NCBI GenBank assembly: GCA_951406725.2 | Contig: OX597831.1 | Location: forward strand, 65,968,001 to 66,032,000 | Length of the DNA stretch: 64,000 nucleotides | Reading direction: 5' to 3' | DNA from: Octopus vulgaris | Taxonomy: Eukaryota | Part shown: piece by piece, positions 1 through 64,000 of the stretch | Layout: every line of letters begins with the position of its first letter | How positions within the stretch are numbered: position 1 is the stretch's first letter | Made by a program: the position numbers and the translations under genes | The notes under the pieces: model-generated | The model's input: only the letters and a program-made list of their open reading frames with translations | Databases searched by the model: none | What the model was told of the DNA's origin: nothing

Positions 1-100
1 GCAATACAGGGCCTACATGTGGTCAAAGGTGATACAATCATTGAACTCTTTACATTCTGAAATCCTTTTAATATCCATGATTCTATATAGAGGTGTCTCT

Positions 101-402
101 TATTCCTTCTCGAGCCATGCCTGGCTCATAAGGACCAGTTTCCCGGTTTCTTTGGCATATAGGTTCCCCACCTGGACTAGACGCCAGTCCGTCGCAGGTG
201 AGCTGCAAGATGCAGGAGGAAAGAGTGAGAGAAAGTTGTGGCGAAAGAGTCAGCAGAAGTTTCGCCATTACCTTCTGCAGGAGCCGCATGGAGCTTAGGT
301 GTTTCACTCATAAACACACACACATCGCCCAGTCCGAGATTCGAACCCGCGATCCCTCGACCACGAGTCCGCTGCTCTAACCACTAGGTCATGTGCCTCC
401 AC
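101..402 (-). mobile_element. tRNA-derived SINE, family B, full length
   Basis: Minus-strand head GTGGAGGCACATGACCTAGTGGTTAGAGC...GGTTCGAATC (A/B boxes); 12-bp TSD AGAGGTGTCTCT at 89-100 and 403-414; copies at 43579, 59575, 63850. Confidence 0.9.
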
Positions 403-709
403 AGAGGTGTCTCTGTCACATATAAAGTTGATAAGACCAGTTTATCTAAGTTGAATTAGATTTTATTAAACTACAGTTAGTAAAAATATTTATTAAACTA
501 CAATTAGTAAAAATATTTTTACTTAGATGTTTCCACTCTCATACGTTGTCTGCTTGATTGTTTTTCTCAGTCTTTTATTTTTTTAAAACTATTGTTGTAT
601 TTAGGAATGGTCATTTTGCCAGTTTAGCCAATAAAAACACACACACTATATATTTGGTGTTACTTTGCTTCAGCGTTATTTTTTTTTACATTAACCTTAA
701 TCTTATTTC

Positions 710-754
710 GGCCAGAGTTCTTTCGTCACACTCCAGTGACCACATCAGTGGTCC
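710..754 (-). ncRNA. degenerate minimal hammerhead ribozyme motif
   Basis: Minus: ggacca CTGATGT g GTCAC tggagt GTGAC GAAA G aa C TC tggcc; 5-bp stem II, but A9 is replaced. Confidence 0.45.
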
Positions 755-1009
755 TTTGCTTTCTTCTTTCTTATTTGTGTGTCTCTCCTTACTAACCATC
801 AGCCATTTTGTATTTCTATTGTATGTGTCTTCATTTGCATATGCGCATATCTCTATGTGCATCTATGTGCATCTATGTTTAGTTGTGTATATGTGTGTGT
901 GTGTGGGGGGGGATGCCTGTAATATTTGTATCTCCTGTTTATATACATTCGTGTAATTTGTTTTTGTTTTTGTTTATTCTTATTTTGTTCACGTGTTTAC
1001 ACCCACTTA

Positions 1010-1011
<2 letters not shown>

Positions 1012-1067
<56 letters not shown>

Positions 1068-1120
1068 CATCATTATCATTATTATTATTATTATGTATGT
1101 ATGTATGTATAACAATAATA

Positions 1121-1170
<50 letters not shown>
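1012..1170. repeat. (ATT)n followed by (AAT)n microsatellites (mutually complementary)
   Basis: Read directly from the sequence. Confidence 0.95.
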
Positions 1171-1177
<7 letters not shown>

Positions 1178-1586
1178 CTAAGAAAAATAAAAAAAAAACT
1201 ATTTTCATTGTGTGCATTCATTACAAATCTTGCAATGTAATGCATATCCTTCAGTTCATGAGAAACAATAGGAAATGATCTTTGAATTAAAAGTCAGTAA
1301 ACTCACATTAGTAAATATTCTAGCAACTCTCTTCATAACGAGTTTCACATTTATTACCTATGCCACTTAATTGTTAGAAATAACTGATATCAGTAGGCTA
1401 CCAATGCCACTCATTCTACAGACGTGACTGCTTTTGTTGGCTGCATTCTTGGACACCAATAGAAGTTTTTTCGCTTTCTCCTTGACAATGCATTTTATCA
1501 TCTGTAGTGTTCCGAAATGCATCTGTGTGCGGAATGATAAGTTGTGGGATAATAAGCAGCATCCGTTTAATTTTAAGCAGTTATTT

Positions 1587-1689
1587 CTACTCTGTATATT
1601 CAACGGCCAATTTATATTCATAACATACATCTCTGTCATACCTACAGAAATTGTTCATGAAGACCCGCTGATAGATGCTGTTGTTATAT
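1587..1689 (-). CDS. candidate terminal coding exon, unknown protein (YNNSIYQRVFMNNFCRYDRDVCYEYKLAVEYTE*)
   Basis: Acceptor ttcattgtag at 1690/1691, phase-2 open frame of 33 codons to TAG, unique non-repeat sequence; no homology recognised. Confidence 0.3.
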
Positions 1690-1989
1690 CTACAATGAAC
1701 ATTGTCAGAAACAAAATATAAACTCTAGAAATATATTCTAAAGTATTGTGTACAATGCACAAACAATAACAATTCTGATTCATTGTTGAGTCCTTACCTA
1801 TAATTAAGCACACCCATGCACTTAATAGATAATTATATCATTTCAATGAAATCATGTATTTAACAAATACTCTATCCTTCTATCAACATTATGGTACCTT
1901 CTTAATATCATTCTAGTTTTATACACATGCATGCATTCCCTTTGCTAAATCATTGCTATATGCTCAAAAATATATAATCTTATATAGCA

Positions 1990-2518
1990 ATCAAAATCAA
2001 AATCATTTCGATGACTGGCATCCGTGCTAGCGGGGTGCAATGAGCCCCATACGAGTGTGATTGTTGACAGAGTGGCTATTCAAGTATGATCGTTACCAGC
2101 GTCGCCTTACTGGCACTTATGCCTGTGCTAGTTGGGTGCCAAGAGCACCATCTGAGCATGATCGTTGCCAGAGCAGCCAACTGGCTTCCATACCCATGGC
2201 ACGTAAAAGGGCACCATTCGAGCATGACCATTACCAACGTTGCTTCACTGGCACCTGTTCCGGTGGCACGCGTAAAAAGATTCGAGCGAGATCATTGCCA
2301 GTACCGCCTGACTGGCCCCCATGCCGGTAGCACGTAAAAAGCACCCACTACACTCTCGGAGTGGTTGGCGTTAGGAAAGGCATCCAGCTGTAGAAACTCT
2401 GCCAGATCAAGACTGGAGCTTGGTGCAGCCATCTGGTTTGCCAGCCCTCAGTCAAAATCGTCCAACCCATGCCAGCATGGAAAGCTGACGTTAAACAATG
2501 ATGATGATGATGATGATG
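1990..2518 (+). mobile_element. RTE-type LINE 3' end (family C), 5'-truncated
   Basis: Internal GGCACGTAAAAAGCACC units, conserved GGAAGGGCATCCAGCTGTAGAAAC...CCAACCCATGC(T/C)AGCATGGAAA end, (GAT)n tail. Confidence 0.85.
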
Positions 2519-3679
2519 GCACTACACAAAGTTTGGAATAAATAGCCTCATGTAGCCACTTGATCACCAGAAATAACACATAAATTCCATCTTAAAAAGA
2601 GTATGACAATGTAATCCTAGTGATAAAAAAAAGACAGGTTGGTCACAGCTGGAATGCCTTTTAACATACATCTGTTTCATTGGGACTGACATGAAGGTAA
2701 ACAATAACAAATCTTTATTCACCAACACTCTTCAATCATTTAGCTGTCACTCAGCTGTGTCCTCACTTTATGTCTTGTACCTTAACTTACAATCTCCCCA
2801 CCTCTGTTTCTCTGAACTTGTTGGTCATATACCAACTCTACCTAAACAGACTTGTCTTACTTGACATTCTTCACTGTATATCATTCTCCAGATTCGATTT
2901 TGTGTATTTGGCTTAATCGTCAGAACAGCCCCCTTTTTTACTTACTTTCCATCTATGTTTTCTTTTCAAATGAATAACCTTCAACAGTTTAAACTTAATA
3001 TTGATTATATTAACCATTACTACCCAATTTTACCTATTTCCACTTCATTTTGAATCATAAATTTAAGGGCTCTTTAAGAAAGGCCTGATAGTTTCTAGAT
3101 TATTTCAAAGGGGTCAAAGGTGGGTAGATTCTGTCTCCTTAAGCTCAATGGATTAAATTATTTTCTGAGAAATCTTTGTAAGGCATTTTGCAAATCCATA
3201 ATAGTTTTAATAAATTTGGTAAAAAGTACATATTTCAATTCTGGAAAATATTTTGTTTTGGCAACTAAATCTCATTAATTTCAATAATCATGTGAATAGA
3301 AAGTGTTATTGCCATTATTTCTTTAGTATGAAAGCCACACATGTGTGCAGAGCTTTGATTCCGCCTCTTAGGGAAATCTTCATTCATGCTAAGTCTACCC
3401 CCAGACAAGATATGTGTAATCACTCAAAAGGTTTCATATTCAAATTGGAATGCTTTGTTTCAGATTTAATATAAGGCTGCAATACAAAACTTCACTTACC
3501 AAATCTATCTTTTAATCTTTTACTTGTTTCAATCATTAGACTGCAACCATGATGGGCACTAACTTGAAGAATTTTAGCTCAATGAATTGATCCTAGTACT
3601 CATTTTTTAAAAGCCCAGTACTTATTATATCACTTTTTGTTTGTTTTCTTTCCTCTTGAATATATAAACTTCTGAGAGA

Positions 3680-4322
3680 TGTGTGAAGAAGTGCCACTCC
3701 CAAACTGAAGGAATCCAGGGTAGAGGTAGACCCAGGAAGACATGGGATGGGGTGGTCAAGCACGACCTTTGAACATTGGGCCTCACAGAGGCAATGACGA
3801 AAGACCGAGACCTCTGGAGATATGCTGTGACTGCGAAGACCCGACAAATGTAGTGAGTTCATGGCTCGCAGGATGGCCTGCTGTGCTAACCTTGGATCGT
3901 AGGGTGACCTGCTGTGCTTGAGGAAACCTATTGAGTCAAGTACATGATCAAAATAAAAATCAAATGGAAATTGTAGTTGTGATACCTGTACCGGTGGCAT
4001 GTAAAAAGCACCATCTGAACGTGGCTGATGCCAGCGCCGCCTTGACTGGCATTCATGCCGGTGACACGTAAAAAGCACCAACTGATCATGGCCATTTCCA
4101 GCCTCCTCTGGCCCTTGTGCCAGTGGCATGCAAAAAGCACCCACTACACTCACGAAGTGATTGGCATTAAGAAGGGCATCCAGCTGTAGAAACATTGCCA
4201 GATCAGATTGGAGCCTGGTGCAGCATCCTGGCATCCCAGACCCCAGTCAAACCGTCCAACCCATGCTAGCATGGAAAACGGACGTTAAACGATGATGATG
4301 ATCATCATCATAATCATCATCA
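3680..4322 (+). mobile_element. RTE LINE 3' fragment including ORF C-terminus and 3' UTR
   Basis: Translates EGIQGRGRPRKTWDGVVKHDL*TLGLTEAMTKDRDLWRYAV (RTE C-terminal motif), followed by the family C 3' UTR and (GAT)n. Confidence 0.9.
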
Positions 4323-4639
4323 TATTAATGTTATATCAATTTTTACACAGAACCTACTGTCATTTTGAACACCAGATACAGTACCCTACTGTTCATCAGA
4401 AAATGTCATTTTCTAGTAACAAAGCAAATAGCCATAAAGTCAACCTTTTACTTGTTTGTTTATCTTGTCTGTGCATGAGATTGTCATTCTCTTGAATTAT
4501 GTAAATGTAACCTGTTCAAAATCCCTCTCTCTCTCCCCCTCTGTCTGTCTCTCTCTCTCTCACTCTAACATTTACTCATCCATTTGTCAAGAGACAATGA
4601 AGCTTTGTGCTACTAATCAGGCAGGATTTGAGCTGAAGC

Positions 4640-5110
4640 ACCTTTATTGATGAATAGCCCAATTCTGGAGCAGCATACCTTGTGCCTGCTTTTTTCAGGT
4701 TGTATTTAGCCTTTAATGTGTTGGTATTAGTTTCTGTTGTCAACATTCCTTTTTCCAACTCTTCAGTTCTCTTTTGATAAATGTTCATCATGTTTGTATT
4801 CACGACAGGTTTCCACTTGTCTCAGTTTGCTGCCAAGGCTTTTCAGCTTGCTAGGTAGATGTCACTGGCCTTCATGTCACATTTGCAGACATCCTTGCAA
4901 TGTATAAACGGTTTTCCAGCAGGTTTAGTTCCAGTTACTAGCTCTCCATACAAGATGTCTTTGGGACTATTTTCCCATTAAGTCGACACTAGCCTGAATG
5001 GTTTTCAATTGTTTTGCTTCAGGCAAATCATTTGCATCAGATAGTGGGACAGCATCCCAAACAACGATGTCCTGAAACAAGTAGGAATTCTTAGCCTATT
5101 TACTATACTC
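4640..5110 (-). mobile_element. RTE (BovB-like) LINE 3' fragment with inverted 5' segment
   Basis: Minus about 4800-4975: PKDILYGELVTGTKPAGKPFIHCKDVCKCDMK...DKWK; plus about 4994-5110: LNGFQLFCFRQIICIR*WDSIPNNDVLKQVGILSLFTIL. Confidence 0.8.
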
Positions 5111-5589
5111 TTCAAAATAGAAAGCTAGCTATTATTAGTCAAGGTTAGGCTAGTGGGGTTTGCTTTGTCCAATGGCAAAATTTAACAGCTCCTTATTATT
5201 AATGCACAGTTAGCATGAAAGACTGTATCACCCATGAGTAACCTTGGTGATGATTTCTGTCATGGACAGTGTCCATTGTTAAATTTGAAAACAAGAAATT
5301 ATATTCAGTAATGTCATTATGTTCTGAAGTGTTTTAGATTTAATGGTAATAAGGAATATTTCAGTTATGTTTTTGTTTTTAGAAATAATTAGAAAAACTT
5401 TATTGTTACTTTTACTTTATATTTTTCAAACCTAATGACCAGTGTCTTAAGTTTTAGTGGGTGGGTGACCCAATGGCTATATTATGCTTATATCTATCAA
5501 TTTATCTACTTGTTAGTTATTATAGTAGTTATTTGGGAGGAATTAACAGAATTGATAAGGCACAATGCTTTGGATATTGGCCTTTTTAC

Positions 5590-6138
5590 ACATGGACACT
5601 AAACTCTGCTTGTGAAGACCTGTTGGGGCAAGTGAAATCAGAATCGAAATTGAACCAATCCTATGACTGGCACCCATCAGTTGCCAGTGCCGCTGGACTG
5701 ACTCCTGTGCAGGTGGCAAGTAAAGAAACACCGTTTCGACCCTGTGCTTGAGGAGACCTATTGAGTCAAGTACATCAACATCAAAAATCAATGGAAATTG
5801 TAGTTGTGATCCCTGTGCCGGTGGTACGTAAAAAGTACCATCCAAACGTGACTGATGCCAGCGCCGCCTTGACTGGCTTCCATGCCGGTGGCACGTAAAA
5901 GTCACCAACCGATCATGGCCATTGCTGGCCTCGCCTGGCACCTGTGCCAGTGGCACGTAAAAAGCACCCACTACACTGACGGAGTGGTTGGCATTAGGAA
6001 GGGCATCCAGCTGTAGAAACACTGCCAGATCAGACTGGAGCCTGGTGCAGCCTTCTGGCTTCCCAGATCCTGGTCGAACTGTCCAACCCTTGCTAGCATG
6101 GAAAACAGACATTAAACACTGCTGATGATGATGATGAT
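5590..6138 (+). mobile_element. RTE LINE 3' UTR fragment (family C)
   Basis: Same units and 3' terminus as 3680-4322; (GAT)n tail. Confidence 0.85.
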
Positions 6139-7256
6139 TATATGTAGCATTGCAGGTATTAGTTTTTGTTTCATAACCACTGCAATTCAACTAGTAATTC
6201 TTAAACTGGATGGCAGTAACCCCTTGGGGACATTTTGAGCCCACGAAAGGTTGGTAGTCATCAAGAAGTGCTATCAAGGTCATAATTTATTCTGAGAAAT
6301 AAAATATTTAAATTAGATACATTATATTTTAAACTAATTTTCTTTGTCAGGATTAAAATGTGAGAAGAGCATTGTCTGTAAATGTGTGATACAACTGACA
6401 TTCCTGTCATTACAAGGGAGTGAAGTTGTTAATATTTGCTTTCTCTTACCTGGTTGAGAAATGGTTCAGCATTACTACTGGACATCTCTTAGGTAAACAG
6501 TGAAGTATATTACAAATATAGAAAAGGGTTCTGTTAGTCAAATATCAAATCTGATATTTTAAAATTAGCAAAGTCTCTTTAAGCACATTACAGCTGATAT
6601 TTTACATTAGCTACCCATTACTTTTGAAACATAATGATTTGTTGAATATCTTGAATTGTTTTACATTTGTTTTTATCCTGTCTTAAAGGTAAACAACTAT
6701 TGACGCATATGTTTGGGTCATTAACACCAGTAATAAAACTAATAATATTTTAATTAAAATTTTAATTGTGCTGAATGTTGCTCTTTGCTTTAAATTTTTT
6801 TTATTTATGCTTAATGTAAATCTAAACATAATTTCATTATATAAATCCTTGCCTCCTTTAGTAATTTCCATAAAAAATTAGCATAAGGCATCTATTCAAT
6901 GCAGATGCAAGATGGGATAGGCTAAGAGAATGTGGATAATAAACCACTCTGTAAAATTAGGTTGTTTGATTATATTAATTGCATTTTTTTTTCTTTTGTG
7001 TAAAGCATGTGTTGAGGGCATTTATAAAATGCCATTTGGTGAAAAGGTGTTGGCAAAACACAATTTGGTAAGCTACAAAGGTTTGAGAACCACTAATTCA
7101 AACTGCCAGGAGTAAGTAGTAGATCATATGGAAATGTTATCTACTAAAAATCTTCTCTGAAATATGACTATTGTCCTTTCCTGGGGGAGATTTATCTTTT
7201 GTCCACTTCACTTTCTGAAACCAGTCAAGAATGACCATTAGTCCTTAAGGGTTTAA

Positions 7257-7462
7257 CCCTTTAGTGTTCAGATTATTCTATCAAACATAATGCTTATTGA
7301 TTCACATTGATTTGAATTAATCATGCATTATCTCATATCTTCAAGATCTACTTAATGTAGAATAACATTGTAGGGTAGGTGTGAGAGCCTGGATCTGGTC
7401 AGTTTGAACATAAAACAGATTAAATATTTTGGCCGGATATGGCCGGTTTAAATACTAAAGGG
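7257..7462. mobile_element. piggyBac-type MITE
   Basis: TTAA|CCCTTTAGT...ACTAAAGGG|TTAA; near-identical copy at 16411-16629. Confidence 0.85.
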
Positions 7463-7769
7463 TTAAGAGACATTTACATGTGTTATTTGACTAAAACTCT
7501 CATTGATTGTATGTAGTTGTGCTGTTGCTGTTAACTCCAGGTCAACTTTGATTGAGCAGACTTGTGATCAAAGACATTTCAATCATAGTCATATTGTCTT
7601 TTTTAGAGTTTTTAGAGCACATTGGCCTATGACACCTTCTTAAAAATTGTGTGACATCATCTGAGGAAATTTGGTGGCTGCAAAGGCTCGATGATGCAGT
7701 TAAATATAGTTTGGAAAAGAGTTAGCTTTTAGACAATCAAAACCAGTATGTTCTTCATAATCATTTCAG

Positions 7770-8200
7770 AGTCTTCTTATCCATGCTAGTCTGGAATGGA
7801 TGAGTCTGTCATACAGCAACACTAGACACATCAACCTATATTTCTGACGACTAGACAGTTTTTCCATCCTTTTACTCTCAGAAATTTTGGTAACTTAATG
7901 TTGCACATCCAATAATCTATTTTAGATCATTCCTCAGCAAGATTTTCTGTAGTCAACATCTGATGCCTGTATTTTGCTGCCATACAAGATTATACTTTCT
8001 ATACATACTTCATATTGTCTTCTTTTTGTGCAAAGCAAGATATTCTTTCTTACCAACATATGAAAAATATCTCTAAACCTTTTCACACCTCATTCACAGC
8101 CTAGCTAACATACTTTAACAAAAACAAATCTCCAGCATTAATTCAACCATTTAGCTCAACAATCTAGCTAGTTGTTCTGACAAGCGATCCAAGCAGTTTG
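7770..8200 (-). mobile_element. highly decayed RTE LINE RT C-terminal fragment
   Basis: Minus: FREIFHMLVRKNILLCTKRRQYEVCIESIILYGSK, same region as the fragment at 53500. Confidence 0.55.
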
Positions 8201-8486
8201 TTTGTCTTTAGTTTATGCTGCAGCTGTTGCTAGCTACTCCACTGCATTCAGTGTTACTAATGTTCTGATTTCTTGTTCGTCTGCCACTACCTTTTTTATT
8301 TTTTCTATACTTTTGTTTACATTGTATTGAGTTCCTACAGAGACTATATTTTCCACATGCTACTACACTAGGTGTTCTATGCTGCATTACTTGTTACACT
8401 GACTCCAATCAGCTTTGCCAATTGTTGAACTGTTCTCACACTTTAAAAGTTCACAGGGCTTTTCGAACATCTGGGTGATAGCTTAA

Positions 8487-8707
8487 CCCTTTCGATACCA
8501 ACCTGCCTGAAACTGCCTCTGACTCTGTAGTACAAATGTCTTGTTTTCAAAAGTTCTGAATTAAAATCTACCACCAAACCTTAGTCACAATTTGTGTTCC
8601 TAATACTAGCTTAATGATAACTAAGTTATTTTACTAAATTCATTGTTATATTTAAAATAATTGAAAGAACTACAGAGCACCTCAAAATAAATACGGTAAC
8701 GAAAGGA
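8487..8707. mobile_element. piggyBac-type MITE (second family)
   Basis: TTAA|CCCTTTCGATACC...GGTAACGAAAGGA|TTAA. Confidence 0.75.
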
Positions 8708-8949
8708 TTAAAAGACAAAGACAAACAGAAAAAAACTGAGGTGAAAGCTCTGATAGATCTATCTATAAGTAAAATTTCTCATAAGTGGCCTGATTCCCTT
8801 ATCATCCACCAATTTAGAAAACGTACTAATTTTTCAGGAGTTAGCACTAGACTGATAAATACAAAGCTGAGTTTTTTTGTTTTTTTTTCATTGACTATTT
8901 AAGTTCCATATCCAAATACAAACCAAATAATACTTGAATTCACATATCA

Positions 8950-9960
8950 GTCGGGCTCACATAAATTAGGTTCACATTTTCACTTGATTCATAGAGGGTT
9001 ACTTGGCTGGATAAGTTTAATGTTGCAGGATTGTAAACTAATGTTTCTTCAGTGAAGACCATAGATTCTACATAAACCAGCATAACTATATTATAGGCAG
9101 TAGAATTCTTTGATATATTCAGCATTGAGATATTCCAAATGTGATCATCATAAAAGTGATTCTTCTTGTTGTATAGGAGAGCTTCGTATATGTAAGTTGT
9201 AAAACTTTGATAAAATAAAAGAATCCAAGCAGCTAGAAGACAAAACTCACTTTGGGGTGTTTGAAATCTACAAGAATGGTAAAGAAGTGTATAAGTCACA
9301 TTTTTAATTCTTTATTGCCTACAAGGGGCTAAACATAGAGGGGACAAACAAGGACAGACAAAGGGACTAAGTCGATTACATCGACCCCAGTGCATAACTG
9401 GTACTTATTTAATCGACCCTGAAAAGATGAAAGGCAAAGTCGACCTTGGCGGAATTTGAACTCAGAATGTAACGACAGACGAAATACCTATTTCTTTATT
9501 ACCCACAAGGGGCTAAACATAGAGGGGACAAACAAGGACAGACATAGGTATTAAGTCGATTACATCGACCCCAGTGCGTAACTGGTACTTATTTAATCGA
9601 CCCCCGACGGAATTTGAACTCAGAATGTAATGACAGATGAAATACCGCTAAGCATTTCACCTGGCATGCTAACAATTCTGCCAGCTTGCATAAGTCACAT
9701 TACTGAATCCTGTACATATCTGAGTTGGTAGAATATGCATTAGAAGGCAGCCATCTTCATATAATCCAATAGTTTTGTTTTAGAGGAAACTCTCAGTCAA
9801 AAAAAGAAATGGGAAACAGGTGGAGTCCATAACTGAGATGAATTGCTCTGGGATTCTTACGTAAGATATGCTCGAAGGCTTATCTAATATCCAGGATAAC
9901 AACATTACTTTTGCTGGCATTCTCAATAATAAGTGGCCATTGGTATTTAATGTAATAAAA
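8950..9960 (-). pseudogene. decayed CR1/L2-like reverse transcriptase fragment, split by a SINE
   Basis: Minus: VVILDIR*AFEHILRK...LSYGLH...SFL...EDG...STNS resembles the RT motif LDxxKAFD...YG...SFL...GVPQGS. Confidence 0.5.
9303..9689 (-). mobile_element. tRNA-derived SINE family D (Nin/Deu-like core), internally duplicated
   Basis: GTCGACTTTGCCTTTCATC...GGGTCGAT core; tail present twice; 12-bp TSD ATAAGTCACATT at 9291-9302 and 9690-9701. Confidence 0.85.
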
Positions 9961-10151
9961 CTAGTTTTCTGTGAATAAAGTTCTACAGAAACCAGTGAGT
10001 CACAAAAGGAACTGAAGGGGATAAAATAAGGTGAGGGTCAATTCAAACTGATGTCTACAATTTTATGTTGATTAAGGAGTAAAGGAAACACATAATTTGT
10101 ACCATTGAAAAATCAAAGCTTGTACTTCTCTCTGATAGAATTCTCTGTTAT

Positions 10152-10514
10152 GGAAGCACTCCGTCGGTTACGACGACGAGGGTTCCGGTTGATCCGATCA
10201 ATGGAACAGCCTGCTCGTGAAATTAACGTGAAAGTGGCTGAGCACTCCACAGACACGTGTACCCTTAACGCAGTTCTCAGAGAGTGACAAGGCCGGCCCT
10301 TTGAAATACAGGTACAACAGAAACAGGAAGTAAGAGTGAGAGAAAGTTGTGGTGAAAGAGTACAGCAGGGATCACCACCATTCCCTGCCGGAGCCTCATG
10401 GAGCTTTAGGTGTTTTCGCTCAATAAACACTCACAACGCCCGGTCTGGGAATCGATACCGCAATCCTACGACCGCGAGTCCGCTGCCCTAACCACTGGGC
10501 CATTGCGCCTCCAC
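10152..10514 (-). mobile_element. tRNA-derived SINE, family-B-like head with a different tail
   Basis: Head GTGGAGGCGCAATGGCCCAGTGGTTAGGGC; 10-bp TSD TCTCTGTTAT at 10142-10151 and 10515-10524; CpG-rich, so probably young. Confidence 0.9.
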
Positions 10515-10667
10515 TCTCTGTTATATTACCTTTTATTTCACTGAAAGCAATTCTATAATTCTTGAGAAGCTGATTAGGCCAGAAGACTCAAGATCCTTTA
10601 ACGAAATGTCACTTTTTCAGATACTTGTTGTACAGAATGACCTTAGATAGTTGCACAATTTTCAGAT

Positions 10668-11070
10668 TACTCTTTTACTCTTTTACTTGTTTCAGTCATT
10701 TGACCGCGGCCATGCTGGAGCACCGCCTTTAGTTGAGCAAATCGATCCCGGGACTTATTCTTTGTAAGCCCAGTACTTATTCTATCGGTCTATTTTGCCG
10801 AACCGCTAAGTGACGGGGACGTAAACACACCAGCATCGCTTGTCAAGCAATGCTAGGGGGACAAACACAAACACACAAACACACACACACATATATATAT
10901 ATACATATATACGACGGGCTTCTTTCAGTTTTCATCTACCAAATCCACTCACAAGGCATTGGTCGGCCCTGGGCTATAGCAGAAGACACTTACCCAAGAT
11001 GCCACGCAGTGGGACTGAACCCGGAACCATGTGGTTGGTTAGCAAGCTACTTACCACACAGCCTCTCCTG
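10668..11070 (-). mobile_element. SINE family A (tRNA head, CORE-like box, internal TA/CA tract, GTAAAAGA tail)
   Basis: Multicopy consensus within the window. Confidence 0.9.
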
Positions 11071-12105
11071 TTGAGGTTACTACAGAAAAATAAACAACCA
11101 TTATTTCTTCTGCATTAGCATAGTTGACTCCTTCTCAGGTGAATCAAGAATAGCTACTTGAAGCACAGACGGGTGGAGATGCTGGGATATATTCTGAATA
11201 ATATAGAATAGCTAGGTTTCTACTCAAAATCTTCTTGCAATTTTCAGTGCATTCAGTGCATTATTTGAATTGAACCATTACTGCATTTCTATGTAATTTT
11301 AACAGCGTCACATGTGTGCACTCTGGGACTAAAATCGTACAATTTACATTGCTTACTAAGATGGTTCAGCTGTTGCAGATATTCATTTAAAGATGTACCT
11401 GTAAAGTATTGGTTTTTAATTTAGCATATATTTTGGTAGAATTTGTAAAGAATGATTATGACTGTTGTTGAAAGACAAAATTTCTTTAATCTGAAGTTAA
11501 TGAAAAAAATTAACAGTGTTTTTGTTGGAGGTCCATTATTTTTTCAGCTTCATATCACATTTAACTGGCAATGACAGTTGGTAATTAAATTGCAGTAGAA
11601 TTTGACAATAATTGTTGACAAACATTAAATAACTTAAGCTTTAATCACAAGGTTTTAATTGATAATTTTATAATACAAACAAAGCTAGTATGTTGGTTTC
11701 AGGAGGTGGAGGGAAACAAAAAGTGAAACAAAATTAAACAAGTAATCATAAATAGTTTGTTTGCAGGAAAATGCTACAAAGTAAAATGGTGTAACAGAAA
11801 ATCGCTTTCAACGTCTCCTGATTTCTCAGAATTTTAATTTTGAAATTCACTATTGTGTATCATCATTTCTCTTGCTTTAGCTATGTTTTACGGATTAATT
11901 GAATGGTATTTTCAAGACAGGACCTGAAAACTATAGATAGGAGTTTTGAGAGGTTACTGTTTCTTTGCTGTGAGACTATGGGTTTATGATTTTGCTTCAG
12001 TGTGGAATTCTTCAAACTGAAACTGTCTGTAAATTTTTTACAATTATTTCTTACCTGTCACAATATACATTTTCTCTGCCTCACCTACTGTTTAGTATAT
12101 ATATA

Positions 12106-12334
12106 TACTCTTTTACTCTTTTTACTTGTTTCAGTCATTTGACTGTGGCCATGCTGGAGCACTGCCTTTAGTCGAGCAAATCGACCCCATGACTTATTCT
12201 TTGTAAGCCTAGTACTTATTCTATCGGTCTCTTTTGCCAAACCGCTGAGTTACAGGGATGTAAACACACCAGCATCGGTTGCCATGCGATGTTGGGGAGG
12301 ACAAACACAGACACACAAACAAACACACACATAT

Positions 12335-12381
<47 letters not shown>

Positions 12382-12474
12382 ACAGGCTTCTTTCAGTTTC
12401 CGTCTACCAAATCCACTCACAAAGCTTTGGTCGGCCCGAGGCTATAGTAGAAGACGCTTGCCCAAGGTGCCACG
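12106..12474 (-). mobile_element. SINE family A, 5'-truncated
   Basis: Matches family A up to CCCAAGGTGCCACG. Confidence 0.9.
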
Positions 12475-12710
12475 TAAACAGGTTAATAGTTTCTTGATGA
12501 AGTTACTTGGAAAAGCCCCCACTTCATGCAATCTCACTATTAGTTATTTAGTGGACTGTTGTTTGAGCTATCAAGTAATGTCAAACGATATCAACTTATT
12601 GTCAAAATCTTAATTTTAGATTTACCTCTAATCATTCTTAAATAAAGCCGTTAGCATCAAAATTTCACATAAATTTTATGTGAAATGAAGTTCTGTATTA
12701 CTTATAGGTT

Positions 12711-13124
12711 ACTCTTTTACTCTTTTACTTGTTTCAGTCATTTGACTGCAGCCATGCTGGAGCACCGCCTTTAGTCGAGCAAATCGACCCCGGGACTTAT
12801 TCTTTGTAAGCCCAGTACTTATTCTATCGGTCTCTTTTGCTGAACCGCTATGTGACGGCGACGTAAACACACTAGCATTGGTTGTCAAGCAATGCTAGGG
12901 GGACAAACACAGACACACAAACATGCACACACACACACACATATATATATATACATATATACGACGGGCTTCTTTCAGTTTCTGTCTACCAAATCCACTC
13001 ACAAAGCTTTGGTCGGCCTGAGGCTATAGTAGAAGACACTTGCCCAAGGTGCCATGCAGTGGGACTGAACCCGGAACCATGTGGTTGGTAAGCAAGCTAC
13101 TTACCACACAGCCACTCCTGCGCC
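12711..13124 (-). mobile_element. SINE family A, full length
   Basis: TSD TATAGGTT at 12703-12710 and 13125-13132. Confidence 0.92.
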
Positions 13125-13836
13125 TATAGGTTGTAGGTATTTTTCAGTTTTTTGTCTTTTTGTTGGGATTCATTTTAATTCCGTTACATTTTGCCATCAA
13201 ATACGAAGTATTGATTTACCTTTAGATTTTTTTCTTTTTTTGAATGTCAAGTTTTTCTTGGAATTTTCCTGAAAACTTTCATTTGTATTGATAGAATCTT
13301 GGTTAACTTCATGGGCACCCACAGAAGTCCTTATGATATACATTTCATCCATGACTGGCGTCGGATGAGAGATAGTATTTTTATGGAATCCATTCCTTGC
13401 AATGAAACAAAAAGTATTGAGAGACAGCCTAGTTTCAACATTCTCAATTCTAAAATATAGTTCTAGAATGTCAAACAATTTGCTCCATAATTTAAGTGGA
13501 TTAGAATTTCTTAACATTTCTAATGACAGCTGTTAAATTAAATCATGTGCTTTGCATTCTGTAACAAAATATGTTTTAAAATTTCATCATAAATGTGTAG
13601 TACCTAACATGATTTTAATTATCATACAACATACTTGTGAAGTGGAATAATGTCTAGGATGTTAAAGTAGCAAAGTGGTTGCAATTTATAGTTTTGTCTC
13701 TGTTTAAATACAGTGTTATATCTAATATAACTTGAGGTATCACCAGTTATAGTATTCTGTTGCTTATTACCATGAACTAAAGTAGGGAAATAACTCAATA
13801 AAACATGACATAGGGCAATAAATCAGGATATACATC

Positions 13837-13837
<1 letters not shown>

Positions 13838-13896
<59 letters not shown>

Positions 13897-14184
13897 GTTT
13901 AACGTCCGCTTTCCATGCTAGCATGGGTTGGACGATTTTGACTGAGGGCTGGCGAACCAGATGGCTGCACCAGGCTCCAATCTTGATCTGGCAGAGTTTC
14001 TACAGCTGGATGCCCTTCCTAACGCCAACCACTCCGAGACAGTAGTGGGTGCTTTTTAAGTGTCACCGGCACGGGGGCCAGTCAGGCGGTACTTGCAATG
14101 ACCTTGCTCATATCCTTTTACACGTGCCACCGGCACAGGTGCCAGTGAAGCGACGTTGGTAATGATCACGCTTCACTGGCACCT
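13838..14184 (-). mobile_element. RTE 3' end (family C) with (CAT)n tail
   Basis: Reverse complement of the family C terminus. Confidence 0.85.
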
Positions 14185-14409
14185 GGAAATTTTAACAATA
14201 AGTTTTGCTAACACTTTTGGAATGTTTAGATAAACAAGTAATCATATGAAAATTTTAAAAATAAAATAAAATGATTCTGTACATATGCATGTATAAATAC
14301 ACTAATCAAAATAATGCTGAAATATAATACAATAGATTAGCTCTTAGATTCATGGTGTGTGAATCTCAGATTCCGGATTTTATACAAATATTTAATTACT
14401 TTATTAAAC

Positions 14410-14576
14410 AAGGAGTGACTGTGTGGTAAGTAGCTTGTTTACCAACCACATGGTTCCGGGTTCAGTCCCACTGCATGGCACCTTGGGCAAGTGCCTTCTA
14501 CTATAGCCTCGGGCTGACCAAAGCCTTGTGAGTGGATTTGGTAGACGGAAACTGAAAGAAGCCCGTCGTATATATG

Positions 14577-14625
<49 letters not shown>

Positions 14626-14836
14626 TTGTGTGTCTGTATTTGTCCCCCACCATTGCTTGACAACCGATGGTGGTGTGTTTATGTCGCCGTCACTTAGCGG
14701 TTCAGCAAAAGAGACCGATAGAATAAGTACTGGGCTTACAAAAGAATAAATCCTGGGGTCGAGTTGCTCGATTAAAGGAGGTGCTCCAGCATGGCCGCAG
14801 TCAAATGACTGAAACAATTAAAAGAGTAAAAGAGTA
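14410..14836 (+). mobile_element. SINE family A
   Basis: Multicopy consensus. Confidence 0.9.
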
Positions 14837-15791
14837 ATTAGAATTTCAGTAGCTGCAATCTTGTGGAGAGTATACTTTTTTAAAAAACTTATTTTGTCAG
14901 ATCCTAGAGATATGTGTATGCATGTTAAGAAGTATGGATGGAGAGGATGCAGAAATACGTGTTCTAATGACTTACTCAAGGAAGAAGTAGAAGTACTTAT
15001 GACCTTTTTAGGGCTACTGTGATGGATGAGAGGAAAAGATTATTTTATCCAAAGACAGATCTAAAATTACCTGAATGTTTGCAAAATACCCAATGGCCAA
15101 GATGGTGGTGGGAAACAGATTAAGATTATCAACCAGTTTGGTGTATAAATAGATATGAATAGTTAATAATTAATATAATTTTTTAAGTATAAAGCTCTGC
15201 ATTTATATTGAAGTTGGGAAGAAATAGTTGATTATGTCAACTTCAGTACTTAATTGGTACTTTTTTTTATTAACCCTGGAAGGAAAATTTAACCAAGCAG
15301 AATTTGGAGTCAGACTGTTAACAATGGCAACTAAATATCAGTGAATAGTAATAATAATGACTTTGGTAATATTGATCTTTTATTATCGGAAGTGCTGTTA
15401 CTTGAGTTTCCAAGTTAAACCCTTCACTGAAGATCTGGCTCATGTTGGTTGACCACATACCATATGGTCACAGCAAATGAGGAGGTTTCTTGTGGAGATG
15501 GGGACTGATTGGGATTCTGCTTGACAGGTTGCCTGGGAGGCCTCGGGAATATACTTAGAAATGGTGAGTGCAACAATGCTTTGCAATAGTATATGCCCCC
15601 ACATCTGACCTGATTCCTAATTAAGATTTGCATATGTAACATTTTGAAATTTGGAGTTACCTTGGACCAGAAAAGAATATATTTTTACTTCAGTTTAAGG
15701 TGGAAAGATAATCTCATAATCTTTGTAGGCTGTCTCAAACACATTAATTTGATGCAATTAATGCTGAACTTGAACTTTCAGTTGATGAACA

Positions 15792-16001
15792 AGTACCGCC
15801 TGACTGGCCCCCGTGCCGGTGACACGTAAAAAGCACCCACTACACTCTTGGAGTGGTTGGCGTTAGGAAGGGCATCCAGCTGTAGAAACTCTGTCAGATT
15901 AAGATTGGAGCCTGGTGCAGCCATCTGGTTCACCAGCCCTCAGTCAAAATCGTCCAACCCATGCTAGCATGGAAAGCGAATGTTAAACTATGATGAAGAT
16001 G
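15792..16001 (+). mobile_element. RTE 3' end (family C)
   Basis: Matches 2301-2518. Confidence 0.85.
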
Positions 16002-16410
16002 TATATCCTGGGTGGTCTAGGGAATATTTTAGGCTAAGAATTTAGTTGAGGATTTTATAGGGGTGATGAAAGTAGGGAAATCAGGCATATCAAGTGGGCT
16101 TGGTAAGAAGTGATATACAATCTACTACTTCAGAGGAGTGGGAATTGTTATGGTAGTACTACACTGCATTGGGAAGTTAATAGTTGTGGTGAAAGCTTGC
16201 AGATAGTTTGTTGGAGCTATTTTAGATACAATCTAAGACAGGTGTACGTGTGAAGTAGTGATATCTTTCTAGATGGGCTAACAAAACTCTTATACATTGA
16301 ATTAATCCCTGATCCTAATTTTTGCAAAAGAAGCTGTGGTGTTTCCAAGTAGATCGAAAATTTACTAACCAGACATGCAAATTTGAAAATAGACATTAGA
16401 AATACTTTAA

Positions 16411-16629
16411 CCCTTTAGTGTTCTGATTATTCTATCAAACATAATGCCTATTGATTCCCATTGATTTGAATTAATCATGCATTATCTCATATCTTCAAGA
16501 TCTTGATGGTGTAATTACTTAATATAGAATAACATTGTAGGATAGGTGTGAGAGCCTGGATCTGGTCAGTTTGAACATAAAACAGATTAAATATTTTGGC
16601 CGGATATGGCCGGTTTAAATACTAAAGGG
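16411..16629. mobile_element. piggyBac-type MITE
   Basis: TTAA TSD, CCCTTTAG/CTAAAGGG TIRs, copy of 7257-7462. Confidence 0.85.
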
Positions 16630-16897
16630 TTAAAAGATAAACACATCAACTGAGATACTTTCAGAATAGAATCAACTTTTCAGTAAGAGTCATATTGTTT
16701 CTGCATTCAAAGTGAATGAAAATTCACTTATTTTTGATAAGTTACTTATTTTTTGAAGTGATGTTACATTGATCAACCCATAATTGATAATGAAATGGAG
16801 TAAGAAATTTCCAAAATTTCTGTCTAGTAACAGTTTGAAAGAGAAAAACTGTAACATCATTTAACTTTGCCGAGAAATGAAACTATGCTATGGCCGG

Positions 16898-16956
16898 ATA
16901 ACTGAAGAGATGGCGGCGTGGATTTCCACTTCAGCATCCGAAACTCGGAGTTTTAT
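16898..16956 (+). ncRNA. type-I minimal hammerhead ribozyme motif
   Basis: ATAA CTGAAGA GATG [gcggc GTGGA tt TCCAC ttcag] CATC c GAAA CTC g GAG T T TTAT; GUU cleavage triplet. Confidence 0.6.
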
Positions 16957-17064
16957 AATGGCTATCGAATAATTGTCACATATTACATTTACAGATAAAT
17001 TCCTCTATTTATATAGTATTGAGGTCTCCTTCTTTCTTTCTTTTGTTGTCTTACCATTTTTTTC

Positions 17065-17540
17065 AACATATATATATACATACACAAGCAGAATAGTTAG
17101 TAGGCTGTTATATAGGTGTATGTAAGTGTGTGTATATATGTATATACGTATATGTATTTGCATATGTATGTAGGTAAATGGATATAAATGTAAACAGATA
17201 GACATATAGATAGATAGGTACATAGGTAATATGAACAGACAAGCACACATACATACGCAAATGAAGACTGAAACACGTGAACATATATACACACACACGC
17301 GCACACACTTGCAAACACACACACACACACACATGCACACACACACACACTCATACACACACACACGTGCACACACACATACAAACACACAAACACATCA
17401 ATATGCAGAATACATACGTACAAATGTACACACATACATACATACATATACATACGTACACACTCACATACATGCATACACAGACATACATGCATATGTG
17501 TATGCGTATGCACACTGACACACACACATGTGCACAAACA
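17065..17540. repeat. degenerate (TA)/(CA)/(TACA) microsatellite field
   Basis: Read directly from the sequence. Confidence 0.9.
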
Positions 17541-18073
17541 AACAAAAAGAACGCAGCTCGGATAACGGACAAAGTCAACAACTATTGAAAAGGTTGCATG
17601 ACACTACGGAAATGTTAGAAACTATAAAGAAGTAAACTGAACCGGTGAGTGTGTTAAATAATAAGGCACAAAAAGAGGACTCTCTCCAGACACAACAATA
17701 TATACTTCAACACACGAACTCACATAAAGAATCTTGGAAACAAAACACCACAACGAAATATATATATATATGTAATTTAAATTTAATTGTAGCTATAAAA
17801 CGTATGTAGTATTTTTACTTATTATATTATATTTATCATTCATTTTATACCCTTTGGAAAAAAAAATAATAATTATTATATATATTACTTGTTATTTATG
17901 TATTGGTTTATGACTATCACTATTTGAGCTGCATAATAGTGGTTTTATCTCTAATTTATATCTATATATATATATATAATTATGTAAAAATGATATATAT
18001 CATATATTTATATTGTGAAATTTGATTTAATACTAAATTGAATTTTTCCCTGTAAGTTCTGACTTATACTCCC

Positions 18074-18363
<290 letters not shown>

Positions 18364-18583
18364 TTAAAATTACTAAGTCTCTCTAAAAGAGAACAACGGC
18401 AGCGTTCCCGGAAAATAATAGTTATCGCCATACTAATATGGCATTCTTATAAAAATAAGAGTAAAGCTGTCCGCTTATTAGCTCCATGAGGCCATCGCTT
18501 TAAGTTAGCTATTTGATACACAAACTGTATCCATATAACCTTTGAACAAGGGAGGTCAGTCGCTCCACACTACTTGGCCAGCA

Positions 18584-18625
18584 GCTACAGACGCGTTTCG
18601 GGGTATTGCCCCTTTTCAATGCAGC
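18584..18625 (-). ncRNA. minimal type-I hammerhead ribozyme, U3-A8 core variant
   Basis: Minus: GCTGCA TTGAAAA GGGG caata CCCC GAAA CGCG TC TGTAGC; 6-bp stem I, palindromic stem III ACGCGU, GUC site. Confidence 0.8.
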
Positions 18626-18946
18626 GTAGCCAGACCAGTAGGTGTCGCTTCTGACAATCTCTGTTCAAAGGTTTTATTTACCTAGCTTCGGTGGAATACA
18701 TCCACTTGTTTTCAATAATAGAAATATTAAAATTACTAAGTCTCTCTAAAAGAGAACAACGGCAGCGTTCCCGGAAAATAATAGTTATCGCCATACTAAT
18801 ATGGCATTCTTATAAAAATAAGAATAAAGCTGTCCGCTTATTAGCTCCATGAGGCAATCGCCTTAAGTTAGCTATTTGATACACAAACTGTATCCATATA
18901 ACCTTTGAACAAGGGAGGTCAGTCGCTCCACACTACTTGGCCGGCA

Positions 18947-18988
18947 GCTACAGACGCGTTTCGGGGTATTGCCCCTTTTCAATGCAGC
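18947..18988 (-). ncRNA. second identical copy of the U3-A8 hammerhead
   Basis: Identical motif 363 bp away. Confidence 0.8.
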
Positions 18989-19197
18989 GTAGCCAGACCA
19001 AGTAGTGTGGAGCAACTGACCTCCCTTGTTCAAAGGTTATATGGATACAGTTTGTGTATCAAATAGCTAACTTAAGGCGATGGCCTCATGGAGCTAATAA
19101 GCGGACAGCTTTATTCTTATTTTTATAAGAATGCCATATTAGTATGGCAATAACTATTATATATATATATATATTTATATTTATATAACAATTGCAG

Positions 19198-19337
<140 letters not shown>

Positions 19338-19347
19338 TTATTTTATC

Positions 19348-19735
19348 TTATACATGTTTCAGTTATAAAACTGTGGCCATGCTGGAGCACCAGCTTGAAG
19401 AAATTTAGTTGAATGAATTGGTCTCAGAATTTATTATTGTTTGTAAAGCCTGGTACTTATTTAGTTGGACTCTTTTTTGCTGAACTGCTAAGTTCTGGGG
19501 GATATAAACACACCAACGCCAGTTGCCACTCGGTGGGGTGGGGGACAAACACATGCACATACATGTATATGATGAGCTTCTTTCAGTTTTCATCTACGAA
19601 ATCCACTTGCAAAGTTTTGGTTGGTGCAAGGCAATAGTAAAAGACATTTGCCCAAGGTGCCATGTAGTGAGACTGAACTTGGAACCATGTGGTTCGGAAG
19701 CAAACTTCTCTTTACACAGCCACACCTGTACCTTT
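19348..19735 (-). mobile_element. SINE family A, older diverged copy
   Basis: Diverged match to the consensus. Confidence 0.8.
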
Positions 19736-19841
19736 ATATAAATATATATGTATGTATGTGTGTGTGTATATATATATATATATCGCCATGATAGATCGTT
19801 AGCCACTACACACATTTTTTTCTCTCCTTGTTTTTTTCTGT

Positions 19842-19883
19842 GTCCCTTTCTGTAGAAGAGCATAGGCTCGAAACGTAAAAGAC
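19842..19883 (+). ncRNA. hammerhead-like motif in a short element (about 19785-19972) inserted in (TA)n
   Basis: gtcccTTT CTGTAGA a GAGC atag GCTC GAAA CG TA AAAgac; A6 is altered. Confidence 0.45.
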
Positions 19884-19973
19884 TTTTTCTATTCCTGAGC
19901 ATTATATTAATACATCTGTTTGTTTTGTACGCTACCTGTCTTCATCTTTTGTTTTTTTCATAAACTCTCCCTA

Positions 19974-20008
<35 letters not shown>

Positions 20009-20549
20009 GATGATGATGATATATATATATATATATATTCATATTCAAATATGAATTAGAAGCAGTATTGAACACGCATACACAAGGTATGTGTTTTGCT
20101 AGTTTGTGGGAAGGCTGCACTTGTAAGCAGAAGAGAATATGTTCTCTTCATGCACCTGATGTTAAAACACCTGGAAGTCATACACAAGCAAGGTGACTGA
20201 CACTAGATCCCATTCAGAAGTGATAGACATTGCTGTTTCATCAATTTTTGTGACTTGTCAAAACTGCATACCTGAAATGAGGTCCAATGCTGCTCAAGCT
20301 ATTTTTAATTCATGTTTGAATATATATATGTATGAAAGACAATTTTGATGCATTTTTCCACATTTTCTCAGTATCTCCACAACACCCCAACACCCACACA
20401 CATGTATGTGTGTGTGTGTAAATAGTTATACATATACAGAATGATTCTTGAAGCGCAAGAATCTTAACAACAATGCATCTATCATTCTTAATATATTCCG
20501 GTAGATTTGAAGATGAATATCTAGCCATTGTTGTTTTATTGTCATCAGC

Positions 20550-20997
20550 GAACACCTCCCCACTTTAGACAATGTGTGTTTGTAATACTCATGATTCACC
20601 AGCGAAAGGAGATTTCGAAACACTCGTGTATTTGACCTCATTGTGTGTCTTTTCAATGAAAGCTTCCCCACAGGATTAAATACAACAGTGAACAGATATC
20701 CACATTCAAACCTGCCAGAATGTATTGAGAATGGATAGATACATTATTATTGCTTGGATTCTCACTGTTCTCTGTAAATTATTATCTCTTTGGGAGACAT
20801 CAGTATGCATTGGCAAATAATTTGTTTGCTGATTCCTATACATGAGAGCTTATGCTCTTGTTAGATTCATAAGCCCAGCAGAGTAGCTTCAAATGAGGAG
20901 ACAACAACAGGATTGAAACACCATAGTGTCTCAAAGTCCCCCTTAAGCTGGTGGATCATGTGTGTTTTGAACAAACATTGACTTAAGGGAGGTGTTC
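20550..20997. mobile_element. inverted-repeat element with two decayed, oppositely oriented hammerhead motifs
   Basis: GAACACCTCCC...GGGAGGTGTTC ends; motifs at 20613-20661 (-) and 20893-20935 (+); same family as 60887-61166. Confidence 0.55.
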
Positions 20998-21077
20998 TCC
21001 ATTGCTGTAAAACATCTTTGAATCCGCCAGAATGTGTTAAGAATGAATAGATAAATAATATATATATATATATATAT

Positions 21078-21605
21078 CATCATCATCATAATTATCATCA
21101 TCATCATCATCATCATCGTTTAACATCTGCTTTCCATGCTGGCATGGGTTGGACGGTTTGACTGAGGACTGGCGAGCCAGATGGCTGCACCAGGCTCCAA
21201 TCTTGATCTGGCAGAATTTCTACAGCTGGATGCCCTGCCTAGCGCCAACCACTCTGAGAGTGTAGTGGGTGCTTTTACATGCCACCAGCATGAGGGCCAG
21301 TCAGGCAGTACTGGCAACGGCCATGCTCAAATGGTGTTTTTTATGTGCCAGTAAGGCAACGGTGGTAATGATCACACTTGAATGGTGCTTTTTATGTACC
21401 ACCGGCATGGGAGCCAGTCAGTGGCCCTGGCAACGATCACGCTTGGATGATGCTCTTAGCGCTCCACTGGCATTGATTCCAGTCATGTGGTGCTGTCATC
21501 GAATTTAATTTTGAGTTCGATTTCACTTGCCTCAGCAGGTCTTTGCAAGCAGAGTTTAGTGTTCAATGCAGGAAAGGTACACATAAGTGGGCTGGTTATA
21601 CTACT

Positions 21606-21608
<3 letters not shown>
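21078..21608 (-). mobile_element. RTE 3' end (family C)
   Basis: Family C terminus with (CAT)n. Confidence 0.85.
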
Positions 21609-21654
<46 letters not shown>

Positions 21655-21689
21655 ATGTATGTATATGTGTATATATATATATATATATA

Positions 21690-22240
21690 GGAGATAAATA
21701 AAAATATATGCATACATACAAACATATATGTACGTACCTACATCTACATGTATATATACATGCATATATAAATAATTATACGGGAGTACAGGACATCACA
21801 ATAAGACGTAAAAACGGAAAAAACCAAAAAACAAAAAACAAGAAAACGGAAAACGAAAAACAAGAAAACGAAAAACAAATACAGGACGAGCTACACAAGG
21901 ACAAAACCCCCGTCATCAGCTGTCGCTAGAGGAGTCAGGCATGTTTCGAAGGCAAGACAGAACACTAATCCAATAGGCCTTCCTGCGAGAGAATTAAAAT
22001 AAAATTCCAAGCTGCGGGGCAAAATGAGTACGAACACAAACAAGACGTAACAATAAAACTGCAAAATTAAAATACATGTACAAAAACAAACACACAAGAG
22101 GACGAACGAAAAAGCCTTTTTTCTGGCATAGACAAACAATAAAACTGCAAAAATAAAAATACATGTACAAAAAATACAATTAGTTACAAAACGAGAAAAT
22201 AAAAAGAATACTATACAGGAAATCAACCACACAGGGGGAC

Positions 22241-22242
<2 letters not shown>
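21690..22242. mobile_element. A-rich non-coding element inserted in (TA)n; related pieces at 27320-27510 and 48345-48605
   Basis: Shared CATATATGTAC(G/A)TACCTAC...GTACAGG motif in three places, each flanked by microsatellite. Confidence 0.55.
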
Positions 22243-22307
<65 letters not shown>

Positions 22308-22311
22308 TGTA

Positions 22312-22345
<34 letters not shown>

Positions 22346-22365
22346 CATACATACACACACACACA

Positions 22366-22615
22366 ACATCATCATTATCATCATCTTTGCTTAATGTAAA
22401 TTTTCCATGCTGGCATGAGTTTGACAAGAGCTAGCAAGGCTGGGAACCGCACCAGACTACATCATCTGTTTTGACATGGTCTCTACTGCTGCATGCCTTT
22501 TCTAATGCCAACCGTTTCACAGAGTGTACTGGGTGATTTTTAAGTGGCACCAGCACCAGTGCTTTTTACTTGATACTAGCACCAACAGGGTCACCAAGCA
22601 CCTTGCAAGACAAAA
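22366..22615 (-). mobile_element. RTE 3' end (family C), old
   Basis: Diverged family C terminus. Confidence 0.7.
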
Positions 22616-23294
22616 TTCCTTCAACTGGGTGTGGGGAATAGTATTGAAGAAGGAGGGCTATGGCTTTGTGCCAGTTGAGAGATTAAAGATATAGAGGGAC
22701 AGAGGTAAGTGTCTTGCTGTGGGGTAGATGTATAGATATGCTACTTGGAAAAGAAAGGAGAGTAAGATAGAGAGTAAGCTAAAGAGAGCAATAGTGAGAG
22801 AGAGACGATGGTGAAGATGTATCACGACATGCCCTCGAGGGACATTGGGGGTGGCTGAGAATAGGTGAGATGGTACAGAGGTTTGGATTGAGGTTTTTGT
22901 AGCAGATGATGGAGAGAAATACAGGAGAGGCTTAAGGGTAGGAGTTGCAGTAGATGTGTGAGGGCATTGAGGGTGATAGCAATTAACTGAGGTTTTAACG
23001 ATGGAAAGCAGCAGAGGAGAGAGAAAGCACAGAAAGGAAGTGATTGGTGGAGACAGTGGGCAAAAGAAGATAATGGCAGTGATTTGGGGTGGAGAAAGAC
23101 AACTGAGGAAGTTGGGGGATGTAGTAGTATGTGCCTATTCTGCTCTCAGGTGGTGGAGAAGTGATGAGTGCCAGGGGATGAAATGTGGGGAGGAAAGTTT
23201 GACAGGAGGGAGAGGATGCATGTGGAGGTGGAGTAGACATACTCATGGACAAGCATTGCCAAGGTGGTTTTATATGTGCATATATTATTACATA

Positions 23295-23527
23295 AGGCGG
23301 CGAGCTGGCAGAAACGTTAACACAACAGGCGAAATGCATAGCCGTATTTCGTCTGCTGTTACGTTCTGAGTTCAAATCTCACCGAAGTCGACTTTGCCTT
23401 TCATCCTTTCGGGGTCGATTAAATAAGCACCAGTTATGCACTGGGGTCGATATAATCGACTTCATCCGTTTGTCTGTCCTTGTTTGTTCCCTCTGTGTTT
23501 AGCCCTTTGTGGGTAGTAAAGAAATAT
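23295..23527 (+). mobile_element. SINE family D
   Basis: AGGCGGCGAGCTGGCAGAAACGTTA...GAGTTCAAAT...GTCGACTTTGCCTTTCATCCTTTCGGGGTCGAT. Confidence 0.9.
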
Positions 23528-23551
23528 ATATTATATACATATATAAGTATA

Positions 23552-23750
23552 CTAGCAGAAATACCCGTCATTGACTGGGTTCAGAAAGAGTCTTCAAAAA
23601 TTACACCCTGATTTATGAAAGTTACTACTTCGATATTATTGAATGTTTTGTAGCAGAATATCCGCAAACCCTTATTGCTAGGTTTCAGCTCAAAAAGTTA
23701 TAATATTTTACTAATGGGTCTGCTGATAGTCAAGTCTCTTATATATATAT
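23552..23750 (-). mobile_element. non-autonomous Helitron-like element
   Basis: Minus 3' end: hairpin ACCCAGTC aat GACGGGT, then CTAG|T. Confidence 0.55.
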
Positions 23751-23756
23751 ATATTG

Positions 23757-23799
<43 letters not shown>

Positions 23800-23822
23800 T
23801 GTATACACACACACAATCACAA

Positions 23823-23871
<49 letters not shown>

Positions 23872-24551
23872 CATATATATATACATATATGTATACTTAT
23901 ATATATATGTATATAAATATATGTATACTTATATATATATGTACATATATATATGTATACTATATATATATGTATATATATATATATATGTATATATATA
24001 CATAAATGTATACATATATATATGATTCCAAGTGTGGCATAGGCATCAAAGAACACAAATGTCATTTAAAATCTGTTACAACTGTTTCACTGGCATTCTA
24101 TTGTTGCATTTATAGATTACATCTTAGCATAAAATCCACCAAGCTCAGGTAAAATTTTTAAACATGCATAAACAGGCAAGGTAAAACCTAGAAGATGATC
24201 GATTCACCAACCTAACTTCCTTGAAACATCTGAACTAGTTTTGTGTCACACGTTTGTTGACAATTCCTAGGCCTTCATCATCATTAATTTTTTTTTTTTT
24301 TTTTTTTTTTGCTGCTAGGTTGTGTAAAATGACTGTAATTACAATTCTTTCACCATTCATTATCAAAGCTGTAAAATATAGGATAAACAATTAATGTTCA
24401 TATTTTATGTGTGAAAATAAAGAATAAACAAGTTGTACGGAATTAATGATACCGTTTGGTGATACATGTTACCAAAAATCATCAGTGAAACTCTGAAAAG
24501 AATTTTGACTCAACCTGATACACACATATACATTCACACACACACATGCAT

Positions 24552-24591
<40 letters not shown>

Positions 24592-25027
24592 TTATTTATG
24601 TGTGTGTATGTATGTGTGTACTTATTTGTCTCTTCTAAGCACTATAGATACTAGTGAGATGCATTTTTCATGTCTTCTGATCTATTTGGTTCTGTACTGC
24701 TAAGAAACATAAATTCTGTGATGTATTCTATTCCAGGATCATCCAATATGATACTTTCTTTGCTAAGTGATAGCATCTTACTGCACATCATACCGTTTAT
24801 TTTCATGACCCATTTTTATATCTATTTGTTTAGTGGATATTTTCAATTTGTTAAAGATTGTGGATATTAAGCTTAACATATCAAATATCTTTGTAGAGCA
24901 CATCAATGAACACCAAACTTTTATGAGCCAATTCTTTCAGTTTCTTTAATGATACATTTTAGAAGGTTATTGGGAATGGAGGGCGAGAATAGGCAACCTA
25001 GTCTCAGATCATGCATACTTCTGGATA

Positions 25028-25078
<51 letters not shown>

Positions 25079-25199
25079 CAAGGTAGGTGAAAGAATTTAA
25101 TTCACTGTACATTAAAAAGTAAAGTAAGAATGAATATGTAGTGGGTGAAAAATATTAGTTGAAGTTTAATATTATTTTTCCATTTTATTGACAAGCTAT

Positions 25200-25410
25200 C
25201 TTAGTTTCAAATTTGAGCACAAGGCCAGCAACTTCAGAGAAGGGTGTAAGTTGATCACATTGACTTCAGTGCTCAACTGGTACTTATTATTATCAATCCT
25301 GAAAGGATGAAAGGAAAAGTTGACCTTGGAGGAATTTAAACTCTTACTCTGAAGATGGACGAAATGCCACTAAGCATTTTTCCCAATATGCTAATGGTTT
25401 TGCCAGTTTC
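25200..25410 (-). mobile_element. SINE family D, old
   Basis: Diverged GAAAGGATGAAAGG...GACCTTGG...GAATTT core. Confidence 0.7.
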
Positions 25411-25454
25411 AAAGTTATACTGCAATAAAATAACTACTTGTTAAGTAGTTCATT

Positions 25455-26200
25455 GAGAAGTTTGTCTTCATGTGCCCCCTTACTCCGTATTTAAAGCATA
25501 TGTTGGTCTACCCTCCACCATGACTCTCAGTCTGGTCTCATCGGGCAGGACAATTTCTTCTGTCATTTTGTGGAGGTCAGGTAGGATGATAAGGACCATT
25601 ACCTCTAGGCCATGACCCCACCAATTGACCTCCACTGTCTTAGACATTTTCAATATTTTCACCTTCTCCTCTGTGTTGTAGAGGATGGCTGCCATAAGCC
25701 AGTCCAAGTTAATTTCGGGTGGCACTCTCCTTATTCTCACTCTGGCTGCGCGTCTGCCACAGTAAGTTGGCAAGAGTGCCCACTGTGCCGATTTCAAAAT
25801 GGAGTACTTCCTTGCTTTGTTCTCATTAACGCAGCATACCTCTACCATGCCAAATTTTCTTCCTCCGTTATAGAAAGTTGTCACTTCCATAACGTCTTTC
25901 AAACACTTCTCTATTTCTTCCACAGCTGCTATTTCGATTTTCCGTGTTGCCATGTTCAACGTTTGATAGGTTATTATTTTTCTTTCGAAATTTTCTGCCA
26001 CTTCTTTGGCAGGTGTCAATCTCAAACATCCTCCTGCCTTCTTCGATAGGTTGTCAAACATCTTATAATCTATATTTTTTCACCTCCAGCTCCTGTATTT
26101 GCAGCAGTTCCACTGTCAGGCTTTTATCTGTTACCACAGCATAACTGCCGGTCTGGGTCTGCATACTTCTGCTATTCACTGCTTCACCAATAATGGAAAA
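25455..26200 (-). pseudogene. non-LTR retrotransposon ORF1 (gag-like) remnant
   Basis: 193-aa ORF (25480-26061) with VRIRRVPPEI...LRVMVEGRP; after a frameshift, CFKYGVRGHMKTNF (decayed CX2CX4HX4C knuckle). Confidence 0.7.
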
Positions 26201-26366
26201 GCCAAACAAAACTTCCAACGACTTCAATAAATTACAAATTCATGAATTCAGCAATTCAAACAAAGCAACAACTCACATGGGAGTGAAATCCAAACACAAC
26301 TACCTCAGAAGAGTGACAATTGCCAGCTAAGGATCAGACATGATTCCAAACACAAAATACTATACA

Positions 26367-26576
26367 CTCTTTACTCTTTTACTTGTTTCAGTCATTTGAC
26401 TGCAGCCATGCTGGAGCACCGCCTTTAATCAAGCAACTCGACCCCGGGACTTATTCTTTTGTAAGCCCAGTACTTATTCTATCGGTCTCTTTTGCCGAAC
26501 CGCTAAGTGACGGGGACATAAACACACCAGCATCGGTTGTCAAGCAATGCTAGGAGGACAAACATAGACACACACA

Positions 26577-26616
<40 letters not shown>

Positions 26617-26783
26617 TACAACGGGCTTCTTTCAGTTTCCGTCTACCAAATCCACTCCAAAGGCTTTGGTCGGTCCGAGGCTATAGTAGAAGACACTTGC
26701 CCAAGGTGCCACGCAGTGGGACTGAACCCAGAACCATGTGGTTGGTAAACAAGCTACTTACCACACAGCCACTCCTGCACCTA
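26367..26783 (-). mobile_element. SINE family A
   Basis: Multicopy consensus. Confidence 0.9.
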
Positions 26784-27045
26784 TATGCTTTTTCCAGTGA
26801 CAAACAGTCACTGATCTCGAAAAAGGAGAAACAAGCAATAATAAATCTCTGATTGAGATGTAGACAGTAGCAGCAGACATCATGAAGTATATTTACCACA
26901 TAAATGTGAATGACTCATGTGGGATGATGCTACTGCAGTTTATAGCCCCAGGAAGACATCACCTCCAGCTGGCTAATGACACACTGTCTGTGCCCAATCA
27001 GTATTTGTGAAGGGAAACCATCGTTCCCATCTCTAGCCTGATGTG

Positions 27046-27086
27046 ATACACATGGACCTGGGTTTCTGGATAGTAACCCATCATCA

Positions 27087-27090
<4 letters not shown>
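27046..27090 (-). ncRNA. hammerhead ribozyme motif abutting (TA)n
   Basis: Minus: CTGATGA TGGG ttacta TCCA GAAA CC ca GG TC; core, stems II and III and GUC intact; stem I 5' arm runs into the TA tract. Confidence 0.6.
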
Positions 27091-27120
<30 letters not shown>

Positions 27121-27193
27121 GCCACATGGAAGGTGTTTATAAGCCATTTAAAAACACAAAAACCGTTAGATTCATTTCAACATTTAAATTTAA

Positions 27194-27244
27194 TTTGTCA
27201 AAATATTTTCTTTGCTTTGAGACCGTGACCTGTTCACTGACAAA
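27194..27244 (-). ncRNA. hammerhead-like motif, G3-C8 core variant, decayed stem II
   Basis: Minus: TTTGTCA GTGAACA ggtcacggtctcaaagcaaa GAAA ATAT T T TGACAAA; 7-bp stem I, palindromic stem III. Confidence 0.5.
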
Positions 27245-27253
27245 ATTACATGC

Positions 27254-27319
<66 letters not shown>

Positions 27320-27505
27320 TAAATGAAATAAAACATATGCATATATATAAACATATATGTACGTACCTACCTCTACATGTACATATACACGCATATATGA
27401 GTACAGGACACCAAAGGGACGTCGAACACAAAGAGAAACGAAAACATAGACACAAACCAAAGGAACTGGACATTTTTTTAAAAACAACAAAAAAATGGAG
27501 TACAG

Positions 27506-27542
<37 letters not shown>

Positions 27543-27543
<1 letters not shown>

Positions 27544-27859
27544 AGACCCCTTTCAGGGATTGCACCTGGAAAGTTACCCTGCCAGGCACAAGTCCGGACA
27601 AGGTTGCTTATGGAAGACCAGCAGTCACCCATGCATACCGATCTCCCCTCTCCACACCACCAGTGTTATCCAAGGGAAAGCAAAGGGGCCGATGCAGCTT
27701 GGCATCTGTGACATTGCAACGCATTTCTACAGCTGAGTGAACTGGAGCAATGTGAAATAAAGTGTCTTGCTCAAGAACACAACACGCAGCCTGGTCAGGG
27801 ATTTGAACTTGCAACCTCATGACTGTAAGCTCGACACTCTAACCACTGAGCCATGCACC

Positions 27860-27864
<5 letters not shown>
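27543..27864 (-). mobile_element. tRNA-derived SINE family E
   Basis: Minus head GTGAAGGTGCATGGCTCAGTGGTTAGAG...TTCTTGAGCAAGACACTTTATTTC; copy at 35373. Confidence 0.85.
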
Positions 27865-27903
<39 letters not shown>

Positions 27904-28150
27904 GATTTATAAATAAGGATAATATCGATATTTAAATATCGATATTATCAAGTGGCCAGCATGGGAATAAATACCATACAAAGGTAATAATTTTTTACAA
28001 CTATAAATAAGGGTGTCTGAGAAACACCACCATGCTGAAATAGCAGTCAAATCCCTGACTCTAAAAACTACCTTAAATGTTCATATCGCACCATGTATGT
28101 ATGTATCTATATTATACATTTATATATACTATATATATATATGTGTATGA

Positions 28151-28187
<37 letters not shown>

Positions 28188-28309
28188 CAAAATTTTAAGG
28201 ACTGACCACTCAAAAAGTTTAATCTATTTTAATCTTCGGATTCTTTGATATGCTGGGCCACTGGTTTTAATTGATTAATATCAATTTCTACCCTTATTAA
28301 ATTTTAAAT

Positions 28310-28348
<39 letters not shown>

Positions 28349-29265
28349 GTATGCTATATATATGTATGTTATACGTACATATGTATATATATTATTTATA
28401 TATATTATACATATATGTTTTTTAAGCTGTCAAGGGTTGCATAAGCTGCCATGATTCAAGTTTATTTTTTATTACTCCTGTGGCTGTTGTAAGACTCTAA
28501 TGCTTGTCTGATATAAACACTCAACCCACCTTCCTCGAGTAAATGTCAGCACATTTTGTTGTGATGCATTAACTGTTAGAAAAAATGTCTTTATCAACTC
28601 AAAATTATCAAAATATAGGAAAAGTGGTTAAAGTGCCTCAGTGTAGTCACATGCTTCCTTATAAAACTTTCTTTTACTTCAGCAGTAGCTTTGATATCAG
28701 AAGAAAAGTTGGGAATAAATCTTCAATAATAATATATATATCAAGTTGAAATATCTTGAAATATCTTCCTTTGATTCAGAACACAATAGTCCATTTCCTT
28801 TTCTAAAAGTCCTTTGAAATATTCACTTCTATGAAATCAATGCTTGTAATGTTATGTTATTCTCAAGAAGCATAAACCAAAATGCCATCTTGGTATATAA
28901 AAACACTTTTTATGCACTTTAAATAGTGATTCTATGCAATGCTGAAATATAGAACAACTGTTCTTTAATCCCATTTACAGCTGATTTACTAAATAAAGGC
29001 CACCACTTGTATTTATAGCACACAGCTTTCTTGACTCTTAGTCCAATTCGGTTTACCAATAAGTGCTCTTCAAGTCTAAAGTAGAGAAATTCGTAGCATG
29101 CAACATATTTGTTAAATACTGTTTCAATATTTGAAGAAAGATAAGAATATGTTTGACTCTTCTTGACACAAACTTTATAATCAGTGCACATTCTAAGGTT
29201 TCCTTTTTGATTTTCTTACCTAGACAAATAGTATTCTCAAATCTGAAATAAATTTATGATATCAT

Positions 29266-29425
29266 ACTCTTTACTCTTTTACTCTTTTACTTGTTTCAGT
29301 CATTTGACTGCGGCCATGCTGGAGCACCGCCTTTAATCGGTCTCTTTTGCCGAACTGCTAAGTAACGGGGACATAAACACACCAGCATCGGTTGTCAAGC
29401 AATGCTAGGGGGACAAACACAAACA

Positions 29426-29457
<32 letters not shown>

Positions 29458-29622
29458 CGACAGGCTTCTTTCAGTTTCCGTCTACCAAATCCACTCACAA
29501 GGCTTTGGTTGGCCCGAGGCTATAGTAAAAGACACTTGCCCAAGGTGCCACGCAGTGGGACTGAACCCGGAACCATGTGGTTGGTAAACAAGCTACTTAC
29601 CACACAGCCACTCCTGCGCCTA
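29266..29622 (-). mobile_element. SINE family A (internal deletion)
   Basis: Multicopy consensus. Confidence 0.9.
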
Positions 29623-30057
29623 TAATTTACAGTTTTCCTAAATTTGAAAATTAATTCTTGCATCTTGCATTAGGAGATTGTGAAGTGGCTTCACAGAACA
29701 AAATCAAGTTCCTTCTATCTTTATATTGTTGATGTTGTTTTATTGAGGTTAGAAAAAATACCTGAAACACTTAACCAATGCCTTTTAAAAAAACAAATAC
29801 ATGACTTTTAGTAATTAACCATGTTCTATTTTGCTGCACCCATGAGTTCATAATTCCAACCATCAAAACTTACTACTTTTACATAGCTTAACATTAGTTG
29901 ATAACTGTTAACAGCCACATTCATAGTTTAACATCGGTTGGTAACTGTCTTTTGGACGAAACAATAATTATGAAATACCTGGCACCCATATATAGCTCTT
30001 TAGAAATTTCAATATAATTTATAGATGAAGATTTCATGGTGATTTTTAAAAACGTCC

Positions 30058-30276
30058 ATGTGGTGCCACGTTAAAGTGGCCATGTGACAGCATGTAAAAG
30101 CACCCATGTAGCACTAAGTAAAAGCACTTGTAAAAGCATCCAGCACACTCTGTAAAGTGGTTGGCATTAGGATGGGCATCCAACTGTAGAAACCATGCCT
30201 AATCAGACTGGAGTCTGGAGCAGCTCCCCAAGTTGTCAGCTCTGGTCAAACCGTCCAATCCATGCCAGCATGTTAA

Positions 30277-30306
<30 letters not shown>
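30058..30306 (+). mobile_element. RTE 3' end (family C), old
   Basis: Diverged family C terminus with (GAT)n. Confidence 0.75.
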
Positions 30307-30307
<1 letters not shown>

Positions 30308-30470
30308 CTTGAATTAATATGTAATTAGCAGTTAATGTTATGTAATTTTTGTCTATTTTATTATCATTTTACATGTCTTTTACATCATAAACCTGTTCAG
30401 AATTATCAGGAATTCCTCAACAATATTTATGAAAATATTTCAATTTGCCACAGCTATGGCATTTTAGTCT

Positions 30471-30571
30471 ATACATACATACATACATACATACATACAT
30501 ACATACATACATACATACATGCATGCATGCATGCATGCATGCATGCATACATACATACATATACACATACA

Positions 30572-30605
<34 letters not shown>

Positions 30606-30636
30606 CATACATACATACATACGTACGTACGTATGT
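30471..30636. repeat. (CATA)n/(CATG)n tetranucleotide array
   Basis: Read directly from the sequence. Confidence 0.95.
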
Positions 30637-30747
30637 ACTTGTCGTCATCGTCATTGTTTAATGTCTGTTTCCCATGCTGACATGGGTTGGGTGGTTTGAC
30701 AGCATTTGAGGAGCTGGTCTAGGAATTGAACTCACGATTGTTTATAT

Positions 30748-31139
30748 AGGTGTAGAAGTGGCTGTGTGGTAAGTAGCTTGCTTACAAACCACATGGTTCT
30801 GGGTTCAGTCCCACTGTGTGGCACCTTGGGCAAGTGTCTTCTACTATAGCCTCGGGCTGACCAAAGCCTTGTGAGTGGATTTGGTAGACGGAAACTGAAA
30901 GAAGCCCGTTGTATATATATATGTATATGTGTGTATATGTTTGTGTGTCTGTGTTTGTTCCCCCAACATCGCTTGACAACTGATTCTGGTGTTTACGTCC
31001 CCGTAACTTAGCGGTTCAACAAAAAGACCGATAGAATAAGTACTAGGCTTACAAAGAATAAGTTCTGGGGTCGAGTTGCTTGATTAAAGGTGGTGCTCCA
31101 GCATGGCAACAGTCAAATGACTGAAACAAGTAAAAGAAT
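30748..31139 (+). mobile_element. SINE family A
   Basis: Multicopy consensus. Confidence 0.9.
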
Positions 31140-31329
31140 ATATATCTTTTGCATTTTTTTTCAATGTTGGGTTGTAAACCTTTGTTTGTTTCTTAATTCT
31201 ATCAACAAAGAAGTTAATGTTAGCAGTCTTTGCATTTGGCTGAAATTTGAATGCTTATTTTGGCTAAATTATTGTTGTAGGGGAACAAGTTTTGTTACAT
31301 CTAAATTTAGTTATGTTCTTAAATCTTTA

Positions 31330-31543
31330 GTATCTAAACTGACCATATCTAGCCCAAATATTCTGCCTGCTTTATGTTCAAACTGATCAGAGCCAGCCTC
31401 CCACACCTATTACACAATGTCAGTCTAAAAATAAACAATCGCATCATTGAAATCTCAAAGCTATATGATGCATTATTAATTCAGCACAATGTAAATAAAT
31501 AAGCATTCTATTTGACAGAGTTATCTGAATGATAAAGGGTTAA
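31330..31543. mobile_element. piggyBac-type MITE, diverged, opposite orientation to 7257
   Basis: Ends AAAGGGTTAA; body is the reverse complement of 7257-7462; another copy at about 39275-39490. Confidence 0.65.
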
Positions 31544-31649
31544 AGTGTTTTAGATTTTTTTGCACACCGATTGAAATTCTGACAAAAGCTAACAAAATAA
31601 ACTCGTTTTCCAGGTCATACTTCATTGTGTTAAATATATATTTAACCCA

Positions 31650-32068
31650 GGAGGCGCAGGAGTGGCTGTGTGGTAAGTAGCTTGCTAACCAGCCAGATGG
31701 TTCCGGGTTCAGTCCCACTGCGTGGCATCTTGGGCAAGTGTCTTCTACTATAGCCTCGGGCCGACCAATGCCTTGTGAGTGGATTTGGTAGACGGAAACT
31801 GAAAGAAGCCTGTCGTATATATGTATATATATATATATGTGTGTGTGTGTTTGTGTGCCTGTGTTTTTCCCCCTAGCATTGCTTGACAACCGATGCTGGT
31901 GTGTTTACGTCCCCGTCACTTAGCGGTTCGGCAAAAAGAGTCCGATAGAATAAGTACTGGGCTTACAAAGAATAAGTCCCGGGGTCAATTTGCTCGACTA
32001 AAGGCGGTGCTCCAGCATGGCCGCAGTCAAATGACTGAAACAAGTAAAAGAGTAAAAGAGTAAAAGAG
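31650..32068 (+). mobile_element. SINE family A, full length, young
   Basis: TSD TAACCCA at 31643-31649 and 32069-32075. Confidence 0.92.
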
Positions 32069-32958
32069 TAACCCAACTACAGACTCATTTGCAGTTTCAG
32101 ATTCAATTTGCTTTAGTTTGACAAACTGTAAGCAATCAAAGATAATAAAACATTTCTTTGATCAGATTATTAATCCAATTACTGTAATATATATTTTTCA
32201 TCAATCTGGGTGTCCAAAACCACCCTCCTCTCCATGCAAACTTGACACGCTGCCAGTTTAGTCAGCAATGATCTGAGCATGCAACAAGTCACACAGGGCT
32301 ACATGTTACCAGTGTTGCTCTCAAGTGACCTGCACCGCTTTTACTTCTAATTCTTCCATGCTTGCATGAGCCATATGGAATCGGTTGGGACAGATTTTCT
32401 AGGGCTAGATTTTCTTTCTTCTCACCGACTCTCACTTGCTTCCAAATTTCCACAGACATCTGGAGACTTACCACCATTGCATGATGTGAAGACAAACACA
32501 CACACACACACAAATACACACGCATTCATGTATGCATATATAAAATATACAAAAGCCCTCTCAAGGTTTTAGTTAGCCCAGGGCTATAGAAGAAGACACT
32601 TGTCCAATGTATTAGTATTTCATAGTGGCACAGTCAGCAAATATCTTCTTATGTTATGTGTGTGTGTGTGTGTGTGTATGTATGTGTGCACAGACATACA
32701 CACATATACATTCATTCATCCATTTCCAAGCACATACATACTCTCTCTCTCTCTCTCTCTTTCACTCTCTCTCTCTCTCTTAGACACACACACACACACA
32801 CATTACTGATTCAATATAAATGCATTTAATTTTCAGGTTAGGTCTGATACTGGCATTTTTACAAATTTAATTTTTTTATGGAGTGTGAAAAAGCTGAACT
32901 CTCATCAGACTGGCCAAGGTTTGTGATTCCATTTCAAAAAAATCAACTGGCACATTTG

Positions 32959-33228
32959 AAAATTCTTCCCACTTCCACCAGAAACTAGGGAGTATGGACA
33001 CAGAAACATTTTTTAAATTTTTCTATGCACAATGTTCTATGCTAAGGAGAGAGAATTCCATTCGTGTGGGGGTTATATCCCTTGGCTTAACTTAAACATG
33101 CATACATTTGTCAATTTGACAATTGCCTCAGAGTTACAAGCTTGTTTCTGGGGGCATGCCCTGGGAACCCTGCTATCTTTGCTTGTCTTGGGTTAGTGTG
33201 AAATCACTTGTTTATTTTACATATACAC

Positions 33229-33274
<46 letters not shown>

Positions 33275-33995
33275 TACCACAATGACCTGGTTGCGTGTGT
33301 GCGCACATACACGCGAGTACTGTCCAAATCTCCGACCAATCACATACAGCTAGCTGGCATTCAATTGGCGTATCAGGTTTCGGGCATTTTGATTGGGTTT
33401 TGGATAGAAAATTCACAAAAAAGTCACTTCTATTGATTTTTTAATGGCTTTGCGGGGTGACTGGGAAATGTAAAGATGTGCACGACCACCCTTGGACAGT
33501 TTTGAATGACCATAGAAAGTGCAAGCCCTCTAACTGAAAAATTGTGGATTTGTATAAAGGACATGCACGCTGACATTTTGCCATTTATATATATAGAGAT
33601 ATATAAGTTCACACATCATGTATGTGGGAGATATTTTCCTTACCCTGTAATAAATGCATACACATGCGCATATGTGTGTGCATGTGAGTGTGTGTGTGCG
33701 TGAGTGTGTGTGTATGTGTGTGTGTGTGTATGTGTGTGTGTGTGTGTAAGTGTCAACAGAGTGGGTATATTATCTAAAGTGTACAGTATCATATATCCAT
33801 TATGGCCGATCTTACCATTTGGTTTTGCTCTCAGGATCCAACTGGGACAGTTGAAAATTCTTCCCACTTACACCAGAATTTAGGGAGTGTGGACACAGAA
33901 AATTTTAAAAAATTTTTCTACTTTAAAAAATTTTGAATTTTTCTATGCACAATGTACTATGCTAAGGAAAGAGAATTCCAGGCATGTGTGGGTTA
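32959..33995 (+). repeat. two diverged copies of a ~120-140-bp repeat (32959-33075, 33853-33995)
   Basis: GAAAATTCTTCCCACTT...TTTTCTATGCACAATGT.CTATGCTAAGGA.AGAGAATTCCA in both copies. Confidence 0.8.
33272..33598 (-). mobile_element. non-autonomous Helitron-like element
   Basis: Minus 5' TCTATATATATAAATGGCAAAATGTC; 3' end ...GGTAG|T in a TA tract. Confidence 0.45.
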
Positions 33996-34380
33996 TAACA
34001 GTCTGATTATGTAATACTGCACTCATCAGAGGTAGCCGTTATGAAATGAAATATGGTGACTGCTCTCTATAGTTGGAGGTGCATAGACACATCTGGTTTC
34101 TGGTTATAGTGAAACAGAAGATTGGTACCAAAACATTGTCTCTGGGCATGGTTTTGATGCAAATTGGCAAGAGTTTTCTGGAAAAGAGTTTGTGGAAAAT
34201 GTGTGTGTTTTTAAGGTTGATATTCTAATGAAAATGAAATGTATGTTGTGCATCAACAACAATACAAATGGAATCTGCTCTATGTAGCTGGGAAAATTCT
34301 GGAACAGATTAGAAAGCTAAAAGGATTAAAGCTGGACTAGGAAAACTCTTGTTATTGCAAAGCAAATTACCAGATTTGAT

Positions 34381-34836
34381 AATAATAATAATGATAATAA
34401 TGAAATTATTGTATACAGTGCTCAGGTGCACCACAACTTGTCAAAAAGTGCATATAAAGTATATGCAGTAATGTACAAATGTCTGGAAAGCGAACAGTGT
34501 ATGAGTCAGATACATGCTTGCGTGTGTATGGAGGGGAGAAAATCAGGTGTAGTGTTGGCGAATCTCAGGAAGCATGGAAGTTTTAAAGGATGCAGTGCTT
34601 CGACAACTAACAACTGATGCCGGCAGTCTGTTCCATGCTTCAGCAACTCTTAGTGTGAAAAATGTTTCTGAAAGTCATGGGAGCTTTGCTGTTTTCTGAC
34701 TCTGTAAACATGTCCACAGGTGTTAGACAGGTGGAGTTTGAAAAGGTGCTCAGAGTTATTGTTAGTAAGATGGTTAATACTTTTATGGGTGTCTGCTAAG
34801 TCAGCTACCAGACGGAGTTTCAATGTGTCCATAACC
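34381..34836 (-). mobile_element. CR1-type LINE 3' fragment
   Basis: Minus: LRLVADL...TCGHVYRVRK...FQKHF(F)TLRVAEAWNRLPASVVSCRSTASFK; (ATT)n tail. Confidence 0.85.
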
Positions 34837-35372
34837 AGGGAAGTATTTATTAATATTACACCCAGAGGGAAATTAGTCTATAAATTTAAATTATTATATG
34901 ACACAAAACTTAAACACTAGAGTAATAGAAAGAAATAGGCTGATCCATCAAGTAACTCCTATGTAAGCCAAATTCAGTTAAGAAAACACTTTGCACTGGC
35001 AACAACTGCTGATTGTGCACAACATAACCAGTGATAAACTGAAACACTAGAAATGTAGACACCACATGAGATTCATAGTAAGGCAATGAAGGGACACCAC
35101 CACAGTCTAAATGGGAGAAACTATCCATAGTTTGAGTACAAGGATTGCAGGATGATTAAGGAACAAACATTCATCTTATATCAACATTCCATACAGAAAT
35201 GGTACAATGGATCAATAAAAAATGTTGAAGTAAAGATCCTTTCTAGATATCTAAATTAAACAGCATCAAAACTAATTATAGAGTTTACGCAATCTCAGGA
35301 AACAAACCTCGTACACATATTTAATAGAAAAATGAAATGAGCCCTAACCAGAATCCACCACTACAGAAGAAT

Positions 35373-35713
35373 CTGAGACCCTCTTCGGTCATGACACAGA
35401 CCATGGGATTGCACCTAGAAAGTTACCCTCCTAGGCACAAGTCCGGGCAAGGTTGTTTATGGAAGACCAGCAGTCACCCATGCATACCAGCCTCCCCTCT
35501 CCACGCCACCAGTGTTATCCAAGGGAAAGGCAAAGGGGCCGATACAGCTTGGCACCTGTGACGTTGCAACTCATTTCTACAGCTGAGTGAACTGGAGCAA
35601 TGTGAAATAAAGTGTTTTGCTCAAGAACTCAACATGCAGCCCGGTCTGAGATTCGAGCTCACAACCTCACGATCGTAAGCTCGACGCTCTAACCACTGAG
35701 CCATGCGCCTTCA
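35373..35713 (-). mobile_element. SINE family E, full length
   Basis: 14-bp TSD CACTACAGAAGAAT at 35359-35372 and 35714-35727. Confidence 0.9.
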
Positions 35714-36184
35714 CACTACAGAAGAATAAAGATATAATAAAGCTAAAACCAACTGAAGTCAGCCACCACAGATAGAAAGACACATGCACACACACACACA
35801 CACATAGAAAGCTGCATACCCACATATGGAGAGGCATACACATGCATGCATACACATGTTCTAATAATGGCAACAACAAAAGGAAGCAAAAGGAACAAAT
35901 AAACATCAAAACTATACCATGTCATAATTCAAAACACTTGCTATACAGATGTAACATAATTCAGAGAAATCAGTTGGAAATCTGAACCTGAAAACATCTC
36001 TTTAGAAGTCTACAGGATTAGTATGTAAGACATAGTTTTTTGGAAAACGACAGCTGTTAATTATGTTCATTGGTTTTAATAATATGACTTACCAATATAC
36101 AGCATTTGTTTCAGATCAAAATTCTCACAAAACAAATCCACACACACACACACATGTTTGTGTGTTATAAATGCATACATATAT

Positions 36185-36364
36185 AGGCCCTGGCATGGCT
36201 GTGTGGTAAGTAGCTTGCTTCCCAACCACATGGTTCCGGGTTCAGTCCCACTGTGTGGCACCTTGGGCAAGTGTCTTCTACTATAGCCTCGGGCCGACCA
36301 AAGCCTTGTGAGTGGATTTGGTAGAGGGAAACTGAAAGAAGCCCATCGTATCTATGTATATATG

Positions 36365-36414
<50 letters not shown>

Positions 36415-36790
36415 TGTCTGTGTTTGCCCCCTAGCATTGCTTGACAAACGATGCTGGTGTGTTTATGTCCCCATTACTTAGCGGTTCGGCAAAAAGAGAC
36501 TGATAGAATAAGTACTGGGCTTACAAAAGAATAAGTCCTGGGGTCAAGTTGCTTGATTAAAGGCGGTGCTCCAGCATGACCGCAGTCAAATGATTGAAAC
36601 AAGTAAAAGAGATAAAAGAGATATAGGCACTGGCATGGCTGTGTGGTAAGAACCTTGCTTCCCAACCACATGGTTCCGGGTTCAAGTCCCACTGCATGGC
36701 ATCTTAGGCAACTGTCTTCTACTATAACCTCAGGCCAACCAAAGCTTTGCAAATCGATTTGGCAGACAGAAACTAAAAGAAGCCAGTTGT
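36185..36790 (+). mobile_element. SINE family A, full copy plus tandem 5' half of a second copy
   Basis: Heads at 36185 and 36625. Confidence 0.85.
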
Positions 36791-36840
36791 ATGTATGCAT
36801 GTATGTATGCATATATGTATGTATGCATGTCTGTATGTAT

Positions 36841-37031
36841 GTAGGTAGGTAGGTAGGTAGGTAGGTAGGTAGGTAGGTAGGTAGGTAGGTTGGTAGGTAG
36901 GTAGGTAGGTAGGTAGGTAGGTAGGTAGGTAGGTAGGTTGGTAGGTAGGTAGGTAGGTAGGTAGGTAGGTAGGTAGGTAGGTAGGTAGGTTGGTTGGTTG
37001 GTTGGTTGGTTGGTTGGTTGGGTGGTTGGTT
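36841..37031. repeat. (TAGG)n then (TTGG)n
   Basis: Read directly from the sequence. Confidence 0.95.
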
Positions 37032-37036
37032 GTTTT

Positions 37037-37130
37037 TACCTAAAACCCCCAAGACAGTAAGAAGATATACAAAGAACATGCTGTCTTCACTTCTTTGTCT
37101 ATCTCCTTACCTTCTTGGAGGTTTTAGGTA
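37037..37130. repeat. imperfect ~40-bp inverted repeat (hairpin)
   Basis: TACCTAAAACCCCCAAGA...CAAAGAA / TTCTTTG...TCTTGGAGGTTTTAGGTA. Confidence 0.8.
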
Positions 37131-37182
37131 TAATTATACTCCTGTGTCCATCTGTTTTAATTTAATTTAATTCTATGACTTT

Positions 37183-37270
37183 ATGCAGCTGAGGATTGCT
37201 CTGCATTTAAATTGATGTAATGATTGCATTGTTCAATTAAATGGCGTTGCATGAAACGATCGTACTGCAT
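37183..37270 (+). ncRNA. type-I hammerhead ribozyme with extended stem II
   Basis: ATGCAG CTGAGGA tTGC[..CATTTAAATTGA..TCAATTAAATG..]GCAt GAAA CGATCG TA CTGCAT; perfect 6-bp stem I, palindromic stem III, GUA site. Confidence 0.8.
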
Positions 37271-37384
37271 TACCTCTGGATATCCTTGTTGCTTATTTTG
37301 ATTTTAATCTCCTTCTTTTGAAATTGTATAGTTAATACCATACTAAATTCTGGTGCCTCAGCTTAAGTACCATATTCATCTGAA

Positions 37385-37535
<151 letters not shown>

Positions 37536-37980
37536 TGTTTCTTTATTGGCCACACAGGGTTGAACACAGAGGGAACAAAATACAAAGTAGTGCTTTTCTT
37601 TTTGGGAAGAAGAAAAAAGTGGGGGTAGAATTTCGATCAGAAGGGAGGGAAAAAAAAGGGCTAATCAATAGCGATTGTGTATCACAGAAATGTCATAATG
37701 TAAAAAGGGGGAACAGATCAGATTTATCCGTTGAAGGAAAAGCATATGGAAAAGATCACATTACAGTTAGTGACTCTCTTTTTTTGGTTCATAGGATTAT
37801 ACTAGACAGAGACAGACAGACAGACAGACAGACTGATAGATAGATATGTATATGTGTGAGTGTGTTTTTACCCCCGTACAAGTATTAGACTATAAGTCCT
37901 GGGATCAATTTCTTCAACAAAAACCCTTCAAAGCAGGGCTCAAGCATAGCTGCAGTCAGATGACTAAAACAAGTAAAAGA

Positions 37981-38017
<37 letters not shown>

Positions 38018-38190
38018 TATATGTGTCAAATATGCATACATATACATCATTTCTTGATATGCTTGTTTTTCATGAACTCAAAATTCCAAACACTGTGATA
38101 TTTAATGGATACCAATGCTAATGAGGACTAGAACTACTACAATAAGTGAGGCAAATACTTTAGACACTGTGAGGTGTAAGTGTTTTATTA

Positions 38191-38606
38191 GGATCTTCTC
38201 GGTTTGAACAGGAGTTTTTTCTAGTGGTGTCATATGAAATTGTCACCCATAATTATGACCCTAGTATCGATCTATTGCATTTCAATGTTTTAGGGTTAGG
38301 GTTAGGCGTGGGGGAAGGGTATCTTTTTTTCTTCAGAAATGTAAATAAACCCAATCTGTTTCTTAAACGAGGGACATATTCATACAGCACAGAATGTTTT
38401 TTTACCTCAATAGACGTCAGTGATTGGTTGAAATTGCAGAAACTGAAGAAAATAACCAACAAATATCTTACAAACTATAGAATTTTCTCAAAAAAGCCAA
38501 GAGAAAAAGATTATTTATAAAAAACATTCTACCAGTATACGAAGTTTAAAATTTTTTAGTTACCTAGAAATTATGCTAAAAACTGCCGTTCAAACCGAAA
38601 AGATCT
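38191..38606. mobile_element. GG-ended MITE with internal TTAGGG-like repeats
   Basis: TIR GGATCTTCTCGGTTTGAAC / GTTCAAACCGAAAAGATC; (T)GTTTTATT duplicated on both flanks. Confidence 0.85.
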
Positions 38607-39636
38607 GTTTTATTCCTTCTCAAACATTTGGTTTTATATTTGGCTTTATATGTAGCTCAAGCAGAAACCACCAGAGATAACTATAACAGCTGCTTTTGAT
38701 TGTTTGTCTGCTACTTTTGTTGTTGTTTAGTTCTGTGTCTGCCCCAAATCTGTCTCAATTGCTCAGAGCATAAGCACATAATGTCCAACATAACATCCAA
38801 TCTTGACAACCTTATTTTTCTCTGCAGACCTAATGTACCCCACACTACATTATTAAACAAAGCATTTTTTTTTTTGCCATTTTAGGCAAGAAATTTAGAG
38901 ATTTGGATGCTATTTCTAGCAGGTTGAACGACCTCATACAGACTCCCTCATTGGCTTGCCTATATTTTACTCTGTTAACATGTGGTTTTTAAAAGATATC
39001 TATAACTGATTGCCTGATCAACCATTAACAGTGTGACATGTTGTATCCATTATCCTACCAGTTTCCCCAGTTTCTCTCCAATTATTGATGATCCATTAGT
39101 TTTAGATATATTGTCTTTTAAGGAGCACCTCTTACTCTCACCTTATACTATCTGGCAGGGTATTCATTATTGATGAGTTCATTATAACTCAATTTTCTAT
39201 CTTTACATTTGACCATGCCATCATATGTTTGTATGCACCATTTGATTTCTCTCAGTTTTTAATAAGATACTTTTTCAACCTTTCAGCATTTAAACTGGCC
39301 ATATCCAGCCCAAATATCCTACCTTTTGGCCAGATCTGGCTTCTCACTCCTACTCTACTACATCATTCTTAGAGTATACAATCACATTACCAAAATCTCA
39401 AAGCTACAAGATAATTCATAATTAATCTAAAACACTGTGAATGAATATGCATTACGTATGACAGAGTAATATGAAAGCTAAAAGGTTAAACAGATTACAG
39501 TGTGTGGCCTTGCATTAAAATGTGAAAGATTCTCTGTCAATGTTGTTAATTATTATGAACACCTAATTACAAAGCCACTCCTCAAAATTTATCCCATTTT
39601 ATCAACCTGATTTATTCAGTTGAAATATGAAACTAC

Positions 39637-39683
39637 CTATTTTTAAAGACATCTACTTTAGTTCTTCCATAGTGAATCCAAAT
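39637..39683 (-). CDS. candidate small coding exon (IWIHYGRTKVDVFKN)
   Basis: tgttatag|ATT...AATAG|gtagtt; phase-compatible with the 40568-40588 candidate. Confidence 0.22.
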
Positions 39684-39734
39684 CTATAACATAGTAAGTT
39701 TAGTGTAGTTCTTACAGGATTTCAGTTTGAACAT

Positions 39735-39866
39735 TCATCATCACCATCGTTTAACGTCTGTTTTCCATGCTAGCATGGGTTGGACAGTTCAACCGGGATC
39801 TGGGAAGCCAGAAGGCTGTACCAGGCCCCAATCTGATCTGGCAGTGTTTCTACAGCTGGATGCCCT
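39735..39866 (-). mobile_element. RTE 3' end (family C), short
   Basis: Family C terminus. Confidence 0.8.
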
Positions 39867-40567
39867 TATGAGGTAACATTGTTACCTCATAAGTTTGATT
39901 AATTTTAGAACAAAAATGACAAGTTAATATCCAAACCACAACTACCCTTCAAGCACCCTGTGTGTTTCATCAATTGCATGCTCCCTAACTAAGAAGCATC
40001 TTCTTTGGTACTGTTTTTCTATATTCTTTGAATCATCACCGTGCTCACAATACAATCCTTGTACTTTAAAAAGTGAATGCTAAACACAGCCCCAGTGGAA
40101 GATGTGTAGAGGTACATGAGATCAAGTTATCTGATTGCAGTACTGTTTAGTACTTCTCAATTTCGTAGCATCCCTACTCAATAAGGGCTTGATGCTACAA
40201 CCTCATAAATCATAAACTGGAAGAATCTGACCACAGACCTTTGACATCTTCCAAACACCATGATGTTGACTGGATGTTTGATTTTTATTACTTTCGGTAC
40301 ATGTTCTGGAGCTCAACCTACTCCTCTGACTTTCAGATATTGTTGAACTGTCCAACATAGAAGATGTATGTTAAATGATGTGGATGATTGTACACACCCA
40401 TACACACACACACAGTTATATATTGCGCAAGTATGAACACACACACACACACGCTTACACCTACACACTTTCCTCCCCGCCTCCAAACACATTGTCTTGT
40501 CCTGATTATCAAAAACACATGGAATGAATTACGACTATTGTAGAATTGAAAGAGTTATTTCCCTTAC

Positions 40568-40588
40568 ACTTCTTGTAGCCGTCTTCAT
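40568..40588 (-). CDS. candidate first coding exon (MKTATRS)
   Basis: AAACATG start context and GTAAGG donor in unique, relatively CpG-containing sequence. Confidence 0.28.
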
Positions 40589-40724
40589 GTTTCCTTCACA
40601 CAGCAGCACAAATTTCTTAAAAACGGATACAGACAACTATTCAAAACACAGTAGGAGCAATGTAGGCTTTGGCGTTACAGTGTATTGTTATGTAAATCGA
40701 AGTTATCAGCTTACACTGTGTGTA

Positions 40725-40945
40725 TTGACTGTGTGACAAAAAGTTCTGGGTTCGGTTCCACTTGATGGCACCTTGGCCGATTATTTTTCTACTCTAGCCC
40801 CAGCCTGACGAAAGCTTTGTGAGTGGATTTGGTGGGCGGAAACTGAAAGAAGTTCATCATATATGTGTGTGTGTCCTTATGTTTGTGTTTGTCTCTCACT
40901 ACCATTTGTTGACAACCGATGCTGGTTTGTTTACTTCTCCATAAC
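40725..40945 (+). mobile_element. SINE family A, old
   Basis: Diverged match. Confidence 0.7.
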
Positions 40946-41052
40946 TCATTGCAATGGTTCTACTAGGGTCCACATTAGATTTTTTGTGTTAAAATTTATG
41001 AGCTATAAATTGCTTATACTTCTACAATACAGAAAACATTAAATTTTTTTTT

Positions 41053-41479
41053 GATCTTTTCGGTTTGAACGGCAGTTTTAACATAATTTCTAGGTAACTA
41101 AAAAATCTTAAACTTCGTATACTGGTAGAGTGTGTTTATAAAACATCTTTTTCTCTTGGCTTTATTGAGAAAATTCTATAGTTTGTAAGATATTTGTTGT
41201 TTTTTTTTCTTCAATTTCTGTAATTTCAACCAATCAATGACCGTCTATTGAGGTGAAAACATTCTCTGCCATATGAATATGTCCCTCGTTTAAGAAACAG
41301 ATTGGGTTTATTTACATTTGAAGAAAAAAAGATACCCTTCCCCCCCACCCCTAACCTTAACTCTAACCATAACCCTAAAACTAATTGAAATGCAATAGAT
41401 CGATACTAGGGTCATAATTATGGGTGACAATTTCATATGACACCGCTAGAAAAAACTGCCGTTCAAACCGAAAAGACCC
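41053..41479. mobile_element. GG-ended MITE with TAACCC-like repeats
   Basis: GATCTTTTCGGTTTGAACGGCAG...CTGCCGTTCAAACCGAAAAGACCC. Confidence 0.85.
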
Positions 41480-41907
41480 GTGAACGGAAATGAAATTAAT
41501 AAAGGAGATAAAAACCTCATAGTAATAGTAAGTTTTAAAAACTGTGGTGGGGAAGGGGAATAACTTTAGGAATCTAAGAATCAGTTTCACAGAAAACGGA
41601 ATTTTCATGCGTTTATGTATTTGTTTTGTCGGATTCCTAAAGTAAAATCGTGTGTTGAAACATATTGTTGACATGTCAGGCTGGTATTTTTATTGTAATT
41701 TATTTATTTATTATTTGCAAAGTAGGCATAGGAGTGACTGTGTGGTAAGTAGCTTGCTTACAAACCACATGGTTCCGGGTTCAGTCCCACTGCATGCCAC
41801 CTACTGTAGCCTCGGGCCGACCAAAGCCTTGTGAGTGGATTTGGTAGACGGAAACTGAAAGAAGCCAGTCGTATATATGTATATGTAAATATATTTATAT
41901 ATTTATA

Positions 41908-42314
41908 TACTGTCACGTTCTTGTTAGATTGACAGTATACAACCATTCTATTGCCCCACCACCGTACATGTCTCTATGAGAGATTTAGAAATTCAATATT
42001 TCTTATTTTGATAATCAGTGAATAGACTTCACTGAGTATAGATATATACAATTACGAAGTCGAGACAAATATCACCGGTTGACCGGTGTCTGCTACTCTA
42101 GGCCGATGAAGGACAACGATCCTGAAACATGTGTCCCTAGATGCAGTTTCGGCAGCCAGGGGTGTTTGTCTCCCCTCCGTATATGTATATAAGGACACAG
42201 GGAAAAATGTGTCAAAGCCATCAGGAGGCGTTCGATGCTTCCTAGGGCTATACAGCGGTGGTGTACCCCCTACTGTCACGTTCTTGTTAGATTGACAGTA
42301 TACAACCATTCTAT
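41908..42314 (+). mobile_element. retrozyme-like element: 363-bp monomer with 44-bp terminal redundancy and one hammerhead
   Basis: TACTGTCACGTTCTTGTTAGATTGACAGTATACAACCATTCTAT at 41908-41951 and 42271-42314; no ORF. Confidence 0.75.
42097..42141 (+). ncRNA. type-I minimal hammerhead ribozyme (U4C)
   Basis: TCTAGG CCGATGA AGGA caacga TCCT GAAA CATGTG TC CCTAGA; perfect stems I and II, GUC site at 42135. Confidence 0.8.
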
Positions 42315-42465
42315 ATATATATATATATGTATAAAAAAATACAAACTGGGACAAGAACATTTAGAAGACAATACAAAAAACACGGACAGGACATTCGAAG
42401 CCATCAATCTTCAGTCAAGAACCGGATCATCCTCGCAATTTCAGCTGAGATATAGATATATACAT

Positions 42466-42531
<66 letters not shown>

Positions 42532-43011
42532 ATATGTTTGTGTGTCTGTGTTTGTTCCCCCAACTGGTGTGTTTACGTCCCCATAACTTAGCGGTTCGGC
42601 AAAAGAGACCGATGGAATAAGTACTAGACTTACAAAGTCGATTTGCTTGACTAAAGGCGGTGCTCCAGCATGGCCACAGTCAAATGACTGAAATAAGTAA
42701 AAGAGAGTAACTACATGCACTATATATTTGTTTTTCATTTCAGTTTTATTCTTCTTCTTATTTTAGTAATCTTTTGTCTGAAATTTTTCCTCACACGTCC
42801 TGTTGCCTCTTCAGTGAGTCTCTGTCCCATGTCTCCTCAGTCAAAGAATACAAAAATAAGAATAGTAACAAAGCTGAAGTGAAGAATAAGAAAGTAGTAT
42901 ATATGCTTAACTGGCAAAAAATAATAATAATAAAAACAACACCACCCTGAAATATAACAATATGAATTTTCATACTTAGGTGTAAAAATCTGATTTTAGT
43001 TATGCAACATG

Positions 43012-43050
43012 TATGAACATGTTTCTATCTTTTGAGACCTCATCAGCATA
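43012..43050 (-). ncRNA. minimal hammerhead ribozyme motif, stem II partly decayed
   Basis: Minus: TATG CTGATGA GGTC tcaaaa GATA GAAA CATG T T CATA. Confidence 0.6.
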
Positions 43051-43324
43051 ATGTAATCTACTGAAACCTGCTTTGATTTGTGGGAAGCAAATTTACAAGT
43101 CATAAAAGGGTTTTAGAAAATTATGACAAATATAATTCGCATAATTGGCGGTGCCCCAGCATGGCCACAGCTCATGAGCTGAAACTAAAAAATCAAAAAT
43201 CAAAATCATAATTACAAAATATCAACTAAGGGAAATAACCCAAGTGGGTCAATGGTATGAATTTGTATAATTCAGGTAAGAGTACTGAATGATGAATGCA
43301 AACATTTTTAAATGCATAAAAATT

Positions 43325-44005
43325 TGTTTGGCTGTATGGTAAGAAGCTTGTTTCCCAACCACATGGCTCTGGGTTCAGTCCCACACGTGGCACCTTGGGC
43401 AAGTGTCTTCTACCATAGCCTTGGGCCAACCAAAGCCTTGTAAATAGATTTGGTAGATGGAAACTGAAAGAAGCCTGTCGTGTGTGTGTGTGTGTACATG
43501 CATGTGTGTGATTGTGTCTGCATCTGTCCTCCAACCACTATTGACAACTGGTGTTGGTGTTTACATGCCCATTACTTAGTGGAGGCACATAGCCTAGTGG
43601 TTAGAGCAGTGGACTCGTGGTCGAGGGATCGCAGGTTCGAATCTCAGACCGGGCGATGTGTGTGTTTATGAGGGAAACACCTAAGCTCCACGCGGCTCTG
43701 GCAGAAGGTAATGGCGAAACTTCTGCTGACTCTTTCACCACAACTTTCTCTCACTCTTTCCTCCTGCGTCCAGGTGGGGAACCTATACACCAAGGAAACC
43801 GGGAAACCGGCCCTTATGAGCCACGCATGGCTTGAGAAGGAATAAACAACAACAACAACAACATTACTTAGTGGTTCAGCAATAGAAACTGATAGAATAA
43901 GTACCAGGCTTCACAAAATCGTGTACTGGGGTTGATTTATTTGACACACAATTCTTCAAGGTGCTTCCCCAGTGTGCACACAGTCTAATGACTGAAACAA
44001 ATAGA
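43325..44005 (+). mobile_element. old SINE family A interrupted by a family B SINE
   Basis: Halves at 43325-43578 and 43863-44005. Confidence 0.8.
43579..43861 (+). mobile_element. SINE family B
   Basis: tRNA head, (AAC)n tail, duplication CATTACTTAGTGG at 43570-43582 and 43862-43874. Confidence 0.9.
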
Positions 44006-44137
44006 AAAAGAACAAAAACTTTATATGACTGTTAAAGAAATGGGGAAATAATTTCTGTTATTCAAGAACTGAATGATGTACACAAGTATTTCTAACAAAT
44101 TTAGAATATATTTAAAAACTATTTAAAATGATAATTA

Positions 44138-44803
<666 letters not shown>

Positions 44804-45245
44804 GTTTTTGATTTCCCCACCCATCCTCACCTGCACCAACAAAGAGCCAAATTTTAATTAATTTAGAATTTTGTTGACTATATCATTCACTTAATAGCTT
44901 AAATTATATAAATTCATGCCATTGGCTCACTTCAGTTATTTCCCTTAGCTCACTTTTTGTAATTTACAAATAAGTTTGTTTCGAACAAGAAATATTTGAT
45001 AGACGGAGGGTCAGGTTCAAATACTATCATTGTCGTTTCTCTCTTGTTCAAGAATATTTTTTCTGTTTTTAGAAACTTTTATAAGATTTTTTGGGGATAA
45101 CTGAAACAAAGCATGATGCTCTGCCAAGGAGCACAAGACAGCACTGGCTTCTGTAAGATTTAAAAATTTATTGCTAGGAGCTCACTCTCTTAATTATACC
45201 ATTGAATAAATTACTTTACCTCTTGTATTCTCTTTGTTCTCCTCT

Positions 45246-45247
<2 letters not shown>

Positions 45248-45285
<38 letters not shown>

Positions 45286-45351
45286 CCACCACCACCACTA
45301 TCATCATCATCACTGCTATTGCTGCCTGTCACCACCACCACCACTACCCTC

Positions 45352-45385
<34 letters not shown>

Positions 45386-45527
45386 TCATCATAATCACCC
45401 CCACCCCCACCATCATCATCATCGTCATCACCACCACCACCGCCCACCATCATCATCACTGCTATTGCTGCCTGCCACCACCACCACCACAACCACCACC
45501 ACCACCATCATCATTATCATCATCATC
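45248..45527. repeat. (CAT)/(CAC) compound microsatellite
   Basis: Read directly from the sequence. Confidence 0.95.
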
Positions 45528-46167
45528 CAACTAACTCACACCCCCATTTGCCAAACTGTATTGGTTAACTTACGATATATTTGTTCTGTTAAAGAGTTTA
45601 TACTCTGCAGAGTTTACATCATTATCTGCGATATGAATGAGTAGTGGGGGGAAAACAATGATGTTAACTTTCAAACTGAAATAATTAAAAACATTTAATT
45701 ACCTCAACATTAAGACTGTTTGGATCTCAAAAGCCATCCAATAGCACAGCACCTCCCATAGTTTGTATTCCTAGTAAATAAATCCTTTCTCTTTTTCTAA
45801 AATCTATTCTGCAATTTAATGTACTTAGGCATGGTTTGTTTTATCTTTGGAATAAGTAGAAGGTAACATGTAGTAGAACTGGAATCTGTTCTGAAGCTAA
45901 TTGGAATAGAAGCAACAATATTTATATAACTTGTCTGAAGTCAGTAACACTGAAATGCTGTTTCAGTCCCTTTGCAGCAACAGTGTCTAAAAAGGAAAAA
46001 GATATAAATAGAAAAAAAAAAATTTTTTTGCCTGCACATCTGATTGTTTCTATAAATAAGGATGTGAACCAAAGTAAACCGCTAAGAGAACAATTAGATG
46101 TTGCATTAAATATAATATTGCAAAATAAACTTTAGTATTTCATCAGAATTAACAAAATATTATTTAA

Positions 46168-46173
46168 GATAAT

Positions 46174-46219
<46 letters not shown>

Positions 46220-46289
46220 TATGATAATAATGATAGTAATAATAATAATGATAATAATAATAACAATAATAATGATAATGATGATAATA

Positions 46290-46342
<53 letters not shown>

Positions 46343-46424
46343 GATGATAATAATAATAATAATAAAAATAATAACAATAATAATGATAATGATGATAAAA
46401 ATAATAATAATAATAATAATGATG

Positions 46425-46463
<39 letters not shown>

Positions 46464-46519
46464 TGATAATAATGATGATAATAATAATAATAATATGATA
46501 ATATGATAATATGATGATA

Positions 46520-46590
<71 letters not shown>

Positions 46591-46610
46591 AACAACAACA
46601 ACAGCAACAT
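46168..46610. repeat. (AAT)/(GAT)/(AAC) compound microsatellite
   Basis: Read directly from the sequence. Confidence 0.95.
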
Positions 46611-47823
46611 CTATAATCACTAAAAACTTATTAAATTGTAATTAGATTTTTAGTAGTTAATGAATTATTTTGTTTGTAAAAGTTGTGTATAGAAGAAAGT
46701 AAGTGAAGTTCTGTTATTGCAATGTTAGTTGTTATGATATGGACAGCTAAACTTTAGCATTTTTCACCTTGAAAACATTTTTACTGAGAATCTTTTTCCC
46801 ATGTAACTTTACATCTATCAATTTCTTCTGATGTACGTCTGTCTGATCCATGATACCTGATAGCTACTATGCTAACTAAACTGGAAGTTGCTGATGTCTG
46901 TACATTCTTCTTTTAGCACAGGGATTTGATGAAAACTTTTTTTCTGTTTCTATAATTTCGTGCCTTTTGTATTCTAAAACAGATTTTAAAATAGAAAAAA
47001 AAAATCTCCTGAGAAACTGGCCTCCAAATATGTTAATAAAATATTTGAATGATACACCTGATTAACTGGCAGGTAAAAAAAAACATCAGTTATATGTTAT
47101 ATGCAGTGGACTGTTTAGTGCTTCTATCCAAGAGAAAAATCTGTTAATTTAATATCAACGAAGAAAATCTGACTACTACCTCTGCTACTGGCTTTTGAAG
47201 AATTTTGGCATTTCTTTGAAGCTAATATTTTTAAATGTAATCTACATTCTGAAAGAAAACAGTCCAAGTTTCTAGATACATATAGATAACTGGCTATGAA
47301 CTTCAGTCCAAAGAAAACACATGATAATCCTTTCTACTTTTCTTTATAAGTATTTATTTTCAACAGAGAGAACAGCAGATATTTTAGTTAAGAAAGTAAC
47401 ACCTCATCTTACTTATTGCTCAAGTATTTCTTCCCACGGTATTGACGTTTGTTAAGCAAATGAGTTGGCCCTTTAATGATATTCATGATGATACTCTCAA
47501 CTTCAGGTTAGTTTTTATGGTATAATCATTTGTATTCACTAATCTAATAAATACCTAATCTAAGGTCATTGCTGATTGATGGCGATTTAATAATTATAAT
47601 GACTGAAACGAAGTCATTTTTACACAACAATTACATTTCCTTTCACTTCATTTCACATATTTATATCTTGGAAAGTAAACTGTAAATTACTTATATTTTC
47701 TACAGACAATATCATACAGAATAATGATGATGTATGGGGATGTTTGTACAGTTGGTGTGTGTGTGTGTGTGAGTATTTTTATAAGTGTGTATATGTGTGT
47801 GCATATATATGTATATATATATA

Positions 47824-47927
47824 TCATCATCATCATCATCATTTAATGTCCACTTTCCATGCTAGCATGGGTTGGACGTGTGACTGAGGGCTGGCAAACC
47901 AGATGGCTGCACCAGGCTTCAATCTTG
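47824..47927 (-). mobile_element. RTE 3' end (family C), short
   Basis: Family C terminus. Confidence 0.8.
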
Positions 47928-47980
<53 letters not shown>

Positions 47981-48083
47981 TATTTATATACATACACACA
48001 CATAAATGTATGTATTATATGTATTATATATAATGCATATATGTCTCTGTGTGTGTGTATATATATATATATATATAATGCAT

Positions 48084-48792
48084 ATTCTTTTACATGTTTC
48101 AGTCATTTGATTATAGCTGTGCTGGACCACTGCACTAAAGGGTTTTTTTAGTTGAAGAAATTGACCCCAGGACTTATTCTTTGTAAACTTAGGATTTATT
48201 CTATTGATCTGTTTTGCCAAACAGCTAAGTTATAGGGATGTAAACACACCAGCATTAGTTGTCAAGTGATGGTGGTTGTACAAAAACAGATACACACACA
48301 CACACACTCACACACATATATATATATATATATAATAATATAAATAATATATAAATATATGCATATATACATACATATATGTACATACCTACATATATAT
48401 GTATATATACATGCATATATGGGTACAGGTATCAAAAAACGTTGAACACAATGAGAAACGAAAACATAAGAACGAAAACATAGAAAACGAACTTTTTTTC
48501 GAACAGCGAAAAAGCCAAACAGGGAAACGAGACATGCAACATAAAGAATATTCCCCTTCTTCAGTTGTCCCTGTTTCATCTACTCTGTATTTCGAAGGCA
48601 AGGACATACATACATACATACATACATACATACATACATACATACATACATACATACATACGATGAGCTTCTTTCAGTTTCCATCTACCAAATCCACTCA
48701 CAAGGCTTTGGTCAACGTGAGGCTACAGTAGAAAACAGTTGCCCAAGATGTCATGCCGTAGGACTGAACCCAGAACCTTGTGGGCTGGGAAG
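48084..48792 (-). mobile_element. SINE family A split by an insertion in its internal microsatellite
   Basis: Halves at about 48084-48300 and 48660-48792. Confidence 0.8.
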
Positions 48793-48800
48793 TATATATG

Positions 48801-48831
<31 letters not shown>

Positions 48832-48840
48832 GTATACATA

Positions 48841-50260
<1,420 letters not shown>

Positions 50261-50291
50261 TGCATATATATATGTGCATATACATATACAC

Positions 50292-50322
<31 letters not shown>

Positions 50323-50348
50323 TATACATATATATGCATTTATATATA

Positions 50349-50592
50349 CAGTAATGCCTTAACATACAAGTTAATTTGATCTTTGAGACTGCTCATAAAG
50401 CTAAAACTCATTAAGCAGAGCAATAATTTCCCATAGTCGCAATGTCATAAATTGTAATTGGTTCTCAGAAAAATATTTTACCAATAAAATTTATAATATT
50501 CGTAAATAAATTGCATTAATACAACAGTAGAGCAAAAAGAATATATTTTATGTAAAGTAAAAGGAATGTCAAGATCATTTAGTATAAAAACA

Positions 50593-50665
<73 letters not shown>

Positions 50666-50990
50666 GTTGTTGTTGTTGTTGTTTTCTGAATCACTTTCAA
50701 TTGTACTAGACTCATGCACACCATCACTTGTAGTCGCAATTGCTGATTCACAAGCACCCATAGACGGACTTGTAGATTTCTTTTTAAAAAACAAGTTTAG
50801 AGTTGTTTGCTGAGAAGAAGCTTTTTTTGCTCTCTATAAATTTCTCGGTAACACGCAGAAGCATTTGTTGTGGTTGTAGATACTTCTGTCCTTTGTTCAA
50901 AATTTGTATCTTTTGCTTGAAAAATAAAACTCGTAAACCCAGGGTCTCGTAAAGCAGGTCCTTGTAAATTGTATTTCACTTGACCTAAAT
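50349..50990 (-). mobile_element. pogo/Tigger-like remnant
   Basis: TA|CAGTAATGCC terminus; minus ACYREIYREQKK...QTTLNLFFKK resembles a Tigger transposase C-terminus. Confidence 0.55.
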
Positions 50991-51235
50991 AAAATTTATT
51001 ACTAATCTCTTATTATTAATTTCTTCTATTCTTCTATGTTATTCAAGAACTCTTTTTCCCAACAATAAACACATACATTTCATCCCCAACATTTTTGTAC
51101 TATTCATTTCTCTTTTCTTGCTGCCATCTCACCATCACTTCTTGATGATCCCACAAGTGCTGGGGACACGAAAAAGCATATAGTATAATTTTGTAAAGTG
51201 TTTGGTGTTAGAAATGGCATCCATCTATAGAAACC

Positions 51236-51445
51236 TATTTCTTTACTACCCACAAGGGGCTAAACACAGAGGGGACAAACAAGGACAGACAAACAGATTA
51301 AGTTGATTATATCGACCCCAGTGCGTAACTGGTACTTAATTTATCGACCCTGAAAGGATGAAAGGCAAAGTCGACCTCGGTGGAATTTGAACTCAGAACG
51401 CAGCAGCAGACGAAATACTGCTAAGAATTTCACCCGGCGTGCTAA
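51236..51445 (-). mobile_element. SINE family D inserted in an old family C fragment (about 51150-51553)
   Basis: Family D core; family C sequence on both sides. Confidence 0.85.
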
Positions 51446-51847
51446 AAGCAGACACTGGCATTTGACATGGTCCTCTGATCTGTTGTATCTTGTCAAACCA
51501 TCAAACTCATGTTGGCATGGAATACAGACACTATATAATGATGATGATGATGACAACAACCTATAGACACATATAGAGATTCCAGAGCCTCTATCACTAC
51601 CATAATTTCAGCACACATTTCACTATAGGTGCTTGGGTCTTCTGCAGCACTGCCTTTTGTGAATCAGTATTGTACTTTACCATTTTCTCTGCATAGTACA
51701 GTATCTTAAGGAGAACATTTACCACTTTACCTATAATTTTTCACAGTCTCCCTCTTCCAATGATTGTGTAATAAGTTGAAATGCACAACCTTTTGGAGTA
51801 GTCATCCTCCATACACATCACATGCCCATGGTTCCCTCTTCTTTCTT

Positions 51848-52079
51848 AGGTGGCGAGCTGGCAGAAACGTTAGCATGCTGGGCGAAATGTTTTGTGGTAT
51901 TTCGTCCGCCACTGCATTCTGAGTTCAAATTCTGCCGAGGTCGACTTTGCCTTTCATCCTTTCGAAGTCGATAAATTAAGTACCAGTTACACACTGGGGT
52001 CGATGTAATCAACTTAATCTGTTTGTCTGTCCTTGTTTGTCCTCTCTGTGTTTAGCCCCTTGTGGGTAGCAAAGAAATA
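51848..52079 (+). mobile_element. SINE family D
   Basis: GGTTCCCTCTT duplicated at 51830-51840 and 52080-52090. Confidence 0.9.
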
Positions 52080-52769
52080 GGTTCCCTCTTGCAGGTTTTC
52101 TCTCAGCTCATTTCTACTCTGTTCATAAACACTGATATTAAACATCTGATGGAATCACACATGTGCCTATCCATCCCTGTACATATATATGTGTATATAT
52201 TATATATTACATATATTTTATCATATATATAAAGTAATGCATAGGTATGAATATAAAATAATACGATACAATAAAATATACATATAAAAATACAGTAGTA
52301 AATAAATAAATATTTATATATAAAGAATAAGGAATTGATTGCATGGTTTCTTAGAGATAAAAATGGAACAATGGGATATTAAAGTTAGAATAATGTTATA
52401 AAATTTGGAAAGAAAAATATCAAAATATTAAATATTTTGTAAAACCTTAAAAGTTAAAGAATTAAAAACTTGAAGATGAATCCAAAGTTTGAATATTAAC
52501 TCTAAAAGTTAACATGAACATTAAAAATTAGATCTAATAAGTATTGAAAAATTCCAAAATTAAAAAATAAAAAATTGAAAATAAAATCAAAAACTAAAAA
52601 GATATTAAAAATTGAAAGACTATTAAAAATAGAATAAAAATAATGATAATTTTTTAAAAAATTAACATTTAAAAATTCTAAATTTGTTAAAAATTTTTAA
52701 ATAAGAATTATTTTTATATATGCAAAATTAAAAATTAAAACTGTTTTAGTATATCGAAAATTTACACTT

Positions 52770-53738
52770 AAAGGTAGAAGATGCAGAAAAGGAGTAGATA
52801 TAAACTACACACGATGTACCCAATGTAAGTGAAGGTTACAGCTGTTGTGGAATCACTGGCAGACTAACAGAAAAAGGAAGCTTTGTATGTGATAGATGCA
52901 CTGGAACTATACATACGATGGGTACACTAGAAATAGATTCTCTTCAATGCTCAGATAGCTTTTGCTACTTGGCAGATGTAAAAGAGATGGTTGTTCTGAA
53001 AGAATATGAACCAGAATAAGAATGGGTTGGAAAAAGTTTAGGGACTTTTACTACTGATGCTAGTAACAAAAGTCTTGGATCTTTTTGGTTTGAACGGCAG
53101 TTTTTTAAACATAATTTCCACGTAACTAAACACTTAAACTTCGTATACTGGTAGAATGTGTTTATAAAACATCTTTTTCTCTTGGCTTTATTCAGAAAAT
53201 TCTATAGTTTGTAAGATATTTGTTGTTTTTTTCTTCAATTTCTGCAATTTCAACCAATCAATGACGTCTATTGAGGTAAAAAAAACATTCTATGCCGTAA
53301 GAATATGTCCCTTGTTTAAGAAACAGATTGGGTTTATTTACATTTCTGAAGAAAAAAAAGATACCCTTCCCCCGACCTCTAACCCTAACCCTAAAACAGA
53401 TTGAAATGCAATAGATTGATACTAGGGTCATAATTATGGGTGACAATTTCATATGACACTGCTAGAAAAAAATGCCGTTCAAACCGAAAAGATCCAAAGT
53501 CTTTTCTTTTAGAGAGAAGAATCGATTGTATGATGCTTGAGTTAGAACTGTGATGCTGCATGGTAGAGAGACATATGTCTTGAATTCAGAAGACTTGAGA
53601 AGACTAGAAAGAAGCGGAAGCTGACATTCTCTGATGGATGTGCAATATAAGTGCATGAGTAACAAAGTATAAATGTGTTGGGAGAAAAATTGGGCATAAG
53701 AGGAATCGGATGTAATGTGTAAGAAAGAAGACCGTACT
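52770..53738 (+). mobile_element. decayed RTE LINE RT fragment interrupted by a MITE
   Basis: FCYLAD...RIRMGWKKF..LLLMLVTK | FREKNRLYDA*VRTVMLHGRETYVLNSEDLRRLER..WMCNIS. Confidence 0.8.
53077..53495. mobile_element. GG-ended MITE with TAACCC repeats and perfect 8-bp TSD
   Basis: AAAGTCTT|GGATCTTTTTGGTTTGAACGGCA...TGCCGTTCAAACCGAAAAGATCC|AAAGTCTT. Confidence 0.92.
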
Positions 53739-53739
53739 G

Positions 53740-54008
53740 CTGATCATCACTTATTTAAGGATTTTGAGCTTTTTCATAAGCAATAAAACATTCTTAAATA
53801 GAGAAGAGGTAAATGATGCATTGGGACATTTTATCAAAGCAAGAGATGAATTTGTTTTTAAAGATGGAATATATGACATAGAGAAACGTTGGGTAAATGT
53901 CATAAATGAACATGGATCATTCTTTGATAAACTAAATCAGTTCTTTAACACTTCTGAAACACTTTATTGTTACCTTTAAATACGACGTCCAGGTGAAGCA
54001 ACCTAATA
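53740..54008 (+). mobile_element. mariner 3' fragment (second family)
   Basis: DHHLF...FKDGIYDIEKRWVNVINEHGSFFD; ends GCAACCTAA|TA. Confidence 0.8.
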
Positions 54009-54798
54009 AATCTACTGGGTGCTATTTTGGAGAAAAAGATGTAAATGTTATCATTTGTCCATTAGAAACTTCAATTAACTTATAGGAAATGTCACAAGCT
54101 CTTGTATTCAGTTTGCAATGCCAGAGTTTTGGAATATGTATTGAAAAATCTTGCAGGATTGTGAGCTCTGAAAATAGTCGCAAGGTTCCTCCTGACTGGA
54201 ATCATCAAGTTTGATAATGAGGAATCGAGCAATCATAAATTTCATATTGCATCCTCTTTTTCTTTCATACAATCCATGGATTAACTGTTTGTACTTTCTA
54301 ATTCTGTCTTGCAGTAGATTAGAACATATTCCACATAATCACTAGAACTGATTACATCAATAATTCATATGTATGTTTCTCTAAAATTCAATCTTACCCT
54401 CTGGTAGCTCTTAATATTCTATTTAAAAGAATTGCAAGTCTGTTTTCTTTAGTCTCTAATGGTGACTCTATTACTTCAGTTGATTTTATACTATAACAAT
54501 TTTGTAATCAACTTTTATTGTTTTGTGCTAGCTAATGTGTTGTTATGGCTTTTAAAATAATCATCTGGACAATGGATTATGAACCGTTTCTCTTATAGCC
54601 TGCACATATTCAATGTCACCCCCATCTCTCTTTAATTTCTCATAAGATTTTCTGCCTATAATTTCCTCTTGCATATTAAATGATATCGTTTTTCAGATGT
54701 AGTATTTCTTTAAATTTTAAGCTATTAAATAATTCACTTAATACAGTTTTATCTTCATACTGCTCCTGCTTTAATTCCTTTGGGCTCTTTTGCAGTCT

Positions 54799-55090
54799 TC
54801 ATCATCATCATCATCATCATCATTTAACATCCGCTTTCCATGCTAGCATGGGTTGGACGGTTCGACTGGGGTCTGTGAAGCCAGGAGGCTGCACCAGGCT
54901 CCAGTCTGATCTGGCAGTGTTTCTACAGCTGGATGCCCTTCCTAACGCCAACCACCCCGTGAGTGTAGTGGGTGCTTTTTACGTGTCACTGGCACGGTAC
55001 CAGGTGAGGCTGGCAATGGCCACGATCGGTTGGTGCTTTTTACATGCCACTGGCACGGAGGCCAGTCAGGGCGGCGCTGGCAATGGCCAA
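54799..55090 (-). mobile_element. RTE 3' end (family C)
   Basis: Family C terminus. Confidence 0.85.
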
Positions 55091-55633
55091 CATTTAAATT
55101 CCACCTGATTTTCTTCCATCTACTACTTTAAACTACCATCAAATTTCACTTCTTCTCCAATGTTAAACATTGCATCCTTTGCCTCTCTTTTGATAGAATA
55201 ATATTTTTTTCTGGGTTTCTCTCTCTCTCTCTTTTATGCAATACTTATCCATTCATGCTTTTATATTACTATGTGACATTTCACTCTAACCTTTCTTTAA
55301 CTATTTCATTCATAATCTTTGCCTTTTGCTTCCTTTTGTAATGAATAAACTTATATCCTTTGCTTGTCTGTTCAACAGGACATTCTCTCATGATTCTGTT
55401 AATGATTCTATCCAATACCTTTAAATCTGCTTTGTCGTTCAGTTGCAGCACTTTATGACCTTCTCTTGGGTTTTGTCAAATTGTTTTCTCCTTAACCATA
55501 ATTTCCATTCAGATTCCAAATTCCTTTGAAGCCCTTGTAATTATTTTTACTTTGTTGACACTCAAAACATTTTATACACTTCTCAGTTCTCTCAACAGTT
55601 GACTTGACAAATCAAGAATTGTTATAAATTTGC

Positions 55634-55985
55634 TACTCTTACTCTCTTTTACTCTTTTACTTGTTTCAGTCATTTGACTGCGGCCATGCTGGAGCACTGC
55701 CTTTAATCGAGCAACTCAACCACAGGACTTATTCTTTTGTAAGCCCAGTACTTATTCTATCGGTCGCTTTCGCCAAACCGCTAAGTAACGGGGACATAAA
55801 CACACCAGCATCGGTTGTCAAGCAATGCTAGGGGGACAAACACAGATACACATGCATATATATATATATATATATATACATATATACGGCGGGCTTCTTT
55901 CAGTTTCCATCTACTAAATCCACTCATAAGGCTTTGGTCGGCCCGAGGCTATAGTAGAAGACACTTGCCCAAGGTGCCATGCAGT
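55634..55985 (-). mobile_element. SINE family A, 5'-truncated
   Basis: Multicopy consensus. Confidence 0.9.
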
Positions 55986-56630
55986 ATAATTCTTTCTTTC
56001 TCCTTTTTCATCCTTCCTTCCTTCCTACCTTTCTCCTCATTAATATAATAATTATTAGTATTACACTAGTTTTAATATTTCATTAAGTACCTTCACAGCA
56101 CAAATGAATCTAACTCTGTGTGCCATGGGAATGTGCATTGTTATTTTCTTCTTTCTGATTTCATTAAAGTAGAATGTATAATGTATGTGCATTGCCTACA
56201 AGTATCATTTTCTGGAAGCCATATATATTTATAAGGACTGGAATTTTGGTTATGTGTTTGTATTTTTTTTTATGATTTCTAAGGCACCTGGTTACTATGA
56301 AGATTATGCCTTTAGACTTCACATTATGATTATCTCTATTTACAGATTTTCACATTCTATTAGGTTCCCCATTTCTTTTAAAAATACATTACACTGAACT
56401 GCAAAAGAAATGTGATTTTTTTCAAATGTCATTTTTATATGGTAAATTATGAAAATTCATTTCGGGGATGTAAGTGTCAATATTCCAAGGCATGCTGGTT
56501 TATGGCTGAGACCCAAATTGCAGGTAACCTTTCAACTTACCTGAAACGAGACACCAAAACACAGCTGCATTGAATGCTGTGGGTGGCAGTCGTAAACAAT
56601 TATCATGAAAATTGAAATGCATGTGCATCT

Positions 56631-57633
56631 TGTGGAGGTTGTAGCATGCACTCGAGTGAAACTCCTCTCTCCTCTTTATTATATATATATGTGTGCATTC
56701 GAGCGTAGTAGGTAACAGCTAGCCTTTGGCTGCTACGTGACCCCTGTTGTGTCCACTACTCTGATTGGTTGGTATTGGTGCAATTTGTCTCTTACTCTGT
56801 CGCGCCAATTTGCAGCATATAACCAATCAGAGCCACTAAATAAAACCACATGAGACAGCCTGTTCTCAACCCAGTTTTAAGTCTACAACTCCTTATAAAA
56901 ACCCAACTTCTCCTCGTCTTGAGGTCTTTGGTTTCAGACCTTTTAAGGTCTAGCCACTGACCACACAAAACACAGCCAGTTCCAGCGACAATACAGCGGC
57001 ACCCATGTTGAGACTTACCAACTTTGGCCAACAGCATAATAGCAATCTCTGTCTTCATTGCCACCATCATATTCTTAACGTTATCAACATCATTTCTGTA
57101 CATACTCAACTCAACAAGAAACTCACCCAGGTTCCAATACTTCATTGTCCATGAATCAACACCATGGATCAATAGCGAATATACAACCTGCGAGAACTCC
57201 TGTACCAAGTGACACAGGCAACAGCATTACAGCCACATCTTCATGTACAACATATACCGCAACTGGCTCAGCATCATGGCCACAACTTCTTGATACAGTA
57301 TTTCAATTACCATGTACAATTGACTAGAAACTGGTATTTCTCATTCTTGTGTCTATGAACATTCATCTAACTTCTCATTATAGATTCTTTCACTGTTTCC
57401 ATCTTCATTGCTATTTTTATTTGTGCTTAACACTTATGCATACATCCATGCCTATACACACATACATTTTGTTCTTATGATGGCCTGTCTATAATTCTGT
57501 GTACATGACACATACACAGACACACATGTTAACATATCAATAAATCTTCTCTGAAACATTCTACTCGGTTGTGTCTCTCTTTATCCCTCTGACACATATA
57601 TGTATTATTCCTTTTATATTTATTTCCTCGACA
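56631..57633 (+). mobile_element. probable solo LTR
   Basis: TGTGGAGG...CCTCGACA termini (TG..CA short inverted repeat), CCAAT and TATAAAA near 56820-56900, AATAAA at 57539; TSD not evident. Confidence 0.6.
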
Positions 57634-57752
57634 GTGTGATGTACTAAAGACTCATTCTTGTTACCTCACATTGTGCGGCCTTTACAAAGATTATGGGTAT
57701 AAAAATCAACTTGAATTACATTTCTGGCATTCGTAATTTGAACGCATTAGGT

Positions 57753-58780
57753 ATGACCCAATTGTCAGCAGCACAGAGAGGACAAGCTATTGGCCGATTG
57801 CAAGCAGGGCATCATGCCCTGATTGTTGCAGAAGCTTACAGTGTCCATTTCAGCACCATCTATCACCTGCAACAGCGATACAACAATACCAACAGCATTG
57901 CAGGCCATGCCCACAGATCCCCTGGGTGACCACACTCATGCAGGACCACTTCACCCACCAGCAACATCTCCATGATTGCTTCAGACTGGCCAGCATGAAA
58001 GCTCATGAGACCATTGACACTGGACAGTGACCCATCAGCGATGAGATGCTATGACGTCGACTGGCCGCCAACAACCTGCAATTGCCATCATCCTGCTCGA
58101 GGACCTGTCCTCACCACCTGCCACCATCAGGCATGACTTCTGTGGGCTACACAGCACTGACATTGGTCGATAGTCTTCTCTGATGAGAGCTGGTACTGCA
58201 TTTCCACTTCGGATGGCAGAGTGAGGGTGTGGCGTAGGAGGAGATGAACACCACAGAAGTGCATGTGAACACTACAGAGGTGCAGAGATGTGTCGGGTGG
58301 CCAAAGCATCATGGTTTGGGGTGCTATAGGCCTGATTCAGAGAATTGGGCCCCATGTGTTCCAAAATGTTGGTGCAAGCAAAGGAAATGACATCACAGCG
58401 CAGCACTACATTGAACAGATCCTAAGAACTCACATTGTGCCTTTCTTCACGAGTCACCATAGCCATGTGTTCCAGCAGGACAATTTTCCCTCACACACAG
58501 CAAGGGTCACCATGGACTTCCTGTGTAAGCACAACATCAGAACTATGCTGTGGCTGGCTCTCAGCCTGGATTTGAACCCAATTGAATACCTGTAGGATGA
58601 AATCCAGAGATGGCTGAACCAGGTGGTTCCAAAGCTGACAACTTGTGTGGAACTGGAGGCAGCTTTCCTCGGGTGTGGGCACAGGTGCCACTGGCTTTTG
58701 TGAACTGCCTCATACATTCCATGTACCGACAGTGTATGGCTGTTCTGAGCACCCAGGGAGGGCATACACAGTACTGAACA
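57753..58780 (+). pseudogene. Tc1 transposase pseudogene
   Basis: MTQLSAAQRGQAIGRLQAG (HTH), VFSDES, RVWRR, GGQSIMVWGAIG, FQQDN.PSHTAR, SLDLNPIEYL*. Confidence 0.92.
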
Positions 58781-59404
58781 TGTCATGCCATACAATCTCA
58801 ATGTGCTGGATCCACCCACTACCAGAACACATGACAACAACCCATAGACTGTGGTCAAAATGCATCCAAGAAATTGACTTCATCAGATTTATGAAAATTT
58901 ATCTCTGACATAATGAAATTAAAACATATTTCACAGTCACACGTCTTGTGTTTCTTTTGCGGTTCAGTGTATTTTATGTTGGAACTAATCTGCCGAAGGA
59001 AATTTGTTTACATTTTGAAACTATTTCTATTAGCTTCCTTTTTTTCTCTACTAGATATTTTCATGGTTCTACAGTAGATAAATTCTCATAATTTTCTAGT
59101 TGGAGAAGTACCCACTTGTATGTGTTCTTTGTAAGAATATTTTATCACATTTCTTTTCTGGTTCTGTCTCTGTATAAGTGAATCCATATTGTTTTGGATA
59201 TTGTAGTATGACCTTCCTGTATACTCTGGCATACTTCACCACAAGCCCATCTTTTTCATCTTGTTAGAAAAGCCTGGGGGCTTGTGTTTTATTGTTTTAA
59301 CTTTTATTGTTAGTCTTTTATTACATTCTTCCTACCTTATCTACTGAACTTTTCTATAACAATCTTGTTTGCAGCCAATTTTGGATTCACCCTAGCTGCG
59401 AAAA

Positions 59405-60040
59405 GTATGTGGCTCATTGGTTAGGGTATTTGGCTCATGATCGTAATGTCATGAGTTCAATACCCAATGGCATGTTGTGCCCTCGAGCAAGATACTTTAT
59501 ATCACATTGCTCCAGTCCACTCAGCTGGGGCAAAAATAAGTTTACCTGCAATTCAAAGGGCAGGCCTTGTTGTTGTTGTTTATTCCTTCTTGAGCCATGC
59601 CTGGCTCATAAGGGCCAGTTTCCCAGTTTCTTGGCGTATAGGTTCCCCACCTGGACGGGACGCCGGTCCATTGCAGGTGAGCTGCAAGATGCAGGAGGAA
59701 AGAGCGAGAGAAAGTTGTGGCAAAAGAGTCAGCAGAAGTTGGCCATTACCTTCTGTCGGAGCCGCGTGGAGCTTAGGTGTTTCACTCATAAACACACACA
59801 TTGCCCAATCTGAGATTCGAACCCACAATCCCTCAACCGCGAGTCCGCTGCTCTAATCACTAGGCCATGTGCCTCCATGCAGGCCTTGTCACATTCTGTG
59901 TCACACTGGATCTCCCAGAAAACTAAGTTAAGAGGGTGCATGTCTGTAGAGTACTCAGCCACTTACACGTTAATTTCACAAGTGGGTCGTGCTGTTGATC
60001 AGATCAACTGGAACACTCATTGCTGTAACTGGTATAACGC
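59405..60040 (+). mobile_element. old SINE (family-E-like head, tail as in the 10152 element) interrupted by SINE B
   Basis: Halves at 59405-59570 and 59880-60040. Confidence 0.7.
59571..59878 (-). mobile_element. SINE family B
   Basis: TSD GCAGGCCTTGT at 59560-59570 and 59879-59889. Confidence 0.9.
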
Positions 60041-60240
60041 CAGTTTCACTCCAGCCACATAAACGTGGTTTGTATTAAATTATCCACTGCCATCCCCAGC
60101 AATGTTTTCTATCTCACAAAACAATTCATTAGCACCCTGTAGAAGCCAGCTTCTGCAGAAGCATCTTCTAAACTTATTTCTCCCACTTGAAGTTCTTTTT
60201 TTGGACTCCAGTAATTCTAGCTGAAATATATTAATTACTA

Positions 60241-60408
60241 ACCCACAACACTCACGGAGTGGTTGGCATTAGGAAGGGCATCCAGCTGTAGAAACACTGC
60301 CAGGTCAGACTGGGGCCTGGTGCAGCCTTCCGGCTTCCCAGATCCCGGTCGAACCGTCCAACCCATGCTAGCATGAAAAATGGACGTTAAACAACGATGA
60401 TGATGATG
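60241..60408 (+). mobile_element. RTE 3' end (family C)
   Basis: Family C terminus. Confidence 0.85.
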
Positions 60409-60886
60409 AAAGGAGGCGTATTATTCATTTGAGATAGACTTCATGTAATTTTCTTTGTCTTCCTTTGTAGTGAAATTTAGTTTATCACCTGGTTTTCAGA
60501 AGTTGAATATTGCCAATGGTTGTTAGTTAATTAATATACCAACTCACTGTTGACCTTTAAATCATATACTTCATGGACAACGGTTTATCTGTTCGGCTCT
60601 TTTAAGAATACAAATTTCTCAGAAGCATAAACAATTAAACAATATCTGAGACTAAGTTATTACTTATAGTTTTCAAGAGAAATTGTGATGAAAATTACCA
60701 CCTTATAACTTTTTAATTCTAATGTTAAAACCCCTTGTTTGACTTTCTAAAACACAGAGACACGTTAATAAATTATCATGTGCTCAGAGAACAGCAAGAA
60801 ACAAAACGATGACATACATACGCATTCTAAAAATATTCCAGCAGATTTATGCATGAATATGCTAAGCAGTGTTGTATTTCACCATT

Positions 60887-61166
60887 GGAGAACAACTTCT
60901 CCTTTCAGATAAAGTGTATCTACAATACACTCAACTGATTGACATGAGGGAACTTTGAGACAGACACCAGTGTTTTGACCTTGTCTTTTCAGTGACTCTA
61001 AACAAGAATGATGGTCTTAGTTTATTGAATGAATATGCTAATCATGTTGACTGGAGGTAGCTTTGACTGAAGAGACACACGCAAGTTGAAACACTAGTGT
61101 CTCAACGTCCTTCTATTTCAATGAATTGTGTTGTAAACACACATTGTCTGAAAAGAGATGTTCTCT
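60887..61166. mobile_element. quasi-palindromic element with two divergent hammerhead motifs
   Basis: GGAGAACA...TTCAGATAAAGTGT / ACACATTGTCTGAA...TGTTCTCT arms; motifs at 60954-60995 (-) and 61063-61105 (+). Confidence 0.65.
61063..61105 (+). ncRNA. canonical-core minimal hammerhead ribozyme
   Basis: TTGA CTGAAGA GAC acacgcaa GTT GAAA CACTAGTG TC TCAA; palindromic stem III, GUC site at 61101. Confidence 0.75.
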
Positions 61167-61790
61167 GAAGTCAAAATACAACAGTGATTATCATAGACAC
61201 ATTGTTAATTTTCATATTTTCTTATTTAGTTTGTTTTCCTTCTTATAGATTGAAAGATCAATTTTATAAAAATTAACAAAATATAAACAAATTTAGAAAA
61301 TGAGACAAAGTAAATATCATTAAGATTTTAGTGACAATTATATTTTGTTATATAACAATACACATAATGTTGGTCTTTAAAAAAAAACTATAGAGACAGA
61401 ATTAAGATTGAAACATAACATATCAACTTGAAAATTTAAACTGATAGTTATTTTGTAATTGGTTTTACAAATATTCAAATACAACTATTGGAAAAAGATA
61501 AAGAAAAAAGCACTGTCCAAAAGGGTGCATTACAAATTAGTTAACATTTATAGATTTTCAAATTAATGACTTTCCTTCAAAATCTTCAACATAAGCAAAT
61601 ATTAAAAAAAATATCTAAAAACTAATATTTCAATGTAGACTTTTTGTTTGCAAGAGACTGAAGGCTTCTAGTAGTGATTTGTCTAAAGAATCTGTTGAAA
61701 TTAGATTGAAATTGAGTTCTTATTAATTACAATGATGAGAAAAATCAAAGAAGTGATAATTAATTATCATTATAGATTGTAAGAAATGTT

Positions 61791-62178
61791 TACTCTTTTA
61801 CTAGTTTCAGTCATTTGACTGCGGCCATGCTGAAGCACCGCCTTTAATCGAGCACCTCGAACCTGGGACTTATTCTTTTGTAAGCCCAGTACTTATTCTA
61901 TCGGTCTCTTTTGCCGAACCGCTAAGTAACGGGGACATAAACACACCAGCATCGGTTGTCAAGCGATGTTGGTGCACAAACACAGACACACAAACACACA
62001 CGCACATATATATATATATATACATATATACGATGAGCTTCTTTCAGTTTCTGTCTACCAAATCCACTCACAAGGCTTTGGTCGGCCCGAGGCTATAGTA
62101 GAAGACACTTGCCCAAGGTGCCACACAGTGGGACTGAACCCAGAACCATGTGGTTGGTAAACAAGCTACTTACCACAC
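61791..62178 (-). mobile_element. SINE family A
   Basis: Multicopy consensus. Confidence 0.9.
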
Positions 62179-62850
62179 TTTTGAAATATTTAATTTTTTA
62201 CCATTTTACAGAAATGTTAGTACCACACAAATAAGCACCTCAAAGAACCTGATCAAAACCTCTATTTATATTTCAATCCTCATATGTGGTTATATTTTGG
62301 TTTAAAAACTTATATAACAAATGAATTGGCCTCAAGAAGTGAATTCTTGTTAAAATAAAAATTTGTTGAGTGATTTATTTATCATGTACTTTTTCATCCA
62401 ATCTTCAACCTTTAAGGAAGCAGAATTTAGCAAGATACTTCTATTATGAAATTCTTTAGAGACTTTAAAAATTAAGATTACTTGCAGAAACATTCCATAA
62501 TATAACTATTGTCATTCATTGCCTTTTTAGCGCCAGATCATGTTTCATTCAATACACTCATCAACAGCCAGTGACAAATAACTTTAATGTGTGTGTGTGT
62601 GTGTACCTGTGTGCGTGCATGTGTGCATGCACGTGCACGTATTTAATGTTGTAATTTACATTTTATACCTTCAAAAGCTATATGTATTTGATCAGTGTTG
62701 TGACATTCCACTTCTCATAGGTACTGAACGAGGTTCTGTGATTGAGTAGACATTTCTTGAGTGTGTCTTCCATCATTGCATTTCATATTAGATTCTTTAT
62801 TTGGCTCTGTGAACCTGACTTCTAGTTCATACACCATAACATCAGGGTTA

Positions 62851-63392
62851 TACATGAGGAATATTTTACGGCAGCGAGTCATGGCCAATGAGAGTGGAAG
62901 ATATTAAGCGACTAGAATCCTTCGATCACCTCTGTCTACACCACATCCTTCATGTCCGATGGCATCACTTTGTCTCCAACAATTCGGTGTGACACCAGTG
63001 CAGAATCACCTCTCTCCAACAAGTCATCCTAACAAGACGTCTGCATTGGCTGGGTCATGCCCTCCGTCGTCAACCAGGAGAATTCAGCTACGAAGCAATT
63101 GCCCCAGCTCCCCTTCAGAGTTGGTGAAAGCGACGTGGTGGACAATGAAAAACCTGGCTGATGACAGTCAAGGCTGATCTGGAACCCAACCTAGGCCCCC
63201 ATATCTACGGCGTTCGCCGCTGGAATAAGGAGTGGTTGGAGATCACGTAGTCGTTAGCCTCAAATCGCCAGGCCTGGTCGGCGTTTATGAGAGATGTAGC
63301 ATTGAGGATGAATGAAGCCAGCTCAACCCACCCCGGGTGAATGCAGTAAGAAGAAGAAGAAGAAGAAGAAGAAGGAGAAGAAGAAGAAGAAG
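62851..63392 (+). mobile_element. RTE LINE 3' fragment (third RTE family), (GAA)n tail
   Basis: YGSESWPMRVEDIKRLESFDHLCL...RRLHWLGHALRR...KRRGGQ*KTW...YGVRRWNKEW...NRQAW; 13-bp TSD AACATCAGGGTTA at 62838-62850 and 63393-63405. Confidence 0.92.
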
Positions 63393-63849
63393 AACATCAG
63401 GGTTACAGTGATTATTGAGTGGACATATGCTATTATCTCTACAGGTGCAACCTTAGATGGTCTTGTGTGAAAAGAGCTGCTTCATGTTGTTTATGTAATT
63501 GAAGGAAACCTAAAACGTGTACCTAAGAGTGGAGTAAAATGTTTGCAAACAAGTCACATGGAAGCTTTACCTATGCTGGACTTAAGCTTGAAATAGAAAG
63601 AGGTTGTAAATCAGATGACTTTACAATACTTTTGCCTTTGGAGGCTACGTGTGTAAGTAATCATCTTTTTGAAACTGTTTGAAGCTAGGATGTTGTTGTG
63701 ATAGAGACTCCTCTATCAAATATCTCCTTGCTAGAGGACAGATGTGATATCTACTTACTCTTTTAGCTGTGTTAAAGAAGTAGAAGTATCTCAGATCTGT
63801 CTGCTTTTGCAGAGACCATTCCAGATGTGAGGAGGTACATCTGATGGCT

Positions 63850-64000
63850 GTGGAGGCACATGGCCTAGTGGCTAGAGCAGCGGACTCACGGTTGAGGGAT
63901 CATGGGTTCGAATCTCAGACCGGGTGATGTGCGTGTTTATGAGTGAAACACCTAAGCTCCACGTGGCTCCGGCAGAAGGTAATGGCGAAACTTCTGCTGT
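63850..64000 (+). mobile_element. SINE family B (runs off the window)
   Basis: tRNA head matching the copy at 43579. Confidence 0.88.

Follow-up and report, generated by a model that had tools for sequence, protein, structure and literature searches.

The insertion at positions 41908-42314 of the window, the 64,000-nt stretch of Octopus vulgaris DNA analysed here, is probably a dispersed, non-autonomous, hammerhead-bearing retroelement (an animal non-LTR retrozyme) that was moved in trans by a Penelope-like element (PLE). The 44-bp repeat at its ends is best read as the 5'-truncated second copy of a 363-nt unit, i.e. a miniature pseudo-LTR (pLTR).

Anatomy and ribozyme of the 363-nt unit

Positions 41908-41951 and 42271-42314 are an exact 44-bp direct repeat with a start-to-start distance of 363, and the 44-mer contains an 8-bp hairpin (41908-41915/41930-41937, z -3.1). 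The outer TA and TAT of the 44-mer possibly come from the flanking (TA)n, so the share of the element itself is 39-44 bp. The locus amounts to 1.12 units and has one ribozyme. The unit has a GC content of 0.44 (44%) and no ORF of note; the longest frames starting with ATG have 34 codons on the plus and 85 codons on the minus strand. Since neither a reverse transcriptase (RT) nor a GIY-YIG endonuclease ORF was found in the unit, it does not qualify as an autonomous PLE, and the element holds no coding remnant. The flanks are the two halves of the abundant SINE of the window, which are separated by 649 bp here and by 15-90 bp in the 11 other pairs measured; this SINE and the other repeats appear similar to those of octopus genomes. 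An earlier, sequence-only reading of this DNA had described the exact 44-bp repeat, 363 bp apart and itself a hairpin, a single central hammerhead, the absence of an ORF and an insertion into the TA tract of a SINE; all four were confirmed. A second, unrelated insert of ~110 bp, present as a single copy in the window, lies in the same TA tract (42333-42445); its minus strand reads CTGAAGA ... GAA ... GTC, which recalls a degenerate minimal hammerhead and failed the descriptor. The features are compiled in Table 1.

Table 1. Coordinates in the window of the element, its parts, its flanks and its two relatives
Feature	Position	Strand	Basis
5' half of host SINE	41730-41870	+	15 further matches in window
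(TA)n target tract, left part	41872-41909		sequence
Miniature pseudo-LTR (5'-truncated second copy of the unit's 3' end)	41908-41951	+	exact repeat; hairpin 41908-41937
Complete unit of 363 nt up to 3' end site 1, then (TA)n	41952-42314	+	repeat; loose ends behind 41951/41952 in other copies
Segment between end sites 1 and 2 (equivalent of the PLE 'tail'), 52 nt	41952-42003	+	loose ends behind 42003; 66% identity to 18355 unit
Closing stem, 5' strand, pairs with 42255-42263	41957-41965	+	P 0.99; 4/8 aligned pairs changed on both sides in 18355 unit
GTG/CAC hairpin, kept in all three relatives	42015-42035	+	fold, alignment
Long rod enclosing the ribozyme	42043-42191	+	helices P 0.96-1.0; same rod in 18355 unit
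Type I hammerhead of canonical form, CCGATGA core with C at position 4	42090-42146	+	descriptor; predicted cut after 42135
Hairpins 42194-42213 and 42216-42249, both present in all three relatives	42194-42249	+	fold, alignment
3' half of host SINE	42520-42715	+	sequence matches in window
Related insertion, 1.8 tandem units, period 363, plus inverted 5'-truncated piece	18357-19158	-	alignment, descriptor
Third relative, CTGATGA hammerhead with the 5' truncation within its stem I; abuts SINE	26783-27092	-	nhmmer E 1.4e-8, two-sequence profile

The hammerhead on the plus strand is of type I, with a stem I of 6 bp (42097-42102/42136-42141), the core starting at 42103, a stem II of 4 bp, GAAA and a short, self-complementary helix III; the cut is predicted after C42135. 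Its descriptor was matched by none of 5000 shuffled elements and on average 0.0 times per window in 40 shuffled windows. Rfam gave no hammerhead match at the gathering score, and matches by E-value were artefacts of TA repeats. In family variants bases are inserted at 42129-42131 in helix III and its self-complementarity is preserved. The sequence-only reading had also asked whether C42104 is a consensus letter or a decay of U4. It looks like consensus: no variant at 42104 is among the 40 of 44 variant sites listed although shallower sites do appear, and C4 is therefore probably the family letter. U4C is a natural hammerhead variant with considerably lower activity in vitro (PMC3088659). The same 40 of 44 sites include no substitution in 42090-42146; the probability of a substitution-free ribozyme is 0.002 if none of the remaining four sites falls there and 0.23 if all do, and this result was not relied on.

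As a linear molecule, the 407 nt have a predicted fold far better than that of shuffled sequences (z -6.9); the z of the circular fold is -6.6. The ribozyme is predicted to sit at the tip of the long rod, which would clamp both ends of a cleaved monomer. At eight variant sites in or facing the helices of the rod, six variants keep or gain a pair, one needs the variant of its partner, which was also seen, and one (42077) breaks a pair. The sequence-only reading had proposed an extra hairpin CACCGGT/ACCGGTG. The inverted repeat exists but the hairpin was rejected: its pairing probability is about 1e-5 because its bases belong to the rod, and the family majority letters at 42077 and 42079 break the inverted repeat.

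Two further hammerhead-like motifs were noted on the plus strand of the window. That at 61063-61105 has a CTGAAGA core, a 4-bp stem I and a palindromic helix III and passes a relaxed descriptor; the family profile gave no match to it, and it is possibly the remnant of a different PLE. At 19845-19885, in a TA-flanked insert, a GAGC/GCTC hairpin is followed by GAAACGTA with CTTT/AAAG flanks, which looks like a degenerate minimal hammerhead. Five open frames of the window outside the element matched no Pfam family. A non-repetitive open frame of 199 codons on the minus strand (25480-26079) without a Pfam match may be a fragment of a retroelement ORF1.

3' ends of other copies and two relatives in the window

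Part of the stretch was present in 20 of 24 sequencing runs, and half of its words or more in nine. Contigs of four runs were aligned at ≥85% (X1, 124; X8, 74; X2, 940; X7, 1334); organisms B and D were left out. The run type was guessed to be RNA for X1 and X8 and DNA for X2 and X7 (organisms A and C), and X1 and X8 were not used as evidence of expression. With 940 and 1334 contigs in the two probable DNA runs, the element belongs to a multi-copy family. Exact-motif scans gave no match in metagenome contigs and none in viral contigs.

The 3' ends of other copies cluster at two sites. At site 2, loose ends lie behind 42003 in at least 14 contigs of X2 and at least 13 of X7 and lead into an AT-rich consensus (agreement 0.52-0.56); among the loose ends listed, at least one X8 contig ends there too and at least three more end at 42006. 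At site 1, at least six X7 contigs (agreement 0.56) and at least one plus one in X1 have loose ends behind 41951/41952. The sites are 52 nt apart, with unlike, AT-rich flanks beyond each. The clustering is taken from the 24 of 244 loose ends that were listed, and further 3' end sites may lie beyond these. The segment between the sites holds a TCTCT/AGAGA hairpin and an end motif common to both relatives. The upstream end behaves differently: in other copies the sequence around 42265 continues into the 41908-41951 hairpin (in X7 at depths of 259.7, 97.7 and 18), and 41908 is thus not a fixed start. Furthermore, one X1 contig runs antisense from 42001 to 41923 and then sense from 42205 to 42282, with a loose end reading on to site 1; it is a head-to-head inversion with a different end site on each side.

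Contig depth, which gives no copy number in repeats whose contigs may be chimeric, was summed along the unit. It is highest at 42228-42275 and 41924-42003, falls after 42003 and is lowest at 42036-42067. This profile is a hint that fits 5' truncation; depth cannot rank the parts, and copies diverged to below 85% give the same dips. A place where many molecules begin or end was not listed among the contigs. In at least three X2 contigs other sequence was seen upstream of 42037, and in at least one X8 contig 281 unaligned letters upstream of 42015; these joins may mark another subfamily or connect the unit to a longer partner element.

Two relatives of the unit lie in the same window. By BLAST, 41971-42003 matched the minus strand at ~18357-18392 (28/36), a match that spans the contig-mapped end site of the element and the physical end of the insertion at 18355. 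The two units align colinearly with 168 identities in 322 columns (52% identity; global z 17.5, none of 1000 shuffles as high), and the best tile scored 62.5 compared to a maximum of 37.5 in 1231 background tiles, the best of which is the third relative. Upstream of the ribozyme the homology is strong (z 11.3), and the downstream or 3' half alone gives a weak signal (z 2.0, 96/2000 shuffles); the linker after site 2 is homologous between the two units (z 3.1, 27/2000 shuffles) and its hairpin also occurs in the third. The order of helices is the same in both. Of 65 consensus pairs, 17 differ in both of their bases, a count from two sequences in which some pairs are doubtful. Measured from the cut, the end sites lie at 177 and 231 nt in this element and at 173 and 233 nt in the 18355 unit, and site 2 lies at 228 nt in the third relative. 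The sequence-only reading had called the 18355 unit sequence-unrelated and its equal period a possible coincidence. Both views have to be abandoned, since the unit is a homolog with the same helices, cut-to-end distances and 3'-end motif, and the shared period of 363 reflects common descent.

The 18355 insertion carries two hammerheads (18619 and 18982) exactly one unit apart, with a U3:A8 core as known from PLEs (PMC4209133). One of its ends is at site 2 and the opposite one at site 1, each in (TA)n, and its inversion junction is at paired positions of the rod. Its pieces differ at 4/281 and 4/163 positions, and the differences among the three pieces do not tell a circle from a tandem transcript. 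ACAATTGCAGCGTG interrupts the TA tract on both sides of this insertion in direct orientation (18310-18335 and 19185-19210), and the pair may be a long target duplication. The third relative (27091-26783) has the same hairpins and runs ~40 nt past its equivalent of site 2, so the 3' ends are clustered and not absolute. Five of the six ends of the three insertions abut (TA)n, and the sixth abuts ATAT followed by SINE.

Mode of insertion and nature of the template

Two internal 3' end sites with a tail between them, a partial tandem, inverted 5'-truncated copies and an AT-rich or microsatellite target are all found here, and all are traits of PLEs. PLE insertions are described as 5'-truncated, often with an inverted copy and a 30-40-bp tail at one end, and microsatellites are favoured (PMC8557442, PMC3846280, PMC8969392). 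A partial tandem with a truncated second copy, the pLTR, is their normal arrangement (PMC8969392, PMC8557442). The PLE of the anole, when purified, introduces nicks into both strands of AT-rich DNA. Its reverse transcription begins at two internal sites, both in an AC-rich stem-loop that lies downstream of the hammerhead, and the sequence between them is the tail (PMC11167929). Against PLE mobilisation speak the equivalent of the tail, which has 52-60 nt instead of the 30-40 bp described, the majority change at 42077 that breaks a pair of the rod, the canonical size of the hammerhead, the end of the third relative past site 2 and the weak alignment of the 3' half.

From the anatomy, the clustered ends, the homology and the targets we infer a PLE protein, its priming and an RNA that would act as follows. 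A source locus with more than one unit would be transcribed. The PLE protein would bind the structured end region and nick a (TA)n tract, as the targets and the published PLE biochemistry suggest, and reverse transcription would begin at either of the two sites at which 3' ends cluster. It would halt at a variable point, and most products would be shorter than one unit or inverted. For 41908-42314, synthesis would have started at site 1, crossed an intact cleavage site, completed the unit and stopped 44 nt further at the base of the hairpin.

This copy is longer than one unit and runs through an uncut ribozyme, which leaves three candidate templates: a tandem transcript, a circle, or a pair of RNAs linked by a template jump. 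The sequence-only reading had taken greater-than-unit-length cDNA as the product of reverse transcription around a circular RNA. Indeed, the cDNA is longer than one unit and crossed the cleavage site, but this does not single out a circle, because such a product also results from an uncut tandem transcript or from a jump between templates. Given mobilisation by a PLE, we lean slightly towards an uncut linear tandem transcript or a template jump, and a circle has a little under an even chance.

In its explicit form, the circular alternative states that a dimer is cleaved by both hammerheads and ligated to a 363-nt circle, and that the PLE enzyme, entering at the fixed sites, copies this circle for more than one turn. 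Taken as a whole, this course of events is plausible but not the one we favour. Canonical type I retrozymes gave abundant circles in coral, mussel and axolotl (PMC7229834). The length of 363 and the closed fold, the circular form of which scores as given above, are kept between units that are only 52% identical, the rod would keep the two ends adjacent after cleavage, the two ribozymes of the 18355 insertion are exactly one unit apart, and a circle would regenerate multimers that are otherwise eroded by 5' truncation. However, the core has C4, a change that lowers activity considerably in vitro (PMC3088659), and the copy at 41908-42314 with its one ribozyme cannot itself release a monomer. Moreover, the main substrate of the anole PLE was uncleaved RNA and ribozyme mutants left insertion unchanged (PMC11167929), and eight of nine frog retrozyme dimers did not cleave (bioRxiv 10.64898/2026.07.22.740005).

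A self-contained unit is itself called into question if the element is what remains of a terminal repeat of an autonomous PLE, or if DNA recombination excised it from a tandem array. Frog retrozymes are homologous to pLTRs (bioRxiv 10.64898/2026.07.22.740005), and the other sequence upstream of 42037 and 42015 is a possible link to a longer element. We consider such an origin improbable, as there is no coding remnant, the (TA)n flanks are clean on both sides, and in each of two separate insertions the unit returns to its own start after 363 nt. Since both insertions close at this length and share a homologous linker, the closed unit predates the divergence of the two units.

LINEs also yield 5' truncation and inversions, and the host SINE is abundant. 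Mobilisation by a LINE-type reverse transcriptase that targets microsatellites is nevertheless very improbable: the insertions have no A-tail or tandem-repeat tail, and two internal 3' end sites together with partial tandems are PLE traits (PMC11167929, PMC8557442).

The strong form of the circular alternative, in which the copies are free permutations of a circle and neither start nor end is fixed, was the check that the sequence-only reading had proposed. Variable 5' ends are indeed seen (41908 here; in the relatives ~19000 and 27092) and the terminal redundancy is as a circle would give, but among the 24 of 244 loose ends listed the 3' ends cluster at 41951/41952 and 42003, and these are also the sites at which the homologous 18355 insertion terminates. 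Free permutation is accordingly hardly credible. Finally, the exact match of the two terminal 44-mers might suggest a host target-site duplication or an assembly artefact, but both are practically refuted: none of 11 other SINE copies contains the 44-mer, which is present twice in the window, and family contigs cover it with variants of their own and continue past both sides.

Relation to known elements and meaning

The element resembles animal non-LTR retrozymes (PMC7229834, PMC7761336, bioRxiv 10.64898/2026.07.22.740005) in its non-coding unit (363 nt; 350-390 in mussel), a GC content of 44%, a type I hammerhead with a 6-bp helix I, a 4-bp helix II and a short self-complementary helix III, a stable self-paired fold and its occurrence as dispersed monomers or short tandems, with no LTR features seen. 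A ribozyme within a non-coding unit of ~150-450 bp, a GC content <50% and a self-paired predicted RNA, which define this class, are all present. Tandem ribozymes are a further mark of the class: the family is multi-copy, and this locus has one ribozyme while the 18355 insertion has two. It differs from the described animal non-LTR retrozymes in C4 as the apparent family letter and in its mapped ends with PLE footprints. Moreover, the three divergent relatives share an end motif and the order of helices, whereas a review describes such repeats as being without a conserved motif that points to a partner (PMC7761336). A plant-type LTR retrozyme, which has a type III hammerhead in each LTR, was rejected, as a single type I hammerhead lies outside the terminal repeat.

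With endonuclease-containing (EN+) PLEs (PMC11167929, PMC8557442, PMC3846280, PMC4209133) the insertions share the pLTR-type partial tandem, 5' truncation, head-to-head inversion, a one-sided extension, two 3' end sites downstream of the hammerhead and AT-rich targets without visible duplication. In contrast to EN+ PLEs as described there, RT and GIY-YIG ORFs are absent, the unit has only 363 nt, the extension is 52-60 instead of 30-40, and the ribozyme is canonical and not minimal; the hammerheads of animal PLEs are typically of the minimal form (PMC4209133). Non-autonomous PLEs of the MRC1 type in Chlamydomonas are likewise non-coding, with pLTRs and head-to-tail insertions (PMC8557442). According to the same source, most Chlamys elements are without a canonical hammerhead and their autonomous partners are known; the octopus element differs on both points.

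Longer-than-unit cDNA templated by a circle and mobilisation by PLEs have both been proposed before (PMC4209133, PMC7229834, PMC7761336), the latter from co-occurrence and, in a 2026 preprint, from pLTR homology (bioRxiv 10.64898/2026.07.22.740005). The class of retrozymes has been published, as have both hypotheses, so that this locus brings further support for them and no new system. A repeat annotation of octopus reports recently active Penelope families, and the word 'ribozyme' does not occur in its main text (PMC13282606). In the literature searched, no description of this family or of end-mapped retrozyme insertions was found; repeat libraries (Repbase/Dfam) and supplements may contain one. 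What is added here are end-mapped PLE footprints, i.e. two fixed 3' ends, a one-sided tail, inversions and TA targets, and a motif common to three divergent units at the main 3' end.

In sum, the locus supports the view that animal retrozymes borrow the machinery of Penelope elements; it does not show circular RNA as the template, and a central hammerhead between short redundant ends does not by itself indicate a circle. The end motif is a concrete candidate RNA element for tests with a PLE enzyme, and the unit would offer a minimal substrate of 363 nt. As a more tentative proposal, which we regard as rather unlikely in its entirety, the units may belong to an old lineage of 363-nt circular ribozyme RNAs, in which fold and size have been held while sequence drifted to ~50% identity and the cores to CUGAUGA, CCGAUGA and UUGAAAA, and in which the end motif would recruit the PLE RT at two entry points for rolling-circle reverse transcription. 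If true, this would name the cis element that links animal retrozymes to their partner, and it would make the model of the circle as intermediate testable with purified PLE protein.
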